Source: Escherichia phage BP32. Taken from it: 64,000 bases of DNA. The position numbers were made by a program, and so were the translations under genes. This document shows, piece by piece, positions 1 to 64,000 of this stretch. The notes beneath the pieces are model-generated. The model made no database searches, was not told the origin of the DNA, and worked only from the letters and a program-made list of their open reading frames with translations. The stretch lies in sequence record OR906198.1; one strand, written 5' to 3'. Numbering within the stretch: the first letter of the stretch is position 1; every line of letters begins with the position of its first letter.

Positions 1-1386
1 AAAGATAATGAATTGCTTAAACGAGTATATCGTCTGACTTATTCTCGTGGGTTACAGTATTATATTAAGAAATGGCCTAAACCTGGTATTGCTACCCAGA
101 GTTTTGGAATGCTGACCATTACCGATATGCTTGACTTCATTGAATTCACGTTAGCTACTCGGAAATTGACTGGAAATGCAGCAATTGAGGAATTAACTGG
201 ATATATCACTGATGGTAAAAAGGATGATGTTGAAGTTTTGCGTCGAGTGATGATGCGAGACCTTGAATGCGGTGCTTCAGTATCTATTGCAAACAAAGTT
301 TGGCCAGGTTTAATTCCTGAACAACCTCAAATGCTGGCAAGTTCTTATGATGAAAAAGGCATTAGTAAGAATATCAAGTTTCCAGCCTTTGCGCAATTAA
401 AAGCAGATGGAGCTCGGTGTTTTGCTGAAGTCCGAGGCGATGAATTAGATGATGTTCGTCTTTTATCACGAGCTGGTAATGAATATCTAGGATTAGATCT
501 TCTTAAGGAAGAGTTAATCAAAATGACTGCTGAAGCCCGCCAGATTCATCCAGAAGGTGTGTTAATTGATGGCGAATTGGTATACCATGAGCAAGTTGAA
601 AAAGAGCCAGAAGGCCTAGATTTTCTTTTTGATGCTCCTGAAATCAGTAAAGCTAAAGAATTCGCCGAAGTAGCTGAATCACGTACTGCTTCTAATGGAA
701 TCGCTAATAAATCTTTAAAGGGAACTATTTCAGAAAAAGAAGCTCAATGCATGAAGTTTCAGGTCTGGGATTATGTCCCGTTGGTAGAAATATACTGTCT
801 TCCGGCGTTTCGTTTAAAATATGATGTACGTTTTTCTAAACTAGAACAAATGGCATCAGGATATGATAAAGTAATTTTAATTGAAAACCAGGTAGTAAAT
901 AACCTAGATGAAGCTAAGGTAATTTATAAAAAGTATATTGACCAAGGTCTTGAAGGTATTATTCTCAAAAATACCGATGGATTGTGGGAAAATGCTCGTT
1001 CAAAAAATCTCTATAAATTTAAAGAAGTAATTGATGTTGATTTAAAAATTGTAGGAATTTATCCTCACCGTAAAGACCCTACTAAAGCAGGTGGATTTAT
1101 TCTTGAATCAGAGTGTGGAAAAATTAAAGTAAATGCAGGTTCAGGCTTAAAAGATAAAGCCGGTGTAAAATCACATGAACTTGACCGTACTCGCATTATG
1201 GAAAACCAAAATTATTATATTGGAAAAATTCTAGAGTGCGAATGCAACGGTTGGTTAAAATCTGATGGTCGCACTGATTACGTTAAATTATTTCTTCCAA
1301 TTGCGATTCGTTTACGTGAAGATAAAACTAAAGCTAATACATTCGAGGATGTATTTGGTGATTTTCATGAGGTAACTGGTCTATGA
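1..1386 (+). CDS. 30: ATP-dependent DNA ligase, 5'-truncated at window edge (frame open from nt 1; the track's 13 start is an internal TTG)
   Basis: Adenylation motif KADGARC (KxDG lysine); translation is near-identical to T4 DNA ligase as recalled; C-terminus ...FGDFHEVTGL. Confidence 0.93.
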   Translation, partial: KDNELLKRVYRLTYSRGLQYYIKKWPKPGIATQSFGMLTITDMLDFIEFTLATRKLTGNAAIEELTGYITDGKKDDVEVLRRVMMRDLECGASVSIANKVWPGLIPEQPQMLASSYDEKGISKNIKFPAFAQLKADGARCFAEVRGDELDDVRLLSRAGNEYLGLDLLKEELIKMTAEARQIHPEGVLIDGELVYHEQVEKEPEGLDFLFDAPEISKAKEFAEVAESRTASNGIANKSLKGTISEKEAQCMKFQVWDYVPLVEIYCLPAFRLKYDVRFSKLEQMASGYDKVILIENQVVNNLDEAKVIYKKYIDQGLEGIILKNTDGLWENARSKNLYKFKEVIDVDLKIVGIYPHRKDPTKAGGFILESECGKIKVNAGSGLKDKAGVKSHELDRTRIMENQNYYIGKILECECNGWLKSDGRTDYVKLFLPIAIRLREDKTKANTFEDVFGDFHEVTGL

Positions 1387-1571
1387 AAGCTTACTTAGAA
1401 ACAATTGTCGTGGCTCAAAAAGAAGGTGGAGATGTTTCTACTTCTGTATCACAAGTCATTCTCGAATTTGTAGATGCATATGCTTATAATAAATTTACAG
1501 AAACATTTGATGCCTATGAAAAAGGACCAAAGTTTGAAATATATCGTACTCTCTTACCACTAGATTACTAA
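1383..1571 (+). CDS. hypothetical small protein (62 aa)
   Basis: ORF with ATGA start/stop overlap with ligase (translational coupling); no recognisable motif. Confidence 0.45.
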   Translation: MKAYLETIVVAQKEGGDVSTSVSQVILEFVDAYAYNKFTETFDAYEKGPKFEIYRTLLPLDY

Positions 1572-1590
1572 AGGCCTTCGGGCCTTTAAT
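1571..1590 (+). terminator. hairpin aaggcc-ttcg-ggcctt followed by T-rich run
   Basis: UUCG-loop stem-loop read directly downstream of the 62-aa ORF. Confidence 0.45.
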
Positions 1591-1592
1591 TT

Positions 1593-1600
1593 TATAAATA
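1593..1600 (+). promoter_or_regulatory. T4-type late promoter TATAAATA upstream of alt
   Basis: Exact TATAAATA about 24 nt upstream of the alt start; alt is late-expressed and packaged in T4. Confidence 0.55.
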
Positions 1601-1623
1601 GAATAAACACTAGAGAGGATATG

Positions 1624-3717
1624 ATGGAACTCATTACAGAATTATTTGACGAAGATACTACTCTTCCGATTACAAACTTAAATCCAAAGAAGAAAATACC
1701 ACAAATTTTTTCAGTTCATGTCGATGACGCAATTGAACAACCAGGCTTTCGTTTATGTACCTATACATCTGGAGGTGATACTAATCGCGATTTAAAAATG
1801 GGCGATAAAATGATGCATATTGTTCCTTTTACATTAACTGCTAAAGGTTCAATTGCTAAATTAAAAGGTCTCGGTCCAAGCCCAATTAATTACATCAATT
1901 CAGTTTTTACTGTTGCAATGCAGACGATGCGCCAGTATAAAATTGATGCCTGCATGCTTCGTATTCTTAAGTCTAAAACTGCTGGTCAAGCTCGACAAAT
2001 TCAAGTTATTGCTGATAGACTTATCCGTAGTCGTTCAGGTGGCAGATACGTCCTTCTTAAGGAACTCTGGGATTATGATAAAAAGTATGCATATATTCTT
2101 ATACATCGCAAAAATGTATCACTAGAAGACATTCCAGGAGTTCCGGAAATTAGTACCGAGCTCTTTACTAAAGTTGAATCGAAGGTCGGCGATGTTTATA
2201 TCAATAAAGATACCGGAGCTCAAGTAACTAAAAATGAGGCAATTGCAGCATCTATTGCACAAGAAAATGATAAACGTTCTGACCAAGCTGTTATTGTTAA
2301 AGTTAAAATTTCCCGTAGAGCAATTGCACAAAGCCAGTCATTGGAATCTTCTAGATTTGAAAGCGAATTATTCCAGAAGTATGAATCTACTGCAGCTAAT
2401 TTCAATAAACCTGCTACAGCTCCTTTAATTCCCGAAGCAGAAGAAATGAAGCTTGGAATTAATTCATTAGCTTCTAAAACTAAGGCAGCAAAAATTATTG
2501 CCGAAGGAACCGCAGATGAACTTCACTATGACTATAAATTCTTTTCAAAAAGTGAGGTTAATGAAGTTTCTGAAAAAATTAAAGATGTAATTCTTAATGC
2601 GATTAAAAATGAACCAACTACTTCAATAAAATGTTTAGAGAAATACGCAGCAGCTGTTAATAAATTCTTTGAAGAATATAAAGATAATTGGCTTGATAAA
2701 CATAATAAAACCCGTAAAGGACAGCCAGATGAAGTCTGGGAAGAAATAACTAAAAATTCCTGGAACGCAGCAAAAACTAAATTCCTCAAACGAATGATTT
2801 ATAGCTTTTCTGGAATTGGTGCAGGTCCAATGATTGATATTACTATTGCCCGTGATGGTTCTAAATATACCCCATCGCAAAAGCGCGGCATTAGAGAGTA
2901 TTGTGGATCAGGATATACTGACATCAATAATCTTCTTTTAGGCCGCTACAATCCAGAACGATATGATGTAATGAGTGAAAAAGAAATTGAATCTGCGATA
3001 AATAATTTAGATTCAGCCTTTGAAAATGGTGACCGTATACCAGAAGGCATTACAGTTTATCGTGCTCAAAGTATGACTGCTCCTATATACGAAGCACTAG
3101 TTAAAAATAAAGTGTTCTATTTCAGAAATTTTGTATCTACTTCTTTAACTCCTATCATTTTTGGACGTTTTGGAATTACACATGCTGGTATCGGTCTTTT
3201 AGAACCAGAAGCTCGTAATGAATTAACAGTTGATAAAAATGAAGAAGGAATAACTATTAATCCAAACGAAATAAGAGCGTATAAAGAAAATCCTGAATAC
3301 GTTAAAGTTCAAATAGGATGGGCAATTGATGGAGCTCATAAAGTTAATGTTGTATATCCAGGAAGTCTCGGAATAGCAACTGAAGCTGAAGTTATTCTAC
3401 CGCGCGGATTGATGGTCAAAGTTAATAAAATAACTGATGCTTCTAATAATGACGGAACAACAACTAATAATACAAAACTCATTCAAGCTGAAGTTATGAC
3501 TACGGAAGAACTCACCGAATCAGTAATTTATGATGGTGACCGTCTAATGGAAACTGGTGAAGTAGTTGCAATGACAGGTGATATTGAAATAGAAGACAGA
3601 GTTGACTTTGCATCATTTGTTTCATCAAATGTTAAACAAAAAGTAGAATCATCTCTTGGAATTATTGCGTCTTGCATAGATATTACAAACATGCCTTACA
3701 AGTTCGTTCAAGGATAA
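1624..3717 (+). CDS. alt: Alt ADP-ribosyltransferase (capsid-packaged, injected)
   Basis: N-terminus MELITELFDEDTTLPITNL matches T4 Alt as recalled; ART motifs YRAQ (Arg), FVSTSL (STS), EAEVILPRG (ExE); RBS GAGAGGA favours the second ATG (1624). Confidence 0.85.
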   Translation: MELITELFDEDTTLPITNLNPKKKIPQIFSVHVDDAIEQPGFRLCTYTSGGDTNRDLKMGDKMMHIVPFTLTAKGSIAKLKGLGPSPINYINSVFTVAMQTMRQYKIDACMLRILKSKTAGQARQIQVIADRLIRSRSGGRYVLLKELWDYDKKYAYILIHRKNVSLEDIPGVPEISTELFTKVESKVGDVYINKDTGAQVTKNEAIAASIAQENDKRSDQAVIVKVKISRRAIAQSQSLESSRFESELFQKYESTAANFNKPATAPLIPEAEEMKLGINSLASKTKAAKIIAEGTADELHYDYKFFSKSEVNEVSEKIKDVILNAIKNEPTTSIKCLEKYAAAVNKFFEEYKDNWLDKHNKTRKGQPDEVWEEITKNSWNAAKTKFLKRMIYSFSGIGAGPMIDITIARDGSKYTPSQKRGIREYCGSGYTDINNLLLGRYNPERYDVMSEKEIESAINNLDSAFENGDRIPEGITVYRAQSMTAPIYEALVKNKVFYFRNFVSTSLTPIIFGRFGITHAGIGLLEPEARNELTVDKNEEGITINPNEIRAYKENPEYVKVQIGWAIDGAHKVNVVYPGSLGIATEAEVILPRGLMVKVNKITDASNNDGTTTNNTKLIQAEVMTTEELTESVIYDGDRLMETGEVVAMTGDIEIEDRVDFASFVSSNVKQKVESSLGIIASCIDITNMPYKFVQG

Positions 3718-3720
3718 ATC

Positions 3721-5778
3721 ATGGAACTTATTACAGAATTATTTGACGGCGCTTCGGCGCCGGTTGTTAACTTAAATCCTAAGCATAAAATACCTCAAAT
3801 TTTTGCTATTCAAGCCGGTGAAGAAAGCGTGCTTCCTGGATTTAGATTTTGTACATACACCTCTGGCGGTGATACAAATAAAAACGTTAAGCCAGGCGAT
3901 AAAATGATGCATATCGTAATGATAGGCGTTAATGAGAAACTATCATTAGTTAAACTTAAAAACTTGGGTGGAAATCCAATTGGTGTCATTAATGCGGTTT
4001 TTGATACTGCTCTTCAAACAATGAAGCAGTATAAAATTGACGCATGTCTATTCCGCGTACTAAAGAGTAAAACAAACGGTGCAGGTCGGCAAATGCAAGT
4101 TATTGCCGACCGTTTAGTACGTACTAAAGGAGCAGGTCGATATGTTCTTTTAAAAGAAATCTGGGACTATGATAAAAAATATGCATATATTATGGTTTAC
4201 CGTAAAAATGCCAATTTAGAAGACATTCCAGGTGTACCTCCTATTTCAACTGAGTTATTCACAAAAGTTGAATCAAAGGTTGGTGATGTTTATGTAGACG
4301 TTAAAACAGGTAATGCTGTTCCTAAAGCTGTCGCTGTTGCTGCTTCTATTGCTTTAGAAAATGATAAGCGCACGGATCAAGCTGTTATTCAGAAAACTAA
4401 AATTAGTCGTCGATTAGCAGCTCAAGCTCAATATTCTACTGTCGATGCTTCACTTCAGGGTGATAGCTTCGCTGCTAAGAAATATCAAGAGTTTGAATCT
4501 AAAGTTCCGGTATATAAAGCAGAAGGACCAATGAACTCTGGCGTTATTCAGGTTGGTTCAAACTTCAGCAAAGGAGCTATCGGTGGTATGAGAAGTGCTT
4601 CTCGTTTTAAATCTAGTGATTATGAACTCGAAAGCTTCCGAAATCATATTGCATTGGCTCATGCACGTTTACGTGATCCATCTATCAAGTTACAGAGCGA
4701 TATAACATATCAAGGTTCTCAAGAATATTTAAAGAATAAAGAATTTTTTGATTATAAAACTGATAAAATTTTAAGCGATCTTGCTGACATTAATATTTCT
4801 AATAGCTTTGATGTTATTAAGAAAATTGTCAATGATTTAGTTAAAGGTTCTAAAGCCACACCAGATGAAAAGGTAGCTATTGTTCAATTTGTCATGAATG
4901 GCGTTTATAAATTGATTAATGAGTCTGCTTCTCAAGCGTATGAATATGCAAGTACTGAAGTAACTCCAAAAGGATTAACTCAGGCTGAGTCTGATGTAAT
5001 TGAAGATTATTGTGCAGATTCATATGTTGAAATGAACTCGTTCCTTTTAGGTAAACCGGATTCTACCCGTGAAGAATATATGGAACGAGCTATTAAACAC
5101 ATCGAGACAATGGATTCTGCCTTTGCCAAAGGGTCAGTTCTTCCTCCAGGAACTACGCTTTACCGTGGCCAAGAAGTTACCTTTAAAACTTTACGTCATA
5201 ATATTGAAAATAAAATGTTCTATTTCAAGAACTTCGTATCCACATCACTTAAACCAAATATCTTCGGTGAGTATGGTAAAAACTATATGGCCCTAGATGA
5301 TTCCAGTGCAGTATTTTCTGGTGAAGGAGAAGGTTCAGTTGATGCTGAAGATTTAATGCATATGGGTAGTCATTCTGCATATGCTAATGAAGATGCTGAA
5401 ACTAGCGTGGGTATGGTAATTAAAGGAGCTGAGCGAATCAAAGTTATCGTTCCAGGTCATTTATCAGGATTTCCATCAGAAGCTGAAGTTATTTTACCGC
5501 GTGGAATTTTGCTGAAGATTAATAAAGTGAGTACGTACATGATGAAAGAAACTGCTTATAACAAGTATCTAATAGAAGGCACAATCGTTCCTCCTTCTGA
5601 ACAATTAGAAGAATCGGTATATGACGGCGACCATCTAATGGAAACTGGTGAAGTTCGTCCAATGGCTGGATTTAATCAATTCCTTGTAGAAGAATCAAAA
5701 GAAGAGGAAAACGAAGTTTCTCAAATCTTGGCTTCTTTGGTTAACATCAACGGAATGTCTAAAAAGTTCAAAATGTAG
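3721..5778 (+). CDS. second Alt-family ADP-ribosyltransferase paralog (685 aa)
   Basis: Conserved N-terminus MELITELFDG...KIPQIF...PGFRFCTYTSGGDTN...GDKMMHIV; ART motifs YRGQ, FVSTSL, EAEVILPRG; central region diverges from copy 1. Confidence 0.8.
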   Translation: MELITELFDGASAPVVNLNPKHKIPQIFAIQAGEESVLPGFRFCTYTSGGDTNKNVKPGDKMMHIVMIGVNEKLSLVKLKNLGGNPIGVINAVFDTALQTMKQYKIDACLFRVLKSKTNGAGRQMQVIADRLVRTKGAGRYVLLKEIWDYDKKYAYIMVYRKNANLEDIPGVPPISTELFTKVESKVGDVYVDVKTGNAVPKAVAVAASIALENDKRTDQAVIQKTKISRRLAAQAQYSTVDASLQGDSFAAKKYQEFESKVPVYKAEGPMNSGVIQVGSNFSKGAIGGMRSASRFKSSDYELESFRNHIALAHARLRDPSIKLQSDITYQGSQEYLKNKEFFDYKTDKILSDLADINISNSFDVIKKIVNDLVKGSKATPDEKVAIVQFVMNGVYKLINESASQAYEYASTEVTPKGLTQAESDVIEDYCADSYVEMNSFLLGKPDSTREEYMERAIKHIETMDSAFAKGSVLPPGTTLYRGQEVTFKTLRHNIENKMFYFKNFVSTSLKPNIFGEYGKNYMALDDSSAVFSGEGEGSVDAEDLMHMGSHSAYANEDAETSVGMVIKGAERIKVIVPGHLSGFPSEAEVILPRGILLKINKVSTYMMKETAYNKYLIEGTIVPPSEQLEESVYDGDHLMETGEVRPMAGFNQFLVEESKEEENEVSQILASLVNINGMSKKFKM

Positions 5779-5838
5779 TTTACAAGTCCCTCGTGTTGTG
5801 TTATAATAATCTTACTGACATAACATGAGGAACACAAA

Positions 5839-6129
5839 ATGAAATCTTCTTTACGCTTTTTAGGTCAAGAACTCGTAGTTGAAGGCGTTATTCCTGCTGA
5901 TAACGCTTTTAATGAAGCAGTTTATGATGAATTTATCAAAATTTTTGGAACAGATAAAAAGTTCGGAATTTTTCCTTCTGAAAATTTTTCAAAGCCAGAA
6001 CAGACTGAAAGCATTTTCCAAGGTGTAGTAACAGGTAAATTTGAGTCAGAAGCTCCGGTAAAAATTGAAGTTTATATTGAAGACAGTTTAGTTGCTTCAG
6101 TTGCTGCTTTTATTTCATTCCGTAAATAA
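5839..6129 (+). CDS. hypothetical protein (96 aa)
   Basis: ORF with upstream RBS GAGGAA; convergent with gene 54. Confidence 0.5.
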   Translation: MKSSLRFLGQELVVEGVIPADNAFNEAVYDEFIKIFGTDKKFGIFPSENFSKPEQTESIFQGVVTGKFESEAPVKIEVYIEDSLVASVAAFISFRK

Positions 6130-6133
6130 AAAC

Positions 6134-6155
6134 ATGGGGACCGAAAGGTCCCCAT
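6134..6155. terminator. bidirectional hairpin terminator atggggacc-gaaa-ggtccccat
   Basis: Perfect 9-bp stem with GNRA loop between convergent genes. Confidence 0.55.
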
Positions 6156-6157
6156 TG

Positions 6158-7123
6158 TTATATTGCTCCTAATATTTTACTTTGCGAGTTGACAATTCCC
6201 GTCATAGTATTAATGTTTGAAATGCTTCCTGCAGTTCCTCCTAATCTACTAAGTCGTGAAAGCGAATTAGATAGTCCAGTAACACCTCCACTATTTCCGA
6301 GAACGCTTTGAATGCCATTTATAGCAGCAGATTCAAGCCATTCAAGCGCAGCTTGTCTATCAACTGCTCCAGCCTGCATGACTCTATACGCAAAAGTAAC
6401 ATCAAATGTAGTTATTTGGTTATCTCCATCATATGATAACTCAGGAGCGCTCACTGACACTGGAATGCATCCGGTGAACATCACAGCAGTATGAGGTAAT
6501 CCATTACGAGCATGAAGATTAACCTGAATGTCTGCCTCGACATCTTGTGGCAAAGCACGCAGTCCAGTTACTGGGTCTTGAACAGCGTTAACCCAGTCTT
6601 GCATCGCACGATAATTACATGCTTCTGAATCCATTCTAAATGAAATAACCAAAGGGTCTAATTCTCTCCCAGTTATACGAACATTAGGAGAATTATAGTT
6701 CCAGTCAGTTTCATAGGATAATCTATTCTCTGGCATTTTTACAGAATATATCATCAATCCAGATGAGTTATATGCCATGTTAAAGAAGTCAATTAAATAT
6801 GTACCAACTGTAAATGAGCCTAATAAACTTTGAACTGTACGTTGACTCATGGCACCAATAAGATATTTACTAACTCCTGATTTTCTTATCAGTTTTTGTG
6901 TGCCAGCAGTAATTAGCGTGGTAATTCCCTGATTAATATCGCCTTGAGTCAATCCTAACCAATCTGAATTTAAACCCAAGTTATTATAAGAAAAGTTGCT
7001 AATTGAACTTATCAACGAAGAGCTTTTAGTTGATGGAGTTGTCGCAAAAACGCAGCTAAACATATTATTACGTTGGAAATCTGCGTTTATTGCTTGATTA
7101 TTAAATTCCTCTAAAGAATACAT
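6158..7123 (-). CDS. 54: baseplate tail tube initiator gp54
   Basis: 321 aa; position and length match T4 gp54 in the 29-48-54-alt synteny. Confidence 0.85.
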   Translation of the reverse strand: MYSLEEFNNQAINADFQRNNMFSCVFATTPSTKSSSLISSISNFSYNNLGLNSDWLGLTQGDINQGITTLITAGTQKLIRKSGVSKYLIGAMSQRTVQSLLGSFTVGTYLIDFFNMAYNSSGLMIYSVKMPENRLSYETDWNYNSPNVRITGRELDPLVISFRMDSEACNYRAMQDWVNAVQDPVTGLRALPQDVEADIQVNLHARNGLPHTAVMFTGCIPVSVSAPELSYDGDNQITTFDVTFAYRVMQAGAVDRQAALEWLESAAINGIQSVLGNSGGVTGLSNSLSRLSRLGGTAGSISNINTMTGIVNSQSKILGAI

Positions 7124-8217
7124 TAAAAAGTCCCCGCATATAAAGAAGCACGGTTTAACGTGATAATTTCTCTCATAGTAATCTCGAGAGTAAATGTACT
7201 AGGGAGGTTTGGAGCAATAGCTAATCCGTTAAAGTTACCATTAGGTGTTTTATCAAATCTGATACTCTGTATTTGGCATGGGCCAAATATTTCCGTTTTT
7301 CCATCAAACTTAGATGTTGCACCAAAGTTTTTCACCATCCAAATTGTCGGGTTTGAAACTACTAGAACGTTAGTTAAACTCGATGTCATTTTCTCAAATA
7401 GTGTTTTATTTTTAGCTGCGTCTTCCGGAGATAAAGGTTCAATTAACGTAGAACGATACCAATCATCTAAATACCCCTTTATTTCAGCAGCATATTGAGA
7501 TTTGCCCGTTTCACCATAAGAAAAATAGTTAAAATATTGATAGATATTAATAATAGCCATTAAATCTTCTGTGGAACGTGGAGTCAAATCCCATGTAAAC
7601 ACTTTAGTTCTATTTTCAGCGCCACCATACATACTTCTGGCTGTCGTATAAATCTGTTCATTATTATCAGCCATTATACCTTGTGTTATACTTTCCAGTG
7701 CCCCAAATACTGCAGTTGAAGCAATATTACTTAGCACACCAGTAGCAGTACCTCCGCCTCTGCTGATAAGACTTTCTTGAACATCATTAAATCTATGTGA
7801 TGATGTATCAACATCAGATTTAGATCTTGGTAAAAGAATATTTGCAACAGGGGCTTTACTTATTGTTCCTGAATTATTATCTGATATTAATCCATTTGAC
7901 AGTTTTGATACTGTATTACTGATAGTGTTTCTGGCTGTACGTAAAATACTCGAAGATGAAGAAGAGTAGTTAGATCTCATCGATCTAAGACTTCCAGAAT
8001 CCCTAGATGACATATTGTATGCAGTAAATAATAATCCATTCTTATATAGATCTGTTACCTGGAAGTCCCCTGTAGTGTCATTACCACTAGCACGCCCAGT
8101 TGGAAACTGGGCAGTATATGTTTTAGTTGCTACTTCTGATTTAGTACTCTGTCCGGCTGAAATTTTCTCACCGGACTTTTTAATTAAATCAGCAGTTATT
8201 TCTTTAACAATTGCCAT
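7123..8217 (-). CDS. 48: baseplate tail tube cap gp48
   Basis: 364 aa, same as T4 gp48; synteny. Confidence 0.85.
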   Translation of the reverse strand: MAIVKEITADLIKKSGEKISAGQSTKSEVATKTYTAQFPTGRASGNDTTGDFQVTDLYKNGLLFTAYNMSSRDSGSLRSMRSNYSSSSSSILRTARNTISNTVSKLSNGLISDNNSGTISKAPVANILLPRSKSDVDTSSHRFNDVQESLISRGGGTATGVLSNIASTAVFGALESITQGIMADNNEQIYTTARSMYGGAENRTKVFTWDLTPRSTEDLMAIINIYQYFNYFSYGETGKSQYAAEIKGYLDDWYRSTLIEPLSPEDAAKNKTLFEKMTSSLTNVLVVSNPTIWMVKNFGATSKFDGKTEIFGPCQIQSIRFDKTPNGNFNGLAIAPNLPSTFTLEITMREIITLNRASLYAGTF

Positions 8218-8225
8218 ATTATTCC

Positions 8226-9998
8226 TTAATTAACTCCTGTCGCGTCAAATACACCGGGAGCAGTTGTACTCGTAACAGGTGTCATATTATGAACGACAGT
8301 ATTTTTCTTAATAACATTATTAGTATTATTGATCGAAGGAGATACTTGTTGAACAGGAGCTTGCTGTGCTTTGTTCTTTTCAATAACCTGGACTTGTTTT
8401 GCTTCTGGCGATTTAGCAGAAGTTTCAGGCTTGGCGTTAGGCTGATTTTTCTTAAGCTCTTGATAAGTAGCATCAATTTTAGAAAATCTAGCAGCAAGTT
8501 CTTTTTTAACTGCCGGTGAATTATTTAAATCTGGGTCATCCATCCGTTTTTTAAGGTCTTCATAGGCAGCTTCAACTGATTTAACTGTTGAGTCTTTACT
8601 CATATCAGCCGAATCAGCATATTTTTCAAAGCGAATCATCGCCGCGCGCGCTTCATTAGCCTTCATTAAAGCATTTTTTCTTTCTTCAGGTGAAAGTTGC
8701 TTTAATTTTTCTTCTTCTGCTGCACGTTCTTCGTCGGTAGTTAGTGCTTCTTTATTATCAACGCCACGAATCCAGTTAGATGCACGAGTTTTCCAGTTCG
8801 CAATTTTGTCTAGTCCTTCTGCTATTGGACCAAGGTCTCCATTCATTCGTTTATCTTGATAATTTGCAACTTTTTCCTGGTCTTCTTTATTGAGAGATGC
8901 TCCAGTAGAATTTTGGAAATTTTCTAGCGCTCTTCCTTCTACTTCATCAGCGGTATCCTTCATACCAGGAATAACTCGAAGAATTGCCGCAGATAATTTA
9001 GCCATTCCAAGCTGAATAAGTTCTCCTAAATTATAAAGAACCTTTCCAAGCCCTTCTACAATAGCTACTGTCAATCCGCCCCAATCTCCCGCTTCCCAGA
9101 ATTTTTTAATTTCATCAATAGAACTAAAGATGCTCTGTAATAAAGGACCCCATGTTCCAGTTTCGCTAGAGAATTTAGTAAAGTCTGTACTAAACAAATC
9201 CCAAGCCTGTGAAAATTTATCTGACCAATATTTGAAATGAACCATCAGCAGGTCTATTCCGACAACAACAGCCAATATCATTGCTGTCATTTTAGCAGCT
9301 TCAATAGCAGCACTGACGGTATACTTAAATAGCATGCTTGATATTTTATCAGTAATTGAAATAGATTTCTTAAATCCGAAATCAACAGTCTTTGTTAATT
9401 TATCTAAAGCTTGAGATAATTTTAAGTTAAATGCGTCTTTTTTCTGTTTTTCTTCTGGCGATTCTTGTTTAGGTTCAACTGGCTGAGGGGTAGGGAAAAA
9501 ATCAGCATCAGGATCATTATTAACTGCTTCAGGAGCTGGTAATAAAGGACCCACAGATTCAGCTGTATCGTCCTCAACAACTTTAACAGGAATAGCGCTT
9601 TCGACTGTGGCTAAACTAGTTCCTGTTTGTTGAATTCCGGCTGTCTGAATTTTTTGCTCTAGTAAACTTGTTAATTTATCTAATTTGCTCCCGAGTGATT
9701 CACCGATTTCTTTATTAATATTATTGCCAATTTCGACAGTTTCAGCAATTAACTCAGAACCAGCAGTAGTATCACTCACTGCGCTTTCTACGTTGTCAAT
9801 TGCTCCAATTATTTCATTCGATTTTTCTTCGACAGTTTGAGCAATTAATTCAGAAGCAGCTTGAGCATCATCCAATTTCGTAGATATATCGTTAAGTCCA
9901 GATAAAGTGTTAGAAGCGGATTTAGCCGCTTCCTGTGTTGGTTTATTATCTGAAATAACTTTTCTACGCATCGTTTGCATTTCTTGTGGCTTTTTCAT
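8226..9998 (-). CDS. 29: tail tape measure / baseplate hub protein gp29
   Basis: 590 aa, same as T4 gp29; coiled-coil rich; synteny. Confidence 0.85.
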   Translation of the reverse strand: MKKPQEMQTMRRKVISDNKPTQEAAKSASNTLSGLNDISTKLDDAQAASELIAQTVEEKSNEIIGAIDNVESAVSDTTAGSELIAETVEIGNNINKEIGESLGSKLDKLTSLLEQKIQTAGIQQTGTSLATVESAIPVKVVEDDTAESVGPLLPAPEAVNNDPDADFFPTPQPVEPKQESPEEKQKKDAFNLKLSQALDKLTKTVDFGFKKSISITDKISSMLFKYTVSAAIEAAKMTAMILAVVVGIDLLMVHFKYWSDKFSQAWDLFSTDFTKFSSETGTWGPLLQSIFSSIDEIKKFWEAGDWGGLTVAIVEGLGKVLYNLGELIQLGMAKLSAAILRVIPGMKDTADEVEGRALENFQNSTGASLNKEDQEKVANYQDKRMNGDLGPIAEGLDKIANWKTRASNWIRGVDNKEALTTDEERAAEEEKLKQLSPEERKNALMKANEARAAMIRFEKYADSADMSKDSTVKSVEAAYEDLKKRMDDPDLNNSPAVKKELAARFSKIDATYQELKKNQPNAKPETSAKSPEAKQVQVIEKNKAQQAPVQQVSPSINNTNNVIKKNTVVHNMTPVTSTTAPGVFDATGVN

Positions 9999-10528
9999 TC
10001 AAATAATCCAATAATATTGCCAATTCCGGTTATTGGACCATTAGGGCCAGGAATTGCTAAAGTTGTAAAAATATCATTTGCCCATTTTAAAACGAATGCT
10101 GGCATCTCAAGAAAATTAATTTCTTTAACTTCATCATTGACCTTAAGCAAGCATTTGGATAACATATCGCTCACAGTTAAAAATTGTTCAAATTTTCCAG
10201 GAGGTCTAAAATAAAATGTATTTCCTTGGTATTGAAATTCTAATCTTTGGCATACATAAACATCATTAATGTCATAAGTATAACCATCTATTTCTTTACG
10301 AGATTTAATCTTTCCATTAAATTCCAATAAATGAATAGAAACGAAATCAACTTCTGCCGGTGATAAATTCGGACAAATAGAATCAATAAGAAGTTTTAAA
10401 TTTTCATCAGGACCTTTAACATCTTTTAAAATGTTATAGTGTTTAAGACCCATTTTAGGAATAGAAACTTCTTTATTGCTTATTGGAAGAACTACTTTCT
10501 TCAGTGGTAGTATCAGATTTAAATTCAT
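9995..10528 (-). CDS. 28: baseplate hub distal subunit gp28
   Basis: 177 aa, same as T4 gp28; synteny. Confidence 0.8.
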
Positions 10529-11648
10529 TTTTAACCTTAACTGGGTCTATTGTTTCCAGTTTCGTTGCATTAGTGAACATATATAGATGAGTTACCGAAT
10601 TATTATTGGATAATTCATGGATGACTTCATCAACGTAAAATTCTGTTTTAAATTGGTTTTTACTATCATTAAAAATAATTTTAACGCCAGGAGTCAAGTT
10701 AAAATTACCGACAGTAGAACATTTAGCATAGCCATCGTATTGCGCCATAGTTTGAAGACGAATAGCTTCTTCATATCCATTCCTATAAGTCATTTCAGAA
10801 TAAGCACCTGACCTTGACACTACAATAGAGTTTTCGCCTTTTCCTGTAGTAATCATTGGCAATGAAGAATCTAAAAATGAATGCGCATAGATAGTAGCGT
10901 TTTTCATTGGGTCACGTTTGTGAGGATTCGATTTAGTCAACCAAACGAAATCATATGCTAATGGATATTTTAATTCTTGGATGAATTGACCTATTAAAGA
11001 TGGCTCACCGACAATCATTGGATATGGTTCTTGATTTATCATCATATCATAGTCCATCATGTTAACTCCCATGATGTCTTGCCACACAAACACAAATTTG
11101 TCACTTCCTACAGCTAGAGCAACTTCTCTGACATATGACAAATAGTTTTCAAATGTACTAGTCCACGGAATATCAGGAACATAAGCATTTATAGCATTTA
11201 TAGGTGGAGTCAATAGCGTACGGTCTTGATAAATGACGCCAAGCATTTCCTTTATAGATTCACCTGCATCAGGGAAAAACGGTCTGCCAAATTTAAGATT
11301 TTCTATAGAATGAATAGTTCCCAATTCAATAGCAATGATGTTATCACCCTTTGAATCTACTGACACGGAAAAATGCTTACATCCATAAATTCTTGTTTTA
11401 ACATTATTAATATCGTTTGCATTAGCTACAGAAATCTGAATTATTTCATTTCCATCCATTTTTGTATGGATATTTTTAGAATCATAAAACTGCAGCATTC
11501 CTTCATTTCGGCCATAAAGAGAATCCCGCATAGTTAATGTGGTAATAGTAGCAGCTAATTCAACAAATCTATTATTACTCCAAGCGTCGTAGCTATCAAA
11601 TAATTTAACGCTGAGATTTGGATATCCTGGGCGTTGCAACATACTCAT
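10473..11648 (-). CDS. 27: baseplate hub subunit gp27
   Basis: 391 aa, same as T4 gp27; overlaps gene 28 start by 56 nt. Confidence 0.85.
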
Positions 11649-12397
11649 TATTGTTTATCCTTCTCAATCAGTTTTAATACGAATCCGCGCTCGGCAGGAA
11701 TCATTTTCATTATTGAATTTAAACTATAATTACTTTTTACGAGTGTGTGATTAATTTGATAAAAAGTAAATATCTCATCTGGGTTAACTAATAGCTTAAA
11801 CACATCTACTATATCAGTGTATTTTTTTACATACTTATCACAGCATGACATGTGTAGCGTTAAATTAATAGGATTCATTGCATCGAGAATTTTTTCTAAT
11901 GTTTCTATCTCGATGGCGTCAACAAGTTCTATTTGACTTGATTCACTAATTTCCTTCCAATCATACCATATTTCATCTACTTGAACAGAATGAATATTTT
12001 CAGTAATCATCTTTGCTTTATTTTCATAAAACTCAGAAGGAAACTTTAATTTAATTTTAACATTAGCTACATCAAAAACAGGTTCCTTTAATTCTTTTTG
12101 ATATATTTCAAATGGAACTGTCTTTTCTTTTTTACATTTTGGACATACAAATGTGACCGGTACTTTAGTTTTACCTATTGACCCTACAAATACCTGCAAA
12201 AATATAAATGGTTGCCAAGTCTTCGGATAGTCTCCAAAATAATCGGCAATTAAATCAGCAATTATTTCTTTTTGTTCTTGTGGTGACCGATGTTCTATAT
12301 CGTTTCGAACTAACAAAAAATCTCGATAATCTTCTACCGTAAATGGTTTAAAACGATGAACACCATCTGGTAATTTACAACGAATAATGTTTGCCAT
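11648..12397 (-). CDS. 51: baseplate hub assembly catalyst gp51
   Basis: 249 aa, same as T4 gp51; CxxC...CxxC cysteines; synteny. Confidence 0.8.
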
Positions 12398-12414
12398 AGA
12401 TGCTCCTTTTATTC

Positions 12415-12426
12415 TATTTATAAATA
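12415..12426. promoter_or_regulatory. back-to-back late promoters in palindrome TATTTATAAATA (minus for gene 51, plus for gene 26)
   Basis: TATAAATA readable on both strands in the divergent 51/26 intergenic region. Confidence 0.5.
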
Positions 12427-12447
12427 TGATAAATAAAGGAGCTAAAT

Positions 12448-13074
12448 ATGTATGAATACAAATTTGATGTGAGAGTTGGTTCTAAAATAATCAACTGTCG
12501 CGCATTTACTCTTAAAGAATATCTAGAACTTATTACTGCTAAAAAGAACGGTTCAGTAGAAGAGATCGTTAAAAAGCTAATCAAAGAATGCACAAATGCA
12601 AAAGATTTAAACCGCCAAGAATCAGAACTACTATTGATTCATTTATGGGCACATTCTCTTGGAGAAGTTAATCACGAAAACTCCTGGAAGTGCACCTGTG
12701 GAACTGAAATACCAACCCATATAAATCTATTACATACACAAATAGATGCACCAGAAGACCTCTGGTATACACTGGGTGACATTAAAATTAAGTTCCATTA
12801 CCCTAAAATTTTTGATGATAAAAATATAGCCCACATGATAGTATCATGTATAGAAACGATTCATGCTAACGGTGAAAGCATTCCAATTGAAGACTTGAAT
12901 GAAAAAGAGTTGGAAGATTTATATTCTATCATCACAGAGTCAGATATTGTAGCTATAAAAGATATGCTTTTAAAGCCTACTGTGTATTTGGCTGTTCCAA
13001 TTAAATGTCCAGAGTGTGGAAAATCTCACGCTCATGTAATAAGAGGACTCAAAGAATTCTTTGAGCTATTGTAA
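12448..13074 (+). CDS. 26: baseplate hub subunit gp26
   Basis: 208 aa, same as T4 gp26; synteny. Confidence 0.8.
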
Positions 13075-13472
13075 TGGCAAATATTAATAAGCTTTATTCT
13101 GACATTGACCCAGAAATGAAAATGGATTGGGACAAAGACGTTTCCAGATCCCTTGGATTAAGGTCAATTAAAAATAGCCTTTTGGGAATTATTACAACCA
13201 GAAAAGGGTCGAGACCATTTGACCCGGAATTTGGATGTGATTTATCTGACCAGCTTTTTGAGAATATGACTCCTCTTACTGCTGATACTGTTGAGCGTAA
13301 CATTGAAAGCGCAGTAAGAAACTACGAGCCACGTATTGATAAATTAGCAGTTAATGTAATACCAGTTTATGATGATTATACTCTGATAGTAGAAATACGC
13401 TTTTCGGTCATCGATAACCCTGATGATATTGAGCAGATAAAACTACAACTGGCTTCCAGTAACAGAGTATAA
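13074..13472 (+). CDS. 25: baseplate wedge / sheath initiator gp25
   Basis: 132 aa, same as T4 gp25; ATGA-type overlap with gene 26. Confidence 0.85.
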   Translation: MANINKLYSDIDPEMKMDWDKDVSRSLGLRSIKNSLLGIITTRKGSRPFDPEFGCDLSDQLFENMTPLTADTVERNIESAVRNYEPRIDKLAVNVIPVYDDYTLIVEIRFSVIDNPDDIEQIKLQLASSNRV

Positions 13473-13498
13473 TGCTTCACGTATAAACGTGGTATAAT
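13471..13498 (+). promoter_or_regulatory. candidate T4 middle promoter (MotA box aaTGCTTcA about 13 nt upstream of -10 TATAAT)
   Basis: MotA-box-like TGCTT motif and TATAAT hexamer upstream of uvsY. Confidence 0.45.
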
Positions 13499-13538
13499 GA
13501 ATCTAAGTCCATCCAATAACAATTGAATAGAGAACAAT

Positions 13539-13952
13539 ATGAAATTAGAAGATCTTCAAGAAGAATTGAAGAAAGATGTGTTTATAGATTCGACTAAATT
13601 ACAGTATGAAGCAGCTAATAATGTGATGTTATATAGTAAATGGCTTAATAAGCATTCAAGTATTAAAAAGGAAATGCTTAGAATTGACGCGCAGAAAAAA
13701 GTTGCTCTTAAAGCTAAATTAGACTACTACTCGGGACGAGGAGATGGTGATGAATTTAGTATGGATCGTTATGAGAAATCAGAAATGAAGACAGTTCTAT
13801 CAGCTGATAAGGATGTTTTAAAAGTTGATACTTCATTACAATATTGGGGAATTTTATTGGATTTCTGTAGCGGAGCTCTTGATGCTATTAAATCACGTGG
13901 ATTTGCTATTAAGCATATTCAAGACATGCGAGCATTTGAGGCTGGAAAATAA
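13539..13952 (+). CDS. uvsY: recombination mediator UvsY
   Basis: 137 aa, same as T4 UvsY; position between 25 and uvsW. Confidence 0.85.
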   Translation: MKLEDLQEELKKDVFIDSTKLQYEAANNVMLYSKWLNKHSSIKKEMLRIDAQKKVALKAKLDYYSGRGDGDEFSMDRYEKSEMKTVLSADKDVLKVDTSLQYWGILLDFCSGALDAIKSRGFAIKHIQDMRAFEAGK

Positions 13953-14176
13953 TGAAATATAGCATTGATGATGCTTTTAATTATGAAGAAGAATTCGAAA
14001 CGGAAATTCAATTCTTAATGAAAAAGTATAATCTCAAGCGTCAGGATATTCGTATCCTGGCCGACCACCCATGCGGTGAAGATGTACTTTATATTAAAGG
14101 AAAATTTGCTGGATATCTTGATGAATATTTTTATTCTAAAGATATGGGCATTGATATGCATATGAGAGTTATATAA
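13952..14176 (+). CDS. hypothetical protein (74 aa), uvsY.-1 position
   Basis: ORF coupled to uvsY (ATGA overlap). Confidence 0.55.
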   Translation: MKYSIDDAFNYEEEFETEIQFLMKKYNLKRQDIRILADHPCGEDVLYIKGKFAGYLDEYFYSKDMGIDMHMRVI

Positions 14177-14179
14177 ATA
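14172..14179 (+). promoter_or_regulatory. late promoter TATAAATA
   Basis: Exact TATAAATA upstream of the small ORF at 14206. Confidence 0.4.
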
Positions 14180-14205
14180 GATATATAATTTAGAGGAGAC
14201 AATCA

Positions 14206-14372
14206 TGTCAGATAAGATTTGTGTTGTCTGTAAAACTCCAATCGATTCTGCATTGGTTGTTGAAACAGACAAAGGTCCTGTACATCCTGGGCCTTGTTAT
14301 AATTACATTAAAGAACTACCAGTTTCAGAAAGTTCGGAAGAACAATTAAATGAAACACAACTTTTGCTATAG
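14206..14372 (+). CDS. small Cys-containing protein (55 aa), below ORF-track cutoff
   Basis: ATG with RBS AGAGGAGA; sequence MSDKICVVCKTPID...GPCYNY; followed by a hairpin. Confidence 0.4.
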
Positions 14373-14395
14373 TGTGACCTTTAGTCTATAGTTTT

Positions 14396-14424
14396 GGCCC
14401 TTCCTTTTTGGTTGGGCCTTTTTT
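14396..14424 (+). terminator. hairpin ggccc...gggcc followed by TTTTTT
   Basis: Stem-loop plus T-tract read directly. Confidence 0.4.
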
Positions 14425-14427
14425 AAT

Positions 14428-14670
14428 TTAAAAGCTTTCTTCTACTTCATCGTCTGAATCTTCTAATTCAGCTCTTTTTCCTGCCAAAGCATCTCTCACA
14501 GAGATGTCATCAGTATCTTTTAATTCAGTTTCTTTAACTCTTTTCTTATAATAAGCTTCAAGTTCTTCTAGACCTTCTAATGTTTGACAAGAGGCAATTT
14601 TACCCATAAATTCATCAATAGAAGCTTCATAAAGAAATTGTTTAAATTCTAGTAACATCTTTTTCTCCAA
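14428..14670 (-). CDS. uvsW.1: UvsW.1-like small acidic protein (80 aa)
   Basis: Immediately downstream of uvsW on the same strand; size similar to T4 UvsW.1. Confidence 0.6.
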   Translation of the reverse strand: MEKKMLLEFKQFLYEASIDEFMGKIASCQTLEGLEELEAYYKKRVKETELKDTDDISVRDALAGKRAELEDSDDEVEESF

Positions 14671-14683
14671 AGGGCCGAAGCCC

Positions 14684-16195
14684 TTATAAATTAACTGTTT
14701 TCATTACGTAATTAAATTTTTCATCTGCGTATCGCTGAATACGATCAATGCCGTGTTTTAAAAGATAGTTTAAATGAACATATTTCTTTTTCGTATTAGC
14801 AGATTTTGGCTTAACACCGCAATCATCTATGAGGTCCCAGACCGTTGCGATTGTTTTAGAACCATGCTTACGTAATACGCGACCTATTGTTTGCAATACA
14901 ATAATTTTAGATTTAACGCCGTGCGCTAAAACAACGTGATGCAGATTTTTAACTGAAATACCAGTAGAAAATACACCATAACTAGCTACTATAATTATTC
15001 CTTTACCGTTTTCAGCTAAGGTTTTCATTACGTTGCGGGTTTCGGTATCAACTTCTCCTGATACGTAATAAACTTTATCATATTCATTTTTAATTAAATC
15101 GAAAATAGCTTTACCGTGTGATACATGCTTAAACATGACAAAAGCGTTTTCATCTTTTTGCGCAAGTTTAATAGCTAATTTAGCGATCCATTTATTTCTT
15201 TTACTGAGCCCAGTAATAATTTTTATTTCTTCTTGGTAAGTTTTTCCCTTTAATTTAGTAGTGAACTCATCGGGATAGCGAAGAAAAATACTATTAATTT
15301 TTAACTCAGTTACTTGTCCATCTTCCATTAATTTAGAAGTCGTTACTGGCTTAAATATTTCACCAAACATTCCAACATACTGCATGATATTGGCTTTGCC
15401 ATCACGTAATGAACCTGATAGACCAAATTTGAACATGCAGTTATTTAAACCTGATATGATAGATGAAATACTTTTTCCTGTAGCAAGATGGCATTCATCA
15501 TTCATCATCATTCCAAATTGTGAAAACCATTCTTTTGGTTGTTTTACTACAGTTTGCCATGTACCAACAATTACCGGTGCATCATTTTTATATTTATCAT
15601 CTTTTGATGCTCCGCCGCCGATTTTCTTTATCATTGCATGACTGAATAAACGATAATCAACAAAGTCATCAGCCATCTGAGTTGTTAAAGCAGTTGTTGG
15701 AACAATGATAAGAATTTTACCTTCATAATTTTCCAAATAATAACGTGCAAGCAAAGCTTGAATTAAAGATTTACCTGCGGATGTTGGAAGATTAAGAATT
15801 CTACGACGATTAACTAACCCTTCGAACACTGCATCTTTTTGATACCAATGCGGTTCAATTCTTTTATTTCCTGAATAGATTTCTAATTTAGAAAGCCATT
15901 CATCAAAATCTTTTCTTGATAATTCTTCTTTTTCGTTAATTTGTGGGTCAATCCAGGCTTTATAGCCAAAGTTATCACAGAACTTTTTAATTTGCCCAAC
16001 TAAGCCGAATGGAAGAAGGCGATTATAATCTAATAGACGGATTCGTCCATCCCAATGGCCATATTTGTACTTCGGATTAAAACGATACCCATCAGCTTCA
16101 AAGCTAAAGAAATCACGGAGTTCATGAAATGTACTTTCTTCACAATCAATTCTCACGTGACTAAAATCATAAAAATGTACTTTAATGTCAGTCAT
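14684..16195 (-). CDS. uvsW: UvsW SF2 DNA helicase
   Basis: 503 aa; Walker A LPTSAGKS, DEAH-like DECH box, helicase C motifs; synteny. Confidence 0.88.
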   Translation of the reverse strand: MTDIKVHFYDFSHVRIDCEESTFHELRDFFSFEADGYRFNPKYKYGHWDGRIRLLDYNRLLPFGLVGQIKKFCDNFGYKAWIDPQINEKEELSRKDFDEWLSKLEIYSGNKRIEPHWYQKDAVFEGLVNRRRILNLPTSAGKSLIQALLARYYLENYEGKILIIVPTTALTTQMADDFVDYRLFSHAMIKKIGGGASKDDKYKNDAPVIVGTWQTVVKQPKEWFSQFGMMMNDECHLATGKSISSIISGLNNCMFKFGLSGSLRDGKANIMQYVGMFGEIFKPVTTSKLMEDGQVTELKINSIFLRYPDEFTTKLKGKTYQEEIKIITGLSKRNKWIAKLAIKLAQKDENAFVMFKHVSHGKAIFDLIKNEYDKVYYVSGEVDTETRNVMKTLAENGKGIIIVASYGVFSTGISVKNLHHVVLAHGVKSKIIVLQTIGRVLRKHGSKTIATVWDLIDDCGVKPKSANTKKKYVHLNYLLKHGIDRIQRYADEKFNYVMKTVNL

Positions 16196-16224
16196 GTCTA
16201 AATACCATGTAATAAATATATCTA

Positions 16225-16232
16225 TATTTATA
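16225..16232 (-). promoter_or_regulatory. late promoter TATAAATA (minus strand) upstream of uvsW
   Basis: TATTTATA on plus strand about 30 nt upstream of the uvsW start. Confidence 0.45.
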
Positions 16233-16245
16233 CTGAGGAAATATT

Positions 16246-16926
16246 ATGATAGATAAAGATTATATTGCAGAGCTGAAGGCTCTTGATGATAATAAAGAAG
16301 CTAAAGCTAAATTAGCTGAATATGCTGAACAGTTTGGTATAAAGGTCAAAAAGAATAAATCTTTTGATAATATCGTTGTTGATATTGAAGAAGCCCTCCA
16401 GAAGCTCGCTAGTGAACCTATGCCAGAGACTGATGGGTTATCTATTAAAGACTTAATTGATGCTGCTGATGCTGCAGAGGGATTAAAATATGACGATGAA
16501 GAGGTCAATCCAGAAGCAGCACTTCTGATTGATTCTCCGGTTAAATCTGATATTAAAATTGAAGTAGTCGAAACGGATAAAATTCCTGAAAATACCGATG
16601 TTTTGATTGAAGATACTCCTTTTGTTGAAGAAAAATTCGAACAGGCTGTAGCTGAGATTATTGAATCTGAAAAGCCGTCTGTATTTACTCTTCCGGAAAA
16701 CTTTAGTCCGAATCTTCAGCTGATTGGAAAAAATCCAGGATTCTGCACTGTTCCTTGGTGGATTTATCAGTGGATTGCTGAAACTCCGGATTGGAAATCT
16801 CACCCAACTAGTTTTGAACATGCGTCGGCACACCAAACTTTATTTAGCTTAATTTACTACATTAACCGTGACGGATCAGTTCTAATTCGTGAAACGCGTA
16901 ACTCTTCTTTCGTAACATTAAAATAA
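16246..16926 (+). CDS. inh: Inh-like acidic protein (inhibitor of prohead protease), 226 aa
   Basis: Position immediately upstream of hoc; acidic composition; assignment by synteny. Confidence 0.6.
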   Translation: MIDKDYIAELKALDDNKEAKAKLAEYAEQFGIKVKKNKSFDNIVVDIEEALQKLASEPMPETDGLSIKDLIDAADAAEGLKYDDEEVNPEAALLIDSPVKSDIKIEVVETDKIPENTDVLIEDTPFVEEKFEQAVAEIIESEKPSVFTLPENFSPNLQLIGKNPGFCTVPWWIYQWIAETPDWKSHPTSFEHASAHQTLFSLIYYINRDGSVLIRETRNSSFVTLK

Positions 16927-16935
16927 GGATAACTT

Positions 16936-18066
16936 ATGGCTTTTACAGTTGATATAACTCCTAAAACACCTACTGGAGTTATAGATCAGACTCAGCAGTT
17001 TACTGCTACACCCAGTGGTGAAACTGGAGGTGGAACTATTACCTATGCTTGGACTGTAGATAATGTTCCACAAGATGGGGCTGAAGCAACTTTTAGTTAT
17101 GTACTAAAAGGACCTGCCGGTCAAAAGACTATTAAGGTGGTTGCAACAAATACAATTCCAGATACTGATGCTGAAACAGCAGAAGCTACTACAACTATCA
17201 CAGTTCAAAATAAGACACAGACAACTACCTTAGCTGTAACTCCTAATAGTCCTCCAGAAGGAGTAATCGGAACAGCCGTTGAATTTACTGCTGCCTTAGC
17301 TTCACAGCCATCGGGCGCATCTGCTACGTATCAATGGTACGTTGACGGTTCTCCTGTGAGCGAAGCAACTTCTGCTACATTCAATTATACTCCTACTACA
17401 AGCGGAGTTAAAAAAATTAAGTGTGTAGCTCAAGTAACTGCGACAGATTATGATGCACTGAGCGTTACTTCTAATGAAGTATCATTGACAGTTAATAAGA
17501 AGACAATGAATCCACAGGTTACATTGACTCCTCCTTCTATTAATGTTCAGCAAGATGCTTCGGCTACATTTACTGCTAATGTTACTGGCGCGCCTGAAGC
17601 AGCACAAATTACTTACTCATGGAAGAAAGATTCTTCTCCTGTAGAAGGGTCAACTAACGTATATACTGTCGATACCTCATCTGTTGGAAGTCAAACTATT
17701 GAAGTTACTGCTGTCGTTACAGCGACTGATTATGATAGCAAAACAGTTAAAACAACAGGTCAAGTTCAGGTAACTGATAAAGTTGCTCCGGAACCAGAAG
17801 GTGAATTGCCTTATGTTCATCCTCTTCCACATCGTACTTCAGCTTATATCTGGTGCGGTTGGTGGGTTATGGATGAAATCCAAAAAATGACTGAAGAAGG
17901 TAAAGATTGGAAAACTGACGACCCAGATAGTAAGTACTACTTGCATCGTTACACTCTTCAGAAGATGATGAAAGACTATCCAGAAGTTGATGTTCAAGAA
18001 TCGCGCAATGGATACATCATTCATAAAACTGCTTTAGAAACTGGTATCATCTATACCTATCCATAA
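16936..18066 (+). CDS. hoc: Hoc, highly immunogenic outer capsid protein
   Basis: 376 aa, same as T4 Hoc; Ig-like internal repeats (..TATDYDA/S.. repeated). Confidence 0.88.
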   Translation: MAFTVDITPKTPTGVIDQTQQFTATPSGETGGGTITYAWTVDNVPQDGAEATFSYVLKGPAGQKTIKVVATNTIPDTDAETAEATTTITVQNKTQTTTLAVTPNSPPEGVIGTAVEFTAALASQPSGASATYQWYVDGSPVSEATSATFNYTPTTSGVKKIKCVAQVTATDYDALSVTSNEVSLTVNKKTMNPQVTLTPPSINVQQDASATFTANVTGAPEAAQITYSWKKDSSPVEGSTNVYTVDTSSVGSQTIEVTAVVTATDYDSKTVKTTGQVQVTDKVAPEPEGELPYVHPLPHRTSAYIWCGWWVMDEIQKMTEEGKDWKTDDPDSKYYLHRYTLQKMMKDYPEVDVQESRNGYIIHKTALETGIIYTYP

Positions 18067-18070
18067 TCTA

Positions 18071-18097
18071 AGGGGCTTCGGCCCCTTTCTTCATTTT
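18071..18097 (+). terminator. hairpin aggggc-ttcg-gcccct plus T-rich tail
   Basis: Read directly after the hoc stop. Confidence 0.55.
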
Positions 18098-18154
18098 GAA
18101 AGCACACAAAACACAATCAGAAAACGATGTATATAATGGCACCAACTCGATAAC

Positions 18155-18370
18155 ATGAGATTGATTATGAGAACTGAGGTTGTGGTGTTTACACTCCATG
18201 AGTCTGGAAAGTCATTCATTGAAATTGCTCGTGAATTGAACTTACATGCAAAGGAAGTGGCTGTATTATGGGCTCGAGCTATGACTGCTAAGAATAAATT
18301 TGAGACTCGAGAAAAAGTTGTCTATAGAAAAAGACATATTAATAAAAGGGTGAAAAATGGAACAGTATGA
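18155..18370 (+). CDS. hypothetical small basic protein with HTH-like segment (24.3 position)
   Basis: ORF; SGKSFIEIARELNLHAKEV resembles a helix-turn-helix. Confidence 0.45.
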   Translation: MRLIMRTEVVVFTLHESGKSFIEIARELNLHAKEVAVLWARAMTAKNKFETREKVVYRKRHINKRVKNGTV

Positions 18371-18635
18371 TCTTTATGAAAATGAATCTTTTGCTAATCA
18401 ATTACGCGAAAAAGCACTTAAAAGTAAACAGTTTAAACTAGAGTGTTTTATTAAAGATTTTTCGGAACTTGCTAATAAAGCAGCTGAACAAGGTAAAACA
18501 TATTTTAGTTATTATTGCACTGCTCGCGATAAATTGATTACTGAAGAAATTGGTGATTGGCTGAGAAAAGAAGGATTTAGCTTTAAAGTCAATAGTGATC
18601 AGCGTGATGGTGATTGGTTAGAAATTACATTTTGA
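18357..18635 (+). CDS. hypothetical protein (92 aa), 24.2 position
   Basis: ORF overlapping the previous one by 14 nt; synteny with rnlB. Confidence 0.5.
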   Translation: MEQYDLYENESFANQLREKALKSKQFKLECFIKDFSELANKAAEQGKTYFSYYCTARDKLITEEIGDWLRKEGFSFKVNSDQRDGDWLEITF

Positions 18636-18644
18636 GGATTAATT

Positions 18645-19649
18645 ATGTTTAAAAAGTATAGCAGTCTTGAAAATCATTACAATTCTAAATTCATTGAAAA
18701 ACTTTACAGTTTAGGATTGACTGGCGGCGAATGGGTAGCTCGTGAAAAGATTCATGGCACAAATTTCTCACTGATTATTGAACGCGATAAAGCAACTTGT
18801 GCTAAACGTACTGGACCGATTCTTCCTGCTGAAGATTTCTTTGGGTATGAAATTATTCTAAAGAATTACGCTGATTCCATTAAAGCAGTACAAGATATTA
18901 TGGAAACTTCGGCAGTTGTATCTTATCAAGTCTTCGGCGAATTCGCTGGACCTGGCATTCAGAAGAATGTCGATTATGGCGATAAAGATTTTTATGTATT
19001 TGACATTATTGTTACTACCGAAAGTGGTGATGTGACTTATGTCGATGATTATATGATGGAATCATTCTGTAATACATTCAAATTTAAAATGGCTCCACTT
19101 TTGGGTCGTGGTAAATTTGAAGAACTTATTAAATTGCCAAATGATTTAGATTCTGTCGTCCAGGATTATAATTTTACAGTAGACCATGCTGGATTAGTTG
19201 ATGCAAATAAATGCGTTTGGAATGCTGAAGCAAAAGGTGAAGTATTTACCGCTGAAGGTTATGTATTGAAACCTTGTTATCCTTCTTGGATGCCTAACGG
19301 AAATCGTGTAGCTATTAAATGCAAGAACTCTAAATTTAGTGAAAAGAAAAAGTCTGATAAGCCTATTAAAGCTAAAGTTGAGCTGTCAGAAGCTGATAAT
19401 AAATTGCTGGGAATTTTAGCTTGCTACGTTACACTGAACCGGGTAAATAACGTTATTTCTAAAATTGGCGAAATTGGTCCAAAAGATTTTGGAAAGGTGA
19501 TGGGACTAACTGTTCAAGATATTTTGGAAGAAACTTCTCGTGAAGGTATTACTTTAACTCAAGCGGATAATCCTTCCTTGATTAAGAAGGAATTAGTTAA
19601 AATGGTACAAGATGTACTTCGTCCGGCTTGGATTGAATTGGTAAGTTAA
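18645..19649 (+). CDS. rnlB: RNA ligase 2 (RnlB)
   Basis: 334 aa, same as T4 Rnl2; nucleotidyltransferase motif I KIHGTN. Confidence 0.82.
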
Positions 19650-19653
19650 ATAA

Positions 19654-19675
19654 AAAGGGACCGAAAGGTCCCTTT
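19654..19675. terminator. bidirectional hairpin aaagggacc-gaaa-ggtcccttt
   Basis: Perfect stem with GNRA loop between convergent rnlB and gene 24. Confidence 0.55.
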
Positions 19676-19678
19676 GTT

Positions 19679-20962
19679 TTATTCATCAACGATAATTTTT
19701 GGTAGCTTAACACCTAATAAAACAGACAAATCTGAACGACCCGCCATTTTATCCATGTCTCCACCATCAATTATTCTTGCTTCTTTTTCATCTTTTGCTA
19801 CAGTGTAAGGATTTGCAGATAAAGCATATCTAACCAATAAACCGATAGATGGCTGCAAACTTTCTGGATCAACTACAACTTTAAATGCACCTACATGTTC
19901 AGGGTCATCTAAGTCAAGACCTTCTGTATACGGAGCATAGAAAATTGATCCGACAATTTCTTTTTCACCGATATTTTCTACTACACCAACGATTACATAA
20001 TCTAATGGGCTGTTAGTATCGCAATAAAGCGGTAAACCATTAGCTAAGAACCCGTAGGCATTTTGTGAAAGATATTTGTCATCTTCTGGTTTATGTTTTA
20101 ACCAACCTGATGCAGCAAGAATCGCAGCGGCACGAGCTGAAGCAACACAGAACGTTGCAGTATAAGTTGATTCTTTTTGGATATGCGAAACCATTTCACA
20201 TACCATTCGGTATAATGAACGACCAGCTTCAGGTGCAGATGCATAACTCAAATCAATGAATCCGGTATCAGTAATTCCTGTAACTTTATAGCGTTTTGAT
20301 ACTGTAATCAAAGACTGTAGAATATCTTTATTGATTTCATCCGCCATTTCAGTTGCAAGCAAATCTTCCAAGAAATTAGGAGCATCGAATCCATTTGCTT
20401 CTAAATCTTGTGCTAATTCAACTGTGATACCAGTTTTAAGTTTACGAGATTTAACTGCGGTTTGCCATTTATTAATCTGGAATCTAGCATCAGCAATTTC
20501 GCTATCAGAGCTTTCAAATTTGCTTGTTGACGCTGCGTCAGAAAATAGGCGAACCTTTAAAAGAACAATTGCAATCTGAAGAGCTAATTCTAAATCGCTT
20601 TCTTCAATGGTAGCAAATGGTGTATCTTCTAATACTTTATAAACGATATTATTATATTTGAATAAATCGCCTTTATTGAGAGTTAATTTAGACTCTTCTG
20701 TTAATTCAGTGATTTGTTCTCGGTCTACATATCCAGCTTCACCAGCGTAAGTAGCACCAGTTTTAAATGTAAATTCGTTATCTGGATTAAGGTATTTGAT
20801 ACCATAAAAAGCAGCAACAGGTTGATTAGTTCTTTGCGTTGCTACAATGTCAGAATATATTAATTTAGTGGTAGCGCGAGTCAAAGCAACGAGATTTGGG
20901 CGACCGATTGAGTTGCTATTCGTTGTGGTTGATTCGCGCAGAAGTTCGTTGATTTTAGCCAT
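19679..20962 (-). CDS. 24: head vertex protein gp24
   Basis: 427 aa, same as T4 gp24; paralogous to gp23 (shared IELAQDL-like segments). Confidence 0.88.
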   Translation of the reverse strand: MAKINELLRESTTTNSNSIGRPNLVALTRATTKLIYSDIVATQRTNQPVAAFYGIKYLNPDNEFTFKTGATYAGEAGYVDREQITELTEESKLTLNKGDLFKYNNIVYKVLEDTPFATIEESDLELALQIAIVLLKVRLFSDAASTSKFESSDSEIADARFQINKWQTAVKSRKLKTGITVELAQDLEANGFDAPNFLEDLLATEMADEINKDILQSLITVSKRYKVTGITDTGFIDLSYASAPEAGRSLYRMVCEMVSHIQKESTYTATFCVASARAAAILAASGWLKHKPEDDKYLSQNAYGFLANGLPLYCDTNSPLDYVIVGVVENIGEKEIVGSIFYAPYTEGLDLDDPEHVGAFKVVVDPESLQPSIGLLVRYALSANPYTVAKDEKEARIIDGGDMDKMAGRSDLSVLLGVKLPKIIVDE

Positions 20963-20988
20963 TGCGCTTTCCTTTTGGTTTATATGAT

Positions 20989-20996
20989 TTATTTAT
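20989..20996 (-). promoter_or_regulatory. late promoter TATAAATA (minus) upstream of gene 24
   Basis: TATTTATA on plus strand 27 nt upstream of the gene 24 start. Confidence 0.5.
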
Positions 20997-21012
20997 ACCA
21001 TAAAAACAACTA

Positions 21013-21030
21013 AAGGGACCCGAAGGTCCC
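21013..21030 (-). terminator. hairpin agggacc-cgaa-ggtccct downstream of gene 23
   Basis: Stem-loop read directly. Confidence 0.5.
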
Positions 21031-21045
21031 TTAAATCGTCAAAGA

Positions 21046-22611
21046 TTAGATACCTTTAACATATACACGGCGGAAGTAAGCGTTTTTACCAAGGCTATTC
21101 AGAATAGAAGGCATACCGCTTTGAATGCGAGAAGCCGGAGCCTGAGCAGCGGATTCTGCAAATGGGTTGATACCGATACCGTAACGAGTTTTGAATCCCA
21201 TTACTGGTTGGAAGTTCTTCGGATCGGAACCACGCAGCGGAGTCAGAGCTACATATGGAGCATAGTAAATACCAGCATCCATTTCGTTCGGACCTTTATA
21301 ACCTACAGTGAAATAATCCTGTTTAGCATACTGGTCGATATATACACGGTATTTACCACCCAGAACACCAGCAAATACTGACTTGGTAGTATCAGTGTTA
21401 AAGCCGGTAGCCAGACCCTGTGCAGCATAAGAAATGCCAGTATCAACTGAAGCCAGAACGTTAACTACGTTACGGGAAGCGATAATGAAGTTACCTTCAC
21501 CACGACCGGTCTGACGAGCAATTTCAACTGCTTCTTTGTCAATCTGGAACAACAGAGCTTTAAAGGATTCACCCGCCCAGCGAGCACCACGAATATCAAT
21601 CGGATCCTGGAAGTCAAATACACCAGCTTTAGAACCCGGAGTCAGGGTCATACCAGATTTACCAACCTGAGCTGAGTAGTTAATCCAATCAACAACTTCA
21701 CGGTTGATTTCCAGCATGATTTCGGTAGCCAGAATACCAGACAGTTCAGCATCAGCATCCATACCGTGAACAGCGCGGAGGTCTTGTGCTAATTCAATAG
21801 AGTAAGCAGCTTTCAGCTGACGAGATTTAGCTTCGATAACTTGTTTATCGATACGGAAGCCCATTTCATTCCATGGGTTATCGGTAGAACCATTGAAACC
21901 TTCCTGAAGTTCAGCGATAGAAGTAGCCATACCTTCAGCGATTTCTACCAGTACACCAGCTTCCATTTGTTTCTTAATTTCAGCATCTAATTTAGCTGCA
22001 TCAGTTGCGCTTGCATCGATTGTTACTACAGCAGAAGCCTGCAGATACACAGTACCAGTTTCCTGGAAGAAGTGAGTATAGATATCACCTACAACGGTTT
22101 GTGTGCTAGCAGCCAGAGCTGGGAATTTCTTAGCAGCACCCTGACCAGAGAACATTGCATCTGGACCATACATTGGGTGGAATGCTTCTTTAGCGCCGGC
22201 AGCGATTGGGTCTTTACCATATACTGCGCGCAGTGCGAATACCTGACCGGTTGGGCTGTTCATCGGCTGAACACCGCAAATATCGAAAGCAATCAGGTTA
22301 GGAATAGCACGACGTACCATACCCATAACAGCTGGGCCAATCTGAGTTACTGCGCCAGAAGTCTGACCAGCAGCGATGTTAGTAGCGTTGTAACCGTGGT
22401 CACCACCGATTTCAGCTTCTGTTAAGAAAGAACCGAATGCCTGAGCAATTTTTTCGTCTTTGTACTCTGGAGCTGTCTGGAAATCTTTTTCCTGGTTTTC
22501 AAAGATTTTAGCGATAATCGCTTGTTTGCTATTAGCAATTTCCGGTAAACCTTCACCTTCCAGTAATGGCTTCCATTTGTTCAAAAGTTCAGCTTTAGTT
22601 TTGATAGTCAT
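21046..22611 (-). CDS. 23: major capsid protein gp23
   Basis: 521 aa, same as T4 gp23; T4-like codon usage; synteny 22-23-24. Confidence 0.95.
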   Translation of the reverse strand: MTIKTKAELLNKWKPLLEGEGLPEIANSKQAIIAKIFENQEKDFQTAPEYKDEKIAQAFGSFLTEAEIGGDHGYNATNIAAGQTSGAVTQIGPAVMGMVRRAIPNLIAFDICGVQPMNSPTGQVFALRAVYGKDPIAAGAKEAFHPMYGPDAMFSGQGAAKKFPALAASTQTVVGDIYTHFFQETGTVYLQASAVVTIDASATDAAKLDAEIKKQMEAGVLVEIAEGMATSIAELQEGFNGSTDNPWNEMGFRIDKQVIEAKSRQLKAAYSIELAQDLRAVHGMDADAELSGILATEIMLEINREVVDWINYSAQVGKSGMTLTPGSKAGVFDFQDPIDIRGARWAGESFKALLFQIDKEAVEIARQTGRGEGNFIIASRNVVNVLASVDTGISYAAQGLATGFNTDTTKSVFAGVLGGKYRVYIDQYAKQDYFTVGYKGPNEMDAGIYYAPYVALTPLRGSDPKNFQPVMGFKTRYGIGINPFAESAAQAPASRIQSGMPSILNSLGKNAYFRRVYVKGI

Positions 22612-22629
22612 TTGTGTTAACCTTTAAAA

Positions 22630-23439
22630 TTAGAAACGAGATGCGACTTTCGCATATACACTTACAATATCTTCTGCACCAGGTGCAGCTTTATCTTCTA
22701 CAGCTTCAGTGACGAAATTCAGTCCGGCTGCTTCAGTATCAGGAGTATTTATACCCTCAGTAATAGTGCTTTCATCTTTATTAGACTTCTTCACCATTTC
22801 TACGATGGCACTCAATTTATTTGAGAATTCATCTGAATAATCCATACCTTCGACCAGAGCAGAGACTTTTTCTTTTTGAGACTCAGTCAGATCTTTAGTA
22901 CTTTCGCTCAATGCCACTTCACGCTGCACATAATTGATATATGCGTCGCGCATATTGAGTTCTTCGAACAGACGAGCTGATTCTTCTTTATGTTCTTGCA
23001 GCTCTTCTTCCATTTCAGCCACAACATCAACTGATTCTTCTGGAACAACAACGTTGTGTTCAACAAAGAGCTCTTTTAATCCACCAAGCATGGATTCAAA
23101 CAGTTCGGCTTTGATGCCTTTATCAACTGCTAATTTATTTTCAGCGAGCCATTCTTTCGCAAGATGGTCAATGAATTTAGAAGCTTGCTCAGCGATTTTC
23201 TTCTCAGCTTTTTCTTCGGCTTCTTCTTTATTTTTTTCTACTTCTTCTTCTGCTTTTTCAGCAATTTTAGCGATATGAGATTCAGCTAATTTAACGGCGT
23301 GCTGCTTGACGGTAGCTTCGAATACAGTGCCGAAAGTTTCTTTTGCTTCCGGAGAAATATTAACTGATTCGAAAATACTATCAAGAGCAACGGAAGCATC
23401 AATTTTTTGCGCTTCAGCAATCAGTTGTTCTTTAAGCAT
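22630..23439 (-). CDS. 22: prohead core scaffold protein gp22
   Basis: 269 aa; highly acidic, coiled-coil rich; synteny. Confidence 0.82.
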   Translation of the reverse strand: MLKEQLIAEAQKIDASVALDSIFESVNISPEAKETFGTVFEATVKQHAVKLAESHIAKIAEKAEEEVEKNKEEAEEKAEKKIAEQASKFIDHLAKEWLAENKLAVDKGIKAELFESMLGGLKELFVEHNVVVPEESVDVVAEMEEELQEHKEESARLFEELNMRDAYINYVQREVALSESTKDLTESQKEKVSALVEGMDYSDEFSNKLSAIVEMVKKSNKDESTITEGINTPDTEAAGLNFVTEAVEDKAAPGAEDIVSVYAKVASRF

Positions 23440-23469
23440 TTTGTAGTCCTGTTGTTTAGATAATAATAT

Positions 23470-24108
23470 TTATAACGCTTTTTTCATGGCCTCTGCGAGA
23501 GCCATATAGGCGTCATCGGCACTTGTATCGGCTTCCGCCGTCTGTGATTCGGTAATTTCCTTAGGAGTTACCCATGCATCTGGAGCACTTGGACCCCATA
23601 CTGCATCAACACCTACAGTTAATTTGAATCCTTCGTTTACGATACGATAACCTTTATTTGTGTCAGTCAATGAACCTAATCCACGAGAAGAAACTCCTGG
23701 AATCCATCCGGCACGAATATTAGCTGCTAATTTATCTCCAGGACCGTGGTCACCTTCAATAACACGAGCTCGTCCGTATACGTCATTTCCTTTCCACCAC
23801 ATATCTTCTATAATGATAGCGGCTTGCATCGGGTCAACATTAGCGCGTGGAGGATGATTTAATTCTCCGAGAGCTTGTTTAGTTAAAACTTGCTCATTAA
23901 TATAGTCTTTTACCGCTTTTTCTAATATGCGTTTTGGATAAAGACGTTTATTTCTATTGACGACTTCTGCTTGCATGAATATTCCTTCGATGTATAAACC
24001 AGGTTTTAAACCTAAGTCTTTTCCATCGTGGGATTCAAGCATTGGCACACCATCAATAATTTCGCCAGGTTGACCCCAAGTTTCAATTAGTAATTGGGGT
24101 TCATTCAT
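23470..24108 (-). CDS. 21: prohead core protease gp21
   Basis: 212 aa, same as T4 gp21; synteny. Confidence 0.85.
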   Translation of the reverse strand: MNEPQLLIETWGQPGEIIDGVPMLESHDGKDLGLKPGLYIEGIFMQAEVVNRNKRLYPKRILEKAVKDYINEQVLTKQALGELNHPPRANVDPMQAAIIIEDMWWKGNDVYGRARVIEGDHGPGDKLAANIRAGWIPGVSSRGLGSLTDTNKGYRIVNEGFKLTVGVDAVWGPSAPDAWVTPKEITESQTAEADTSADDAYMALAEAMKKAL

Positions 24109-24533
24109 TAGCTTAATCCTAATGCTTTACGGCGTTTAAGAGCTTTTTTACGCTTACGCTGAGCACGAGATTGACCTGCTGGATTGGCAATCTTCGTTTT
24201 GGTAGCTTTGCGAGCAATTTGTCTACGTTTTGCTTTAGACAGCCCAGTGGTTTGAAATGCATTACGTTCGCGTGTTTTGCGGTCTTTAGTACGTGTAATT
24301 TCACCACGAGCTGAAACATGCTTAACAATGAATTCATTTAACGGCATATTTTCATTAATAGAAGCTAATGCAACTGCTAAATCAGTTTCATCATCAAGCA
24401 TATTCTCGATAATTGTATTTATATCGTCTTTATTTAAAGCAGAAGACAATTCGTCAAAGCGACCCTGTGCTTCAGGAATAAGTGCTTCGACATTCTCGAG
24501 AACTAATTCATGAGTTTCAGGGATCAGAAGCAT
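24108..24533 (-). CDS. 68: prohead core protein gp68
   Basis: 141 aa, same as T4 gp68; basic C-terminus. Confidence 0.7.
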
Positions 24534-24777
24534 TATTCATCATCCTCGTCTTCGTCATCTTCATCAGAGTCTTTGTCTTTTTTGTCTTCTTTATCATCAC
24601 TATCTTCGTCTTCATCATCCTCGTCTTCAGGTTCTTCACCTTCGATTAAGAAATTACGAGCGATAGCGATTTTTTCTTCTTTAATTAAATCAATCGTTCT
24701 TGCAGCCATGGCTTCAGCAAATAATTTACGAGCGGCTACGAGGTCGTTTGATTTAATAGCTTCAATTAAACCTTCCA

Positions 24778-24778
<1 letters not shown>
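24533..24778 (-). CDS. 67: prohead core protein gp67
   Basis: 81 aa with poly-acidic tail; synteny. Confidence 0.7.
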
Positions 24779-26403
<1,625 letters not shown>

Positions 26404-26435
26404 TTAAGCAGGATGGGGATTTCTCCCCATTCATT

Positions 26436-26927
26436 TTATTCCCAATAATCGAGAGCGAGAGTTACTTCAAAGGTTTGGATTTCATTGTTTGAATCCCAAT
26501 CTAACTGAAGTTCACCCACGTTAGTAGGCCACAGGCCTTTAATTTCGACTTCTTTTGTTACAGTTTTAGCGTCACGAGCATATTGGCGTACAATAGCACT
26601 CTTTTTATACTCTGCTGGTTTTCCACCAGTAATTTCGTTTCCTTGCCCAGCAGCAATGCTTTGCCAATCAACAAACTTCTGACGTGCATCATGCGCCTCA
26701 TCATTCATTACTGTAATAGTCCAGTCATCGAATGTACGATCGCCTGCTACGTTAATTTTACGGTTCATAAATCCGACTGGAATTTTTTCTACAATACCAG
26801 CTGGTAAAGCAGTGGCTTTACATTGAAACGTAAAATTTTGTCCAAGATAAGAAATTTCTACTTGGAATAAGTTAGGTCGAGCAAAATCACCAGATTCAAA
26901 CGCTCGTGTTACATCATCTACAAACAT
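26436..26927 (-). CDS. 19: tail tube protein gp19
   Basis: 163 aa, same as T4 gp19. Confidence 0.88.
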   Translation of the reverse strand: MFVDDVTRAFESGDFARPNLFQVEISYLGQNFTFQCKATALPAGIVEKIPVGFMNRKINVAGDRTFDDWTITVMNDEAHDARQKFVDWQSIAAGQGNEITGGKPAEYKKSAIVRQYARDAKTVTKEVEIKGLWPTNVGELQLDWDSNNEIQTFEVTLALDYWE

Positions 26928-26941
26928 ATTAGCCTCTGTAG

Positions 26942-26949
26942 TATTTATA
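26942..26949 (-). promoter_or_regulatory. late promoter TATAAATA (minus) upstream of gene 19
   Basis: TATTTATA on plus strand 15 nt upstream of the gene 19 start. Confidence 0.5.
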
Positions 26950-27000
26950 TCCCTATGTTTAACCTAGGGCATATAGAATTAAAGAATTAAGGATATAGTG

Positions 27001-27008
27001 TATTTATA
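27001..27008 (-). promoter_or_regulatory. second late promoter TATAAATA (minus) upstream of gene 19
   Basis: TATTTATA on plus strand, just downstream (minus sense) of the gene 18 hairpin. Confidence 0.4.
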
Positions 27009-27009
27009 T

Positions 27010-27030
27010 GGCCTGCCGAAACAGGCCTTT
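27010..27030 (-). terminator. hairpin ggcctg-ccgaaa-caggcc downstream of gene 18
   Basis: Stem-loop plus T-run read directly. Confidence 0.45.
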
Positions 27031-27043
27031 AGAATGCACCGTA

Positions 27044-29023
27044 TTAACCTGCAAGACCAGTTAACTCATCGAAATCTGCACCAGTAGCAGTTGCTACGAA
27101 GTTCAAGGTAATGTAGTTAATGCTTCTAGCCGGTTGGATGTAGAATGTTGCAACAAACTCATTTCTATCAATTACTGACGGAGTGTTATTTGTTGTATCG
27201 CAAACTACACGATATTCATAAATTCCACCGAGAGCTTTAATTCCCTGTAAGTATTGGGCAGTTTCTGTGCGGAATGATGAACGAGTAAACGCGTTGTTTA
27301 ATTCGAACAAACGATATTTTGAACTACGTCCGATATTCGTTTTCAACATATTAAACAGACGACGAACGTTAATACGATCAAATGGAGAAGGAACAGAAGT
27401 AGCTGTTTTATCACCATATAATACGTAACCATCACCACCTGTACCAGTTACTGGGTTGATAGCTTCTTGGTATAAACGGTCGCGCTGAGCTTGGCGAGTT
27501 TCAATAGCAAGTTTAATAACGTTAAGAATCTGGCCGCGATTATAACCAGCTGGAGACATCCAAGTCTGAGAAACGTTATCGGTTCTTGCACATAAACCGG
27601 CAATATCAGCTGCTAATGGAACCCAACGATTTACATCATTATATTTGTCATACTGATATTTGTAGTTACCATCAATTGCTGCGTAGGTTGAACTGATATT
27701 AAAGTTATTATCAGTGTATGAACCTGTTGCGGTTCTCCAATTGACTAAGTTATCAACAGCGCGAGTTACAGGAATTCCAACTACAGTTTCGCGCGGTGGT
27801 GAGCACAATACTAAGCAATCCTGGCGAGCATCCCCAATTGAAACGACGTGTTTTTGGACAGTAGATGCTGTTTCTAAAGATTCACCGGCACAAGAACCCG
27901 CAATAAACAACTGAACGTCAACAGATTCACGGTCAGCAAAGAAGTCCCAGGCTTCCATCAAATCTCCTACTGTTACTTCAGCATTTGATGATAATCCACC
28001 AGACAGAGTTAAAATTCCGGAGAAGCCTTCTGGCCAGTTTTGTGCAGTTGCGAAAATATATTCTGAACCGCCTTTTGCGAAAAAGTCATCAATGTAGATG
28101 TTACTATCGTAAATATCTTTTTCACCACGCTTTGTTGAAAGAACAACGCTTTGAACAATAGCATCATTACGACGAACTATAATAGCGTATTGCGAATCAG
28201 TTTGTGGTCCATATCCAAACACTGCCTTAGCAGTAGATGCGCGTGTTCCGCCACCTGGATAAATTGGGAGTAATGCAGAAGCTCCTTTTGCGTAGTCAGC
28301 TTTAGATACGATTTCGATTTCGATTTTATCGCCCAACTCGCCTGGATAAAGAGCTACTACTCCTGGAATTCCATATTTTTCGAGATTTGTTTGAAATTCA
28401 ACTGCTGTCATAGCAGCTTCAGCATTTTCAATCTCAGCTAATAAAATACCGGAATCAGTAATAATTTTTCCAAGAGTTATTACTGCAGCTAAACCAGATG
28501 AAGACGAAGAAATTTCCGCGGTCCAGTTAGAACCTAATGCTGGATATTCACCGACTTCTTTCGCTTTAGCGATAATTTTTGCAGTAGGAATATTAATTTT
28601 CTTAATTTTTCCATCAGCATCTACTTCGGTAATTTTACCTTCCGTTTCAATGTCTTCTGAAACATACTTAACTGTGATTTTATCTCCAACCGCGTAGTTA
28701 CTACCTGGGGTAGAAATAGTGTATTCAATATTACCAGCAATCGGAGATGAGTTTTTAGCGGTATCTCTATCGACAGCGCGTACAACTCGCAAATCATTTC
28801 CATATTGTAAGAAATTCATTGCAGACATAAAATAGTCAGCAGTTTCAGCTGTAGGTTGACCAAAAGTATTAACTAAATCTACTTCATTTGTAACCTGTTT
28901 GATCTGAAAAGCAGGACCCCACTGGAATTTACCGGCCAAAGCTGCTGTACCAGTAGAGTTATTAACCACGGTGCTTTGAACCGTAGTTTCTTTGAGCTCA
29001 ATGCCCGGAGATAATAAAGTCAT
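27044..29023 (-). CDS. 18: tail sheath protein gp18
   Basis: 659 aa, same as T4 gp18. Confidence 0.92.
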   Translation of the reverse strand: MTLLSPGIELKETTVQSTVVNNSTGTAALAGKFQWGPAFQIKQVTNEVDLVNTFGQPTAETADYFMSAMNFLQYGNDLRVVRAVDRDTAKNSSPIAGNIEYTISTPGSNYAVGDKITVKYVSEDIETEGKITEVDADGKIKKINIPTAKIIAKAKEVGEYPALGSNWTAEISSSSSGLAAVITLGKIITDSGILLAEIENAEAAMTAVEFQTNLEKYGIPGVVALYPGELGDKIEIEIVSKADYAKGASALLPIYPGGGTRASTAKAVFGYGPQTDSQYAIIVRRNDAIVQSVVLSTKRGEKDIYDSNIYIDDFFAKGGSEYIFATAQNWPEGFSGILTLSGGLSSNAEVTVGDLMEAWDFFADRESVDVQLFIAGSCAGESLETASTVQKHVVSIGDARQDCLVLCSPPRETVVGIPVTRAVDNLVNWRTATGSYTDNNFNISSTYAAIDGNYKYQYDKYNDVNRWVPLAADIAGLCARTDNVSQTWMSPAGYNRGQILNVIKLAIETRQAQRDRLYQEAINPVTGTGGDGYVLYGDKTATSVPSPFDRINVRRLFNMLKTNIGRSSKYRLFELNNAFTRSSFRTETAQYLQGIKALGGIYEYRVVCDTTNNTPSVIDRNEFVATFYIQPARSINYITLNFVATATGADFDELTGLAG

Positions 29024-29051
29024 TTTTAATCCTCTTTAATATGCTTTAATA

Positions 29052-32192
<3,141 letters not shown>

Positions 32193-32233
32193 GATTTCTC
32201 CTAATCTGGGCTTTAATTAGTTTATAATATTTA

Positions 32234-33935
<1,702 letters not shown>

Positions 33936-33946
33936 TTAAAATCCTT

Positions 33947-33962
33947 TGGGGCCTTGCGGCCC
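33947..33962 (-). terminator. hairpin ggggcc-ttgc-ggcccc downstream of wac
   Basis: GC-rich perfect stem read directly. Confidence 0.5.
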
Positions 33963-33966
33963 CATG

Positions 33967-35424
33967 TTATGCTGGTGATAAAAAGGTAGAAAGTAATACC
34001 CATTCGCCGTCTTTACGAACGTAAGCTTGGCCATCTTTTGGAGCTTCAGGGATATAACCTGCTTCCTGTAAAGTCTGAACATCCCCCTGTAATGAAGATA
34101 CATTACTTTTAATACTACGCATTTCTTGATTAATAGAAGAAATGTTAGTTTCATTAGCTTTTATTGAATTAGTTAATCCGCGCTCTTCTACTGTTGAACC
34201 ATTTGGATTTGTGCCGCTTACTAGTTTATTTAGTGCAACAACTTGGCCTTTAATTCCAGTAGTGTTATTACCAATTTCAACTTGTAAGTTTTGAACATCA
34301 TTGTTCAGTCTATTAACTGAAGTTTCAACAGTTGAAACCCTATTTAAAAGAGACCCAGGAGGAGAAGGCTGACCTCCACTAGAATCAGTTCCAACGATTT
34401 GGTTTAGCCATGAAACGTTTGCTCGTAGTCCAGATGAAGTGTTTTCACCAACAATTCCATTTAAAAACTCAATTGATGTGGTATTATCTTTAATTTGACC
34501 TTTAATACTAGAAGGAATATCATCTGAGCCAATCGACGTTTCAATGACAGTCAATCGTTGTTTAATACCTCCGCTTTTATTTAGTTCATCATTTAAAGCT
34601 GAAATTTCTTGTGTATTAGTGTTAACATCTGTGATTATTGAAGTATTTCCTGGATATCCAATAGAAGTTTTGATAGATTTAATTTCGGAACTAAGATTAA
34701 TTTGAGATTGATCTAAATTATGCACACGTGAATATATGCTTTCACTGAATGAAGATGGTCTTTGTCCAAGTTCTTGTCTAAGATTTCCGACTTCAATTGT
34801 CAGTGAACCTACATCAGATTCAATAAATTTTTCTTCCAAATCACTTAGACGTATTCCTTGGGAAGTTATAGCATCTGTATTATTAATGATGCGGTGCTTC
34901 ATACCCGTGCTGCTATTTCCTACAACAGGAAGACCATTAATGTCTTGCCCAGCATATTGTCCTAATTCCCTTTTAATCCATAACAAATCATTTCTAATCG
35001 TTCTATAAACTGAATTTGCTTGCGAATTAAATGGACCAATATCAGAAAGAATATTATCAACCGTAGTATTTGTACCATTTAATATATCAGTATGTTCATT
35101 CGTGAGTGTCTTTAAATTTGATATATCATTTTTATTAACACTGATCTGTGATAGCGCTTCTATATCTCCTGATACATCTAAAATGCCTTGAATGGTTTTA
35201 ATATCTTCCTGAGATGTTTCAATGGCAGTTTTAAGAATTCCTACATTTTCGTCGAGAACCTCGACATTTTTAAACACAGAAACAGTTGGTCTATTCATTG
35301 ACCCATCGTTTCCATACTTAGTACTAGCTCCTAATATTTCTTCACCATTTTTAATCCATGAAATACGTTCCTGACCTTCGCCAGGAACGCTATCAACAAA
35401 AGGTAACTCTTTTAATTCAATCAT
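33967..35424 (-). CDS. wac: fibritin (whisker antigen control)
   Basis: 485 aa; C-terminal foldon [27 protein letters not shown]; coiled-coil body. Confidence 0.92.
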
Positions 35425-35433
35425 TTGTAATCC

Positions 35434-36984
35434 TTAGTAATGAATTTTAATAATATAGTTTAATGATATATTCCATGGTCTAGTTTCATAACCAATTAAT
35501 CCTTCACGATTAAGTGTACCAAGGGCATCTCTCGGTCCACCCAATTCAAATCCATCATTAGTGAAGTATGAAGCATTATCCCAGTCGGAATATTTTCTAG
35601 TTCCAAGATATCCTTGATAAACGGACGCGCCAAATGGAGCTTCATGTCTTTGGTATTCTCCCCAACCACCAGCGTGTTTATGGTATGACATTTGTTGTGC
35701 CTGAACACCACCAACATGCATTCCGTCACATCCTACGCCAAGTCTATCCTTCCCATAACCATCTTGTCCACGTTGATTTAAAATATGACCGCCCGTGCCA
35801 GCTCCTCTAACAAAAAGACCTCTCATATCAGGAATCCCTGGATTATTCCAATCACCACCAAATCTTGCTCCAACCGTGTTTCTATAATCAGGATATTGAT
35901 CTCCTGACACGGTTCCGCCGTGGCACATAACCCAACCCGGAGGTGCTGAATCACCTGCAAACATCATAATAGTTCCAACTGGAACTCTTTCGGACGCATA
36001 TCTTTCAGTGGCAACAGGTTGATCGCCATTTTTCCACATTCCGCCGCGCGACCAAATTCCGTTTGCTGTAAGATGGTCTAAATTTAAAGAACCATTAATA
36101 GTTTGTCCACCACGAGTATTAATTACATCTGCGTTCCATGCTAATGCACCAGAGCTATCACCTTCAGGGGCAATACCGGCTTGCGTCGTTAATTTAACTA
36201 CTCCGCGCATAGAACCAGTAGCTCCTCGACCATTTAGTGTTTCACCTGTTACTGCAACATCTCCCAAATTACTGTTAATTTCTGATTGTGTTCCTAAACG
36301 TATAACACCCTTATATTCTTGTGTTGCAACAGAATTCATAAAGGTATACGGAGAAATTGCATATCCTTCGCGGAGAGTTCCTTGACGAGTTTGCGCAACA
36401 GTAGATAATTGAACTACACCTCTCACAGATTCTGATGCAGTATCTTCGGAAGGAGCTATTTGTGAAATTAATTTTATTGCAAGTTTTTGTGTTTTTAATG
36501 GAGTCATTGCCGTAGTATCATCAACTCCAGCTAAAGCTGCAGGTGTAGATGATATTTTAATAACCCCGTTTGATGACTCAGACGAATATCTATTTTGGAA
36601 CACATCGTCAGTGTGGTATTTCAGTTTTTGCGGCGTTATTGATGAATTATTATCTGAACCTTCTAATGTTTCTTCATTTGTTGAATAACGCGTTAAACCA
36701 TATTTAGTTTCAGTAGCATTTGGATACAATAATCTTGTTGCTAATGTAGCTGGTGTAACGATTTTGGAATTATTAGTTCCATCTAAAACCTCTTGCTCTG
36801 ACGCAATCATTGCTATTCCTTTAACTTCCATAGTTGCATCAGGAATACCATTTACGCCGATATTACTTATTTTTGATAATGCAGACTGCACTGTCGTGAC
36901 AGTGTCAGGAAAATTCGATCCTGCAGGATCGAATTTAACATATTTTGATTCATTTGATACGTGCTGATATGTATTGTTACTCAT
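35434..36984 (-). CDS. 12: short tail fibre protein gp12
   Basis: 516 aa; position between wac and gene 11. Confidence 0.85.
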
Positions 36985-37658
36985 GCTATTCTCTCAAAAT
37001 AATAAAATACCGTAGGTTGTGTGTGACTATCTAGCGTGACAGTTTGCGCACCTAATAATTGCCAAGTTCCGTATCCAGGTTTAGAAGGAGAAATTATTTC
37101 TTGTTTGAAAGTAATTCCTTTATCAGAGTATTGTTCTAAGATATGTTCTTGGTTATCTAAATACTTAACTTGTATTTTATTTCCTATGGTAGGATGGTCT
37201 TCAAATGAATCAATTGCAATAAATTTTGCAACCATTTCCTGCAGAGCTGTTCTAACGGCACTGGTAAATTCGATTGAAGTCATTCCGTTAGTAGCTTTAA
37301 CTGGAATACCAAACATGTTAACAATAACTGGGTCACCTGGTTTGGCTGAAGTATCATTGACAGTTCCTTCAAATGACCAATAGTCTGTTTGCTGCACGCC
37401 AGTAGGAGATACACCGCTTATATTAACTAATACAGCTCCAACTTGTTGCTCTGCCATATTTCTAACATCATTGATAGCAGATTCTACATTTGGGTCATAA
37501 AACCCTTTTGCTATTTGTGAAATTGTTACAGCGCCTACTGGCTGATTATTCATAACCGAAATATCATTTTTCTTAGTTCTAAAACCAAGAAAATCTGCTA
37601 AGCGGGAAATAACTCCCGCTTTATTATTAAGTAAACTCATTATGCAATCCTTATCCAA
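36981..37658 (-). CDS. 11: baseplate wedge protein gp11
   Basis: 225 aa; synteny. Confidence 0.8.
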
Positions 37659-39445
37659 CGGTATACAGTAATAGACGGTTGAATATTACTAATATTAGCA
37701 GGAGGAGTATGTGAAGAGTTTGTTGTTGCGTAATCTTCACGGTATTTTGTATATATAGGACCAGTTTCATCTGGGTCATATTGGCAACCTCCAATAATAA
37801 CTGATCCGTTTTCGTCTTCAATTAAAACTCTTTCATCGGTTTTAGTCGCAGGAAGATTTGCGTTTTCAAGCGTTACTGATGTTGTTCCAACTGTTCCACC
37901 GGCAGTATGTGAAGGATTTCCGCTAGAATCTAAATCATTATTGTTTAAAGCAAAGTTTGGATCCGTAACATCATCATTCCATCCTACTAAAACTTGTCCT
38001 TTACCAAATAATTTCCATGAACCAAATCCCATATAAGTCACCGGATTATTTGGATTTATAGCATTTTCATAAATTGAACCAACAGGATAAATGCTGTCGA
38101 AAATAGATGATATTGAATTATACATTCTAGTATAAGAATCAACTTTTTCAACATTTGGCCAACCGATTTTATCAAAATCTGTTAAGGCTACATCACCAGT
38201 AACTTCGGTAGATGATCCTTTGCTAACATAACGGTCATCCGTTAATTCAATAATGTCATCTTTTTCTAAAAGAGTTCCTAAATCATTATTGAACCACGTT
38301 ATAACGATTATATCACCTGATTCAAATTTTCTATCAAATAAAAGACTGGTAGGTTTTCCATCTTCATATTCTATAGAATAATCTGTGTTTGATTCTTTCC
38401 ATTCACCACCAAGAGATATACAACCTTCTCGCGTATCTGAACTAGCGCCTTCACACAAAAACAGAGGATATCCAGCGGTTCCAGCCTGCTGCTGTAAAAT
38501 TCCATTAAAACGAACCTCAAGAGAATTAGGATTAATGGGTTCACCAGGAATTAATCCAAATGCAGAAAATGGAATTGATTTCATCGCCGATAAATCAGTA
38601 ACATAAATGCTTCCTTCTAAAGAAGTCTTTGATGTTAGTTTTGAATCTAGTACTTTTATTTGGCGTCTTGTATATGAACTTCTCCATTGTGATACACCAT
38701 CCATAAATGTTTCAATTTGAACGGTGTCACCAATATTACAAGGCTGTCTTAATCGAATATTAAATCCATCAAGAGGAACTAATTCGCCTTCATTTTCGCC
38801 CGGAGAGCCAAAGTCACTATTTTCGCTAAATACATCACCGTAATACAATTCGTTACCACGATGTTTTACTCTGATGTTATTGACATTATAACTAGTTCCA
38901 TTGAAAACATCTAAAAAGTCTGTTTGCCCTTGAACTTCGACTAAAAATTCTTTGCGAGCTACATTACTAATATCTGAACTAATAATTTTGTCAATTTGTT
39001 TATTTTTGACATATTCCCAACGTCCTGGAGCGCAATAAACGAGCTCTAAATCACTAAATTGAATATTAATTTCAACTGACGATGACGACCCTTTAATTGT
39101 ATCTCCGGAAGCAGCTACTAAAGTAACTGGATTGATGTTCCATGTAGCGAATACATCCCTGGCTCTAATTACCTTGTTGTAATCATTGACAGTTCCTTTA
39201 GGAAGTTGTAGAGTTACTCTTCCAGAAGAGGTATTAATAGCGTATGATTTTCCCCATTCTGCCGTTAGTGTTTGACCAGATGAAGCATCATAAGTTTTCC
39301 AGGCACCGGCTGAATATGGAACATCTCCATCACCAAGTTCATAATAAAGCTCATCAAAGTTTTCATTTATTTTTATACCACCTTTACGCAGGTAGTCACC
39401 GGTACCATCATCAACAACATTACCGATATTAATATTTTGTTTCAT
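37640..39445 (-). CDS. 10: baseplate wedge protein gp10
   Basis: 601 aa; synteny. Confidence 0.82.
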
Positions 39446-40311
39446 TATTGAGCCACCCCGATTTTCTGCGTAGCGATAACTTTAACTGCTGCTCTCATAC
39501 CGACAGTTGAAGAACTTATAGTCGCCGTTACATAATTTTCTTTAATACTAAATGCAATATTAGCGATTTCGTCTTCTTCGGTTTCATTCCCAACCCGCAT
39601 GACAGCATATTCAGAAGAAATGACCGTTGAATTAACAGTATCTACAAGAATATTTATTTCTGCCGTTTTAATTTTTCTTCCATCTACCGATTGACAAGTA
39701 ACTAGCAATTTAGCCATGTTATATTCAGTACGATGAAATAATGGAATGTCAACTGACCCAGATGTAGAAATATTCCATGTACCTTCGACCGGTGATTCCT
39801 TTTGGCCAAACATACTTTCAATAGAATAATTCCAAACTGACGTAGAATTATCAGATGAAATACAACGTAAAGTAACTTTACTATATGGGCTAGTTATTAC
39901 CAAATTACCTGAAACACCTTTAATTGAATCAATGGCTTGAATTGTTAAAGGATTAGTAACTGATATCGATCCGTTAGAATTAATGAATTCAACACAGTCA
40001 CCGAGTTCTCCTCTTTCAATGATAACTTTAACACCAACAGTAGAGGTATCAATATCATGCCTAGTACCAACTTTCACCGGAGTTGCGTACTCTGTGATAG
40101 AATGCTTTTGATAATATCCAGTAGCATGGATAATTTGGCCGTCAGCACCAGTACCATTTGCTACTGCCATTTTACGCTGATCGCCAAACGCGTTATAAAT
40201 TGCATTAAAATCACTATTAATTTTATTACCACCGTCGAATAAGATATCACCAGTAGAAGCGTTACCAATTTCGCCGGTATCAATCAATTTCTTTGGTTCT
40301 TGAATGAACAT
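39445..40311 (-). CDS. 9: baseplate wedge protein gp9 (long tail fibre socket)
   Basis: 288 aa, same as T4 gp9. Confidence 0.82.
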   Translation of the reverse strand: MFIQEPKKLIDTGEIGNASTGDILFDGGNKINSDFNAIYNAFGDQRKMAVANGTGADGQIIHATGYYQKHSITEYATPVKVGTRHDIDTSTVGVKVIIERGELGDCVEFINSNGSISVTNPLTIQAIDSIKGVSGNLVITSPYSKVTLRCISSDNSTSVWNYSIESMFGQKESPVEGTWNISTSGSVDIPLFHRTEYNMAKLLVTCQSVDGRKIKTAEINILVDTVNSTVISSEYAVMRVGNETEEDEIANIAFSIKENYVTATISSSTVGMRAAVKVIATQKIGVAQ

Positions 40312-40335
40312 AGCGGTTTCCTTATGAGTTTATAG

Positions 40336-40343
40336 TATTTATA
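40336..40343 (-). promoter_or_regulatory. late promoter TATAAATA (minus) upstream of gene 9
   Basis: TATTTATA on plus strand 25 nt upstream of the gene 9 start. Confidence 0.45.
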
Positions 40344-40350
40344 AAGAAAA

Positions 40351-40370
40351 AGGGAGCCCATGGGCTCCCT
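40351..40370 (-). terminator. palindromic hairpin gggagccca/tgggctccc downstream of gene 8
   Basis: Perfect palindrome read directly. Confidence 0.5.
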
Positions 40371-40374
40371 TAAT

Positions 40375-41379
40375 TTAAAATGTAAACAGAATATTGATTT
40401 CTTCTGTTTGATCCATTGCCATAATAATAGGTGGCCTATTTTCCATATAAATCATTTCGCCCGAATGCCTCATTAAATCTTCCGGATCATAGTAATCCTT
40501 TTCAGCTTTAACGTTTGGGTCATTTGGATGAACTTTAGCTTCAAGAGGATTCGTGATTATCGATATTTGTCTAAATCCTTTATTTCCTGGCAATGCAGCT
40601 TCAGGAAAATAAACTGAATCTAAGTATGCTTTAAAACGAATAGTATTTGCCTTAACCCGGTAAATTAATCCAAAATCATCTTGCTGCCAAGTGAGGTTAT
40701 CTTCATACCCCCATCTAGTCGGATCTTCTTTTAATTCCTCAGGCCAAGGAACCACGATATATTCATTCGTGCACCTGTTTATAGATACATCAGGCGGAAT
40801 CTCAAAAAGATATTCCCATACATACCCGTCTCCAGGTTCAATTGTTCCTTCCGCGTCTCCTCGACCTTCAGGAGGAGTCATTGACCTAACAGAAGGAGTC
40901 CATTTTCCACCTAGCTTAAGGCATTCATCCTTATTAGTTAAAGACTCAATTGAGCACATTCCGGTATCAGGAACATCTAAACAACGATATACTAACCAGC
41001 CTGCGCCTGATTCGGTAGCGTTGTAAGGAGCTGAGTTACACACTACAATATCGTTAATTCTAAATGTGTATGGATCCGGATATCTAGTATCTCCCCAATC
41101 TCGACGAGGAATAACTGCATCAAGCATAGATGGAAGAACCTTCACGGTTCCCATCATATGAGTCCACATGTCAGTTACACCTAACACAGAATCAGTGGGA
41201 TAAGGTGGGGCAAATCCCACCTCATTTTCGTTTGATGACCACGGTTCTGATCTTCCAAATGTAATAAAGATAGTGTTTTTATCCGGACCACTTCCAATTG
41301 AATTATAAAAATTCAACATTTTTTCTGTTCTAAATTTTGAAGTAACTATCGCACGATAGATAACACTTGAATCATTCAT
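40375..41379 (-). CDS. 8: baseplate wedge protein gp8
   Basis: 334 aa, same as T4 gp8. Confidence 0.82.
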   Translation of the reverse strand: MNDSSVIYRAIVTSKFRTEKMLNFYNSIGSGPDKNTIFITFGRSEPWSSNENEVGFAPPYPTDSVLGVTDMWTHMMGTVKVLPSMLDAVIPRRDWGDTRYPDPYTFRINDIVVCNSAPYNATESGAGWLVYRCLDVPDTGMCSIESLTNKDECLKLGGKWTPSVRSMTPPEGRGDAEGTIEPGDGYVWEYLFEIPPDVSINRCTNEYIVVPWPEELKEDPTRWGYEDNLTWQQDDFGLIYRVKANTIRFKAYLDSVYFPEAALPGNKGFRQISIITNPLEAKVHPNDPNVKAEKDYYDPEDLMRHSGEMIYMENRPPIIMAMDQTEEINILFTF

Positions 41380-44300
41380 CTATTTTAACCTGTGTTGGAT
41401 TTTCAGGGTCTCTTGGATTTCCTATATTATCTTTTAGACGTTTATTAACTAAATCCCTAAATTGCGCAAATGTTGTTCCAGATGCATCAAATAGAGGACT
41501 CATTAATTTACGTCGTTCAGATGGCAATTGACCTTGAAATATTGAATTATTATTTTCAGCATTATAGTCATCAGGAAGAGGATATTCTACACCAGCCATT
41601 GGGCCAGGTTCATAAATTGCTTCGCCTGTTACTGAGTCATGCTCAATTTCACCGGTTGGAGTTAATTTAGCTACTCTATCAGCATATTCAGTAGGCAATC
41701 CAGAATCCCATTTATAGTTTTTGTATTTATTAATTATAGTCTCTGTATGTTTAAGAGTTAAACCGACATTAATAAACATTGTTAAAAGGGTAATTGCTAT
41801 AAATCCAAATCCTACTGGATGAACAAAACGAATAACGTCAGATTTCCAGCGGGAAGAAGGTAAATTGGATTTAATTTTCATTACATAATATGATCTACTT
41901 CTATTAATATAGTCTATATTATTTTGAAGCAAATCCTTTCCTTTAACCCCGCGAATAATTTCGCCTTCGAAACTAGGGAGTCTTTCTGCTTTAACTTCTT
42001 GACCGGCAATTAATCTTCCCAAAAGATTATGAATAGTTACGGTCCATTGCAATTTACCATTAGAATAGCTTCTTTCTATATAAGTAACATTACATCTTCC
42101 TGTAGCTGTATAAATCGTTTGTCCTACTAAGTCTTCGGTTAAAGAATCAGATTGAACGATTATATCATATTCAGTACCAGCTCCAGATTCAATTTCAATT
42201 TCAACTTCTTCATTATAAAGAACTTTAAAAAGAAATTTGTATGATGCTTCAATTCCTTTAGTAGAATAAAAATCATAGCTACGTGATTCAAAAAATCTTG
42301 CAACAGCATCACGTTTATCAGCATTTAAATAAATGTTTCTTTTATATATCTCTGACCACAAATATTCCCACGCGTGCTCTTCTCGCGGATATTGGTTACG
42401 AATTAAATTTCGTAAATTATTATACTGAGTTCCATATCCATCAGAAAGATACTGAATATATGCTTCGCAGAATGCCTCAAAATTAGAATCCTGTAGCAAA
42501 TAAGAATCAGGCATCATTGTGCCAATCAATGGTCTTAAATCAGGATCAGCTAATCCATGCTCTTCTTCCGGGGACCAAGGAGTTTCACGCTCTTGGTTTT
42601 GTAAAAATGCTTTTAAAAATATTCCAGTTGGCTTCCAAATTATTTCAACCGTGTCTCTCACTCGATAGTTAAAATCATAGTAAGAAATTATTTCACCAGA
42701 AGACTTATAAAAAAGCATCCCAGACGCGTATTTTTTAAATCCCGTGAATTTAACATTTGGCATTACTATCGTGCAATCACCATCATCCCAATATTCATGA
42801 ACTAATCTATCTGGCGATGTTTCCGGAATATTTTCTATAACTTTGGTGTATTTTAAATCAGCATAAACTACTACAGCTCTATCAGAGTTGTTTATCCAAC
42901 AGCGTGTGTTAGATTTTTTAGACCAGTTAAAGAATGGTTCTGCATAGTATTTCATCGGCTGAGGCGTAAAAGTTTCCCAATCAGATTTTTCATCTGCTAT
43001 AAATGCCATCATATGATAATGCTTATCAGCTAGCCATTCACGAGGAAATTCATATTTAACAGCACCGATTAACTGATATTTCGCTGCAGTTTCAGGGTCA
43101 TTAACAATGTTATCACTTAAAAATTTAAAATTACTCGAAGACAGAGAAACTAATTTACCGTCAGTTGACATATTCGCATATCCAGGTTGAATACGTCTTC
43201 TTTCTTCTTCAGTGTTGCCAAAAACTCTTTTCCATGTTTTCGTGCCATGATTTAAAACATATATTCCTTTATCAGCAGAATCAATTATTTTTGATGTTCT
43301 AGGATTAGCATTTAATGTTTCAACTTCTCCGATAATAAGAGCAAAAACTTTATCACCAATAGAATCCATTTTATAACATACTGCTTTAGGATTTCCGGTT
43401 ATAGTCATCGTATCAGGTTCAAATAGCCTTTCCGAATATGTTGGAGATAATGGGTCAGAATCTATAGGTGCATTACTCGTTTTTATGTATCTAACTTTGT
43501 CTCTGGCGACAACGTAAATGTAATCATCAGTGCAAGTAATAGCTTCTGCAATGCGGTATACATTAGCTGGCAAAGTCGCGTAAGTGGCAAAAATTTCTAC
43601 ATCAAATCCTAGATGTAATTGGTCGCCAAGTTTAGCAAATGTTATATCCTGCGAACTAAATCTGACATCATCAGCTGACCATCTAACATCAGTAGATTTG
43701 CGGCCGTAGAAAATCTTGTCGTATCCTAGAACGTATGTTGTGTTTGCAGATTGGTAATATACAGTCTTAGATAAAGGATATCCTACGCGGTCATTGAAGA
43801 GCTTTACAGCTTTCCAGGTTTGTCCTTTATCATTAGATACTTTAACTACAGGTTGATAACGCTCAAAAAGATATAGAATCCCTTCTGATTCCATCAAATA
43901 AACTCGGTTAATATCCTTACATACTTGCTGAATAGAACCTTGTATTTCATGATACTCATTTTCACCAATAATAAAATTACTTATTGATGAAACATCAACA
44001 TATGATGGGCTGAATTGAAACGATTCATTCATCAATGCAGCCATTATAGTGTCATTATTAAAATTAACATAGTCAGAATTATTAAGAGTAAATTTTTCTT
44101 GAATGAATTTATTAGCTAATTGCATTTCAATCATGTTTTGAAATGTATAAGCGTTTGTAGCAAAAGTTTCAAACTCTTCAGTATAAATCCAATCAGACTG
44201 CTCAAAATCCTGCGCAGCTGTAGCTACTCTAATAATGTACGATGTCAATGGATTAGCATTATCAAAAAAGAAGCTGTTATTTGCAGTATATCCTAAGTTA

Positions 44301-44470
44301 ATCCATCTGTATTGATTACTCGGGAGATTTTCCCCCGAGTTTGTTTTTGTCTCAGCGATTTCTACAAAATAGTAGAAATTAGCACCAACGTCATCCCAGC
44401 GTACTTGCACCTGATTTGCGGATAACTTGGAAATTCTGAGACTAGTGACTGAAGGTGCTTTTACTGTCAT
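41372..44470 (-). CDS. 7: baseplate wedge protein gp7
   Basis: 1032 aa, same as T4 gp7. Confidence 0.88.
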   Translation of the reverse strand: MTVKAPSVTSLRISKLSANQVQVRWDDVGANFYYFVEIAETKTNSGENLPSNQYRWINLGYTANNSFFFDNANPLTSYIIRVATAAQDFEQSDWIYTEEFETFATNAYTFQNMIEMQLANKFIQEKFTLNNSDYVNFNNDTIMAALMNESFQFSPSYVDVSSISNFIIGENEYHEIQGSIQQVCKDINRVYLMESEGILYLFERYQPVVKVSNDKGQTWKAVKLFNDRVGYPLSKTVYYQSANTTYVLGYDKIFYGRKSTDVRWSADDVRFSSQDITFAKLGDQLHLGFDVEIFATYATLPANVYRIAEAITCTDDYIYVVARDKVRYIKTSNAPIDSDPLSPTYSERLFEPDTMTITGNPKAVCYKMDSIGDKVFALIIGEVETLNANPRTSKIIDSADKGIYVLNHGTKTWKRVFGNTEEERRRIQPGYANMSTDGKLVSLSSSNFKFLSDNIVNDPETAAKYQLIGAVKYEFPREWLADKHYHMMAFIADEKSDWETFTPQPMKYYAEPFFNWSKKSNTRCWINNSDRAVVVYADLKYTKVIENIPETSPDRLVHEYWDDGDCTIVMPNVKFTGFKKYASGMLFYKSSGEIISYYDFNYRVRDTVEIIWKPTGIFLKAFLQNQERETPWSPEEEHGLADPDLRPLIGTMMPDSYLLQDSNFEAFCEAYIQYLSDGYGTQYNNLRNLIRNQYPREEHAWEYLWSEIYKRNIYLNADKRDAVARFFESRSYDFYSTKGIEASYKFLFKVLYNEEVEIEIESGAGTEYDIIVQSDSLTEDLVGQTIYTATGRCNVTYIERSYSNGKLQWTVTIHNLLGRLIAGQEVKAERLPSFEGEIIRGVKGKDLLQNNIDYINRSRSYYVMKIKSNLPSSRWKSDVIRFVHPVGFGFIAITLLTMFINVGLTLKHTETIINKYKNYKWDSGLPTEYADRVAKLTPTGEIEHDSVTGEAIYEPGPMAGVEYPLPDDYNAENNNSIFQGQLPSERRKLMSPLFDASGTTFAQFRDLVNKRLKDNIGNPRDPENPTQVKIDE

Positions 44471-46449
44471 TGTGATATAGGCTCCAAATCGATAGTTAAG
44501 TATTGTGGACGTAAATCATTTTCAAATACAATCAGTGAACCATCGCGCGTGAAAATAACATCGTCTATTGGATCAGAATATAGCTCAATAGTCTGAACCT
44601 CAAATTTATCGGATGTTAAATTAATTTTAGCGATATTCCAATAAATCATGTCAGCTGGATAATTTATTTCACCGATAACGTAGTATTTGTCGCGTCCATC
44701 GGAACTTGCTAATTTATTAAAATCATTGCCTGTATATGGCTGAATGTTTTCATTTTCTGTAACATCACCCGAAGCAAATGGACCAATAATAACTTTACCA
44801 ATTCCTTTAGAATCTCGGTCTGTTGATACTATACGAACGTCATATAATACATCTTCTTCTAAGCCAGTATCAGGATTTACAACCTTTCGTCCGGAATTAA
44901 ATGAAAACGTATTAGATTCCATAGAACGATCTTTTATTTGATTATTGTATTTAATACCCGCTTCAGGCGTTTTATAGAAGTTTTGTACTTCACGAACCAT
45001 TTGAATTGTCGCGGATGAGCCAATGATAGAATGATCTGCATCATCTACGTATGTCAACATCTTAGATTTAGCAAAAGATGAGTTAAAAATTTCTACATCT
45101 TCGGTATAATAACGATCAATTTTATCAATTATTTGACCTTCTAGCCACTGTTCTGATTCTTGCAGCTTATTTAAAGCATATGTGACTTTTAAATTAGTCT
45201 TAACAAAAAGATAATTAGGAGAAATAATTGATGGTGTAATAGGAGCTAAATTATAATCTTTGAGATAATTTTTAATATCTTCACGTTGTACAGTAGTTAA
45301 ATATAGTCCTGATTTAGGTTTAGCAGCAATAAATGCATAACCAGGTTTAGTAGAATCAGTGAAAGTCTGAACCGCTTGAATAATAGAACCGAATCTTTCT
45401 GAAACGAATGTATCATAGTCGGTTGCAGTTACGCAGCGTTGCTGGGTTTCGCGTTTAATAGTGCCCAATTCGCGAATACGCTCAATATCTTCTGGATCGC
45501 CGCCGCCATCTGCCCCAACAAAATCTGGGTCATCGTTTGGGTTTTCGTTAATATTGATGACAGTTATATTTGTTAATGTATCTGCGTATGAAAATCCGAC
45601 TGCACCGTTCGCATCTGCACCGTTAGTACTGATATACTCAATAACAATCGTAGAGTTCTGAGTAGGTTTAAGACCTCCAATATAATTAGCGGTCAATGCT
45701 CCTTCTGCCGCGTTAACAGAAATCTCACCTTCACCAAAATAAAATTCAGTATTTCCATCAATAGTTTCACGCATGTAGTAAATTGTTGATGTAGAACCAG
45801 CATGAACCATTGACTTTCTTGTCCAGTTAATCCATTCTGCTCCATCAACGTATAGTTTAACTTGGTTTCTATCTATATTTTTGTCATAAATGATAATAGG
45901 TGTTAATTTATCATAAATGATTTCAGTTCTTACTATACGTCCTTGGGCCAATTTTAAACGTGGAAAATATTGGTTATTTTTATCACGAATAGCAATAACA
46001 TCTTCGGTAGAGACAAAGTTATAAGGATTAACAGAAGTATCCTTTGCATATGCTAAAAAGCGAGTACCGCGAGGAATAGTAATGTAATTTCTATTCAATG
46101 CATCTGTACAAGTTAGCATAATTTCAGTTTGAGCAGCTGATTTTGAAGTAGGTAAATATCCATTATCTTGTGCCGCTTGAACTACTGAACTACGTAAGTT
46201 AGCAGTACGCATAAAGCTTTCATATACGGCAGCATTACCAAACTGCTGAATGTATAATGTATTATAAGCTAAAAGGTCACACAGAACGTTTAATCTTGAG
46301 CCTTCAAAATCATAATCCAAAAATTCATTTTGGCCATTAAGCCATTCAATGAGGTTTTGTTTTATTTCAGCAAATGTACCCCCGACGAATATCTCGGGAA
46401 TAGCATTTGCTGTTCTTGTTAATTGATAATTTACAGGGGTATTTGCCAT
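44467..46449 (-). CDS. 6: baseplate wedge protein gp6
   Basis: 660 aa, same as T4 gp6. Confidence 0.88.
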   Translation of the reverse strand: MANTPVNYQLTRTANAIPEIFVGGTFAEIKQNLIEWLNGQNEFLDYDFEGSRLNVLCDLLAYNTLYIQQFGNAAVYESFMRTANLRSSVVQAAQDNGYLPTSKSAAQTEIMLTCTDALNRNYITIPRGTRFLAYAKDTSVNPYNFVSTEDVIAIRDKNNQYFPRLKLAQGRIVRTEIIYDKLTPIIIYDKNIDRNQVKLYVDGAEWINWTRKSMVHAGSTSTIYYMRETIDGNTEFYFGEGEISVNAAEGALTANYIGGLKPTQNSTIVIEYISTNGADANGAVGFSYADTLTNITVININENPNDDPDFVGADGGGDPEDIERIRELGTIKRETQQRCVTATDYDTFVSERFGSIIQAVQTFTDSTKPGYAFIAAKPKSGLYLTTVQREDIKNYLKDYNLAPITPSIISPNYLFVKTNLKVTYALNKLQESEQWLEGQIIDKIDRYYTEDVEIFNSSFAKSKMLTYVDDADHSIIGSSATIQMVREVQNFYKTPEAGIKYNNQIKDRSMESNTFSFNSGRKVVNPDTGLEEDVLYDVRIVSTDRDSKGIGKVIIGPFASGDVTENENIQPYTGNDFNKLASSDGRDKYYVIGEINYPADMIYWNIAKINLTSDKFEVQTIELYSDPIDDVIFTRDGSLIVFENDLRPQYLTIDLEPISQ

Positions 46450-46457
46450 TTTAAGTC

Positions 46458-46751
46458 CTATTTAATGAATACTTTAGATGATGCCTGAGCCACAGTATCA
46501 CCGCATGATATTGGATCAGCCATTTGAACAGCTTTCTTTCCAGTGACATATACCTTAGAAGTTCTAGGTTGTGTCACTCCGCCATGTGTTTCGTATGGCT
46601 TTTTAATTTCTGTATGTTCTGTAATTGGATCACCTGCTACGAGAACAGCAATTCCTCCAGTGAATACTTTACTTTGTGTAGCATTCACAACTGTTGGAGG
46701 CCATGCTTCATGGCCAGCAGTAACACACTTATCATAACTTAATCCTGACAT
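46458..46751 (-). CDS. 5.4: PAAR-repeat spike tip protein gp5.4
   Basis: 97 aa; Gly/Cys/His-rich with conserved PAAR-like segments (VLVAGD, GG..TQ). Confidence 0.8.
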
Positions 46752-47309
46752 TTATTTCCTCTCATACACGTAGCTTCTTAATTTATTAGCCCAACGACTC
46801 CAATTTCCAACTATAGTTTTTGTGTAATTTTTAACAAGGGTTTTTCTTATTGGAGCTGGAGGATCGGTTGGTTCAGTAGTATCAGAAGATGACCTAGAAT
46901 TACTGCCAGAACCTCCAGATTCACTTTGTTCTTGGTAGTCATATATTAATGTTACTTCGTAAGTGAATGTCTTCTGGAGGTTTTGAGGAGCTTTCCATAG
47001 ATATAACTGAGTATTAGAATCAGTTGGAAGGTCTTCCCATGAAGCAGCAGTTTTAAATTCATTATCTAAACGATATTTCAATGCGTCATTTCCAAATCCA
47101 AATACAGATTCATACGTTCCATATAAACGATTTTCTTCTACTAAAACCCCAGGAGTTTCTTCGTAACTAGTTATATTTATAGATACTAACGTTTCACCCG
47201 TTTCTAATTGAGCGGTAAAGGTGACGTCGATAGAAGAACCTTCCATGGATTCTCCTAAATCAGCGCTCATTGGAAGTATATTAGCCAATGTCAATCCTCG
47301 ATCCATCAA
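46752..47309 (-). CDS. 5.1: hypothetical protein, gene 5.1 position (185 aa)
   Basis: ORF between 5.4 and 5; overlaps the gene 5 3' end by 29 nt. Confidence 0.55.
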
Positions 47310-49008
47310 TTGTGTATTGACCAGATGAAATAGAACTCATAGATGCCATTTTTTCTGTCCAATCACCACCAACGTCCCAATCAACTGTCCCAGCAACTTT
47401 CCAAGAAAGATTTCCATTTACTGTATTAGTCTGATTTCCTTCAACTAAAGTGGTAGCATCTCCTTTAACTGTAATGTCAGCATTACCTTCAACTACAATA
47501 GTAACATTACCTTTTACTAGGATAGTTCCATTACCTTCAACTGTCTTGGTTTCATCGCCACGCACAAATATTGTGTTGCTTCCATCTATTTGGTGAAGAC
47601 GATTATCCATGTTGTAATAAATTTCTGATCCACCGACGTTAGTCTTTTTATCGCCGGCTACCAAAAAATTACCATCAGCATTTGTTATATCATACAAATT
47701 ATCAACAGTTTTTCTTGTTCTTCTTCCTGATGGTGATACTTCCTCATACGTTCCAGTCGGATGAACTAATCTGTATCGCTCTTGCCCAGGGGTATCATCA
47801 AATTCCTGAATATGACCGCTTTCAGTTTCCATTGTGTGAACATACGGATACTCACCTTTATATGAAGAAACAGGTTCTTTGAATAAAATTCTCGAATCAT
47901 TCGGAATAGGAGGGTCAGCCGGGTCAGAAGACTTTGCTACAGTAGCAGCCATTGCAGACAAAGACCTAGCTGGCGTTTTCACTTCAATACCGTATGATTC
48001 CAAATTGCCTGTAAGAATAATCATGGTAACACGGGATGCACGGCCTTTTGTTTGTTGATACCACAATGAATCACGACCGGCTTTATATGCTTTTTCCCAA
48101 TCTCCGGCTAACATAGCAGTTAACATTGTGTTAAATTTAGCTACACCGCCAACACCCATCTGAAATGCCATATTTTCTAATGCCATTTGACGAGAACGAT
48201 TAACTGCTTTCCAAACTGGGCCAACTTTAGAATGTGATTTAATGTCACGTTGCATATCAGCTAAATCACGTTCAAATAAAGTTACCGCTTCTTCCATTGT
48301 AATAGAACCTGGATTTCCGGTAATTTCACGACCAACTTGTTTTGATAAAACTTTATTAATTTGGGCCATATCACGAACTGGCTGCTTCATGATAAGATGA
48401 CCAATACCAATTGTCGGATATCCTTCTGTATCCCAATAAACTTTTAGTCTTAATCCTTCATCACGGCGAAGCATTTCAGCCATTGACATATTTGGATTAT
48501 CATCAGTTGGAATTTCTGATAATGGTCTATCATCAGGATTTATCGCAGTGTCTAGATTGCTATCTTGGATAATATTAGAAGACGAATCATATCCTACTTC
48601 TCCGCCTTGGTTTAATACGTTAGTATCATTTCCTAGACGTCTAGGATACTGCCCAGTTGGGTCAGAAAATCCTTCAAGTCTATTAGGTTTTTCGCGAACT
48701 ATCCCACCATACGTGCCAAGGACAATTCCGTTAGTTTTCCATTTGTCTAAAAAATGACCATATACTCTAGTTCCTTCTACTGGCCCTGTAACAGAACCTC
48801 CAATTCCAGACATTGCTGCAGAAGTTATCGGTTGAATAACTGACATCCATGGCAATTTATCGGTTGGAATACCCATTACATCGCCTTGTGCTCTTTGGGG
48901 TGGATGCAGACCAACCACACGAACACGAACACGACCTAATTTTAATGGGTCCATTCTATCTTCAACAACACCAACAAACCAGTTGAGGTTATTACTTATC
49001 ATTTCCAT
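47281..49008 (-). CDS. 5: baseplate central spike and tail lysozyme gp5
   Basis: 575 aa; lysozyme segment LRRDEGLRLKVYWDTEGYPTIGIGHLI; C-terminal beta-helix VxGxxxxx repeats. Confidence 0.92.
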   Translation of the reverse strand: MEMISNNLNWFVGVVEDRMDPLKLGRVRVRVVGLHPPQRAQGDVMGIPTDKLPWMSVIQPITSAAMSGIGGSVTGPVEGTRVYGHFLDKWKTNGIVLGTYGGIVREKPNRLEGFSDPTGQYPRRLGNDTNVLNQGGEVGYDSSSNIIQDSNLDTAINPDDRPLSEIPTDDNPNMSMAEMLRRDEGLRLKVYWDTEGYPTIGIGHLIMKQPVRDMAQINKVLSKQVGREITGNPGSITMEEAVTLFERDLADMQRDIKSHSKVGPVWKAVNRSRQMALENMAFQMGVGGVAKFNTMLTAMLAGDWEKAYKAGRDSLWYQQTKGRASRVTMIILTGNLESYGIEVKTPARSLSAMAATVAKSSDPADPPIPNDSRILFKEPVSSYKGEYPYVHTMETESGHIQEFDDTPGQERYRLVHPTGTYEEVSPSGRRTRKTVDNLYDITNADGNFLVAGDKKTNVGGSEIYYNMDNRLHQIDGSNTIFVRGDETKTVEGNGTILVKGNVTIVVEGNADITVKGDATTLVEGNQTNTVNGNLSWKVAGTVDWDVGGDWTEKMASMSSISSGQYTIDGSRIDIG

Positions 49009-49582
49009 AAGATTTCTCCATTATACGTATAAGGTCGTTCATAAATGAATTGATGTCTGATTTTGCTATTATTTTTATTTGACGAAGTTTTTCATTTTCA
49101 AGAACAGCAGCTTCATACGTATCGACCGCAGCAAGTGCTCCTTCGTATTGAGGATATTTTCTAGCTTTATCGCCTTTATCATACCAAACATATGGATTAT
49201 CATCGTATGATATTAAATTATAAAATTTTTCACCATTCTCATTCACGTGATATACTATTTGGTCTCCACCTACATTTTTGTATTTTTGTATAGATGCTTG
49301 ATAAGCAGCTTCTTGCGAAGTAATCCATCCATAATACGGATCATAATTATCATTACACATCAATAAAACCCAATACAACTGTGGATTTCCATATATAGCA
49401 TTTGCTAATTCTTCCGGGCGTGGTGAACCTTTAATATAATAAGTACGTAAACGGTATCCCGCAAGAGCGCGTTTGAAATAGTCTTTATAGTTTCTAAAAA
49501 TATCTGTCATAGGAATAGTCGGCGCGTTTTTATTCACCGTTTTGGCCGCATATTCAATCGGATCAAAAAATGTAAAGAGCAT
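48992..49582 (-). CDS. 53: baseplate wedge protein gp53
   Basis: 196 aa, same as T4 gp53. Confidence 0.8.
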   Translation of the reverse strand: MLFTFFDPIEYAAKTVNKNAPTIPMTDIFRNYKDYFKRALAGYRLRTYYIKGSPRPEELANAIYGNPQLYWVLLMCNDNYDPYYGWITSQEAAYQASIQKYKNVGGDQIVYHVNENGEKFYNLISYDDNPYVWYDKGDKARKYPQYEGALAAVDTYEAAVLENEKLRQIKIIAKSDINSFMNDLIRIMEKSYGNDK

Positions 49583-49595
49583 GGGCCCTCCTGTT

Positions 49596-49618
49596 TATAA
49601 ATATATTATCTATTTATA
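49596..49618. promoter_or_regulatory. divergent late promoters: TATAAATA plus (49596-49603, gene 4) and minus (49611-49618, gene 53)
   Basis: Both octamers read directly in the 53/4 divergent intergenic region. Confidence 0.5.
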
Positions 49619-49629
49619 AGGAGAATCCA

Positions 49630-50082
49630 ATGGCATATTCTGGAAAATGGGTTCCTAAAAATATATCAAAATATAGAGGTGACCCTAAAAAAATTACGTA
49701 TAGATCAAATTGGGAAAAATTCTTTTTTGAATGGTTAGATAAAAATCCAGAAATTATTGCATGGGGTAGTGAAACAGCAGTAATTCCTTATTTTTGTAAT
49801 GCAGAAGGGAAAAAACGTAGATACTTCATGGATATTTGGATGAAAGATTCTTCTGGACAAGAATTTTTTATTGAAATAAAACCTAAAAAAGAAACACAAC
49901 CGCCGGTTAAACCAGCACATCTAACAACCGCAGCGAAGAAAAGATTTATGAATGAAATTTATACATATTCCGTTAATACCGACAAATGGAAAGCAGCACA
50001 ATCGTTAGCTGAAAAGCGTGGAATAAAATTTAGAATTCTAACAGAAGATGGATTACGAGCTCTTGGCTTTAAGGGGGCATAA
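49630..50082 (+). CDS. 4: head completion protein gp4
   Basis: 150 aa, same as T4 gp4. Confidence 0.8.
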
Positions 50083-50906
50083 TGGCTATTTTTCAAATAA
50101 TTAATGAAAGCACTCCCCAAGTTCCAAAGGTTAAACAATCATTAAACGAAAAGAAATGGATTCAGATAGGTCTTGAATACAAAAAGGCCAAAGCAAAAGG
50201 AATGACAGGAAAGCAATTTGCTGAAGAAAGAGGAATCAAATACTCTACGTTTACTTCGGCAATGTCAAAATATGCTTCAGGAATTAAAACAGCTGAAAAG
50301 ATTCAAAAGCTTGAATCAAAACCAATGAATAAACTCAATAAGCAAGAAAGACAACTGCTTATGATAAATTCATTCAGACAAACATTGCGTGATAAAATTC
50401 GTAATGAAGGTGCAGCAATTAATAATAAAACCAGAAAGTGGTTTGCTGAAACTATTAAACAGGTAAAAGGACATAAAGTTGTTCGCCCGCAGCCGGGACG
50501 AATATATGCTTTTGCTTATGATGCTAAACACAAAGAAACTCTTCCTTATTGGGATAAATTTCCTTTGATAATTTATCTTGGTTTAGGTAAACATAATTTA
50601 ATGTACGGATTGAACTTGCACTATATTCCACCTAAAGCTCGTCAGCAATTTCTAGAAGAGCTTTTAAAGCAATATTCAAATACACCTACTATTACTAATA
50701 AAACGAAATTGAAAATTGATTGGAGTCAAGTGAAAGGATTTAGGGGTGCAGATCAAATGATTAAGGCATATATACCTGGTAATATTATGGGTAGCCTTGT
50801 TGAAATCGCCCCGAAAGACTGGGCGAACGTTGTGTTAATGCCACTTCAGCAGTTCGTTTCAAAAGGAAAACGTTTCTCTGCAAACAAAGTCTGGTCAAAT
50901 ATCTAA
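50082..50906 (+). CDS. 2: DNA end protector protein gp2
   Basis: 274 aa, same as T4 gp2; ATGA coupling with gene 4. Confidence 0.8.
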
Positions 50907-51012
50907 TTCTATTATCTTCCATTCTTTTCTATTGTTTGTTCTAATTGGAATTGAATGGAAGGGACTTAGACCCATTATACCACCAACATTTATAAAGCAT
51001 TATGAGGAATAT

Positions 51013-51543
51013 ATGTCGCAAGCACTACAGCAAATTTTTAACCAAGCAAATACAACTAACTTTGTAGTATCAATACCACATAGTAATACTACATCTGCTT
51101 TTACTTTAAATGCTCAGTCAGTTCCTATTCCGGGAATTAGGATACCTGTTACTGATACCGTGACTGGGCCGTTTGGACTAGGCCGAGCACAACGTCCAGG
51201 TGTTACATTTGAGTACGATCCACTCATCGTGAGATTTATAGTTGATGAAGAACTTAAGTCGTGGATAGGAATGTATGAATGGATGCTAGGAACTAGTAAC
51301 TATCTTACAGGCGAAAATACTGCCCAAAAAACAGGTCCTGAATACATTACGCTTTACATTTTAGATAATAGTAAAACTGAAATCGTGATGTCAATAAATT
51401 TTTATAAGCCTTGGGTTTCTGACTTGTCTGAAGTAGAATTTAGCTACACGGAAGATTCAGACCCAGCTTTAGTATGTACAGCAACGATTCCTTATACGTA
51501 TTTTCAAGTAGAAAAAGATGGTAAAATTATAGCAGAAGTTTAA
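51013..51543 (+). CDS. 3: tail tube terminator / completion protein gp3
   Basis: Start moved to the internal ATG with GAGGA RBS, giving 176 aa as in T4 gp3; the track's 50932 start has no RBS. Confidence 0.75.
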   Translation: MSQALQQIFNQANTTNFVVSIPHSNTTSAFTLNAQSVPIPGIRIPVTDTVTGPFGLGRAQRPGVTFEYDPLIVRFIVDEELKSWIGMYEWMLGTSNYLTGENTAQKTGPEYITLYILDNSKTEIVMSINFYKPWVSDLSEVEFSYTEDSDPALVCTATIPYTYFQVEKDGKIIAEV

Positions 51544-51592
51544 TGCTTCAGTTTCATGTGTTATAATCTTAACTAAATTTGAGGAGAAACAT

Positions 51593-52317
51593 ATGAAACT
51601 AATCTTTTTAAGTGGTGTAAAGCGTAGTGGAAAAGATACTACTGCAGATTTTATCATGAATAATTATTCTGCAGTTAAATATCAACTTGCTGGTCCTATT
51701 AAGGATGCATTGGCTTATGCGTGGGGTGTATTTGCAGCAAACACTGACTATCCTTGCTTAACTCGCAAAGAGTTTGAAGGAATTGACTATGATCGTGAGA
51801 CTAATTTAAATCTGACTAAATCAGAAGTAATCACGATTATGGAACAAGCATTTTGCTATCTTAACGGTAAAAGCCCAATTAAGGGTGTGTGTGTTTTTGA
51901 GGACGAAGGACAAGAATCAGTTGATTCCGTAGCATGTAACAAGATTATTGACGTTATAAATAATATTGAAGATCAATGGTCAGTCCGTCGTCTGATGCAA
52001 GCCCTAGGTACGGATTTGATTGTTAATAACTTCGACCGCATGTATTGGGTAAAATTATTTGCTTTAGATTATCTTGATAAATTTAATTCAGGTTATGATT
52101 ATTATATCGTTCCTGATACTCGTCAAGATCATGAAATGGATGCGGCTAGGGCGATGGGTGCTACAGTAATTCATGTAGTTCGTCCTGGTCAAAAATCCAA
52201 TGATACTCATATTACAGAAGCTGGATTGCCAATTCGTGATGGCGATTTAGTAATTACAAACGATGGTTCTCTTGAAGAACTTTTTTCTAAAATTAAAAAT
52301 ACACTAAAGGTACTATA

Positions 52318-52318
<1 letters not shown>
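51593..52318 (+). CDS. 1: deoxynucleoside monophosphate kinase
   Basis: 241 aa, same as T4 gp1; P-loop GVKRSGKDT. Confidence 0.9.
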
Positions 52319-53015
<697 letters not shown>

Positions 53016-53023
<8 letters not shown>

Positions 53024-53045
53024 GTTGATGAGGTAGTGATACTAT
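53016..53045 (+). promoter_or_regulatory. T4-type early promoter (GTTTAC -35, 18-nt spacer, TG-a-TACTAT -10)
   Basis: Read directly; matches the T4 early promoter pattern. Confidence 0.5.
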
Positions 53046-53075
53046 TATCTCATCAAAATTAATTAGGAAAATAAA

Positions 53076-53333
53076 ATGAAAACTTTCAAAGAGTTTGCTA
53101 CAAAAACTACTATCACTGAATCTTCTCACGGTATGGAAGTAAAGCTTGGAATGGCTTTAGCTGAAGCTGAGCGTCTTTTCTCTCGTATTAAAGAACTTGC
53201 TGCTGCAGTCGATCCTTCATCTTTTAAAGGAGACCAAACTAAAGTTAAAGCGCTTTTAGCATTATGCTCTGATGCAGGCGAAATCGCTAAGAACGGTTCT
53301 AAGATGAAGAAACGATTAGAAGATTTAAAATAA
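53076..53333 (+). CDS. internal protein (ipI position) with capsid-targeting-like N-terminus
   Basis: 85 aa; N-terminus MKTFKEFATK resembles the T4 capsid targeting sequence MKTYQEFIAE; located after 57B as ipI is in T4. Confidence 0.55.
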   Translation: MKTFKEFATKTTITESSHGMEVKLGMALAEAERLFSRIKELAAAVDPSSFKGDQTKVKALLALCSDAGEIAKNGSKMKKRLEDLK

Positions 53334-53353
53334 TTTCACAAAGTTGTTTACAT
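53322..53353 (+). repeat. 32-bp direct repeat, copy 2
   Basis: Identical to 52992-53023; spans the last codons of the ip gene and the next early promoter. Confidence 0.9.
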
Positions 53354-53375
53354 AGGGTTTTAGTTGTGATACTAT
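53346..53375 (+). promoter_or_regulatory. T4-type early promoter (duplicate of 53016-53045)
   Basis: GTTTAC-N18-TACTAT with TG; same flanking sequence as copy 1. Confidence 0.5.
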
Positions 53376-53403
53376 TACCCTATCAACTACTGAGGAGAAT
53401 AAA

Positions 53404-53589
53404 ATGAAACGTTGTGAATTAATTCGAAATGTTGCTATTGCAATTTCTGCTTCTGCTTTTAGTTTTTCAATGTTTGTTGGATTTATATGCGGATTATTGA
53501 CTACAGCAGAAAATGTGTTTTCACTTGTAGTAGCATTTTTAATTGGTTTAATCGCTATTGTTATGGATAAAATTTCTAAAGGTGAATAA
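53404..53589 (+). CDS. small hydrophobic membrane protein (61 aa)
   Basis: ORF with RBS GAGGAGA; two predicted hydrophobic helices. Confidence 0.5.
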   Translation: MKRCELIRNVAIAISASAFSFSMFVGFICGLLTTAENVFSLVVAFLIGLIAIVMDKISKGE

Positions 53590-54000
53590 ATGAGTATTAA
53601 CGAATATTATGTTTATGCTGGGGATTATGCAAATCCTTCTCATTTTGAAGGTAATTTAATACCTGATAAAGTTTTTAATACTCCTTTTGAAGCGTGGAGT
53701 TGGATTGAAAGCAAAAATGGATTTTCTTACCGTTATGTTGAAGTAACTGATTGGAGAGGAACTAAATATCCTAAAGACCGTTATTACGTAAATCCATCTA
53801 AGGTAAATTTTCTTTTATTCGCAGGTGATAATTATTATCCTTGTGGTGGATATGATGATTTAATTGCGTATGCTGAAACAGAAGATAAACTGCGTGATAT
53901 CATTAAAGAAAATGAAAATAAACCAGAGTATGGTTCCAATCGTTTCGACTGGTGGCAAATCGTAAATGCTCATACTCATGCTATTGTTGATAGAGGTTAA
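53590..54000 (+). CDS. hypothetical protein (136 aa)
   Basis: ORF with ATGA coupling to the previous gene. Confidence 0.55.
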   Translation: MSINEYYVYAGDYANPSHFEGNLIPDKVFNTPFEAWSWIESKNGFSYRYVEVTDWRGTKYPKDRYYVNPSKVNFLLFAGDNYYPCGGYDDLIAYAETEDKLRDIIKENENKPEYGSNRFDWWQIVNAHTHAIVDRG

Positions 54001-54002
54001 TA

Positions 54003-54290
54003 GTGATTCTTTATGCGAAAGTATCGTCCATTGAAAATGGATATAAATATGATCAAGAAGCAGTTAAAGCCTTGATTGATGATTATGGCATTTTAACGTG
54101 TTTTGAAGTTGAAAAGGTTTACATTGACCGTTCATCTTCTCAGGTTAAATTAGTAAAGGAAGACCGTAAATTTAACACAGTTAACTTTGATTTCTTTATT
54201 GAAACAGAAAAAGGTCCTCTTGAATATGATATTTTCAAGAATCCTTTGGGTCTTGAATGCATCGTAAATATGTATCATCATAAATGGTAA
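54003..54290 (+). CDS. hypothetical protein (95 aa)
   Basis: ORF; start codon uncertain (GTG at 54003 or ATG at 54015). Confidence 0.45.
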   Translation: MILYAKVSSIENGYKYDQEAVKALIDDYGILTCFEVEKVYIDRSSSQVKLVKEDRKFNTVNFDFFIETEKGPLEYDIFKNPLGLECIVNMYHHKW

Positions 54291-54400
54291 ATATGCTTTA
54301 AGAATTATTTGTTATTATTAACTCATATCGCACTGATTAATACCCTCTATCATCAAGGGTTCTTGTTAGAGAGCCTTTGTTAATAATTGGGAATTATATT

Positions 54401-55009
54401 ATGGATACTAAATTAGCTGAAATTTTTGAAGGAAAACATCCAAATTTTAGTACAGGAAAGCTGAAAGACAAAATAATAAAAGAAAATATTTTTCCATATG
54501 AGTGTGCAATTTGTAAAATTTCAAAATGGCAAAATAAGCATATTGTTCTGCAATTAGACCATATTGATGGAAATAACAAAAATCATCTTAAATCAAATTT
54601 AAGATTATTATGTCCAAATTGCCATTCGCAAACTGATACTTTTGCTGGTAAAAATATTAAAAATAATAAAAAGCGTTATAATGTTAGTGATGAAGAAATT
54701 TTAAACGCACTATTAAATTCGGCTACTATATCATCTGCAATTACTTCATTAGGTTTAAGTAAAGGCGGAAACTATAAAAGATTCATTAAAATTGCTAATG
54801 ATAATAAATTATATCATTTACTGGTAAATATTAATGAAAAGATTTTAACTGATGAAATTTACGAAGAATTAGTTAAAATCGATTATTCTAAATTTGGATG
54901 GGTTAGTAAAGCTGCTAAAATAATAGGTATAAGCCCACAAAAAGCTAGAAAATGGATAGAACGAAAGTGCCCAGAATTGATAGAACAATCTTTTTCACGT
55001 AATAAATAA
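54401..55009 (+). CDS. HNH homing-endonuclease-like protein
   Basis: CxxC...HIDGNNKNH...N...LCPNCH HNH/zinc-finger motif; lysine-rich C-terminal region; start taken at the ATG (MDTKLAE) rather than the track's TTG. Confidence 0.7.
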   Translation: MDTKLAEIFEGKHPNFSTGKLKDKIIKENIFPYECAICKISKWQNKHIVLQLDHIDGNNKNHLKSNLRLLCPNCHSQTDTFAGKNIKNNKKRYNVSDEEILNALLNSATISSAITSLGLSKGGNYKRFIKIANDNKLYHLLVNINEKILTDEIYEELVKIDYSKFGWVSKAAKIIGISPQKARKWIERKCPELIEQSFSRNK

Positions 55010-55015
55010 TATAGA

Positions 55016-55102
55016 GCGAGAATGGTCAAATTGGTAAAGGCACAGCACTTAAAATGCTGCGGAATGATTTCCTTGTGGGTTCGAGTCCCACTTCTCGCAC
55101 CA
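55016..55102 (+). tRNA. tRNA-Leu (anticodon TAA), type II, CCA encoded
   Basis: Acceptor GCGAGAA/TTCTCGC; anticodon stem CAGCA/TGCTG, loop CTTAAAA; long variable arm; T-loop TTCGAGT. Confidence 0.85.
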
Positions 55103-55107
55103 AATTT

Positions 55108-55181
<74 letters not shown>

Positions 55182-55191
55182 ATTTAATTTA

Positions 55192-55265
55192 CTCCGTGTA
55201 GCTCAGTTTGGTAGAGCGCCTGATTTGGGATCAGGAGGTCCAAGGTTCAAATCCTTGTATGGAGA
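55192..55265 (+). tRNA. tRNA-Pro (anticodon TGG), no encoded CCA
   Basis: Acceptor CTCCGTG/TATGGAG; anticodon loop TTTGGGA; T-loop TTCAAAT; only 2 nt before tRNA-Ser. Confidence 0.8.
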
Positions 55266-55267
55266 CT

Positions 55268-55352
55268 GGAGGCGTGGCAGAGTGGTTTAATGCACCGGTC
55301 TTGAAAACCGGCAGTCGCTCCGGCGACTCATAGGTTCAAATCCTATCGCCTC
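55268..55352 (+). tRNA. tRNA-Ser (anticodon TGA), type II, no encoded CCA
   Basis: Acceptor GGAGGCG/CGCCTCC; anticodon stem CCGGT/ACCGG, loop CTTGAAA; long variable arm. Confidence 0.85.
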
Positions 55353-55359
55353 CGTAATT

Positions 55360-55437
55360 TCGCTGATTTAGCTCAGTAGGTAGAGCAACTCACTTGTAAT
55401 GAGAAGGTCGGCGGTTCGATTCCGTCAATCAGCACCA
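55360..55437 (+). tRNA. tRNA-Thr (anticodon TGT), CCA encoded
   Basis: Acceptor GCTGATT/AATCAGC; anticodon loop CTTGTAA; T-loop TTCGATT. Confidence 0.8.
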
Positions 55438-55438
55438 A

Positions 55439-55515
55439 GGCCCTGTAGCTCAATGGTTAGCAGCAGTCCCCTCATAAGGGAAAGGTTACCAGTTCAAATC
55501 TGGTCTGGGTCACCA
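55439..55515 (+). tRNA. tRNA with CAT anticodon (Ile-lysidine type or Met), CCA encoded
   Basis: Acceptor GGCCCTG/CTGGGTC with one mismatch; anticodon loop CTCATAA; T-loop TTCAAAT; the T4 tRNA at this position is annotated Ile. Confidence 0.7.
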
Positions 55516-55524
55516 AATTAATTA

Positions 55525-55611
55525 GGGGAGTTATCCCGTAGAGGTAGCGGTGTGGACTGTAAATCCATTGTCATTGCGACTCGGGTGGTTCGACTCCACC
55601 ACTCCCCACCA
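55525..55611 (+). tRNA. tRNA-Tyr (anticodon GTA), type II, CCA encoded
   Basis: Acceptor GGGGAGT/ACTCCCC; anticodon stem GTGGA/TCCAT, loop CTGTAAA; long variable arm; T-arm GGTGG-TTCGACT-CCACC. Confidence 0.7.
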
Positions 55612-55657
55612 ATTTATGACTCGTCGTGAGACGCTCAGTTCTTTATTAGGGACTGAT

Positions 55658-56323
55658 ATGCATTTTTATCTTTATAAAATAACAAATAAAATTAATAATA
55701 AAATTTATATTGGTGTGCATTCTACCGAAAATTTAGATGATGGATATATGGGTTCTGGTAAATTATTAAAAAGAGCCCAAGATAAGTATGGTATAGAAAA
55801 TTTTTCTAAAGAAATATTAGAGTATTTTGATGATAAAGAATCTATGCTTGAAGCCGAGAAAAATATTGTCACAGAAGAGTTTTTAAATAGACCAGATGTG
55901 TATAATTTAAAACTTGGCGGTGAAGGTGGATGGGACCATATAAATATTCCTGGGATGCTAAACCAGAAGAAAGATGCTAGCTTAAAAGGAGCTAAATCGT
56001 TTAAATCACGTTTTGAAAATGATATTTTACTTCAAGAAAAATATCGTAAAATTGGTTCAAATGTATTTAAACGTTTGTGGTCAACTCCTGAATACAAGGA
56101 AAAATTTTTAAATAATAGCAGATTTTTAAATAAGCATCATACTCCTGAAACTATTAATAAAATGAAAGAAATTCACGCTAAAAATAATCATCAGAAAGGA
56201 GAAAAGAATTCCCAATTTGGTATGATGTGGATTCATTCATTAGATGAAAAAGTTTCTAAACGTATTAAGAAAACTGACCCAATTCCAGAAGGATGGTTTA
56301 AAGGTCGAAAAATGAAATTTTAA
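55658..56323 (+). CDS. segB: GIY-YIG homing endonuclease (SegB-like) inside the tRNA cluster
   Basis: N-terminal GIY-YIG module YLYKITNKINNKIYIGVHS...GYMGSGKLL; start placed at the ATG (55658) after tRNA-Tyr, not the track's 55550 which overlaps the tRNA. Confidence 0.75.
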   Translation: MHFYLYKITNKINNKIYIGVHSTENLDDGYMGSGKLLKRAQDKYGIENFSKEILEYFDDKESMLEAEKNIVTEEFLNRPDVYNLKLGGEGGWDHINIPGMLNQKKDASLKGAKSFKSRFENDILLQEKYRKIGSNVFKRLWSTPEYKEKFLNNSRFLNKHHTPETINKMKEIHAKNNHQKGEKNSQFGMMWIHSLDEKVSKRIKKTDPIPEGWFKGRKMKF

Positions 56324-56326
56324 TTA

Positions 56327-56402
56327 CGGGGCATAGCTCAGAAGGAAGAGCAAGGACCTTCTAAGTCCTAGGTCGTAGGTTCGATCCCTACTGCCTCGAC
56401 CA
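56327..56402 (+). tRNA. tRNA-Arg (anticodon TCT), CCA encoded
   Basis: Acceptor CGGGGCA/TGCCTCG; anticodon stem AGGAC/GTCCT, loop CTTCTAA; T-loop TTCGATC. Confidence 0.85.
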
Positions 56403-56418
56403 ATTAAGTGAGGAAAAT

Positions 56419-56769
56419 ATGAAAGGTAATGTTTATTTAGTAGTTCATGATTTAACATTCTATTTTAATCACAATGATACTGTTATTTCTGAACGTGTAA
56501 TTAATTTACTTTATCAGCATGCAGATTATGTTTATGTCGAAAACGAATACGGTCATTGGCAATTTCTCAAAAATCGTTCATTTGGTTTAGATGGTTACGA
56601 ATATTTTGAACGTAAAGACCTTTTAGATAAAATTCCGTTATCTACACAATATCAAAATCATAAGTCTTTATATAAATGCCGTCCAATTCGAAATGCTGAA
56701 TCTGCGTATGAAGCAATTGATTTATGGCGTAAACGCCGTGAACAGATTGATGCATTAAAAGAATATTAA
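56419..56769 (+). CDS. hypothetical protein (116 aa)
   Basis: ORF with RBS GAGGAAAA; no recognisable motif. Confidence 0.5.
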   Translation: MKGNVYLVVHDLTFYFNHNDTVISERVINLLYQHADYVYVENEYGHWQFLKNRSFGLDGYEYFERKDLLDKIPLSTQYQNHKSLYKCRPIRNAESAYEAIDLWRKRREQIDALKEY

Positions 56770-57079
56770 GAAGCCGGGTCGCTACCGGTAAGTCGTCGGA
56801 CTGATGTTCCCTGGGTAAGGACTGGCATTAACAAATCTTTACGATCTGTTAATGTCCCCTTACATCACAGCAGAAACGGCGCACCGAATTATCGATTCGA
56901 GGAAATATCTTTGCCGTAAGCCGAGTAGCGTTTTTGACGGAACGTTCGGATATGGTCGAGATATGGCCTTTTAAAATATTGAGTAGCGTCAACTGCTTAA
57001 TAACCGGGTTCGAATCCCGGCGTTTCGTACAAACACTTGCCTTAGCAGGTGGAACCCCGACAAGGTTGCCGCAAGGCTT
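56770..57079 (+). ncRNA. candidate stable small RNA(s), possibly the T4 species 1/2 (rnaC/rnaD) equivalents
   Basis: About 310 nt, GC-richer than surroundings, no convincing ORF; tRNA-like T-arm CCGGG-TTCGAAT-CCCGG; internal repeat GAGTAGCGT; ends at a strong terminator; lies just after tRNA-Arg as in T4. Confidence 0.35.
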
Positions 57080-57107
57080 AGCCCCAGCCGAAAGGTTGGG
57101 GCTTTTT
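57080..57107 (+). terminator. rho-independent terminator agccccagcc-gaaa-ggttggggct followed by TTTTT
   Basis: 10-bp stem, GNRA loop, T-tract read directly. Confidence 0.65.
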
Positions 57108-57240
57108 GATATCTAGGCCTTTCTGGACCTCTCTAGGCATCATTTAGTTTATACCCTTTATAATATATTATCCTATCCTTTAATTGCCCATCCCTGCCCT
57201 AGAATTCCCTAAAACTTTTTAAAAATTTTTTCACAAAACT

Positions 57241-57270
57241 GTTTACACCCTTGTCATTCCATGGTACTAT
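57241..57270 (+). promoter_or_regulatory. T4-type early promoter (GTTTAC-N18-TACTAT) with A/T-rich upstream element
   Basis: Same architecture and flanking words (ttcacaaa..gtttaca..tactat..atcaactactga) as the promoters at 53016 and 53346. Confidence 0.5.
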
Positions 57271-57312
57271 ACAACTATCAACTACTGATACAAAAACAAC
57301 TTGGAGAATGAA

Positions 57313-57576
57313 ATGGATAATTACGGCGAACTGTTCAACTTCTTTATGAAATGCGTTTCAGAAGATTTCGGTCGTACAGTGAATGATATTAAAGTTATCG
57401 GTCCTGATCATCCGATGTTTGAAACTTACGCAGTAATGGGTAATGAAGATGGTCAGTGGTATACTGTAAAGGTTGTGATTAACATGTTCACTGCTGAAGG
57501 TTATGTTAAACTGTCTTCTAAAGTTTACCATGATAACGACGAAATCGCAGAAGAATATTTTAATAATATGAAATAA
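57313..57576 (+). CDS. hypothetical protein (87 aa)
   Basis: ATG with GGAG RBS; the track's TTG start at 57301 is less likely. Confidence 0.55.
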   Translation: MDNYGELFNFFMKCVSEDFGRTVNDIKVIGPDHPMFETYAVMGNEDGQWYTVKVVINMFTAEGYVKLSSKVYHDNDEIAEEYFNNMK

Positions 57577-57606
57577 GTTTACATAGGCTCATGATTGAGA
57601 TATTAT
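57577..57606 (+). promoter_or_regulatory. candidate early promoter (GTTTAC-N18-TATTAT)
   Basis: Read directly upstream of the ORF at 57632. Confidence 0.4.
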
Positions 57607-57631
57607 GAGCCTATAATTTGAGGAAACTGTT

Positions 57632-58162
57632 ATGTCTCTTTATACCGAACTGAATGAAACTTCCGAAAAATCTTTTGATGGTATCTTATCAATAATGCAA
57701 AAGCAGGTATTAGAACAGCTTAGTGAAGCCGCAAGCAACGGACATAAGGCTTGTCGAATCCCAAGCCCACATCGTCGCCTGTATGAACGCCCTCTTATTA
57801 ATTGGCTAGAAAGCGAAGGTCTTACGGTTAAGATTTGTCCTGCCAAATTTGATATCCCACGTATTCTTAATATTTACTGGGATAAACCGATTGAGAAACC
57901 GATTGAGAAAAGTGACCCTTGGGTTGTTAATGTAAAAACATATGATAATGGATGCTCACTTGAGGTGTCTGCTGTAATTAAAGGCACTCACGGTGAAAAA
58001 TCGTGGGGTTGGCCTGGTAAAGATAAAGAAATCGTGTTAAGTGTAAAAGCTACTAGTATTAGTACTCCTATAGCTAAAAGCATTATCGCCGCCGCTGTTG
58101 AAGAAGCTGAACGAATTTGTAAAATTAAAAATAGTTTACATCTCTTAAATAGCATGATATAA
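57632..58162 (+). CDS. hypothetical protein (176 aa) with in-frame KPIEKPIEK tandem repeat
   Basis: ORF with RBS GAGGAAA; 12-bp tandem duplication at 57887-57910. Confidence 0.6.
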   Translation: MSLYTELNETSEKSFDGILSIMQKQVLEQLSEAASNGHKACRIPSPHRRLYERPLINWLESEGLTVKICPAKFDIPRILNIYWDKPIEKPIEKSDPWVVNVKTYDNGCSLEVSAVIKGTHGEKSWGWPGKDKEIVLSVKATSISTPIAKSIIAAAVEEAERICKIKNSLHLLNSMI

Positions 58163-58205
58163 TTCTTCCACAGATTTTAATTTTTAATCAACCTAAGGAA
58201 ATACT

Positions 58206-58799
58206 ATGAACACACTGAAGAAAATTGTTGAGTTTATTCGCACTAAACTTGGTTCTGCTATGGCTAAAAATCTATCTGTTGAAGAACAGTATACTGCTGC
58301 AGCAGCAAAACTACTTGATAAAATTAAAGATCTAAAAACTGCTTCTGTTAAATCTATTAATGAAGAAAAACGTATTCGTGAACTTGTTATCGAAAAGAAT
58401 CGACAGGCCGAATCAAAAGAGCGTGAAATTCGTAAACTTCTTTCCGAAGGTCAAGATGTAACAATGCATGCTAAACTCGGTTTGCTATATCGTCGAACAG
58501 CTGAGCAGTTGACTACTAAAGCTGATGGTTATGCTGAAATGCGAATTGAAATCGCCAAGAAAGTAGTTGAGTTAGATGATGCTCGTCAAGAACTTGCGGT
58601 TAAATTGGAATATATCCGTGAAACTCGTGCGGCAAATGCCCTTGGAATTAGTACTGCCGATGATGTAGTTGAAATCGCAGCACTGACTAAAGTTGATATT
58701 GAAGATACTCTTGCTCGAGTTGAAACCTTTAACGGTAATATTTCTGGGGTTGAAACTACCTCTGCCGATGTTCAGGAATACATTAATTCTCTGAAATAA
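58206..58799 (+). CDS. hypothetical coiled-coil protein (197 aa)
   Basis: ORF with RBS AAGGAAA; heptad-rich, charged; followed by a terminator. Confidence 0.6.
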
Positions 58800-58803
58800 T
58801 GAT

Positions 58804-58825
58804 AAGGGGCTTCGGCCCCTTATAC
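58804..58825 (+). terminator. hairpin aaggggc-ttcg-gcccctt
   Basis: UUCG-loop stem read directly after the stop codon. Confidence 0.55.
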
Positions 58826-58840
58826 TTGGAGTAAATAGGA

Positions 58841-59455
58841 ATGAAAATGAAAATGCAAAGTGATTTCAATTCAATGTTTGAAGAGTTCCAAAGACAGGTT
58901 GATGTTCCAGACCAATTACTAAATGCTCTTAAACGTATGGCAGAAGGACGTAATTACTATTGGGGGTCTTCATATGAAACTGATGAAAGTCTTTCTGGAA
59001 GATTTTCTAGAGGTAAAAAGTCTTTAATACGTCCTGGAATACTCATTAACAGTATTGAATCAATTCATTCATTGACGTGTGATTTTGATGTTGAATTTAC
59101 TGATTTCATTTCTCCTGAATGGACAGTTTGTTATTTAAATGACGATTATGATTATCTTGGCGTTTATAGTTTAAGTGACGCATGGTTTAAACGTAATTTA
59201 CAAAAGTCAAATTTATTTTATATTGATACTACGGTAAAATTTCAGGGAAAGAAATATTTCTTTACTCTTATAGTTGACTCTGAAACAAAATATGAAAATA
59301 AGCGTATTCTTAATAAAAGGAATATCTTGACTATTATTGATGATCTTTTTGATAAATTCGTGGAAAATCCCAATTTTGAAAGCGATTTATTACTAGAAAA
59401 ATTTGTTAAGGAATGTAGAGAATATGTCAAAGCCATCACTATACCTTCCAAGTAA
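58841..59455 (+). CDS. hypothetical protein (204 aa), first member of a C-terminal ..FV.ECR.. family
   Basis: ORF with RBS; C-terminus EKFVKECREYVK. Confidence 0.6.
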   Translation: MKMKMQSDFNSMFEEFQRQVDVPDQLLNALKRMAEGRNYYWGSSYETDESLSGRFSRGKKSLIRPGILINSIESIHSLTCDFDVEFTDFISPEWTVCYLNDDYDYLGVYSLSDAWFKRNLQKSNLFYIDTTVKFQGKKYFFTLIVDSETKYENKRILNKRNILTIIDDLFDKFVENPNFESDLLLEKFVKECREYVKAITIPSK

Positions 59456-59804
59456 ACCTTTGAAGTATGAACCAAAGCACCAGATAATTTCTACCGATGT
59501 ATTAATGGGTCCTGTTGTAGTTGTATCATTTATAGCTGGAATGGTTATAGACGTTATGACTGCTAATAAATTTGATGTAATATTTGTGTCAACACTAATT
59601 CTTCCAATGATAGTTCCATTTTTATTAGTACCTGTAAATTGGGTAGGATACTGGTATCAAGGAAGACATTATCGTAAACGCGTACGTGAATGGAAAGCTC
59701 AGTGTAAAAAGATTAAAAAGGAACACCAGCTTAAACTAGATATGTATGAATTTAACGAAATTATGAAATTTGTTAAGGAATCACGATGCAAAAGCCAAAA
59801 CTAA
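59424..59804 (+). CDS. small membrane protein (start uncertain: 59403, 59424 or 59505)
   Basis: Two hydrophobic helices; C-terminus KFVKESRCK related to neighbours. Confidence 0.45.
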   Translation: MSKPSLYLPSKPLKYEPKHQIISTDVLMGPVVVVSFIAGMVIDVMTANKFDVIFVSTLILPMIVPFLLVPVNWVGYWYQGRHYRKRVREWKAQCKKIKKEHQLKLDMYEFNEIMKFVKESRCKSQN

Positions 59805-60148
59805 ATAAAGTCAAATATTCGTTTCCTGAGGTATTATTAATTCTTGCCGTATCAGTATTTGCAGCTCTTGCGGGTAGTCTTATTGGATTAATGATTGATT
59901 GTATTATTTTAAACATCGATGGTTCAGCAATTATAACAGAGGTTTGGAGTGAACTTCGTTTTACTATAGCGATTTCATTATTTTCATTCTTTGGCACTAT
60001 ACTATATTTTCATTATGATAATTTTAACATAAATTGGCAAAGAAAAAAGGATTACAAAATACAATTAAAAGAATACAATAGCTACATGTCTTATATTGAA
60101 AATGAATCAATGAAAGAGTTTGTGAGCGATTGCAGGAAAATTAAATGA
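59786..60148 (+). CDS. small membrane protein (120 aa)
   Basis: Two hydrophobic helices; C-terminus KEFVSDCRKIK; ATGA-type overlaps with both neighbours. Confidence 0.55.
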   Translation: MQKPKLNKVKYSFPEVLLILAVSVFAALAGSLIGLMIDCIILNIDGSAIITEVWSELRFTIAISLFSFFGTILYFHYDNFNINWQRKKDYKIQLKEYNSYMSYIENESMKEFVSDCRKIK

Positions 60149-60633
60149 TTTTAAAAACTCGCTGGTATGATTTAGATGATGGGGATGATGGCATTTCAGT
60201 TGATAGAGTTGACTGGAATGGCTGTTCCGAAGATATGAAAAATTTGTTGATTAGGGAGTTTAGAATGGGATATCAACCAGTTAAGCCATCTACTGCAACA
60301 GATGATAAATTCGTGTGTATTTATAATGGTCGCGCTAAGTTAACGAACGCTGATTGGTTCACAGATAAGATTATGATTCTGTGGTATATTATTAGTCTTC
60401 CTGTGACATCATTCGTATTTTACTTTTTTATAAAAAATCCAATGGACAGAATAGGAGATTGGATTCTTTTAACCATACTTGTTAATATTTTTACAGCAGC
60501 AATATTATCTGGGATATGGTACACGTTCATTGAAATGCCATGGCGGCTACGCAGACAACAAAAGATTTTTGATGAAAAGAAATATACTCAAAATTTAAAT
60601 AACTTTATCACTGAATGCAGGAAATTAAAATGA
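60145..60633 (+). CDS. small membrane protein (162 aa)
   Basis: Hydrophobic helices; C-terminus NNFITECRKLK; ATGA overlap with the previous gene. Confidence 0.55.
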   Translation: MILKTRWYDLDDGDDGISVDRVDWNGCSEDMKNLLIREFRMGYQPVKPSTATDDKFVCIYNGRAKLTNADWFTDKIMILWYIISLPVTSFVFYFFIKNPMDRIGDWILLTILVNIFTAAILSGIWYTFIEMPWRLRRQQKIFDEKKYTQNLNNFITECRKLK

Positions 60634-61070
60634 AAACATTATCGGCTGGTATTATCTTTATGACAGAAGATAAAGATTTATTTATGGGTCGGGTTACTGG
60701 TTCTCGTAAGCCTGGAATGATGGCACATCGCTGGGATATCCCAAAGGGCCGCGTAGAAAATTCTGATTTAAACGCACTAGATGCAGCACGAAGAGAATGT
60801 TTAGAAGAGACTGGTTTTAGCAATTATAATCCAGACCTTCTAGAAGACCTAGGTGTATTTAAATATTCTAGTAATAAAGACTTACAGTTATTTTATTATA
60901 CGATTCCAGTAGAGCATGAGATGTTTAGAAATTGCCATTGCGAGTCTTATTTTGAAAATAAAGATGGCGTTATGATTCCAGAGATGGATGCTTTTGCTCT
61001 TATTCCTCGTACTCAGTGGCAATATGTGATGGGTCCTTCACTTTACCGAATAATGAACAGCCTCTTTTAA
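60615..61070 (+). CDS. nudE: Nudix hydrolase NudE
   Basis: 151 aa as in T4 NudE; Nudix box GRVENSDLNALDAARRECLEETG; alternative start at 60630. Confidence 0.8.
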   Translation: MQEIKMKTLSAGIIFMTEDKDLFMGRVTGSRKPGMMAHRWDIPKGRVENSDLNALDAARRECLEETGFSNYNPDLLEDLGVFKYSSNKDLQLFYYTIPVEHEMFRNCHCESYFENKDGVMIPEMDAFALIPRTQWQYVMGPSLYRIMNSLF

Positions 61071-61601
<531 letters not shown>

Positions 61602-61605
61602 AGTG

Positions 61606-61635
61606 GTTTACTTTCTCCTAGAATTGTGATAGTAT
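61606..61635 (+). promoter_or_regulatory. T4-type early promoter (GTTTAC-N18-TAGTAT with TG)
   Basis: Read directly upstream of denV. Confidence 0.5.
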
Positions 61636-61660
61636 ATTCACAGTTACTTGGAGGGATAAA

Positions 61661-62077
61661 ATGACTCGTATTAATTTGACTTTAGTATCTGAACTTGCTG
61701 ATCAACATTTAATCGCAGAATACCGTGAATTGCCACGCGTTTTTGGTATAGTTCGTAAACACGTGGCAAATGGTAAGCGGGTTAAAGATTTTAAAATATC
61801 TTCCGAGTTTATTTTAGGTTCTGGTCATGTTACGTTCTTTTACGACAAGTTAGAATTTTTGCGAAAGCGTCAATCAGACATTATAATGGAATGCTTAAAA
61901 CGTGGGTTTAGTATAAAAGATACTGAAGTTCCTGACATCAGCGATATTCCAGCAGAATGGAAAAATGATTATAATCCATGCAAATCAGCTATTAAATTGA
62001 GTCAACAACGACTCGATAAAAAAATTTTAATGAAGCCACACTGGTACAAGTATTACGGCAAAAATATTTACATTTAA
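61661..62077 (+). CDS. denV: endonuclease V (pyrimidine dimer DNA glycosylase)
   Basis: 138 aa; N-terminus [17 protein letters not shown]...[10 protein letters not shown] matches T4 endonuclease V as recalled. Confidence 0.93.
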
Positions 62078-62086
62078 AGGAAACAT

Positions 62087-62560
62087 ATGAAAACATATCA
62101 AGAATTTATCACTGAAGCAGCTATTAATTCTCAAATTATTGCTGAATCTTTTACTGATCTTTTGAAATTTAAAAAAGGTCAAAAAATCACTGCTGTATTG
62201 GATGATGGTACAGAAGTTGAGATGGATGTACAGGGATATAATTATGCAGTAGATGGAAAACTGTATAATAAATCCCATGCTAAATTTGATTCATTTGACG
62301 ACTTTGTTAATACAGTTGAAGATGAAAAAACTCGTAGATCAATTTCAACTGGTGATGCTAAGGTTCTTATGGCACACGGTCATGAACGTATTCGCGCTAA
62401 ACAGAATAAAATGGGTGAAGATAATTTCGCATTAGTTGGTTATCAATCTGGTAAACAAACTTATGGCTATCAGCGTACTGCTACCATGTATAATAAAAAT
62501 GGTAAAATCGCTTTCGTGAATAGTAAAGGTTCTATTCAGTACGTCAAATCATTCAAATAA
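62087..62560 (+). CDS. internal protein (ipII/ipIII-type) with capsid targeting sequence
   Basis: N-terminus MKTYQEFITEA matches the T4 capsid targeting sequence consensus MKTYQEFIAE; 157 aa, basic. Confidence 0.65.
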   Translation: MKTYQEFITEAAINSQIIAESFTDLLKFKKGQKITAVLDDGTEVEMDVQGYNYAVDGKLYNKSHAKFDSFDDFVNTVEDEKTRRSISTGDAKVLMAHGHERIRAKQNKMGEDNFALVGYQSGKQTYGYQRTATMYNKNGKIAFVNSKGSIQYVKSFK

Positions 62561-62713
62561 GCAAATAAGAAATATGGGAACAAGCTGGACCTCATGATTC
62601 TATGAGGGATTCCCGCCAACCTGTAATAAGGTCGAGCCCAAGTGCGGTAATGGGTAAATACAGAAATGGACAATTCACGCGCCATGGAATGGCCCAAATT
62701 TAGAGAGAATAAA

Positions 62714-63256
62714 ATGAGAACATTTTTAACTGGTCCTTATCTATCCCTGATGAATGCTTTTACACACCATTCTGATGCTAGAGTAGAAGAAATTTGTAAT
62801 AGTGGATTTTATGTACCTGATTCGCCACATTTATTTAAAGAATACTGCACACTTCGACTAGATGGTGGACGTCAATCCGGTAAATCAACTGCAGTAACTA
62901 ATTTTGCCGCTAATTGGTTGTATGACGGTGGAACAGTTATTGTTCTTTCTAATACTTCAGCTTACGCTAAAATTTCTGCGGGCCACATTAAAAAAGAATT
63001 TTCACGCTATTCTAATGATGATATTCGATTCCGTTTATTTACTGATTCTGTCCGTAGTTTTGTTGGTAATAGAGGTAGCAAGTTCAGAGGTTTATCGCTT
63101 TCGCGGATTTTGTATATAATCGATGAGCCTGTTAAATCTCCTGATATGGATAAAATTTACGATATTCATATTGAAACTGTGCACCACTGTTGCAATAGTA
63201 AATGCTGCATTGGTGGTATTACTCGTCCACAGTTTTTCATAATCGGAATGCAATGA
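62714..63256 (+). CDS. small P-loop NTPase of unknown function
   Basis: Walker A GGRQSGKST and Walker B ILYIIDEP; start placed at the ATG with RBS AGAGAGAA (the track starts earlier at 62666). Confidence 0.5.
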   Translation: MRTFLTGPYLSLMNAFTHHSDARVEEICNSGFYVPDSPHLFKEYCTLRLDGGRQSGKSTAVTNFAANWLYDGGTVIVLSNTSAYAKISAGHIKKEFSRYSNDDIRFRLFTDSVRSFVGNRGSKFRGLSLSRILYIIDEPVKSPDMDKIYDIHIETVHHCCNSKCCIGGITRPQFFIIGMQ

Positions 63257-63582
63257 TGACAGACACGCAACTTTTCGAATATCTTTATTTTTCGCCAAAA
63301 ACTATTAAAAATAAATTGGTGAATCATTTTGAAATTTTGGCAAATAACAACGTCTTGAGCGAATTTTATCCTAAGCAATACAAATTACAAAAAGGCGTAT
63401 TCAAAGGATGCAGAGTTTTGTGCACTGCTCCTAATGCAAGATTAATGAATAAAATTCCATATTTTACCATGGAATTTATTGATGGACCTTTTAAAGGACT
63501 AATCACCCAAAGTTTAATGGCATATGATTCTGAGCCATTTTTAATTAAAGAGCAATCTTGGATAAATTTATTTTCTAATTGA
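63253..63582 (+). CDS. hypothetical protein (about 109 aa)
   Basis: ORF starting at the ATGATG overlapping the previous stop; the track gives an earlier start at 63202. Confidence 0.4.
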
Positions 63583-63953
63583 GAGGTTATATGAAAGCAT
63601 ATCAAATTCTTGAAGGCACGCATAAAGGTACTATTTATTTTGAAGACGGTATTCAAGCACGAATTATTGTCTCTAAAACTTTTAAAGAGGACTCTTTTGT
63701 AGACCCAGAAATTTTCTATGGTTTGCATGCCCGTGAAATTGAAATTGAAACACAGCCTACAGTTAAAATTGAGGGTGGTCAACACCTGAACGTAAACGTT
63801 CTGCGTCGTGAAACTCTGGAAGATGCAGTTAAGCATCCGGAAAAATATCCGCAGCTGACCATCCGTGTATCCGGTTATGCAGTTCGCTTTAACTCTCTGA
63901 CTCCGGAACAGCAGCGCGACGTTATCGCTCGTACCTTTACTGAGAGTCTATAA
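63579..63953 (+). CDS. autonomous glycyl radical cofactor (GrcA/YfiD-like; T4 Y06I-type)
   Basis: C-terminal 60 aa [56 protein letters not shown] carry the glycyl-radical motif RVSGYAVRF and match E. coli GrcA as recalled. Confidence 0.85.
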
Positions 63954-64000
63954 TGGCAAAGATAATTATTGAAGGTTCTAAAGATGTGCTAAATGCTTTC
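63953..64000 (+). CDS. start of a further ORF ([16 protein letters not shown]...), truncated by window end
   Basis: ATG overlapping the previous stop (TAATGG); only 16 codons visible. Confidence 0.3.
   Translation, partial: MAKIIIEGSKDVLNAF

Follow-up and report, generated by a model that had tools for sequence, protein, structure and literature searches.

The stretch of the Escherichia phage BP32 genome between the DNA ligase gene and gene 54 raises the question of why a phage of the T-even group would carry two Alt-type ADP-ribosyltransferases (ARTs) in tandem, and whether the second one is delivered to the host in the same manner as the first. In T4, Alt is present at about 40 copies in the mature head, is ejected with the DNA, and ADP-ribosylates the alpha subunit of RNA polymerase as well as other host proteins. 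In the 64,000 nucleotides of sequence record OR906198.1 that we analyzed (hereafter the window), the two genes lie on the plus strand, only 3 nt apart, flanked by DNA ligase (13-1386) on one side and gene 54 (6158-7123, minus strand) on the other, and two small ORFs adjoin them, alt.1 (1383-1571) and alt.-3 (5839..6129, plus strand, DUF5498), the latter a downstream neighbor outside the ART pair. The first gene, alt (ORF1; plus strand, 1621/1624-3717), encodes 698 aa if read from its first ATG and 697 aa if read from the second, which is the annotated start (1624..3717); ORF prediction, BLASTP, Pfam, and alignment identify its product as a type-A Alt of the T2/T6-type allele. The second, alt2 (ORF2; plus strand, 3721..5778), encodes a type-B Alt of 685 aa, named Alt2 in the BASEL phages and the positional orthologue of altb of phage JS98. 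These coordinates bear out what the first-pass annotation had described, namely two intact, same-strand Alt-type ARTs between ligase and gene 54, and together the genes form the alt-alt2 operon that is usual in T-even phages, here in a T2/T6-like phage. The explanation that we favor, and consider likely overall, is that of an operon whose two products are both packaged, trimmed, and injected, and are built around modular cassettes that probably act on different substrates.

The pair as such is already known and annotated in hundreds of phages, and the BP32 gene is another copy of it. The second gene had been treated as unusual; it is instead the majority state in Tequatrovirus, where the alt-alt2 pair is found in about 400 of about 500 records, including T2 and T6, and where the second copy is annotated as Alt2 or altb. 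The BP32 region shares 97-98% identity with many Tequatrovirus genomes in which two Alt-like ARTs are annotated. GenBank already has names for the pair: the 2007 record of JS98 uses alta/altb, and the BASEL records of 2021 use Alt/Alt2. Direct orthologues of ORF2 are the BASEL Alt2 proteins (e.g. bas40_0032), EcT2_00208 of T2, EcT6_00197 of T6, the protein labeled 'alt.-2' in RB32, and g200 of fD1, all of 685 aa, in the same position, and with 97-99% protein identity, so that nothing substantive differs among them. The orthologue of ORF1 in T4 is gpAlt (NP_049811), found at the same locus and with a single difference in the N-domain (N20Y) and 94% identity in the C-terminal tail, but identity falls to 33% for the middle and 65% for the ART domain, as ORF1 carries a T2/T6-type cassette. 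Accordingly, the product of alt in the window shows 98.6-99.1% identity to the Alt of T2/T6 and 71-72% to that of T4, and its cassette (2363..3387, plus strand) is not alignable to T4 alt by megablast while the flanking DNA is 92-96% identical. The T2/T6-type allele of this cassette was found in 320 records and the T4 type in 175.

Alt2 has escaped notice chiefly because T4, the model phage of the group, largely deleted it. When compared to alt2 at the DNA level, T4 alt.-1 and alt.-2 differ by a 1-nt frameshift, due to one A missing from the A5 run at 3880..3884 (plus strand) that separates alt.-1 from alt.-2, and by a deletion of 1.69 kb (4069..5758, plus strand, by DNA alignment) with a 9-nt microhomology, CTAAA(A/G)AGT, at its junction. 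The two T4 ORFs correspond to ORF2 codons 1 to about 58 and 62-116, plus 9 codons from just beyond the ORF2 stop. Residues 1-56 and 62-117 are covered by matches to PHROG 23015 and 15247, whose lengths are those of alt.-1 and alt.-2, and these matches are better in ORF2 (E 2e-40 and 3e-38) than in ORF1 (1e-21 and 2e-19); the tool leaves these families unnamed, and their span and length correspondence suggests that they are the alt.-1 and alt.-2 families. The T4 record takes alt.-1/alt.-2 for a duplicated initial portion of alt, whereas comparison with the window shows that they are the truncated remnant of a full-length alt2 paralogue. The segment lost by T4 is present in 401 records, and the T4-type junction in 91.

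That Alt2 might be a decaying or catalytically dead copy in general is an idea to which we give almost no credence. Its loss from T4 and the truncated appearance of a few protein clusters (P0005, P0008, and P0010) would be in keeping with it, but T2, T6, PP01, RB32, UFV-AREG1, fD1, and the window all have an uninterrupted frame, one protein cluster with 772 members has 98% identity to ORF2, none of the catalytic residues varies, and dN/dS is in the range of 0.03-0.06 (0.025-0.057 for alt2, with 0.033-0.065 for alt). A pseudogene or relic comparable to T4 alt.-1/alt.-2 was likewise considered for alt2 and rejected based on the intact frame and these dN/dS values.

Pairwise alignment showed that the two proteins are homologous over their full length, with 41% identity and a BLASTP E-value of 2e-158, far beyond chance. 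Identity is 68% over the N-domain (235 residues), 12% in the middle (residues 236-415), 35% in the ART domain, and 46% in the C-terminal tail, and the first-pass description of conserved ends around a divergent middle therefore holds. The accompanying statement that the first 60 or so residues are nearly identical does not, as identity is complete only over the first 9 residues and reaches 62% across the first 60 columns. The middle modules of types A and B had no detectable homology by hhalign (probability 0.8%). Based on these comparisons, alt2 is predicted to consist of an N-propeptide (aa 1-6, 3721-3738), an N-domain (aa 7-235, 3739-4425), a middle module (aa 236-415, 4426-4965), an ART domain (aa 416-631, 4966-5613), and a C-propeptide (aa 632-685, 5614-5775), all on the plus strand; the corresponding predicted parts of Alt are residues 1-6, 7-236, 237-412, 413-632 (with R480, S505/S507, and E587/E589), and 633-697. 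ORF2 and T4 Alt are alike in this four-part architecture, in the N-domain (67%), in the R-S-E motifs, in both motifs for the prohead protease gp21, and in belonging to a late operon; they are unlike in the middle (12%, with no profile-level homology) and in the ART domain (33%), T4 Alt being of the other ancient type.

Both proteins exceed the Pfam gathering cut-off of 23.4 bits for PF03496 (ADPrib_exo_Tox), with 128.7 bits for ORF1 and 73.3 bits for ORF2. PF26846 (Tevenvirinae_ADPRT, N-terminal) is a precomputed assignment for the cluster of ORF2 and its homologues, and PHROG 802 matches ORF2 over its full length (E 2.6e-255). ORF2 fits the Tevenvirinae Alt family (PF26846 plus PF03496; PHROG 802) by its N-domain, ART domain, and catalytic residues, and also by its locus (gene 30/alt.1 to alt.-3/gene 54), its predicted late expression, and its gp21 sequence motifs at the two ends. 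The catalytic triad reported for both proteins is indeed present, with no loss of catalytic residues upon alignment: R480 in ORF1 and R482 in ORF2, S505-T-S507 and S507-T-S509, respectively, and E587-A-E589 in both. R482, S507, S509, E587, and E589 are invariant across 21 aligned family members, and in alt2 are encoded on the plus strand at 5164..5166 (Arg482, in LYRGQ), 5239..5247 (S507-T508-S509), and 5470..5487 (the ARTT loop with F584-P-S-E-A-E, which includes E587-A-E589). In the ARTT motif, E-x-E is the form typical of arginine-specific mono-ADP-ribosyltransferases, and it is because of this form that such activity is predicted for both Alts.

The ART domain of the alt2 model resembles the folds of Vis, CDTa, C3bot, and VIP2, its top Foldseek matches in the PDB, and on the basis of this predicted fold and of an ARTT loop ending in E-x-E, ORF2 fits the C3/VIP2-like R-S-E class. 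A common ART fold (Foldseek E 1e-6 to 1e-4, target TM 0.6) and a common active site (R / S-T-S / E-x-E) link Alt2 to the C3 exoenzyme, Vis, CDTa, iota, and VIP2 toxins at only 15-20% identity; these toxins have no phage N-domain, middle module, or propeptides, and use other delivery routes. Among phage enzymes, T4 ModA and ModB are proteins of about 200 aa that are expressed early and not packaged, and a short, stand-alone ART of this type was rejected for ORF2 given its 685 aa, N-domain, middle module, propeptide motifs, and late promoter. ModA and ModB are grouped with the Alt proteins in one R-S-E ART clade (PMC5512222).

The pattern of conserved ends and a divergent middle can be attributed to modular construction, in which a genome-specific N-domain and a C-propeptide, both probably serving packaging and delivery, would flank an exchangeable middle-plus-ART cassette of one of two ancient types, A (Alt) or B (Alt2). 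Dhakavirus JS98 (EF469154) has the same tandem arrangement, from alt.1 to alt.-3, and for the middle, the ART domain, and the C-terminal region its altb groups with ORF2 and its alta with ORF1; the ART-domain identity of ORF2 is 57% to altb vs 35% to ORF1. The N-domains group by genome instead, with 68% identity between ORF1 and ORF2 and 65% between alta and altb, vs 45% for ORF1-alta and 46% for ORF2-altb. In simple NJ trees of 11-14 sequences, grouping of the N-domain by genome had bootstrap values of 98-100%, and grouping of the middle and ART regions by type had 100%. A and B are ancient types, whose middle and ART regions sort by type across genera. Recombination in the N-terminal 235-residue domain is recurrent, as seen in single-gene Alt chimeras with four different crossover codons; in ECML-134, SCS4, and PST the type-A body was lost, and the lone gene is a chimera with a type-B body. 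Recombination in the conserved flanks would homogenize the N-domains of the tandem, swap cassettes among phages, and sometimes delete a copy. Instead of an ancient duplication followed by gene conversion, alt might have been duplicated independently in Tequatrovirus and Dhakavirus, with one copy in each lineage later exchanging its middle-plus-ART cassette for a type-B cassette acquired from a different phage. Direct comparison of T4-type with T2/T6-type alt reveals sharp-edged cassette replacement, and Mosigvirus, Klebsiella, and Acinetobacter relatives have single-copy Alt. Such a history, however, would have to pass through the same two steps twice and arrive each time at an A gene followed by a B gene, and the four independent chimeras document recombination between tandem N-domains, which makes homogenization the simpler account; we find independent duplication unlikely, at perhaps one chance in a few. 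Both histories are compatible with these comparisons and predict the same present-day function, and the alternative concerns origin alone.

With regard to expression, alt.1 is followed by a terminator-like hairpin (1569..1588, plus strand; 8-bp stem with 4 GC pairs and a T-rich tail) just upstream of a T4-type late promoter box, TATAAATA, at 1593..1600. This is the sole plus-strand match between 1300 and 6300, the box having 23 matches in the window vs 9.9 expected. Shine-Dalgarno sequences precede both genes, GAGAGGA for alt (1613..1619, plus strand) and AAGGA for alt2 (3710..3714, plus strand), the latter within the end of alt and 6 nt before the ATG. We saw no terminator between alt and alt2, and the first one on the plus strand downstream of the late promoter is a bidirectional hairpin between alt.-3 and gene 54 (6134..6155). 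By sequence and T4 precedent, alt and alt2 would be transcribed late from the one promoter. A strong sigma-70-like promoter for alt.-3 (5779..5807, plus strand; TTTACA-17-TATAAT with TG, 11 of 12) begins directly after the alt2 stop codon.

The cleavage sites of gp21 in T4 Alt were mapped by mass spectrometry to ITE-6 and LTE-619 (PMC5694885), and their counterparts in ORF2 are ITE-6 and LEE-631|SV, with E6 and E631 invariant in the alignment of 21 Alt sequences. The first-pass annotation had T4 Alt packaged via its N-terminus and trimmed by gp21; the trimming affects the C-terminus as well as the N-terminus (PMC5694885). The predicted C-terminal site of alt2, Q-L-E-E631|S (5605..5619, plus strand), has LTE-619 as its T4 precedent (PMC5694885). 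In the AlphaFold model of alt2, confidence is low solely at residues 1-11 and 630-685, which coincide with the predicted propeptides, and E631 sits at the boundary between order and disorder. The mass computed for residues 7-619 of T4 Alt, 68.2 kDa, reproduces the published mature mass (PMC5694885). The window encodes the prohead protease itself (23470..24108, minus strand; PF03420 Peptidase_S77, E 1.5e-111), which is expected to trim both Alts in trans.

Because the gp21 motifs are kept, the late promoter is shared with alt, and dN/dS is low, it is very probable that Alt2 undergoes the packaging, trimming, and injection known for Alt, which lends indirect support to the first-pass reading of two injected ARTs. 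Both proteins would enter the prohead core and be cut by gp21 after ITE-6 and after L-x-E|S, about 55-65 residues from the C-terminus, to leave products of about 69-70 kDa that would be ejected with the DNA and be active at once as arginine-specific mono-ADP-ribosyltransferases. The T4 internal proteins IPI-IPIII are similarly packaged in the core, trimmed by gp21 after [LI]-x-E, and ejected with the DNA (PMC9026906, PMC5694885); unlike Alt, they are small, with a 10-residue N-terminal targeting sequence and no C-terminal propeptide. Alternatively, Alt2 could be made late and not enter the virion, acting in the infected cell (cf. ModA/ModB) or in head assembly only, with termini that reflect shared ancestry. 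We found no proteomic evidence of Alt2 packaging, and no direct evidence of its cleavage, injection, or catalytic activity, in the literature, where our search retrieved no paper mentioning Alt2 and hence none on its function, and [LI]-x-E motifs are short and occur several times elsewhere in both proteins. Yet both mapped cleavage positions of Alt are conserved in register, with E6 and E631 invariant family-wide, and fall at the two ends of the model, the only places where it is disordered; the N-domain tracks the genome and not the catalytic type, as would be expected if it docks to phage structures; and the gene has a late promoter and adjoins baseplate genes. We therefore regard a non-virion Alt2 as very unlikely.

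If Alt2 is indeed injected, it is plausible that its targets differ from those of Alt, as hinted by the lack of detectable homology between the middle modules and by the different ARTT loops, where position -3 is F or Y in type B and I, P, or Q in type A; the ARTT loop is considered a substrate determinant by analogy with C3 and iota toxins. Cassette types A and B would then probably recognize different host substrates. Alternatively, Alt2 could be a redundant back-up or dosage copy, packaged and injected to modify the same host proteins, including RNA polymerase alpha, with either copy sufficing. Losses in nature are reciprocal: most of alt2 is gone from T4 and about 90 other records, which keep only Alt, and the type-A body is gone from ECML-134, SCS4, and PST, which keep only the chimera with the type-B body. 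Both genes are therefore dispensable in nature, a pattern compatible both with redundancy and with niche-specific roles. The catalytic motifs and the E-x-E arginine signature are also the same in both, and T4 alt is non-essential (PMC9026906). Redundant copies, on the other hand, would not be expected to persist as separate types in at least the two genera Tequatrovirus and Dhakavirus with both under strong purifying selection, and these have middle modules without detectable homology, ART cores only 35% identical, and different ARTT loops; we consider redundancy improbable.

A more specific possibility, which we put forward tentatively and rate at somewhat below even, is that the N-domain is a genome-specific head-delivery module, kept in step between the tandem paralogues by recombination, onto which non-homologous cassettes for target recognition and ART activity are swapped, and that Alt2 is a second effector with a target of its own, possibly in anti-defence. 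If this were true, the recent loss of Alt2 from T4 would explain why 50 years of work on that phage missed it. Growth against the Mokosh type I defence is rescued by T4 Alt and not by Bas37 Alt (preprint 10.1101/2025.11.20.689424), so that functional differences among Alt variants have a precedent. The HIDEN-SEQ preprint highlights one Bas37 alt gene only.

The two Alt-type open reading frames lie on the same strand, 3 nt apart and 3' of the DNA ligase gene (13-1386, upstream of ORF1), just as the first-pass annotation had reported. ORF1 (alt, + strand) extends from 1621, or from the annotated start at 1624, to 3717 and encodes 697-698 aa, and ORF2 (alt2, + strand, 3721-5778) encodes 685 aa. 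ORF1 opens with ATGATG (1621-1626); the second ATG (1624) is favoured as its start, both by the distance from the Shine-Dalgarno sequence and by the position of the ITE-6 cleavage site as numbered in T4. Over their full length the two proteins are 41% identical (E 2e-158), both exceed the Pfam ADPrib_exo_Tox threshold, and all the ADP-ribosyltransferase (ART) catalytic motifs previously quoted for them were found. The description of conserved ends around a divergent middle also held: the N-domains (1-235) are 68% identical, and identity drops to 12% over the middle (236-415) before rising to 35% over the ART domain and 46% over the C-terminal tail; to call the first 60 residues nearly identical was an overstatement, as nine identical residues are followed by 62% identity over 60 columns. 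The feature is real, and the functional idea originally attached to it, that of paired injected effectors, is a reasonable one.

The gene pair as such is no new finding but an ordinary feature of T-even phages that had been annotated before. This region of the window shares 97-98% identity with many Tequatrovirus genomes already sequenced, where RefSeq names both genes "Alt-like RNA polymerase ADP-ribosyltransferase". In BASEL records they appear as "ADP-ribosyltransferase Alt" and "ADP-ribosyltransferase Alt2", the UFV-AREG1 record has alt_2 and alt_1, the RB32 record of 2006 speaks of an "apparent insertion in alt.-2; similar to alt", and JS98 (genus Dhakavirus) carries alta and altb in the same synteny. 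T2 and T6 have the same pair, their Alt being 98.6-99.1% identical to ORF1 and the second gene product 97.4-97.5% identical to ORF2. Nolan et al. 2006, in fact, already noted alt paralogues adjoining alt in several T4-like phages (PMC1524935). What our analysis adds is the truncation in T4, the gp21 sites of Alt2, the existence of two ancient types with a concerted N-domain, and the recombinational loss of either copy. Our literature search found no paper on the function of Alt2 and no published experimental data on the second T-even Alt-type enzyme; for alta, altb and JS98 it yielded unrelated papers only. The interest of the pair resides in the function of Alt2, an easily testable question. 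Most T-even phages, T2 and T6 included, carry this second, conserved and apparently functional Alt-type enzyme.

That ORF2 might be a pseudogene was ruled out by its dN/dS, which in pairwise comparisons with PP01, UFV-AREG1 and RB32 was 0.025-0.057, in the same range as that of ORF1 (0.033-0.065), and low in every region of the gene. Residues R482, S507, S509, E587 and E589 are invariant in 21 diverse family members, and the ARTT motif has the E-x-E form, which in toxins of this class goes with arginine specificity. A PDB sequence search with ORF2 returned no match at E <= 0.01, and therefore no solved Alt structure was available. In the AlphaFold2 model of ORF2 (pLDDT 77, pTM 0.69), residues 12-215 form an alpha/beta N-domain, residues 220-415 a helical middle and residues 420-629 an ART domain, the best PDB fold matches of the latter being Vis, CDTa, C3 and VIP2.

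Alt is the textbook case of a phage enzyme injected along with DNA. In T4 it is present at about 40 copies per head, and mass spectrometry has shown that the prohead protease gp21 trims it after ITE-6 and LTE-619, with the loss of 63 C-terminal residues, to yield a 68.2 kDa protein (PMC5694885, PMC9026906); the mass that we computed for residues 7-619, 68.2 kDa, agrees with the published value. As judged from its sequence, Alt2 retains both gp21 sites: the motifs ITE-6 and LEE-631|SV are in register with those of T4 save for a one-residue indel, and E6 and E631 are invariant across the family. The predicted N-terminal cut would leave a new N-terminus at L7 (LFDGASAPVVNLNPK), and the predicted C-terminal cut would follow ...SEQLEE631. 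The only long low-confidence stretches of the ORF2 model, residues 1-11 and 630-685, are the predicted propeptides, and the C-terminal propeptides of both proteins are acidic (computed pI 4.2-4.6).

Transcription signals in the DNA fit a late operon. The late promoter box TATAAATA at 1593-1600 (+ strand), 3' of a terminator hairpin, is the sole + strand box between 1300 and 6300; no terminator is present between alt and alt2, alt2 has its own Shine-Dalgarno sequence (AAGGA, + strand, 6 nt upstream of the ATG), and the next + strand terminator is at 6134-6155. The window as a whole contains 23 copies of TATAAATA, where shuffled sequence would give 9.9, an excess to be expected of a late structural gene block; the window spans ligase, baseplate, head (gp20-gp24) and tail sheath genes and encodes gp21 itself (23470-24108), along with portal, scaffold and capsid proteins. 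On this evidence alt and alt2 would be transcribed together late, and Alt2 would be packaged in the prohead core, trimmed at both ends, and ejected to ADP-ribosylate immediately, a chain of events for which the support is good but by analogy. As for virions, phage fD1 carries both genes (g201, g200), and the proteins listed for its virion preparation include many non-structural ones as well (PMC8309999); a "proteomics" paper on an O177 Tequatrovirus contained no experimental virion data.

To place the two proteins, we compared the pair of the window with T4 Alt, alta and altb of JS98, a more divergent tandem pair encoded on one contig (protein clusters P0009 and P0018), and the genes that Mosigvirus, Klebsiella and Acinetobacter phages carry in single copy. 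The middle, ART and C-terminal regions divide deeply into two types: ORF1, T4 Alt, alta and the lone Mosigvirus gene belong to type A, and ORF2, P0009 and altb to type B. The middle modules of the two types show no profile homology to each other (hhalign probability 0.8%). The N-domain, instead, groups by genome, with 68% identity between ORF1 and ORF2 and 65% between alta and altb, versus 45% between ORF1 and alta and 46% between ORF2 and altb. In the bootstrap analysis the N-domain grouped by genome with 98-100% support and the middle and ART regions by type with 100%, each alternative receiving 0%. Both types are ancient, with concerted evolution of the N-domain inside each genome. In the ARTT loop, the residue three positions ahead of the first catalytic glutamate is F or Y in type B and I, P or Q in type A. 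C3-like toxins contact their substrate at this position, and by that analogy the difference hints at different targets for the two types. The HIDEN-SEQ preprint reports that T4 Alt helps the phage to evade the Mokosh type I defence and that the "Alt" variant of Bas37 is no substitute for it; Alt variants differ in this activity (10.1101/2025.11.20.689424). The Bas37 "Alt" (bas37_0033) could be either paralogue, as the tag given to "Alt" in sister BASEL records is 0032 in some and 0033 in others.

T4 itself is the exception. Its record has alt.-1 and alt.-2 in the downstream slot and takes them for an old duplication of the beginning of alt, a reading that the DNA alignment with the window contradicts: T4 DNA aligns with 3388-4068 and then with 5759-6173, while 4069-5758 (1.69 kb) is absent, and the microhomology CTAAA(A/G)AGT is common to both flanks of the deletion. 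The remnant is split into two ORFs because one A of the A5 run at 3880-3884 is missing in T4, and DNA directly past the ORF2 stop codon supplies the last residues of alt.-2 (SLQVPRVVL). PHROG 23015 and 15247, which the tool leaves unnamed and which we took as the alt.-1 and alt.-2 families from their match positions (residues 1-56 and 62-117) and their lengths, those of the T4 proteins, fit ORF2 far better than ORF1. Since most differences between the remnant and ORF2 are synonymous (11.5, against 2.5 nonsynonymous), this truncation of a full-length paralogue looks recent, and the T4 annotation should be reread as a truncated gene and not as a partial duplication. The segment absent from T4 is present in 401 records of the phage collection at 90-99% identity, and the contiguous T4-type junction in 91, many of them T4 laboratory stocks, both counts including GenBank/RefSeq duplicates. 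The T4 alt allele is also in the minority (175 records vs 320 with the window/T2/T6 allele), which makes T4 atypical twice, with a minority alt allele and a mere relic of alt2.

Salmonella phage SG1 (H122/H123) and VEc20 (H116) have the T4-type deletion with the remnant annotated as one ORF, not two; if the frameshift is absent there, they may make a protein of about 125 aa composed of N-domain sequence only. Among the homologues of 3721-5778, the protein clusters P0005, P0008 and P0010 are truncated ORF2 gene calls, the latter two starting at residues 158 and 271. P0005, with 36 members, begins with MMHIV at residue 62, the very start point of T4 alt.-2, and has a normal C-terminus; it is either an intermediate with the frameshift and no deletion or the product of a sequencing error in the A5 homopolymer.

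Either alt copy can be lost through recombination. Recombination within the N-domain can be seen directly: one chimeric gene, in which a type-B body follows an Alt-type N-terminus, takes the place of the pair on two metagenomic contigs (L003, L004) and in the isolates ECML-134 (L016), SCS4 and Yersinia phage PST (L017), these isolates being counted from single-piece matches only, as an 80%-coverage criterion joins two pieces of two-gene genomes into one match and is unusable for chimeras. Crossovers in the four mapped loci (L004, PST, ECML-134, L003) lie near codons 50, 99, 154 and 182, all different, and therefore the type-A catalytic cassette can be lost as well. Cassette exchange is also visible within type A, where alt itself is mosaic: the N-domains of T4 and window Alt differ once (N20Y), with no further difference between residue 21 and about residue 220, past which identity is 11-44% through the middle (about 33% in the middle module), the mosaic segment being 2363-3387 in the window against 5780-6764 in T4 (L001, - strand match).

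Outside Alt, a BFVD fold search (model m775b864c6912, window 3721-4425) gave suggestive matches of the N-domain, at a TM of about 0.5, to the N-termini of large uncharacterised proteins of other big myoviruses (Ackermannviridae-like, Vibrio and Agrobacterium jumbo phages), a few of which bear zeta-toxin or deaminase domain annotations. In an exhaustive HMMER scan of 1.84 billion representatives, the N-domain occurred in 69 clusters only, always N-terminally, and all the members of atypical length that Pfam could type had ART domains. We therefore do not claim that it is a general delivery module, an idea to be taken as a lead only.

The neighbouring genes deserve a brief mention. Upstream of ORF1, alt.1 (1383-1571) encodes 62 aa that match PF24647, "Phage blade protein", a recent family in Pfam (E 2e-29), and the hairpin preceding the alt late promoter comes right after its stop codon. 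Downstream of ORF2, gene 54 is on the opposite strand, and alt.-3 (5839-6129, or 5779-6129 with its promoter) encodes a DUF5498 protein of 96 aa; C-terminal extensions of T4 Alt.-3 allow escape from the CmdTAC ADP-ribosyltransferase defence (PMC11618068). A strong sigma-70-like promoter of its own (TTTACA-17-TATAAT with TG) precedes alt.-3, directly 3' of the alt2 stop codon.

Follow-up and report, generated by a model that had tools for sequence, protein, structure and literature searches.

How did an HNH endonuclease gene come to stand at the head of a T-even tRNA cluster, directly ahead of tRNA-Leu, and what would its product do there? The question is raised by a locus of Escherichia phage BP32 (sequence record OR906198.1), studied here within the window, i.e. 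the whole stretch of 64,000 nt of DNA that was analysed. A sequence-only reading had described a protein of about 200 aa with a CxxC...HIDGNNKNH...N...CPNCH motif and had taken its gene for a mobile gene of the homing endonuclease type. Together with a GIY-YIG gene further downstream, it was thought to mark the tRNA cluster as a mobile hot spot. The genes concerned are the following.

54401..55009, + strand: HNH endonuclease CDS, 202 aa plus stop (ORF list, PHROG, homologue alignment, AF2)
55010..55015, + strand: spacer TATAGA, 6 nt, between the stop codon and tRNA-Leu (ARAGORN puts the tRNA at 55016)
55016..55102, + strand: tRNA-Leu(UAA) (ARAGORN)
55016..55611, + strand: tRNA cluster Leu(UAA), Gly, Pro, Ser, Thr, Met(CAU) and Tyr, without Gln (ARAGORN, Rfam)
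55655..56323, + strand: segB, GIY-YIG homing endonuclease gene, between tRNA-Tyr and tRNA-Arg (Pfam, T4 identity)
56327..56402, + strand: tRNA-Arg(UCU), last canonical tRNA of the cluster (ARAGORN, Rfam)

As judged by sequence comparison, the window is that of a Tequatrovirus. The 4.5 kb around the HNH gene are 92-97% identical to hundreds of Tequatrovirus (T4-like) phages, and the gene order is that of T4 (genes 3, 1, 57A, 57B, internal proteins, tRNA.4, tRNA.3, tRNA.2 and tRNA cluster). The second nuclease family is indeed present in the cluster: the GIY-YIG gene is segB, with 97.7% DNA identity to T4 segB and a Pfam GIY-YIG score of 26.8 bits, above the cut-off of 22.6. The notion of a mobile hot spot also holds, with segB inside the cluster and the HNH gene in the place of tRNA-Gln.

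The program-made ORF list gives a frame from 54377 to 55009 (+) that opens at an upstream TTG, a start also found in one GenBank annotation. This start at 54377 was rejected: homologues use ATG, and the TTG lies within DNA common to phages devoid of the HNH gene. The ATG at 54401 is taken as the true start because the three closest full-length homologues start at the aligned position; it is also the annotated start in most records carrying the gene. The 202-aa product contains all the motif residues that had been read from the DNA, namely C35-A-I-C38, D53-H54-IDGNNKNH, N66 and C71-P-N-C74-H75. Among 25 aligned sequences of relatives (37-68% identical), C35, C38, H54, N66, C71, C74 and H75 are invariant, and D53-H54 is also counted as invariant. 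That the ORF is not a chance one follows from the presence of an identical protein in ~58 phage records and from a family of >5,500 relatives. The 7-nt gap to tRNA-Leu of the sequence-only reading needs a small correction: the spacer is 6 nt long, although the tRNA does begin 7 nt past the last base of the stop codon.

Two parts can be distinguished in the protein.

54488..54640, + strand: catalytic HNH/zinc-finger core, residues about 30-80 (invariant columns, predicted strand-strand-helix, Pfam HNH, NCBIfam IscB)
54689..54967, + strand: two predicted three-helix modules, helix-turn-helix-like, residues 97-134 and 151-189 (AF2 helices)

Assignment to the HNH nucleases relies on several converging comparisons. 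PHROG families annotated as HNH match the protein at 5e-124 (its own family), 2.5e-29 and 1e-11, with weaker ones following. The NCBIfam IscB model matches in its HNH region at 4.8e-6, and a Foldseek search of the predicted viral structures in BFVD gives 19 matches at E<=1e-3, mostly HNH. Pfam HNH (PF01844) aligns with residues 45-77 at 17.3 bits (E 0.0053) and does not reach its cut-off of 21.4 bits; among the 25 relatives, 22 match it at E<=0.01 (best 1.4e-6) and 16 match HNH_3. A profile search, proposed earlier as the proper check, thus supports an HNH nuclease through PHROG and through the Pfam matches of the relatives, but not through the protein's own sub-threshold Pfam score. With T5 HegA, also known as F-TflIV, BLASTP finds 35% identity over 170 aligned columns (78 bits, E 2e-22; residues 16-184 against 71-210), and the hegA genes of T5 and BF23 are also matched by tblastn. 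A superfamily review (PMC5714182), with reference to Akulenko et al. 2004, places F-TflIV among the site-specific HNH nucleases.

Predicted structures were compared as well. The AF2 model of the whole protein (mean pLDDT 88.8, pTM 0.47) is multi-domain and uninformative when compared with the PDB by Foldseek. In the model of the N-terminal domain (mean pLDDT 87.3, pTM 0.72), top PDB matches are nearly all HNH enzymes (ScoMcrA, EcoKMcrA, Cap5, PacI, Gme HNH and Cas5-HNH), all of them non-significant, with a best E of 0.14 and TM <=0.48. A two-profile search of PDB sequences likewise gives marginal HNH matches (best E 0.025, ZRANB3 HNH), amid spurious matches to the CxxCH of cytochrome c552. The motif is modelled by AF2 as two strands (51-54 and 67-70) and then a helix (72-75), at pLDDT >90. 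The catalytic His, the structural Asn and the metal-ligand His/Asn that define the HNH superfamily are therefore found on a predicted beta-beta-alpha core, and the two CxxC pairs (C35xxC38 and C71xxC74) would fit a putative structural zinc site of the McrA/endonuclease VII-like type. On homology and motif grounds, the assignment appears secure. The claim of an HNH nuclease with zinc cysteines accordingly stands, with motif conservation, PHROG, NCBIfam, BFVD, Pfam in relatives and homology to F-TflIV in its favour.

The C-terminal half is less distinctive. Pfam helix-turn-helix families match weakly at residues 164-192 (E 0.017-0.12), every one below its cut-off, and G166, W167 and P179 are conserved in the 25-sequence alignment. 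By analogy with other modular homing endonucleases, the C-terminal helical modules are probably the DNA-recognition part.

The neighbourhood of the gene was compared with phages in which it is absent. In T4 and in Yersinia phage PST, tRNA.2 is followed by a non-coding stretch of ~100 nt and then by tRNA-Gln, the first tRNA gene of the T4 cluster, abutting tRNA-Leu. BLASTN of the window against T4 shows that homology stops at 54396 and restarts at 55013, which defines the following features.

54319..54387, + strand: leader common to HNH-less phages, there ahead of tRNA-Gln (alignments; presumed transcribed)
54388..54396, + strand: tRNA-Gln 5' stub, 9 nt (TGGGAATTA) (alignment with T4 and PST tRNA-Gln)
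54397..55012, + strand: HNH cassette, 616 nt, replacing 62 nt (positions 10-71) of tRNA-Gln (BLASTN against T4, junction alignments)

Junctions are identical in the T4 and PST comparisons and in all aligned sequences. According to these alignments, what is left of tRNA-Gln is its first 9 nt and at most its last 3 nt; the last three nucleotides of the spacer (AGA here, AGC in some carriers) may be the former 3' end of tRNA-Gln. The ORF occupies 609 of the 616 nt of the cassette, and the GC content of the cassette is 24-26%, versus 30-38% in flanking ORFs, segB being similarly low. ARAGORN finds no tRNA-Gln elsewhere in the 64-kb window, and tRNA-Gln is not among the eight annotated tRNAs of phage Lutter, another carrier. 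The change has a clear direction, from tRNA-Gln to the HNH gene, since the stub is what remains of tRNA-Gln, and in another genus the cluster begins with a homologous tRNA-Gln. BYEP02 was considered as an intermediate having both tRNA-Gln and the HNH gene and was discarded: its extra 77 nt are a tandem duplication of promoter and leader, not a tRNA. As an observation that goes beyond the sequence-only reading, the HNH gene takes the place of tRNA-Gln and does not merely adjoin the tRNA cluster.

When T4 and its relatives are compared, as also proposed earlier, Tequatroviruses either have the HNH gene at one precise site or do not have it. At this site, ~63 phage records contain the gene and its junctions, and ~446 related records an intact tRNA-Gln-tRNA-Leu arrangement. 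The latter count is based on coverage of at least 80% of a 261-nt probe (leader, tRNA-Gln and tRNA-Leu), which in carriers matches as two pieces without the tRNA-Gln part. The HNH allele is thus present in ~1 in 8 records (about 12%), a rough figure that includes GenBank/RefSeq duplicates. Carriers span several ICTV species (lutter, cm8, snuabm and ecombl75) and differ in their downstream layouts: segB is present or absent, as are tRNA-Asn and tRNA-His, some carriers have a 160-aa ORF after tRNA-Ser, and CM8 has a SegB-like ORF at the usual position of tRNA-Pro.

Diversity is distributed unevenly along the region. Among nine carriers, pi is 0.007 in the HNH cassette (15 variable sites in 618), versus 0.041 in the adjoining 108-nt upstream leader, 0.046 in tRNA.2 and 0.23 in tRNA.3. 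The ORF is uninterrupted in all carriers examined, and the low diversity of the cassette is not just due to purifying selection on amino acids, given that most carriers encode an identical protein; part of it could come from related isolates having been sampled and from GenBank/RefSeq duplicates. Carriers have several leader haplotypes, which in non-carriers are joined to intact tRNA-Gln; the S2_01 type is matched exactly and the Lutter type with one mismatch. Several backgrounds that already existed have therefore acquired the cassette, whether directly or by recombination, and the exchanges took place no more than about 30 nt from its 5' end. No long co-conversion tract flanking the cassette is seen in the nine carriers, in which flanks vary right up to the junctions. 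Its absence would be compatible with a cleavage site in or beside the replaced segment, and equally with later recombination; since the flanks are no less diverse than DNA further away, the cassette could have spread by ordinary recombination. Three features of free-standing homing endonuclease genes are found together here: no intron or intein surrounds the ORF, the gene is present or absent at the same site, and the element is less diverged than its flanks. The earlier view of a mobile gene of the homing endonuclease type gains support from this presence/absence at one site and from the low pi across diverged backgrounds.

Relatives of the protein occur in similar surroundings. The closest non-identical homologue (P0002, 68% identity) is encoded, in the syntenic region, on a contig close to Klebsiella phage PWKp18 (Marfavirus). 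Compared with PWKp18, the P0002 cassette begins right after tRNA-Gln and replaces ~95 nt with the next tRNA (annotated as tRNA-Asn). On another T4-like contig, 11 clustered tRNAs are immediately preceded by the gene of a 58% homologue (P0004), and T5 hegA lies 24 nt past tRNA-Ile2 inside the T5 tRNA region. Loci L003 and L004 count, with the window and T5, as cases of residence in a tRNA cluster. A survey was made of 80 IMG/VR loci encoding HNH relatives, scanned for tRNAs with 2-kb flanks. At least one tRNA is present in 74 of the 80 loci and at least three in 54, and 441 of the 471 tRNAs are on the strand of the nuclease. The tRNA density is ~1.4 per kb, versus 0.14 per kb in the whole window, which serves as the baseline. 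The stop codon is overlapped by a tRNA, or followed by one at no more than 25 nt, in 28 of the 80 loci. Among these 28 stop-adjacent tRNAs, ten are tRNA-Leu(UAA), versus 6.3% of same-strand tRNAs (binomial p about 5e-6), and 14 are tRNA-Leu of any kind, versus a background of 12.9%. Such p-values are indicative only, because the loci are not independent (L043 and L044, for instance, are identical) and the baseline does not come from a matched control gene. ORFs of this clade typically end 0-8 nt ahead of a tRNA, and the stop-adjacent tRNA-Leu of the survey makes the layout of the window, with a stop codon 6 nt before tRNA-Leu(UAA), typical of the clade.

The position of the gene has consequences for its likely expression. 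Middle promoters of T4 combine a -10 element TAnnnT with a MotA box, TGCTTtA, some 12 bp ahead of it. In the window, the stop codon of tRNA.2 is directly followed by ATATGCTTTAAG, a 12-nt spacer and TATTAT.

54291..54318, + strand: likely MotA-dependent middle promoter (by eye: TGCTTTA at 54294-54300, 12-nt spacer, TATTAT at 54313-54318)

This segment is likely to be the MotA-type promoter of the tRNA cluster. T4 and PST have the identical segment upstream of tRNA-Gln, and its counterpart in phage Lutter (L001 3002-3028) bears a promoter annotation. A sigma-70 promoter scan finds nothing convincing upstream on the + strand, and no terminator-like site is found between the HNH ORF and tRNA-Leu. 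The nuclease would then be the first cistron of the tRNA precursor transcript, with its mRNA released by RNase P at tRNA-Leu. The sole Shine-Dalgarno-like element is the GGGAA of the tRNA-Gln stub, 8-12 nt before the ATG, which may act as a weak ribosome-binding site. A predicted leader hairpin over the start codon is non-significant (z -1.79, no better than 10 of 200 shuffles). Expression of the nuclease may be low, as reported for segB (PMC2330249).

Collectively, these data are best explained by a free-standing HNH homing endonuclease that would cut or nick the tRNA-Gln/tRNA-Leu region of HNH-less relatives and be copied in by repair, the carrier being protected; we give this reading a probability of about 0.62. 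The gene would be transcribed from the middle promoter that normally serves tRNA-Gln and tRNA-Leu. With no terminator in between, its mRNA would be continuous with the tRNA precursor, and RNase P cleavage at the 5' end of tRNA-Leu would set the mRNA 3' end 6 nt past the stop codon. The protein would consist of a zinc-stabilised HNH catalytic core and two helix-turn-helix modules recognising DNA. If the same cell were also infected by an HNH-less relative, the DNA of the latter would be nicked or cut by the protein in or near tRNA-Gln/tRNA-Leu, and recombinational repair would copy the cassette into the cut genome. The carrier itself is proposed to be immune because the replaced tRNA-Gln sequence is gone.

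Best placed among the alternatives, though unlikely, is a site-specific, active HNH nuclease or nickase with a main role other than homing. It would harm or exclude phages infecting the same cell, or attack host DNA, or else make specific nicks, as has been suggested for the T5 F-Tfl enzymes, and would be kept at this site for suitable expression from the tRNA promoter. Descriptions of its closest characterised relative, F-TflIV, speak of a site-specific endonuclease and not of a proven homing enzyme, which agrees with such a role, as do the lack of a visible co-conversion tract and the 100% conservation of the protein in ~58 records. Yet the gene is carried by about 12% of Tequatrovirus records and replaces a functional tRNA gene there, a patchy spread for which a selfish element is the simpler explanation, and the independent swap of a tRNA for an HNH gene in the Klebsiella phage points to site-directed mobility.

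Less probable again is a non-mobile or decaying passenger, in other words an old insertion with little or no nuclease activity, kept by the ordinary high-frequency recombination of T-even phages. Recombination breakpoints within about 30 nt of the cassette and the diverse flanks could be accommodated in this way, and the weak Shine-Dalgarno-like sequence and the possible (non-significant) hairpin over the start codon would suit a gene of little use. What speaks against decay is the integrity of the element, with all catalytic and zinc residues intact, an open ORF in every carrier examined and merely 15 variable sites in 618 nt, whereas an old neutral insertion is expected to be as diverged as its flanks.

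Improbable, in view of the invariant catalytic D-H, N and H across the family, is a non-nuclease, i.e. a zinc-finger and helix-turn-helix protein binding DNA or RNA and regulating expression or processing of the tRNA cluster. The sub-threshold Pfam HNH score, the weak zinc-ribbon and helix-turn-helix matches and a location directly ahead of tRNA genes in many phages are what such a regulator would explain, but its relatives include proven nucleases and the presence/absence pattern is atypical of a regulator. Finally, a group I intron or an intron-encoded endonuclease inside tRNA-Gln, suggested by the location of the cassette within former tRNA-Gln coordinates and by the annotation of some phage tRNA-region homing endonuclease genes as 'group I intron endonuclease', is refuted by the sequence, since the 9 + 3 nt left of tRNA-Gln do not allow it to be rebuilt by splicing, the ORF fills the cassette and Rfam finds no intron.

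The homing endonuclease favoured here resembles several known systems. It is closest to T5 HegA (F-TflIV of T5/BF23), with homology over the HNH core and the C-terminal helix-turn-helix and a common CxxC...DH...N...CPNCH motif. Both genes are inside a phage tRNA cluster and on the tRNA strand. In contrast to the protein studied here, HegA has an N-terminal extension of ~70 aa and is devoid of the middle helical module; T5, which belongs to another phage family (Demerecviridae), has its hegA after a tRNA, whereas the HNH gene precedes one. T4 SegB is another free-standing homing endonuclease encoded in a T-even tRNA cluster and patchy among relatives. SegB is proven to cut tRNA-gene sequences and to drive inheritance of the region, and its presence is tied to loss or exchange of tRNA genes (PMC2330249). 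The two differ in fold (HNH versus GIY-YIG) and in position (Gln/Leu versus Tyr/Arg), and experimental characterisation is that of SegB only. Free-standing HNH genes with a patchy distribution in T-even genomes are also known as MobA-E and Hef of T4 (PMC2988022).

The relationship to these T4 proteins is distant. With the HNH protein as query, tblastn at E<=1e-5 retrieves 238 phage records, among them the ~63 Tequatrovirus carriers, the rest being mostly from other phage groups. At this threshold, the other Tequatrovirus records are unmatched (at least 1127 records matched the 4.5-kb region, many of them Tequatrovirus); most of them presumably encode Mob-type genes, as T4 does. The T4 Mob proteins are not close relatives of the HNH protein, and mob genes are found near nrd, alpha-gt and similar genes, outside the tRNA cluster. 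By sequence, its place is beside T5 F-TflIV, not beside the Mob proteins of T4. Existing names are in keeping, the gene being called 'HNH endonuclease' in RefSeq and 'H-N-H endonuclease F-TflIV' in one record.

Earlier work has already recorded HNH homing endonucleases in tRNA clusters of many lytic phages and proposed them as diversifiers of the tRNA repertoire (PMC10194208, PMC5966550 and PMC6409571). The survey, with 74 of 80 loci among tRNA genes, agrees with this. The HNH genes in the tRNA arrays of mycobacteriophages and of the T5-like phages AAS21 and Key have the same setting, and those reports are descriptive. A literature search retrieved no description of the tRNA-Gln replacement in Tequatrovirus, of the swap in the Klebsiella phage or of the abutment of stop codon and tRNA-Leu.

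A wider proposal, tentative and at most a possibility on present comparisons, is that this HNH clade would be specialised for phage tRNA clusters. Its homing sites would be tRNA genes, above all tRNA-Leu(UAA) at its 5' boundary, together with the gene immediately ahead of it. Entry would occur by replacing a dispensable tRNA gene, which would remove the element's own target, and RNase P, in processing the tRNA precursor, would generate the 3' end of the mRNA for the nuclease as well. Were this true, HNH elements would directly set the tRNA content of phages, with ~1 in 8 Tequatrovirus records being without tRNA-Gln.

Much of the mosaicism and marker exclusion of T-even phages comes from free-standing homing endonucleases, and phage tRNA sets are now studied as counter-measures to host defences that cleave tRNAs. 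In this context, the element is an ordinary kind of mobile gene and a clear example of how tRNA clusters are reshaped, and the locus would leave current concepts unchanged. What it offers is a clean natural allele pair, either tRNA-Gln or the HNH gene, at one site in hundreds of sequenced phages. Combined with the swap in the Klebsiella phage and with the proven SegB in the cluster, this allele pair makes a convenient system for the study of F-TflIV-type homing into tRNA genes and of the cost of losing a tRNA.

A second example of a nuclease gene occupying the place of a tRNA gene is found in Shigella phage CM8, one of the carriers of the HNH gene at the tRNA-Gln site. The position of its 'SegB-like' ORF is that of tRNA-Pro in other Tequatroviruses, and no tRNA-Pro was detected in the CM8 stretch between tRNA-Gly and tRNA-Ser. 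A further presence/absence difference within the tRNA cluster is a 116-aa ORF of the window, which has a counterpart in phage Lutter (L001 4956-5300) and no match in NCBIfam; T4 has merely ~80 nt in its place. Upstream, an additional 171-aa ORF is found in two carriers, Killian and CM8, and is missing from the window and T4. These ORFs are located as follows:

L011 (CM8) 2035-2643: 'SegB-like' ORF between tRNA-Gly and tRNA-Ser
Window 56419-56769, + strand: 116-aa ORF between tRNA-Arg and the stable-RNA region
L007 (Killian) 2993-3508 and L011 (CM8) 593-1108: additional 171-aa ORF between tRNA.2 and the tRNA promoter

In another carrier, Escherichia phage BYEP02, a 77-nt promoter/leader segment is tandemly duplicated 5' of the HNH gene (L014 1101-1254), and by alignment pieces of tRNA-Pro and tRNA-Ser are also duplicated farther along. 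These duplications may be real or may be assembly artefacts.

Past tRNA-Arg, ARAGORN predicts a 94-nt tRNA-Lys(UUU) at window 56937-57030 (+), a segment in which Rfam's model for tRNA finds nothing at E<=0.1. The homologue of this region is the T4 DNA downstream of tRNA-Arg, where stable RNAs C and D, both tRNA-like, are located. Therefore, the predicted gene is probably stable RNA C or D and not a true tRNA-Lys. In the Klebsiella-phage contig encoding a homologue of the HNH protein, a short element was uncalled by both ARAGORN and Rfam:

L003 4607-4665 (Klebsiella-phage contig) and L015 about 4376-4434: ~59-nt element; in L003 it directly follows the stop codon of the HNH homologue

In L003 it starts with GCGAGACCAAGCTGGTAA... 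and ends with ...CTCGCA. The element, which the HNH-less phage PWKp18 has as well, is similar to T4 tRNA-Leu in its 5' end and D-arm. It could be what is left of a tRNA-Leu gene, or else a structured RNA of some other kind. As to the HNH gene itself, predicted pairing in its mRNA leader (window 54326-54407, +; -23.7 kcal/mol) covers the SD-like GGGAA and the AUG. Because 10 of 200 shuffles fold equally well, this is only a hint of translational control.

Among the IMG/VR loci encoding HNH relatives (L016-L095), three viral contigs, all from one metagenome, have an ARAGORN tRNA call (L062 2013-2085; L063 and L064 2755-2827) whose anticodon is four bases long (taaa), located 110 nt downstream of a 302-aa HNH homologue. 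Either ARAGORN has erred here or the tRNA may resemble frameshift suppressors. In another viral contig, the HNH relative lies on the strand opposite to a tmRNA gene:

L069 949-1335, - strand: tmRNA gene with tag peptide, adjoining a 10-tRNA cluster

Many of the relatives are short (140-160 aa), with a C-terminus just past the HNH core (...QTDTYCGKNK*) and 0-8 nt to the start of the next tRNA. Since the window protein, unlike these short relatives, has two C-terminal helical modules, domain order is variable within the HNH clade.

Follow-up and report, generated by a model that had tools for sequence, protein, structure and literature searches.

A segB-type free-standing homing endonuclease gene in the tRNA cluster of Escherichia phage BP32

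The open reading frame (ORF) that splits the tRNA cluster of Escherichia phage BP32 is, almost certainly, the segB gene of a T4-like phage (Tequatrovirus), encoding a free-standing GIY-YIG homing endonuclease. The window analyzed here is a 64,000-nt stretch of sequence record OR906198.1; a 3-kb region of it matches about 1005 phage records, mostly T4-like phages of Escherichia and Shigella, and by these matches the window is assigned to Tequatrovirus. The predicted protein shares 97% amino acid identity with T4 SegB and with T6 SegB over 221 of 221 residues, without gaps in the T4 alignment and with only six substitutions relative to the active T4 enzyme. It is 100% identical to a protein from Shigella phage SH-2, and the matching gene is annotated segB in GenBank records. 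Both the gene and its context have been described before, and we add minor corrections and local detail. segB has been characterized biochemically and genetically since 2008, and a second role was described in 2026 in T6, which has the tRNA-Tyr-segB layout seen in the window. The value of the locus lies in a clean annotation, with the correct start codon and the displaced tRNA genes (Asn and His), and in one more case in which modules of a T-even tRNA region have been shuffled around homing endonuclease genes.

A first-pass annotation, made from the sequence alone, had proposed both the SegB identity and an N-terminal GIY-YIG module. The former is borne out by the full-length identity above. 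As to the latter, the motif it quoted (YLYKITNKINNKIYIGVHS...GYMGSGKLL) is found in the ORF translation, and Pfam places a GIY-YIG domain (PF01541) at residues 3-71 (26.8 bits against a curated cut-off of 22.6, E 6.6e-6). The protein also matches PHROG 314, "homing endonuclease" (E 1.7e-50). A phmmer search of PDB sequences with the single protein returned no match at E ≤ 1; a profile made from eight SegB-like proteins (identity to the window protein, 35-57%) recovered the module as well, with the I-TevI catalytic domain (1MK0, 1LN0) as its sole target (E 0.002). Y6, Y17, G19, E67 and N83 are invariant across these eight diverse proteins, and all invariant columns are kept in the window copy. 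The profile alignment sets Y6, Y17, G19 and N83 on the I-TevI residues Y6, Y17, G19 and N90, with E67 one column off E75; R27 of I-TevI has no invariant counterpart in the SegB-like proteins, its region being an insertion relative to them. Mutation of Y17 and G19 abolishes T6 SegB activity (PMC13096335). A single-sequence AlphaFold2 model was unusable (mean pLDDT 37).

The reading frame is open without a break from a GTG at 55550 to the stop codon at 56321-56323, and frameshifts of the kind that would have spoken against the gene are absent. From the internal ATG at 55658 it spans 666 nt, or 221 codons plus the stop. The ORF first reported there is therefore real and intact, but its product has 221 residues and not 222, a figure that includes the stop codon. 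T4 segB is a 666-bp ORF whose product has been expressed and purified (PMC2330249). We take ATG 55658 as the start because the annotated T4 and T6 starts align with it, a Shine-Dalgarno-like TAGGGA (55647-55652; TAAGGA in T6) lies 5 nt upstream, and no such element precedes a second in-frame ATG at 55616, 4 nt beyond the CCA end of tRNA-Tyr. SH-2 SegB also aligns from ATG 55658. The same start had been chosen earlier on the grounds that the longer frame overlaps tRNA-Tyr; the choice stands, but the argument excludes GTG 55550 only, and not ATG 55616.

Two other readings of the ORF itself were weighed. Since GTG 55550 and ATG 55616 are both in frame, with no stop between them and the ORF, the protein might have a longer N-terminus, or the ORF might be encoded by a group I intron within a tRNA gene. 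GTG 55550, however, falls within tRNA-Tyr, ATG 55616 stands just past the tRNA 3' end with no Shine-Dalgarno element, and the T4 leader is non-homologous (T4 DNA differs from the window upstream of about 55672) though the proteins match from ATG 55658 on. Rfam detected no intron family in 54000-58000 at E ≤ 0.01, and the gene is therefore free-standing; the ORF is intergenic, between two complete tRNAs. We give this reading almost no credence. Alternatively, the ORF could be a homing endonuclease gene in decay that no longer gives an active enzyme, given that truncated segB copies keeping about residues 1-117 are known in the relatives RB68, HY01 and ESh31. Against this, the window copy is full length, with few substitutions relative to active T4 SegB and every invariant column kept, and we regard a remnant as very improbable. 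An intact segB is the preferred reading, which no result contradicts, and the earlier description of a free-standing mobile endonuclease agrees with the lack of an intron, the full SegB identity and the patchy presence of the gene in relatives described below.

ARAGORN predicts a same-strand array of tRNA-Leu, -Gly, -Pro, -Ser, -Thr, a tRNA with a CAU anticodon and tRNA-Tyr (55016-55611), followed by tRNA-Arg (Table 1). The ORF divides this cluster between tRNA-Tyr and tRNA-Arg, as first described, and its stop codon is separated from the 5' end of tRNA-Arg by 3 nt; a location in the tRNA cluster directly upstream of tRNA-Arg is that of a T4-type SegB orthologue. At the other end of the array, an HNH endonuclease ORF, annotated in ACG-C40 as similar to T5 F-TflIV, occupies the exact place of tRNA-Gln in T4 and T6. 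Homology to T6 extends about 9 nt into tRNA-Gln (TGGGAATTA) before it breaks off, and restarts at tRNA-Leu, 6 nt past the HNH stop codon. The array thus has a different free-standing homing endonuclease gene at either end, the HNH ORF in place of tRNA-Gln and segB likewise in place of tRNA genes. Downstream, tRNA-Arg and the rnaD homologue are separated by ORF116, which is found in ACG-C40, SH-2 and JEP6, is absent from T4 and T6, and accompanies the ACG-C40-type tRNA-Arg allele. The tRNA-Lys call falls inside the homologue of T4 rnaC (species 1 RNA), where Rfam makes no tRNA call, and most likely results from over-calling of a stable, tRNA-like RNA. A conserved terminator-like hairpin follows the rnaD and rnaC homologues.

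Table 1. Features of the segB region in the window, with their basis and, where compared, matching bases or homology in T6, T4T and ACG-C40.
Feature	Position	Strand	Basis or remark	T6	T4T	ACG-C40
HNH endonuclease ORF (202 aa)	54401-55009	+	PHROG 14736, E 6e-124			
tRNA-Thr				66/76	73/76	76/76
tRNA(CAU), annotated tRNA-Ile in T4	55439-55515	+	T6/T4 allele by identity	77/77	74/77	42/77, best local match only
ATTAG microhomology pair	55521-55525 and 56239-56243	+	718 bp apart; same 5-mers and offset in T6			
tRNA-Tyr(GTA), 5' neighbour	55525-55611	+	ARAGORN			
tRNA-Tyr + leader				T6-type (tRNA-Tyr 86/87)	not homologous	tRNA-Tyr 85/87
Cassette (42-nt leader + segB), 706 bp	55616-56321	+	exact identity breakpoints vs ACG-C40			
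Leader RNA hairpin, 9 bp, 4-nt loop	55635-55656	+	terminator-like scan; RNA fold			
segB ORF (221 aa + stop)	55658-56323	+	free-standing GIY-YIG homing endonuclease by ORF call, Pfam, PHROG and identity			
tRNA-Arg(TCT), 3' neighbour	56327-56402	+	ARAGORN; Rfam tRNA, 66.1 bits	38/76	38/76	75/76
ORF116 (116 aa)	56419-56769	+	PHROG 3355; no Pfam match	not homologous	not homologous	96%
rnaD + rnaC homologues	56770-57110	+	95% identical to T4 rnaD + rnaC			
"tRNA-Lys(ttt)" call, 94 nt	56937-57030	+	ARAGORN			
Terminator-like hairpin	57080-57103					

Comparison with ACG-C40 shows what segB has displaced. This phage has the same backbone (HNH gene, tRNAs Leu to Tyr, tRNA-Arg, ORF116 and the rnaD/rnaC homologues) and no segB. 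Walking along exact identity, the two sequences agree until 55615 and again from 56322, and in place of the window cassette ACG-C40 has a private segment of 264 bp made up of tRNA-Asn, a 114-bp spacer and tRNA-His. The gene was originally described as inserted between tRNA-Tyr and tRNA-Arg; that is its location, but it replaces the tRNA-Asn and tRNA-His of segB-less relatives. The comparison with relatives lacking the insertion, suggested at the same time, thus supplied both the breakpoints and a tRNA-Asn target. The tRNA-Asn of ACG-C40 holds GGTTCGAATCCTATCACGTCCGCCAAA, with the GGTTCRANTCC core, the CCAR element and the bases G6, A16, G18, A26 and A27, which are named as marks of the preferred SegB site in T2L tRNA-Asn (PMC2330249). 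Over 78 nt the tRNA-Asn of T2, RB3, RB14 and RB27 is 100% identical to it, and T2 and RB3 are phages in which the site was mapped. The 27-mer GGTTCGAATCCTATCACGTCCGCCAAA was not found in the window at up to three mismatches. The window retains generic T-psi-C cores only, in six tRNA-like genes, and by inspection each of these has at most three of the five discriminating bases; a SegB consensus element (GGTTCGACTCC...CCAA) lies in the T-psi-C arm of tRNA-Tyr. segB DNA occurs in 182 of the ~1005 related phage records, a sporadic distribution. The gene is thus patchy among relatives, with the tRNA-Asn target present in ACG-C40, T2 and RB3 and absent from the window, and a carrier without the preferred target beside non-carriers that have it is the pattern that would be expected of a homing endonuclease gene.

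The double-strand breaks that T4 SegB produces have 2-nt 3' overhangs and fall at a site of roughly 27 bp, and segB was inherited at 94-99.6% in crosses of T4 with T2L, in which flanking tRNA markers were co-converted (PMC2330249). Site-specific cleavage and super-Mendelian inheritance have been demonstrated for SegB of both T4 (PMC2330249) and T6 (PMC13096335); for the window copy we infer the same from its 97% identity to these two proteins, its activity being predicted from sequence identity only. The window SegB would cut the genome of a segB-less phage at its target, as the T4 and T6 proteins do. During mixed infection, the segB-bearing genome would then serve as the repair template for the cut genome, and repair would copy segB and neighbouring tRNA genes into the recipient, destroying the target. 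The window would represent the end product of such an event, with segB in place of tRNA-Asn and tRNA-His, the preferred site gone, an upstream tRNA(CAU)-tRNA-Tyr block of T6 type and an otherwise ACG-C40-like region.

The alleles around segB are mosaic (Table 1). The modules run from the HNH gene through the Leu-Gly-Pro-Ser-Thr tRNAs and a T6-type tRNA(CAU)-Tyr-segB block to the ACG-C40-type tRNA-Arg, ORF116 and rnaD/rnaC. The tRNA(CAU) is unrelated to the tRNA-Met in the same position in ACG-C40, and probably arrived together with segB; co-conversion of upstream tRNAs is read here from five compared genomes, in a phage group that is highly mosaic. The identity shared with T4 and T6 stops at the stop codon (56323) and identity to ACG-C40 begins at 56322, so that the recombination joint falls exactly at the segB stop codon, in a shared 7-nt AATTACG microhomology. 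These alleles and breakpoints suggest that an ACG-C40-like backbone received a copy of a T6-like block [tRNA(CAU)-tRNA-Tyr-segB], which would agree with the co-converted flanking tRNA markers of the T4 and T2L crosses. The junction of segB with the ACG-C40-type tRNA-Arg is not new, being covered by about 21 public records. No public phage record spans 54300-57300 entirely at high identity, the best coverage being that of JEP6 (93% at 95% identity) and SH-2 (87% at 97.7%); every module of this interval is individually known, and together they form a new combination. It is a speculative and rather doubtful proposal that this unrecorded combination is a snapshot of one-sided SegB homing, in which the moving unit is [tRNA(CAU)-tRNA-Tyr-segB]. 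If true, segB would spread an anti-Septu tRNA-Tyr cassette between phage lineages.

Other relatives show further rearrangement next to segB. In SH-2 (2335-2546 of the compared piece), whose SegB is identical, the Pro-to-Tyr stretch of tRNAs is missing. What comes after a Gly-like tRNA there is the final 11 nt of tRNA-Tyr and then the segB leader, an arrangement suggestive of a deletion via recombination between tRNA genes beside segB. The truncated segB-like genes of ESh31 (ON528741.1), RB68 (KM607004.1) and HY01 (NC_027349.1) are 86-88% identical over the part they keep, and ESh31 also keeps an intact tRNA-Asn target. Such truncated copies would fit a decay of the endonuclease gene once it had become fixed or lost its activity.

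The Septu connection comes from T6, in which SegB nuclease activity, with UvsX and UvsY, causes a 718-bp unit to be amplified in tandem; the unit consists of tRNA-Tyr and a SegB shortened by 28 amino acids at the C-terminus, and its amplification lets T6 escape Septu, a cleaver of tRNA-Tyr (PMC13096335). A capacity of the window unit for such amplification is plausible by analogy: weaker SegB sites in adjacent tRNA genes could permit tandem tRNA-Tyr-segB amplification under tRNA-cleaving defences. Along these lines, segB might be kept mainly as a domesticated anti-defence tool, breaks in nearby tRNA genes amplifying tRNA-Tyr-segB and raising tRNA-Tyr against Septu-type systems. Such a role is compatible with selfish homing, from which it differs only in the selective benefit that maintains the gene. 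It draws on the T6 experiments (PMC13096335), the tRNA-Tyr-leader-segB architecture shared with T6 (98-100% identity), the consensus element within tRNA-Tyr and the ATTAG pair found 718 bp apart in both phages. The window, however, has one tRNA-Tyr and one segB ORF, a single copy without amplification; amplifications are reported to be unstable without selection; and the one microhomology seen for a repeat unit like that of T6 is the ATTAG pair, 5 nt long and weak evidence alone, with none of 7 nt or more. Tandem Repeats Finder saw no amplification either, at a maximum period of 500 that would miss a 718-bp unit. We consider it possible, if somewhat unlikely, that anti-defence is the main benefit.

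Expression of segB is probably low. TAGGGA lies in the 3' arm of the leader hairpin, and the fold of 55630-55662 (-10.8 kcal/mol, z -4.2) was not equalled in stability by any of 200 shuffles. In T6 the hairpin is kept despite one base change that turns U-A into U-G, and in T4, whose leader is non-homologous, a stronger one (-19.4 kcal/mol, z -7.8) covers the Shine-Dalgarno sequence and the AUG. The T4 hairpin and the presumed restraint of SegB synthesis have already been described (PMC2330249, PMC2988022). The window hairpin is probably a translational brake on segB as well, and two non-homologous leaders that are both predicted to mask the ribosome-binding site would support a functional role. 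The T4 late-promoter motif TATAAATA was not found upstream of segB, its only copies in the region lying at 54042 and, inside the ORF, at 55939. A sigma-70 promoter scan gave weak 9/12 matches only, 22 against 13.9 ± 3.7 in shuffles and not clearly above them. RNase P cutting at the 5' end of tRNA-Arg would leave the segB message almost without a 3' tail, and the 2008 study of T4 argues similarly on tRNA processing and the segB message (PMC2330249). Low SegB levels would then follow from the hairpin over the Shine-Dalgarno element together with tRNA processing of a polycistronic transcript.

Among known systems, T4 SegB (Brok-Volchanskaya et al., 2008; PMC2330249) resembles the window protein in its 221 residues, 97% identity and GIY-YIG N-terminus, and its gene also lies in a tRNA cluster, immediately upstream of a tRNA-Arg, with a leader hairpin over the ribosome-binding site. 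The position was earlier said to match that of T4 segB. This holds for the cluster and the downstream tRNA-Arg, but T4 segB lies between tRNA-Ile and tRNA-Arg, and the window, with tRNA-Tyr as the upstream neighbour, has the Tyr-segB layout of T6. T4 further differs in its non-homologous leader and first five codons (MFYYT vs MHFYL), in a stronger hairpin that also covers the AUG, and in the downstream tRNA-Arg allele (38/76 matching bases). T6 SegB (Chihara et al., 2026; PMC13096335) is likewise 97% identical, and T6 shares the tRNA(CAU)-tRNA-Tyr-leader-segB block (98%; tRNA-Tyr 86/87, tRNA(CAU) 77/77). Unlike the window, T6 is without tRNA-Pro and tRNA-Ser, has tRNA-Gln in place of the HNH gene, and carries a T4-type tRNA-Arg and no ORF116 downstream. 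I-TevI, the T4 td intron endonuclease (PDB 1MK0, 1LN0), has the same type of catalytic domain, with Y6, Y17, G19 and N90 aligned, and the literature proposes two domains with the DNA-binding part C-terminal; the similarity is distant (profile E 0.002), and I-TevI is intron-encoded and targets td. Escherichia phage vB_EcoM_11B_SA_NWU has a SegB-like gene (301-921 of the compared piece) immediately upstream of the same tRNA-Arg allele as in the window. Its last ~38 amino acids are nearly identical, and its DNA is 97% identical from window position 56207 on, whereas overall amino acid identity is 57% and the gene is inserted between tRNA-His and tRNA-Arg, with tRNA-Asn and tRNA-His kept. By this pattern of identity, it is apparently a mosaic endonuclease gene in which the N-terminal part has been exchanged.

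Follow-up and report, generated by a model that had tools for sequence, protein, structure and literature searches.

The rnaD-rnaC locus of Escherichia phage BP32: comparative folds of two known T4 non-coding RNAs and a candidate kissing loop in the tRNA-like rnaC

The window analysed here is a stretch of 64,000 nt from Escherichia phage BP32 (sequence record OR906198.1), a T-even phage of the genus Tequatrovirus whose best database matches are about 98% identical. Positions 56766-57108 of the window are identified as the rnaD-rnaC locus of this Tequatrovirus, the counterpart of species 2 RNA (rnaD) and species 1 RNA (rnaC) of phage T4. The T4 genes for the two species have been known since the 1970s; the pair found here consists of these previously known non-coding RNA genes and is not new. 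The stretch aligns collinearly with annotated T4 rnaD (NC_000866, 71053-71171) and rnaC (70908-71046), and the rnaD and rnaC features annotated in phage RB68 also align with it. Covariance model R1, built from relatives, scores the window copy of rnaC at 167 bits, and model R2 scores the window copy of rnaD at 165 bits. The original prediction had suggested that the region may be the equivalent of T4 rnaC/rnaD. The collinear alignment, the synteny and the two model scores support this, and the alignment with T4 shows that the sequence is conserved. We consider it highly probable that a T4-type rnaD-rnaC locus, with two non-coding RNAs, a structured trailer, a terminator and a tRNA-like rnaC, is the best joint explanation of the data (Table 1). 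Its presence in the window amounts to a routine re-identification of two known T4 genes, from which three by-products emerged: comparative models, a wider distribution and a candidate kissing loop.

Table 1. Features of the rnaD-rnaC locus (positions in the window)
Feature	Position	Strand	Basis
rnaD homologue (T4 species 2 RNA), ~120 nt	56766..56885	+	T4/RB68 alignment; abuts stop codon of ORF 56419-56769
rnaD 5' hairpin, stem G+CCGG / CCGG+U, loop GUCGCUA	56773..56789	+	5/5 pairs with compensatory changes across genera
rnaD body	56792..56884	+	folds; core CGUCG/CGGCG invariant in 21 distinct sequences
6-nt rnaD-rnaC spacer GAAUUA (T4: AAAUUA)	56886..56891	+	alignment
rnaC homologue (T4 species 1 RNA), 138 nt	56892..57029	+	full-length T4 alignment; tRNA-like four-way junction fold
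rnaC P1 5' strand CGAUUCG, pairs with CGUUUCG 57021-57027	56893..56899	+	100% paired in 30 sequences
rnaC long arm, apical loop UUGACG 56934-56939	56900..56969	+	consensus helices 3-5
rnaC linker UUUAAAA, 7 nt, between long arm and H6		+	A-rich part conserved
rnaC hairpin H6, ~10 bp, loop CGUCAA 56987-56992	56977..57002	+	7/9 stem pairs covary
rnaC T-arm CCGGG / UUCGAAU / CCCGG	57004..57020	+	third stem pair varies compensatorily
rnaC P1 3' strand (57021-57027) and 2-nt tail UA; genome continues CAA	57021..57029	+	
Conserved 3' trailer, hairpins 57034-57051, 57053-57067, 57068-57077	57030..57079	+	near-invariance in four genera
Intrinsic terminator, 10-bp stem, GAAA loop, UUUUU	57080..57108	+	terminator scan

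The order of the genes is that of the T4 map: rnaC lies at the end of the tRNA cluster, 3' of rnaD and 5' of the terminator and e.8. The tRNA cluster upstream extends from 55016 to 56402, with tRNA-Arg (56327-56402) as its last gene, and the product of the downstream gene is 99% identical to T4 e.8. The original prediction had the region following tRNA-Arg. This tRNA gene is indeed upstream, but a 116-aa ORF (56419-56769, 351 nt), whose product has no Pfam match, intervenes before rnaD. In T4, rnaD starts 2 nt past tRNA-Arg; such direct adjacency is not found in the window. The arrangement tRNA-Arg/116-aa ORF/rnaD also occurs in RB68, Sf21, PhiZZ6 and one Mosigvirus. Because rnaD of RB68 is annotated as such despite the ORF, we treated tRNA-Arg adjacency as a variable feature of the locus and not as a ground for exclusion. 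The coordinates of the parts are T4 annotation transferred by homology. The earlier caution that exact boundaries cannot be set from sequence holds for the 5' end of rnaD, which is uncertain by a few nt because an ORF and not a tRNA precedes it here; the other ends could be placed by homology to T4.

The stretch had been described as GC-richer than its surroundings, and the GC content is 48.4% in 56766-57112 versus 35.9% in the whole window, the same level as in the tRNA cluster (45-51%). Folding compared with shuffled sequence gave z = -6.7 for 56766-57112, -3.0 for rnaD and -3.85 for rnaC. The region is thus folded much more stably than shuffled sequence, and the features noted earlier, the local hairpins included, are all present. 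Between tRNA-Arg and rnaD, no T4 late-promoter core (TATAAATA) or MotA box was found; the nearest TATAAATA is at 55939, within a GIY-YIG ORF.

The window copy of rnaC aligns with T4 rnaC (139 nt) over 138 of 139 positions, with two substitutions and a 1-nt indel: it lacks one A of the linker and carries an A-to-G change in H6 and a U-to-C change in the long arm. These differences have no visible functional consequence, and the neighbours, T arm, terminal stem, trailer and terminator are common to both phages. In nhmmer searches T4 was found with an E-value of about 1e-37, compared with 4e-40 when the sequence was matched to itself. Homologues of rnaC were collected from Tequatro-, Gapriver-, Mosig-, Moon-, Karam- and Kanagawavirus, from Marfavirus-type Klebsiella phages, from IMG/VR contigs and from one metagenome contig. 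Scans of IMG/VR added eight real members to the set. A degenerate rnaC pattern run on metagenomes returned 92 loci, one of which (L035) is a true homologue and the others chance matches. About 800 phage records contain the rnaD-rnaC stretch; the comparative work covered about 35 loci, and the covariance model and alignment of rnaC comprise 30 distinct sequences.

The consensus structure of rnaC (RNAalifold) is a four-way junction of P1, the long arm, H6 and the T arm. In the alignment of the 30 distinct sequences, paired cells make up 96.8% and double changes occur in 26 of 45 pairs, as compared with at most 8 when the partners are slid, figures that lean towards the modelled structure, the rnaC and rnaD covariation alignments having been fitted to models. 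The long-arm stems nevertheless keep their pairing in several genera in which they differ wholly in sequence; the hairpin is retained in Kanagawavirus, in Marfavirus-type phages and in some Karamvirus copies although the stem sequences are completely different. The arm is closed by an invariant AGG/CCU (56900-56902 / 56967-56969), the unpaired GG at 56965-56966 is invariant, and 16 of the 17 pairs in its helices 3-5 show compensatory changes. P1 contains two central U.U mismatches that are invariant across homologues, and its third pair shows a compensatory change from A-U to G-C (10 versus 20 sequences). The annotated ends of mature T4 rnaC reach beyond the P1 helix by 1 nt on the 5' side and by 2 nt on the 3' side and provide independent support for the terminal stem.

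The T arm (CCGGG-TTCGAAT-CCCGG), already noticed in the original prediction as tRNA-like, is present at 57004-57020. It follows H6 after one nt and continues directly into the 3' strand of P1, in the fashion of a tRNA. Its third stem pair is G-C, U-A or A-U depending on the phage, and variation in the loop is confined to positions that are also variable in tRNA T-loops. Both P1 and the T arm (helices 1 and 8) are 100% paired with one compensatory position each. The sequence AAUUAU, 5' of the terminal stem, is conserved also in Moonvirus and Karamvirus, in which a tRNA gene comes next upstream. The tail after P1 reads U-ACAA in T4-type genomes and U-CCAA, an encoded discriminator plus CCA, in Marfavirus-type genomes. 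The comparative fold shows rnaC as a whole to be a tRNA mimic, with a predicted 7-bp acceptor-like terminal stem beside a canonical T arm. The T arm belongs to this whole-rnaC fold and not to an embedded tRNA, which refines the original prediction.

The apical loop of the long arm (UUGACG) and the loop of H6 (CGUCAA) are fully complementary in 30/30 distinct sequences. In the Marfavirus-type clade (five distinct sequences) the two loops read UUGGCG and CGCCAA, a matched change from A-U to G-C, which was counted as one evolutionary event for the five sequences. The complementarity ends exactly at the loop borders, and the underlying stems vary freely. The loops of the long arm and H6 therefore probably kiss, which would lock the shape of rnaC. 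The support consists of one evolutionary event plus strict invariance, which is good comparative evidence but not proof. Loop-loop kissing complexes are known from the HIV TAR-TAR* model and from ColE1 RNA I/RNA II. The candidate in rnaC resembles them in consisting of two 6-nt hairpin loops in which every base is complementary. Unlike in these two systems, the contact in rnaC would be intramolecular, and its support here comes from sequence comparison.

ARAGORN calls a tRNA-Lys(UUU) inside rnaC at 56937-57030, which would be a genuine but unusual class-II-like tRNA of 94 nt. Besides the canonical T arm, an 8-bp stem (ACGGAACG/CGUUUCGU) that could close such a molecule exists in the window, and GenBank lists the corresponding stretch of Enterobacter phage KKP_3262 as tRNA-Phe. 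The two gene callers, however, assign two different amino acids, and the Rfam tRNA model (RF00005) does not match either at the gathering score or at E = 10. Compensatory changes are absent from the internal acceptor stem, and two of its positions fail to pair, one in 12/22 and the other in 7/22 sequences, whereas covariation is seen both in the competing terminal stem and in the hairpin that uses the same bases. The mature T4 RNA is 139 nt long and starts 45 nt upstream. We regard a real tRNA at this position as very improbable; the ARAGORN tRNA-Lys was rejected as a false call on the covariation. The calls of tRNA-Lys here and tRNA-Phe in KKP_3262 for the same part of rnaC indicate that false tRNA calls recur. 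Most of the roughly 800 records carry either no annotation of the stretch or 'hypothetical protein', so that the annotation errors include both missing or wrong gene calls and an occasional spurious tRNA. In the Rfam search nothing relevant was found at the gathering score or at E = 10, the best match, to tRNA-Sec, reaching 16 bits where the gathering score is 47. Neither rnaC nor rnaD has a family in Rfam, a gap that the two covariance models and alignments could fill.

The original prediction had also found no convincing ORF, and this agrees with our results. All ORFs inside the region are of 60 aa or less; the longest (56934-57116, 60 aa) is not conserved, a 1-nt indel cutting it to 17 codons in T4, RB68 and three further relatives (L008, L012, L013). 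For a small protein, encoded by this ORF or by the 40-aa ORF at 56852-56974, the presence of both frames in the window can be cited, but the 60-aa frame is truncated in those five relatives, its TTG start is part of the conserved UUGACG loop, and the substitutions fit compensatory base-pairing and not codons. The probability left to a coding function is negligible.

An internal 9-nt repeat had been noted as well. The window does contain exactly two copies of the 9-mer GAGTAGCGT, one at 56923 and one at 56981, but the repeat is not significant on its own, because some 9-mer is repeated in 14% of shuffles of the region and distant homologues do not conserve the first copy. An internal duplication was considered on the basis of this 9-mer and rejected, the two copies lying in different structural registers.

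The likeness of rnaC to canonical tRNAs, especially those of class II, extends to several features. Its ends form a 7-bp stem, the 5-bp T stem carries a GGUUCGAAUCC T-loop and is followed directly by the 3' acceptor strand, H6 is positioned one nt before the T arm like a long variable arm, and the gene sits in a tRNA cluster. Unlike a tRNA, rnaC has neither a D arm nor an anticodon arm, their place being taken by the 70-nt arm and the 7-nt linker; its acceptor-like stem has two U.U mismatches, its tail is UACAA and not NCCA, and it is not recognised by the Rfam tRNA model. Aminoacylation-type functions are unlikely in this phage because of the two U.U mismatches in P1 and the UACAA tail. The idea of keeping the acceptor/T-arm module and replacing the remainder is shared with the tRNA-like domain of tmRNA, with YrlA (bacterial Y-RNA-like) and with the tRNA-like structures of plant viruses. 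Rfam families of these kinds gave no match even at E = 10. Unlike tmRNA, rnaC has no mRNA-like reading frame or tag peptide, and ARAGORN reports no tmRNA; unlike in YrlA, its 5'/3' stem is the acceptor stem itself and not a Ro-binding stem.

For rnaD, the consensus of 21 distinct sequences has 93.8% of cells paired and double changes in 18 of 32 pairs, versus at most 7 in slid controls, so that rnaD, too, is a covarying structured RNA. Consensus folds backed by covariation are thus available for both RNAs, giving the comparative support for folding that the original prediction had called for. The stem of the 5' hairpin occurs as CCGG/CCGG, UCGG/CCGA or UCAGAA/UUCUGA. The closing stem pairs GUCGUCG (56792-56798) with CGGCG-C-AC (56877-56884), an inner stem pairs 56801-56803 with 56871-56873, and the conserved GUUCCCUG sits in an internal loop. 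The apical hairpin (56813-56866) varies, and L008, Dhakavirus and Mosigvirus have an unrelated hairpin in its place. T4 rnaD (119 nt) shares with the window copy the 5' hairpin, the closing stem, the conserved internal loops, the 3' end and the place immediately 5' of rnaC; it differs at several positions of the apical hairpin, with compensating changes, and ends in ACCA where the window has ACCG. A hammerhead ribozyme or k-turn, prompted by CUGAUG ... GAAAC, was rejected: the helices do not follow each other as in a hammerhead, the homologues in Karamvirus and Jiaodavirus do not conserve CUGAUG and CAGAAAC, and there is no Rfam match. RNAduplex applied to full-length rnaD and rnaC returned only whole-molecule alignments, which are uninformative on intermolecular pairing.

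rnaD occurs in Tequatro-, Dhaka-, Gapriver- and Mosigvirus. Model R2 finds further rnaD-like elements in Moonvirus, Karamvirus and Marfavirus-type phages (25-33 bits) and, with 79 bits, in two phages (W70 and A73) of the Vequintavirinae, a different group of myoviruses. In several genomes the element begins a few nt 3' of a tRNA gene (T4, tRNA-Arg; W70, tRNA-Met; Moon, tRNA-His; VPA32, tRNA-Asn).

Downstream of rnaC, the trailer is near-invariant in Tequatro-, Dhaka-, Gapriver- and Mosigvirus, and MX01 and L125 carry a compensatory change in its third hairpin. The trailer lies outside the mature T4 RNAs as annotated, and its conservation exceeds the needs of a discarded 3' tail. The strong terminator predicted at the end of the region is there: a 10-bp, GC-rich stem (57080-57103; 7 of 10 pairs G-C) is followed by TTTTT, and in MX01 a C-G pair of the stem has changed to G-C in a compensatory fashion. 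This terminator closes the tRNA/rnaD/rnaC transcription unit. In Dhakaviruses rnaC is precisely absent, and rnaD, the trailer and the terminator are retained. In Moonvirus and Karamvirus rnaC exactly fills the gap from tRNA-Trp (or tRNA-Met) to tRNA-Gly, with an rnaD-like element 0.3-1 kb upstream of it. The modules of the locus are thus separable.

In the mechanism that we propose, rnaD and rnaC would be co-transcribed with the tRNAs and host tRNA-maturation enzymes would excise both, an RNase P-type cut at the acceptor-like stem producing the 5' end and trimming down to that stem the 3' end. This mode of release from the tRNA transcript is probable, because rnaC has an acceptor/T-arm module and both elements lie flush with tRNA genes, and because rnaC fills an inter-tRNA gap in Moonvirus and Karamvirus and the mature T4 ends flank the terminal helix. 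The position of rnaC flush between tRNA genes would also fit recognition by tRNA enzymes such as RNase P, the CCA-adding enzyme and TrmA/TruB. The precursor of species 1 RNA has been used as an RNA-processing substrate. Species 1 RNA was reportedly sequenced in 1975 and is said to carry T and pseudouridine; the GGUUCGAAUCC in the T-loop of rnaC is, judged by its letters only, a substrate motif for tRNA-type T/pseudouridine modification.

After release, rnaC might build up as a stable RNA of tRNA shape, serving as ligand or decoy for a host factor that recognises tRNAs from their acceptor/T-arm side, and rnaD might act as a separate structured RNA whose conserved internal loops bind a putative partner. 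This pair of roles is our best guess at the function, but it is tentative and more doubtful than not. In its narrower form, in which an intramolecular kissing loop keeps rnaC in shape as a dedicated tRNA decoy, rnaD is its usual companion and the target is a host factor of the acceptor/T-arm side, the proposal is unlikely. Such a decoy may be aimed at a defence nuclease or toxin that attacks tRNAs, or at an enzyme of tRNA processing or surveillance. Any function would be dispensable in some settings, because Dhakaviruses lack rnaC and T4 from which the tRNA region has been deleted still grows on laboratory strains.

The function of T4 rnaC and rnaD has been given as unknown (PMC3014915). More recently T4 RNAC and RNAD were classed as late RNAs, a class validated by Northern blot assay, and were called 'small regulatory RNAs' without functional data (PMC9697503). 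In three lines of a T4-like phage evolved on semi-permissive E. coli, a single convergent SNP was found, inside rnaD (PMC12685909). We take this SNP as a hint of a host-related role, and the decoy reading, if true, would account for it.

Alternatively, the two RNAs could be by-products with a role in cis only, i.e., structured spacers that organise or protect the processing of the tRNA transcript and its 3' end and accumulate through their stability. The elements are always found within tRNA clusters or closing them, and abut tRNAs, as expected of such spacers; the Dhakavirus loci that have lost rnaC and kept trailer and terminator, and the viable T4 deletions, also fit. On the other hand, genera whose stems have wholly diverged still have the same loops, GG and A-rich linker, an invariance that would be needless in a spacer. 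The presence of rnaD in the unrelated Vequintavirinae phages and the convergent rnaD SNP during host adaptation also speak against a cis role alone, and we do not expect this explanation to hold. A further alternative, Hfq-type base-pairing sRNAs acting on host or phage mRNAs, would agree with the 'small regulatory RNAs' label and with the conserved single-stranded stretches, GUUCCCUG in rnaD and the A-rich linker in rnaC. It is improbable: the annotated mature T4 RNAs exclude the terminator hairpin and U-tail that sRNAs of this type normally keep, and the architecture of rnaC is tRNA-like and not sRNA-like.

The consensus folds, the candidate kissing loop, the CCA tail encoded in the Klebsiella phages and the wider distribution make the function of species 1 and species 2 RNA, whether as tRNA-shaped ligand and partner-binding RNA or otherwise, testable by concrete mutations and comparisons. 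Among T4-like phages of enterobacteria, the rnaD/rnaC pair accompanies phage tRNA clusters in at least eight genera; the range of rnaD includes the Vequintavirinae too.

A full element resembling rnaD, the T4 species 2 stable RNA, is found in Escherichia phage W70, which is of the rV5 type and not related to T4. The W70 element is located immediately 3' of tRNA-Met. It has identical conserved cores, a shortened apical hairpin and compensatory changes in the 5' hairpin. Phage A73 likewise carries this element. These sequence comparisons suggest that rnaD spread horizontally along with tRNA clusters. In the Marfavirus-type Klebsiella phages (loci L015, L016, L035, L116 and L118), the rnaD-like element has a 46-nt insertion within the 5' hairpin loop. 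These phages encode U-CCA after the acceptor-like stem of rnaC (the homologue of T4 species 1; the 7-bp helix P1 of both RNA ends), whereas T4-type phages encode U-ACA.

Features of the stable RNA locus and of comparison loci (bits, covariance model built on rnaD relatives)
Feature	Location	Strand	Remarks
tRNA cluster	window 55016-56402	+	ARAGORN
GIY-YIG homing-endonuclease-like ORF, SegB-like	window 55658-56323	+	Pfam PF01541, E = 7e-6
116-aa ORF	window 56419-56769	+	flanked by tRNA-Arg and rnaD
rnaC 3' part	window 56937-57030		called tRNA-Lys by ARAGORN
Trailer	window 57030-57079	+	between rnaC and terminator; three small hairpins
Terminator-e.8 interval	window 57109-57312
Sigma-70-like promoter, extended -10	window 57242-57270		upstream of e.8
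Full rnaD-like element	L146 1497-1597		W70 (Vequintavirinae); 79 bits
rnaC 3' part	L154 173-268		Enterobacter phage KKP_3262; called tRNA-Phe in GenBank
Extra gene between terminator and e.8	L001 2459-2932		in relatives

The 3' part of rnaC is given different tRNA identities by automatic gene callers, Phe in KKP_3262 and Lys in the window. Such calls are likely a recurrent annotation error among T4-like genomes. The trailer is near-invariant in Tequatro-, Dhaka-, Gapriver- and Mosigvirus and is retained in Dhakavirus, where rnaC is absent. This segment may act as a signal for processing, or it may constitute a third functional RNA element.

The stop codon of the 116-aa ORF directly adjoins the rnaD start. 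In the window phage, 3' processing of a tRNA therefore cannot generate the rnaD 5' end, whereas in T4 it can. T4 lacks this ORF, while RB68 (RB68_139), Sf21, PhiZZ6 and one Mosigvirus have it; a Pfam search with the ORF gave no match. The tRNA set of the window, which includes tRNA-Tyr(GUA), is not identical to that of T4. ARAGORN detected no tRNA-Gln across the whole window, whereas in T4 tRNA-Gln lies immediately ahead of tRNA-Leu. The CAU-anticodon tRNA was called Met by ARAGORN and its T4 counterpart is annotated as Ile. The GIY-YIG ORF lies between tRNA-Tyr (upstream) and tRNA-Arg (downstream) and contains a T4 late-promoter core, TATAAATA, at 55939.

In many relatives, e.g., RB68, the terminator is separated from e.8 by an additional gene of ~0.5-1.2 kb, which is missing from T4 and the window alike. 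BLAST matches were split into two to three pieces because of this extra gene.

Follow-up and report, generated by a model that had tools for sequence, protein, structure and literature searches.

A shared C-terminal peptide, and not a common fold, links the e.5, e.4, e.3, and e.2 proteins of a T4-like phage

The window analyzed here is the whole 64,000-nucleotide stretch of DNA from Escherichia phage BP32 (sequence record OR906198.1), a Tequatrovirus (T4-like). A preliminary description of positions 58,841 to 60,633 had reported four consecutive plus-strand genes whose small protein products share related C-terminal sequences. All four open reading frames, with the C-termini quoted for them, were confirmed, and they are the orthologues of T4 e.5, e.4, e.3, and e.2. 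They occupy the same position as in T4, between e.6 and nudE/e, and the gene order is that of T4 (e.6, e.5, e.4, e.3, e.2, nudE, e). The T4 counterparts align end to end with the array proteins, and each of the four genes gave a full-length PHROG profile match (E 5.9e-57 to 1e-109, whole profiles covered) to a separate PHROG family (Table 1). The e.2 gene is intact in this phage, whereas the T4 copy is truncated at 102 aa, which leaves its tail out of frame. No functional annotation was found for the array genes in Pfam, NCBIfam, or PHROGs; according to precomputed annotation, PF26876 is present on database proteins 96% identical to e.5 and PF26896 on close e.2 homologues.

Table 1 Positions of genes, predicted membrane helices, tail motifs, and other features of the e.6-to-nudE block in the window.
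Feature	Position (nt)	Strand	Amino acids	Description
Sigma-70-type promoter-like site	58135..58163	+		5' of e.6; TTTACA-17-TATAAT with TG
e.6 orthologue	58206..58799	+	197	PHROG 1203, E 1.6e-87
GC-rich hairpin	58802..58823			ATAAGGGGC-TTCG-GCCCCTTAT, between e.6 and e.5
e.5 orthologue	58841..59455	+	204	Soluble; PHROG 2607, E 1e-109
e.5 tail motif	59402..59419	+	188-193	FVKECR, 11 residues before C-terminus
e.4 orthologue	59424..59804	+	126 from ATG	PHROG 2604, E 8.5e-63
e.4 predicted membrane helix	59499-59555		26-44	
e.4 predicted membrane helix	59577-59633		52-70	
e.4 variant tail	59769..59786	+	116-121	FVKESR, then CK
e.3 orthologue	59786..60148	+	120	Ends KEFVSDCRKIK; PHROG 2330, E 5.9e-57
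e.3 predicted membrane helix	59831-59887		16-34	
e.3 predicted membrane helix	59954-60010		57-75	
e.3 tail motif	60119..60136	+	112-117	FVSDCR, 3 residues before C-terminus
e.2 orthologue	60145..60633	+	162	Ends NNFITECRKLK; PHROG 2203, E 3.2e-79
e.2 predicted membrane helix	60376-60432		78-96	
e.2 predicted membrane helix	60460-60516		106-124	
e.2 tail motif	60604..60621	+	154-159	FITECR
nudE (Nudix hydrolase)	60630..61070	+		3' of the array; Pfam NUDIX, E 1.9e-13

The promoter-like site 5' of e.6 was the best found in a scan of positions 55500-61700 (11 of 12 consensus matches, being a consensus match only) and is a likely early promoter for the e.6-to-nudE transcription unit. The hairpin between e.6 and e.5 has no T-run 3' of it on the plus strand. 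The start of e.5 is ambiguous and lies at either 58841 or 58847, while nudE likely starts at 60630 rather than at 60615, as judged from an AGGAAA 6 nt upstream and an ATGA overlap with e.2. Consecutive genes overlap by 32 nt (e.5/e.4), 19 nt (e.4/e.3), 4 nt (e.3/e.2), and 4 nt (e.2/nudE); the ATGA-style overlaps first ascribed to the array as a whole are therefore found at the last two junctions but not at the first two. AAGGAA or AGGAAA is placed 5-9 nt 5' of each ATG, with the AAGGAA of e.4 contained in the codons of the e.5 tail motif. Translational coupling, which had also been proposed, is predicted from the Shine-Dalgarno and start codon of the next gene inside each gene.

The shared peptide has the form hydrophobic(-3), acidic or Asn(-2), x, F(0), I/V(+1), x, x, C(+4), R/K(+5). 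The e.5 protein ends with ...EKFVKECREYVKAITIPSK and e.4 with ...MKFVKESRCKSQN. The motif attributed to all four proteins holds for e.5, e.3, and e.2, while e.4 carries a variant in which Ser takes the place of the motif Cys, another Cys standing two residues further on; e.4-type proteins have Ser, Ile, Val, or Met at +4. When ORFs of 40 aa or more in all six frames of the 64-kb window (about 45,000 aa) were searched, the strict pattern [FW][IV]x[ED]C[RK] was matched three times, always at the ends of e.5, e.3, and e.2. Given its own composition, each protein would match the pattern loosely among its final 25 residues with a probability of 3-5e-4, and the joint chance for all four tails is about 1.7e-14, for a pattern defined after seeing the data. 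Because the pattern is post hoc, confirmation in related phages counts for more than these figures. In the whole T4 genome, the pattern is found near a C-terminus only in e.5, e.3, the out-of-frame e.2 remnant, and tk. Across 39 related loci and the window (126,520 aa searched), 134 of the 137 matches fall within 20 residues of the C-terminus, although such counts overstate the number of independent observations, as the loci are phylogenetically linked, and the search pattern itself fixed part of the motif columns. In families defined by homology, the tail is kept by every member (24/24 for e.2, 19/19 for e.3, and 11/11 for the family F27). The only invariant columns of the e.2 family alignment (21-46% identity) are C27, G42, F154, I155, C158, and R159, and the Cys-Arg pair of the tail is nearly invariant. 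The individual tails have only a modest hydrophobic moment (0.40-0.49, equalled in 5-24% of shuffles), which speaks against the docking reading given below. Taken together, the rarity of the motif in the window, the joint chance, and the recurrence in related phages support it statistically. That the four proteins map to unrelated T4 ORFs formally speaks against the preliminary description; yet the motif stands, since T4's own copies bear the same tails.

The distribution of the tail is restricted. A DNA pattern scan across IMG/VR found real tail ORFs only on contigs of ~120-170 kb or on short fragments, and all the tail-bearing contigs were already among the e.6 scan matches. A 47-column tail profile compared with 5.8 billion proteins gave only seven matches, to T4-type phages or short contigs, the word index being limiting in this search.

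What the array proteins have in common is a short C-terminal peptide, not a common fold. The tail-trimmed carriers form 21 BLAST clusters, of which 7 are soluble and 14 membrane, and the HMMs of the families cross-hit through the tail only, these hits vanishing once the tails are trimmed. The array had initially been taken for one family of small membrane proteins that had been amplified locally, a reading in which the tail would be the slowest-evolving ancestral remnant and no separable module. The bodies of e.3 and e.4 do retain a weak profile similarity without their tails (hhalign probability 76%, E 2e-5) and have similar N-termini (MQKPKLNKVKY and MSKPSLYLPSKPLKY); e.4, e.3, and e.2 share a layout of helix, helix, basic stretch, helix, and tail, and e.5 and e.4 have 16 identical nucleotides across the motif. 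However, e.5 and at least six more carrier families are soluble, with bodies unrelated to those of the membrane carriers, and PHROGs, which are built by remote-homology clustering, hold the array genes in four families. The tail-trimmed bodies of e.2 and e.5 matched no other array member by hhalign, and, beyond e.3/e.4 and the pair formed by e.5 and the e.5-type family F9, a probability of at least 40% was reached only for e4/F112 and F89/F45 (54-61%). With e.5 soluble, the genes in four ORFs and PHROGs, and tail-trimmed homology confined to a possible, weak e.3/e.4 relationship, the single membrane-protein family was not upheld, and descent of the whole array from one such ancestor seems distinctly unlikely. 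The similarity could also be thought to lie in the nucleic acid, as the ribosome-binding or coupling region of the next gene or as a recombination linker, with the peptide a by-product. Every motif in the window does share nucleotides with the Shine-Dalgarno of the gene that follows (AAGGAA within FVKE, AGGAAA within CRK), and the next ATG follows 0-10 nt 3' of the motif. Yet the synonymous codons of the motif vary freely, for Cys (TGT 60, TGC 57), for Phe (TTT 80, TTC 30), and for Arg, which crosses the AGR and CGN codon families (AGA 34, CGT 31, AGG 21, CGC 10, CGA 9). The position of the Shine-Dalgarno among the motif residues differs from gene to gene, the spacing between the motif and the following start codon varies between -7 and more than 300 nt, and the tail is kept within a family whatever gene comes next, one carrier family having different 3' neighbours in different phages. 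Because the codons vary freely and the spacing is variable, a ribosome-binding site or DNA repeat was ruled out as the source of the motif, and we regard the nucleic-acid reading as extremely improbable. On the evidence of the codons, it is at the protein level that selection preserves the tail, not as a DNA signal.

By Kyte-Doolittle analysis, e.4, e.3, and e.2 each have two predicted hydrophobic helices, as expected of the small membrane proteins that the last three genes had been said to encode; in e.2, they are preceded by an N-terminal soluble domain and followed by the tail. No hydrophobic helix was found in e.5 by the same analysis (maximum 19-residue mean 0.87). The juxtamembrane segments of e.4, e.3, and e.2 are strongly basic (positive-inside pattern), and none of the four proteins has a signal peptide. 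Since these segments are basic, e.5 is soluble, and signal peptides are absent, the conserved tail is predicted to be cytoplasmic, as had been suggested. The AF2 models, which are of low confidence, place the e.5 tail in a helix (residues 183-198; mean pLDDT 57.7) and merge the second membrane helix and the tail of e.2 into one helix (residues 103-157; mean pLDDT 56.4). We infer that the tail may be helical and face the cytoplasm at the inner membrane.

The gene upstream of the array is conserved together with the tail. In all 39 related loci, a soluble tail-bearing gene lies directly 3' of e.6, and every Straboviridae genus tested, with RB43 and the Aeromonas phages among them, has an e.5-type tail carrier after e.6. 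While e.6 is 54-100% identical across loci L007-L040, the pairing also holds at ~30-35% e.6 identity, in RB43, Aeromonas phages 31 and 65.2, and IME13. The distant e.6 neighbours (RB43, Aeromonas, and IME13) are body homologues of F9 (tail-trimmed HMM E 3e-10 to 2e-5), which itself matches e.5 with an hhalign probability of 93%. A Tulanevirus e.6 homologue is likewise followed by a motif-bearing gene. The sole e.6-like gene examined outside the Straboviridae, in Taipeivirus T765, has neither the EFIR N-terminus nor a motif-bearing neighbour. In the block between e.6 and nudE/e, small ORFs are gained and lost from genus to genus. Searched against 1.84 billion representatives, the e.5 profile gave five matches (one full-length, of 201 aa, and four shorter ones matching part of the profile) and no cellular relative. 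The e.6 protein has no predicted membrane helix and no recognisable domain in Pfam, NCBIfam, or PDB searches; a PspA/ESCRT-III-like identity was rejected (hhalign probability 0.3% against E. coli PspA).

The array genes had been called early, and the RNAs of T4 e.2-e.6 are classed as such; the proteins of the T4 orthologues have been detected by mass spectrometry (PMC9697503, supplementary files 4 and 6), with the e.3 protein classed as late-accumulating though its RNA is early (PMC9697503, supplement). Knockdown of T4 e.2-e.6 by CRISPRi received the score 'Not Fit' (PMC11879866, supplementary file 15), which we read as no fitness effect in single infection, so that a mechanism has no phenotype to rest on. 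Dispensability of the array genes in laboratory E. coli fits a host-specific accessory function. The superinfection-exclusion or host-takeover role suggested at the outset found no evidence, the similarity to T4 Imm amounting to 7 bits and the knockdown having no fitness effect. A literature search by gene name returned no paper discussing e.2-e.6 in its text, supplementary tables alone mentioning them, and no published description of the tail motif was found. The shared tail is absent from the annotation of e.5-e.2 that was examined, in which they are listed as four separate families without an assigned function.

Our preferred reading, held tentatively and with less than even confidence, is that the tail forms a helical peptide by which its carriers dock on a common partner, for which e.6 is the leading candidate. 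As a portable docking or assembly peptide, it would allow a changing set of early accessory proteins to bind one common partner, the set consisting of the ancient soluble e.5 type and of lineage-specific two-helix inner-membrane proteins, of which e.4, e.3, and e.2 are examples. As this partner, the co-conserved neighbour e.6 would be the best candidate, to which the adjacency of tail-bearing genes lends circumstantial support, and the membrane-anchored carriers could then keep an e.6-centred complex at the inner membrane. The Cys-Arg pair, which hardly varies, might make a specific contact or perhaps serve as a metal or thiol site; thiol chemistry would not be universal, since e.4-type tails lack the Cys. 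In a broader form of this proposal, possible though doubtful, the tail would be the address tag for an e.6 hub kept throughout the Straboviridae, with e.6 and e.5 as the core into which enterobacterial T-evens plug interchangeable tailed effectors, soluble as well as membrane-anchored.

The tails might instead bind each other, e.5 and the membrane proteins assembling at the inner membrane into a hetero-oligomeric bundle of helices, possibly with a metal ion bridging one Cys per chain, so that a separate partner would be unneeded. Each of the 39 loci does have at least two Cys-type tails, usually three to five, the Cys does not vary even in families diverged so far that a purely hydrophobic position would ordinarily have changed, and some e.2 relatives (L033 and L039) carry an extra CxCxxC cluster on the tail's side of the membrane. 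However, a carrier number of 2 to 5 implies no fixed stoichiometry, the Cys is replaced by Ile, Val, Met, or Ser in tails of the e.4 and F18 types, and the stretches around e.6 in RB43, Aeromonas phage 31, and IME13 show a single carrier each; such self-assembly is in our view unlikely. The position of the motif at or near the C-terminus of early-made proteins and its nearly invariant Cys-Arg pair could also suit a regulatory tag, either a degron or a site of covalent Cys-Arg modification that sets the lifetime or activity of early proteins. This we find quite improbable, as the motif lies 0-15 residues from the true C-terminus, which argues against recognition of a free end, the late accumulation of the T4 e.3 protein does not make it an obviously short-lived one, and the Cys is missing from some tails.

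T4 is the best-studied large phage, and about half its genes, e.2-e.6 included, are without known function. The tag and the e.6 gene order join ~20 unrelated orphan families into a single testable unit, and the motif offers a handle with which new genomes can be searched for further carriers. Should the tail prove to be a docking tag, phages could recruit new accessory proteins to a complex already in place by giving each a short tail; if the e.6-hub reading is true, a whole block of T4 genes without an assigned function would be one modular, host-facing system. As a peptide of 10 residues, the tail is amenable to direct experiment.

Among the exclusion proteins of T4, Imm resembles the membrane carriers in being a small early two-helix inner-membrane protein, and, of all T4 proteins other than those of the cluster, it is the best match to the e.3 and e.4 HMMs, but it ends with ...IIIREKE, without the motif. 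Relatedness of e.3 and e.4 to Imm was rejected, as the ~7 bits reflect membrane-helix composition only (hhalign probability 5.5% and 0.2%). T4 Sp differs in being a secreted periplasmic protein, and we know of no exclusion phenotype for e.2-e.5. C-terminal docking peptides on unrelated proteins are found in the gp45 sliding-clamp-binding tails of T4 gp43, gp33, and gp55 and, in bacteria, in FtsZ and SSB. The logic is the same, a short portable terminal peptide bringing different bodies to one hub, but these peptides have a different consensus without a counterpart of the Cys-Arg pair, and most carriers here are membrane-anchored. Mimicry of the FtsZ C-terminal peptide or of the clamp-binding motif seems unlikely, since neither the register nor the Cys-Arg pair fits. 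T4-type phages also contain variable clusters of accessory genes, often called hyperplastic regions, which the turnover of small ORFs between e.6 and nudE/e resembles. Here, however, the turnover is constrained, many of the gained ORFs being tailed and a conserved pair of e.6 and an e.5-type gene standing at the head of the block.

The window belongs to a Tequatrovirus; over 58700-60700 it shares 98.7% identity with Escherichia phage HY01 and 90-99% with ~500 T4-like genomes. Both their positions and their sequences identify the four ORFs studied here as the orthologues of T4 e.5, e.4, e.3, and e.2, in a block flanked by e.6 on one side and by nudE, e, and denV on the other. They belong to separate PHROG families (2607, 2604, 2330, and 2203, respectively; E 1e-57 to 1e-109), all of unknown function, and none matched the local Pfam or NCBIfam libraries; newer Pfam accessions are found on database relatives of e.5 (PF26876) and e.2 (PF26896). 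A strong sigma-70-like promoter was predicted directly upstream of e.6. For T4, the e.2-e.6 transcripts fall in the early class, and the protein product of each of the five genes was detected (PMC9697503, supplementary files 4 and 6). CRISPRi-ART knockdowns of these genes scored "Not Fit" (PMC11879866, supplementary file 15), which we take to mean that fitness in the laboratory host was unaffected.

Coordinates of the block, its surroundings, and related features
Feature	Coordinates	Strand	Remarks
Gene upstream of e.6	57632-58162		176 aa (PHROG 6869), where T4 has e.7 (111 aa); no tail motif
e.6	58206-58799	+	Upstream flank
e.6 N-terminus	58206-58270		ILKK[IL]VEFIR.K[LF]G
Hairpin between e.6 and e.5	58802-58823		GC-rich, stable; 9 pairs, 4-nt TTCG loop
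e.5	58841-59455	+	Soluble
e.4	59424-59804	+	
e.3	59786-60148	+	
e.2	60145-60633	+	Intact, 162 aa
nudE, probable ATG	60630		146 aa; AGGAAA 6 nt upstream
nudE, equivalent of T4 start	60615		Span 60615-60632; T4 nudE annotated as 151 aa
e, denV, 157-aa ORF	61107-62560		T4 order: e, ipIII, ipII, denV
T4 e.2 (NC_000866)	67475-67960		Truncated, 102 aa
W-[VF]-S-S-S-x-x-C arrays	L003 3357-4152; L004 3351-4593; L012 7700-8494		Also in most non-T4 loci

No T-run comes after the hairpin between e.6 and e.5 on the + strand, and a role in RNA stability or processing is more likely for it than one in termination. Downstream of nudE, the window is rearranged relative to T4, and the 157-aa ORF (MKTYQEFITEA...) was judged internal-protein-like from its N-terminus.

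A preliminary description saw in the block an array of translationally coupled, locally amplified small membrane proteins with a common C-terminus. The C-termini that it quoted are exact for all four proteins, and Kyte-Doolittle analysis gave two hydrophobic helices each for e.4, e.3, and e.2 and none for e.5. The ATGA-style overlap applies to e.3/e.2 and e.2/nudE (4 nt each) but not to e.5/e.4 and e.4/e.3, which overlap by 32 and 19 nt. The C-terminal motif is shared by e.5, e.3, and e.2, while e.4 carries the variant FVKESRCK. The pattern [FW][IV].[ED]C[RK] matched three times among the six-frame ORFs of the window of at least 40 aa (~45,000 aa), each time in one of those three tails. Four such tails exceed chance, with a joint probability of ~1.7e-14 from each protein's own composition, but as the pattern was set after the fact, the comparative data outweigh this figure.

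Across the T4 genome as a whole, matches close to a C-terminus are confined to e.5, e.3, an out-of-frame e.2 remnant, and tk, whose YVSLCRK we take to be unrelated. The C-terminal part of T4 e.2, including FITECRKLK, persists in another frame within the 160-bp "gap" that precedes nudE; the T4 reference e.2 is thus a disrupted copy, truncated and with its tail left out of frame.

The comparison set comprised 39 loci (34 e.6-anchored loci from IMG/VR and five annotated phage regions), with ORFs of related loci called by a first-ATG heuristic. The broader pattern [FWY][IVL]..C[RK] matched 137 times in 126,520 aa of + strand genes, with 134 matches at most 20 residues from the C-terminus and 60 within 3, although these loci share phylogeny and the counts are not independent events. 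Aligned carriers have F at position 0, I or V at +1, C at +4, and R, rarely K, at +5, four columns preset by the search pattern; the hydrophobic residue at -3 (L 58, F 20, I 18, V 12, M 6 of 125) and the E, N, or D at -2 lie outside it and provide independent support. The spacing -3, 0, +1, +4 corresponds to a single helix face, and the tail is helical in both AF2 models, at low confidence (pLDDT 57.7 and 56.4). In a second tail class, the +4 residue is Ile, Val, Met, or Ser: FVKE[SIV]R in the e.4 family and FIQGIR, FLKEIR, and FVMEMR in families F18, F89, and F95.

Because the motif codons in the window hold the next gene's Shine-Dalgarno (AAGGAA inside FVKE, AGGAAA inside CRK), a translation-initiation or duplication artefact was first suspected. 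Codon usage in 117 distinct nucleotide contexts contradicts this, as it does any nucleic-acid element: the Cys codons are free to vary (TGT 60, TGC 57), as are those for Arg (AGA 34, CGT 31, AGG 21, CGC 10, CGA 9) and Phe (TTT 80, TTC 30). Spacing between the motif and the following start codon runs from -7 to >300 nt, and a family can keep its tail despite changing downstream genes, e.3 preceding e.2, nudE, or an unrelated small gene. Selection therefore acts on the peptide. Simple paralogy of the carriers is a rival account of the common tail. Profile comparison of tail-trimmed proteins paired e.3 with e.4 (probability 76%) and e.5 with F9, its counterparts in other genera (93%). Beyond these, only two weak pairs (54-61%) were obtained, the tail-trimmed Cys-type carriers formed 21 BLAST clusters (14 have membrane helices, predicted by hydropathy alone, and 7 lack them), and family HMMs cross-hit only with the tail included. 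Local amplification therefore fits e.3/e.4 at most. Within families from full-length BLAST clustering, every member has the tail (e.2 24/24, e.3 19/19, F27 11/11, F40 8/8, F46 7/7), and in the e.2 family (21-46% identity) the sole invariant columns are C27, G42, F154, I155, C158, and R159. The tail is a module common to bodies that are in other respects unrelated or have diverged beyond recognition.

In all 39 loci, e.6 lies directly 5' of a soluble tail-bearing gene (e.5, F27, or F9), usually followed by a two-helix gene with the aliphatic variant; more carriers are dispersed as far as nudE, for a total of 2-5 Cys-type tails in each locus. Interspersed among them are 92 F0/F7 genes, which form arrays of 3-5 small soluble paralogues ending W-[VF]-S-S-S-x-x-C-stop in RB69-, JS98-, and Karam-type phages; none occurs in the window. 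This ending is a second, distinct C-terminal Cys motif of the same variable block.

More distant Straboviridae also have e.6 homologues, and in every one examined the next gene carries the motif, except in RB43, where the motif-bearing gene comes one later: RB43 ORF268w (...LEKFIHSCKK...), Aeromonas phage 31 (...ELFVDYCRRTASKK), two genes of Aeromonas phage 65.2 (...LQDFIKECRY... and ...LRRFVNECRL...), and IME13 (...IEMFVDYCRRTAPKRE). Tail-trimmed HMMs show the bodies of the Aeromonas phage and IME13 neighbours to be homologues of the F9/e.5 lineage (E 3e-10 to 2e-5), so the e.6/e.5 pair with its tail is old; the ORF268w body gave no such homology (E 0.43). Membrane-anchored carriers, seen only in enterobacterial phages among those examined, consequently look like a later expansion. 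When all of IMG/VR was scanned at the DNA level for one codon version of the tail, the real ORFs were all on contigs that the e.6 scan had returned (~120-170 kb, plus one 3.6-kb fragment); all remaining matches lay at the ends of ORFs of at most 38 aa, as expected by chance. The e.6-like gene of Taipeivirus T765 (~27% identity), the single one examined outside the family, lacks the invariant N-terminal KK[IL]VEFIR.K, and its neighbour lacks the tail motif. From T4 through the Aeromonas phages, the e.6 N-terminus is near-invariant, and it resembles the tail-motif core (hydrophobic-E-F-I-...-R).

These comparisons show a C-terminal, protein-level motif common to many bodies and tied to e.6 by gene order. 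Strongly basic segments follow the second membrane helix (e.g., YQGRHYRKRVREWK in e.4), and N-termini are basic except in e.2, which begins with an acidic domain of 75 residues that has no signal peptide; under the positive-inside rule, the tails would be cytoplasmic. We propose that the tail, probably helical, may be a peptide through which the carriers dock onto, or assemble with, a common partner, for which e.6 is the leading candidate; membrane carriers would then tether the partner complex to the inner membrane. The invariance of the Cys within families argues for a specific role (contact, metal ligand, or thiol chemistry), and the aliphatic class shows that the scaffold can work without it. 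Alternatively, the tails might assemble with one another, or serve as a degron or modification tag, although the variable distance to the true C-terminus speaks against a degron.

The genes themselves are already known as T4 ORFs of unknown function. The searchable literature yielded no account of the shared tail or its e.6 link, and older T4 literature may hold a prior mention. We class it as a short linear motif, new within the "shared docking tail" type, rather than as a new class of system.
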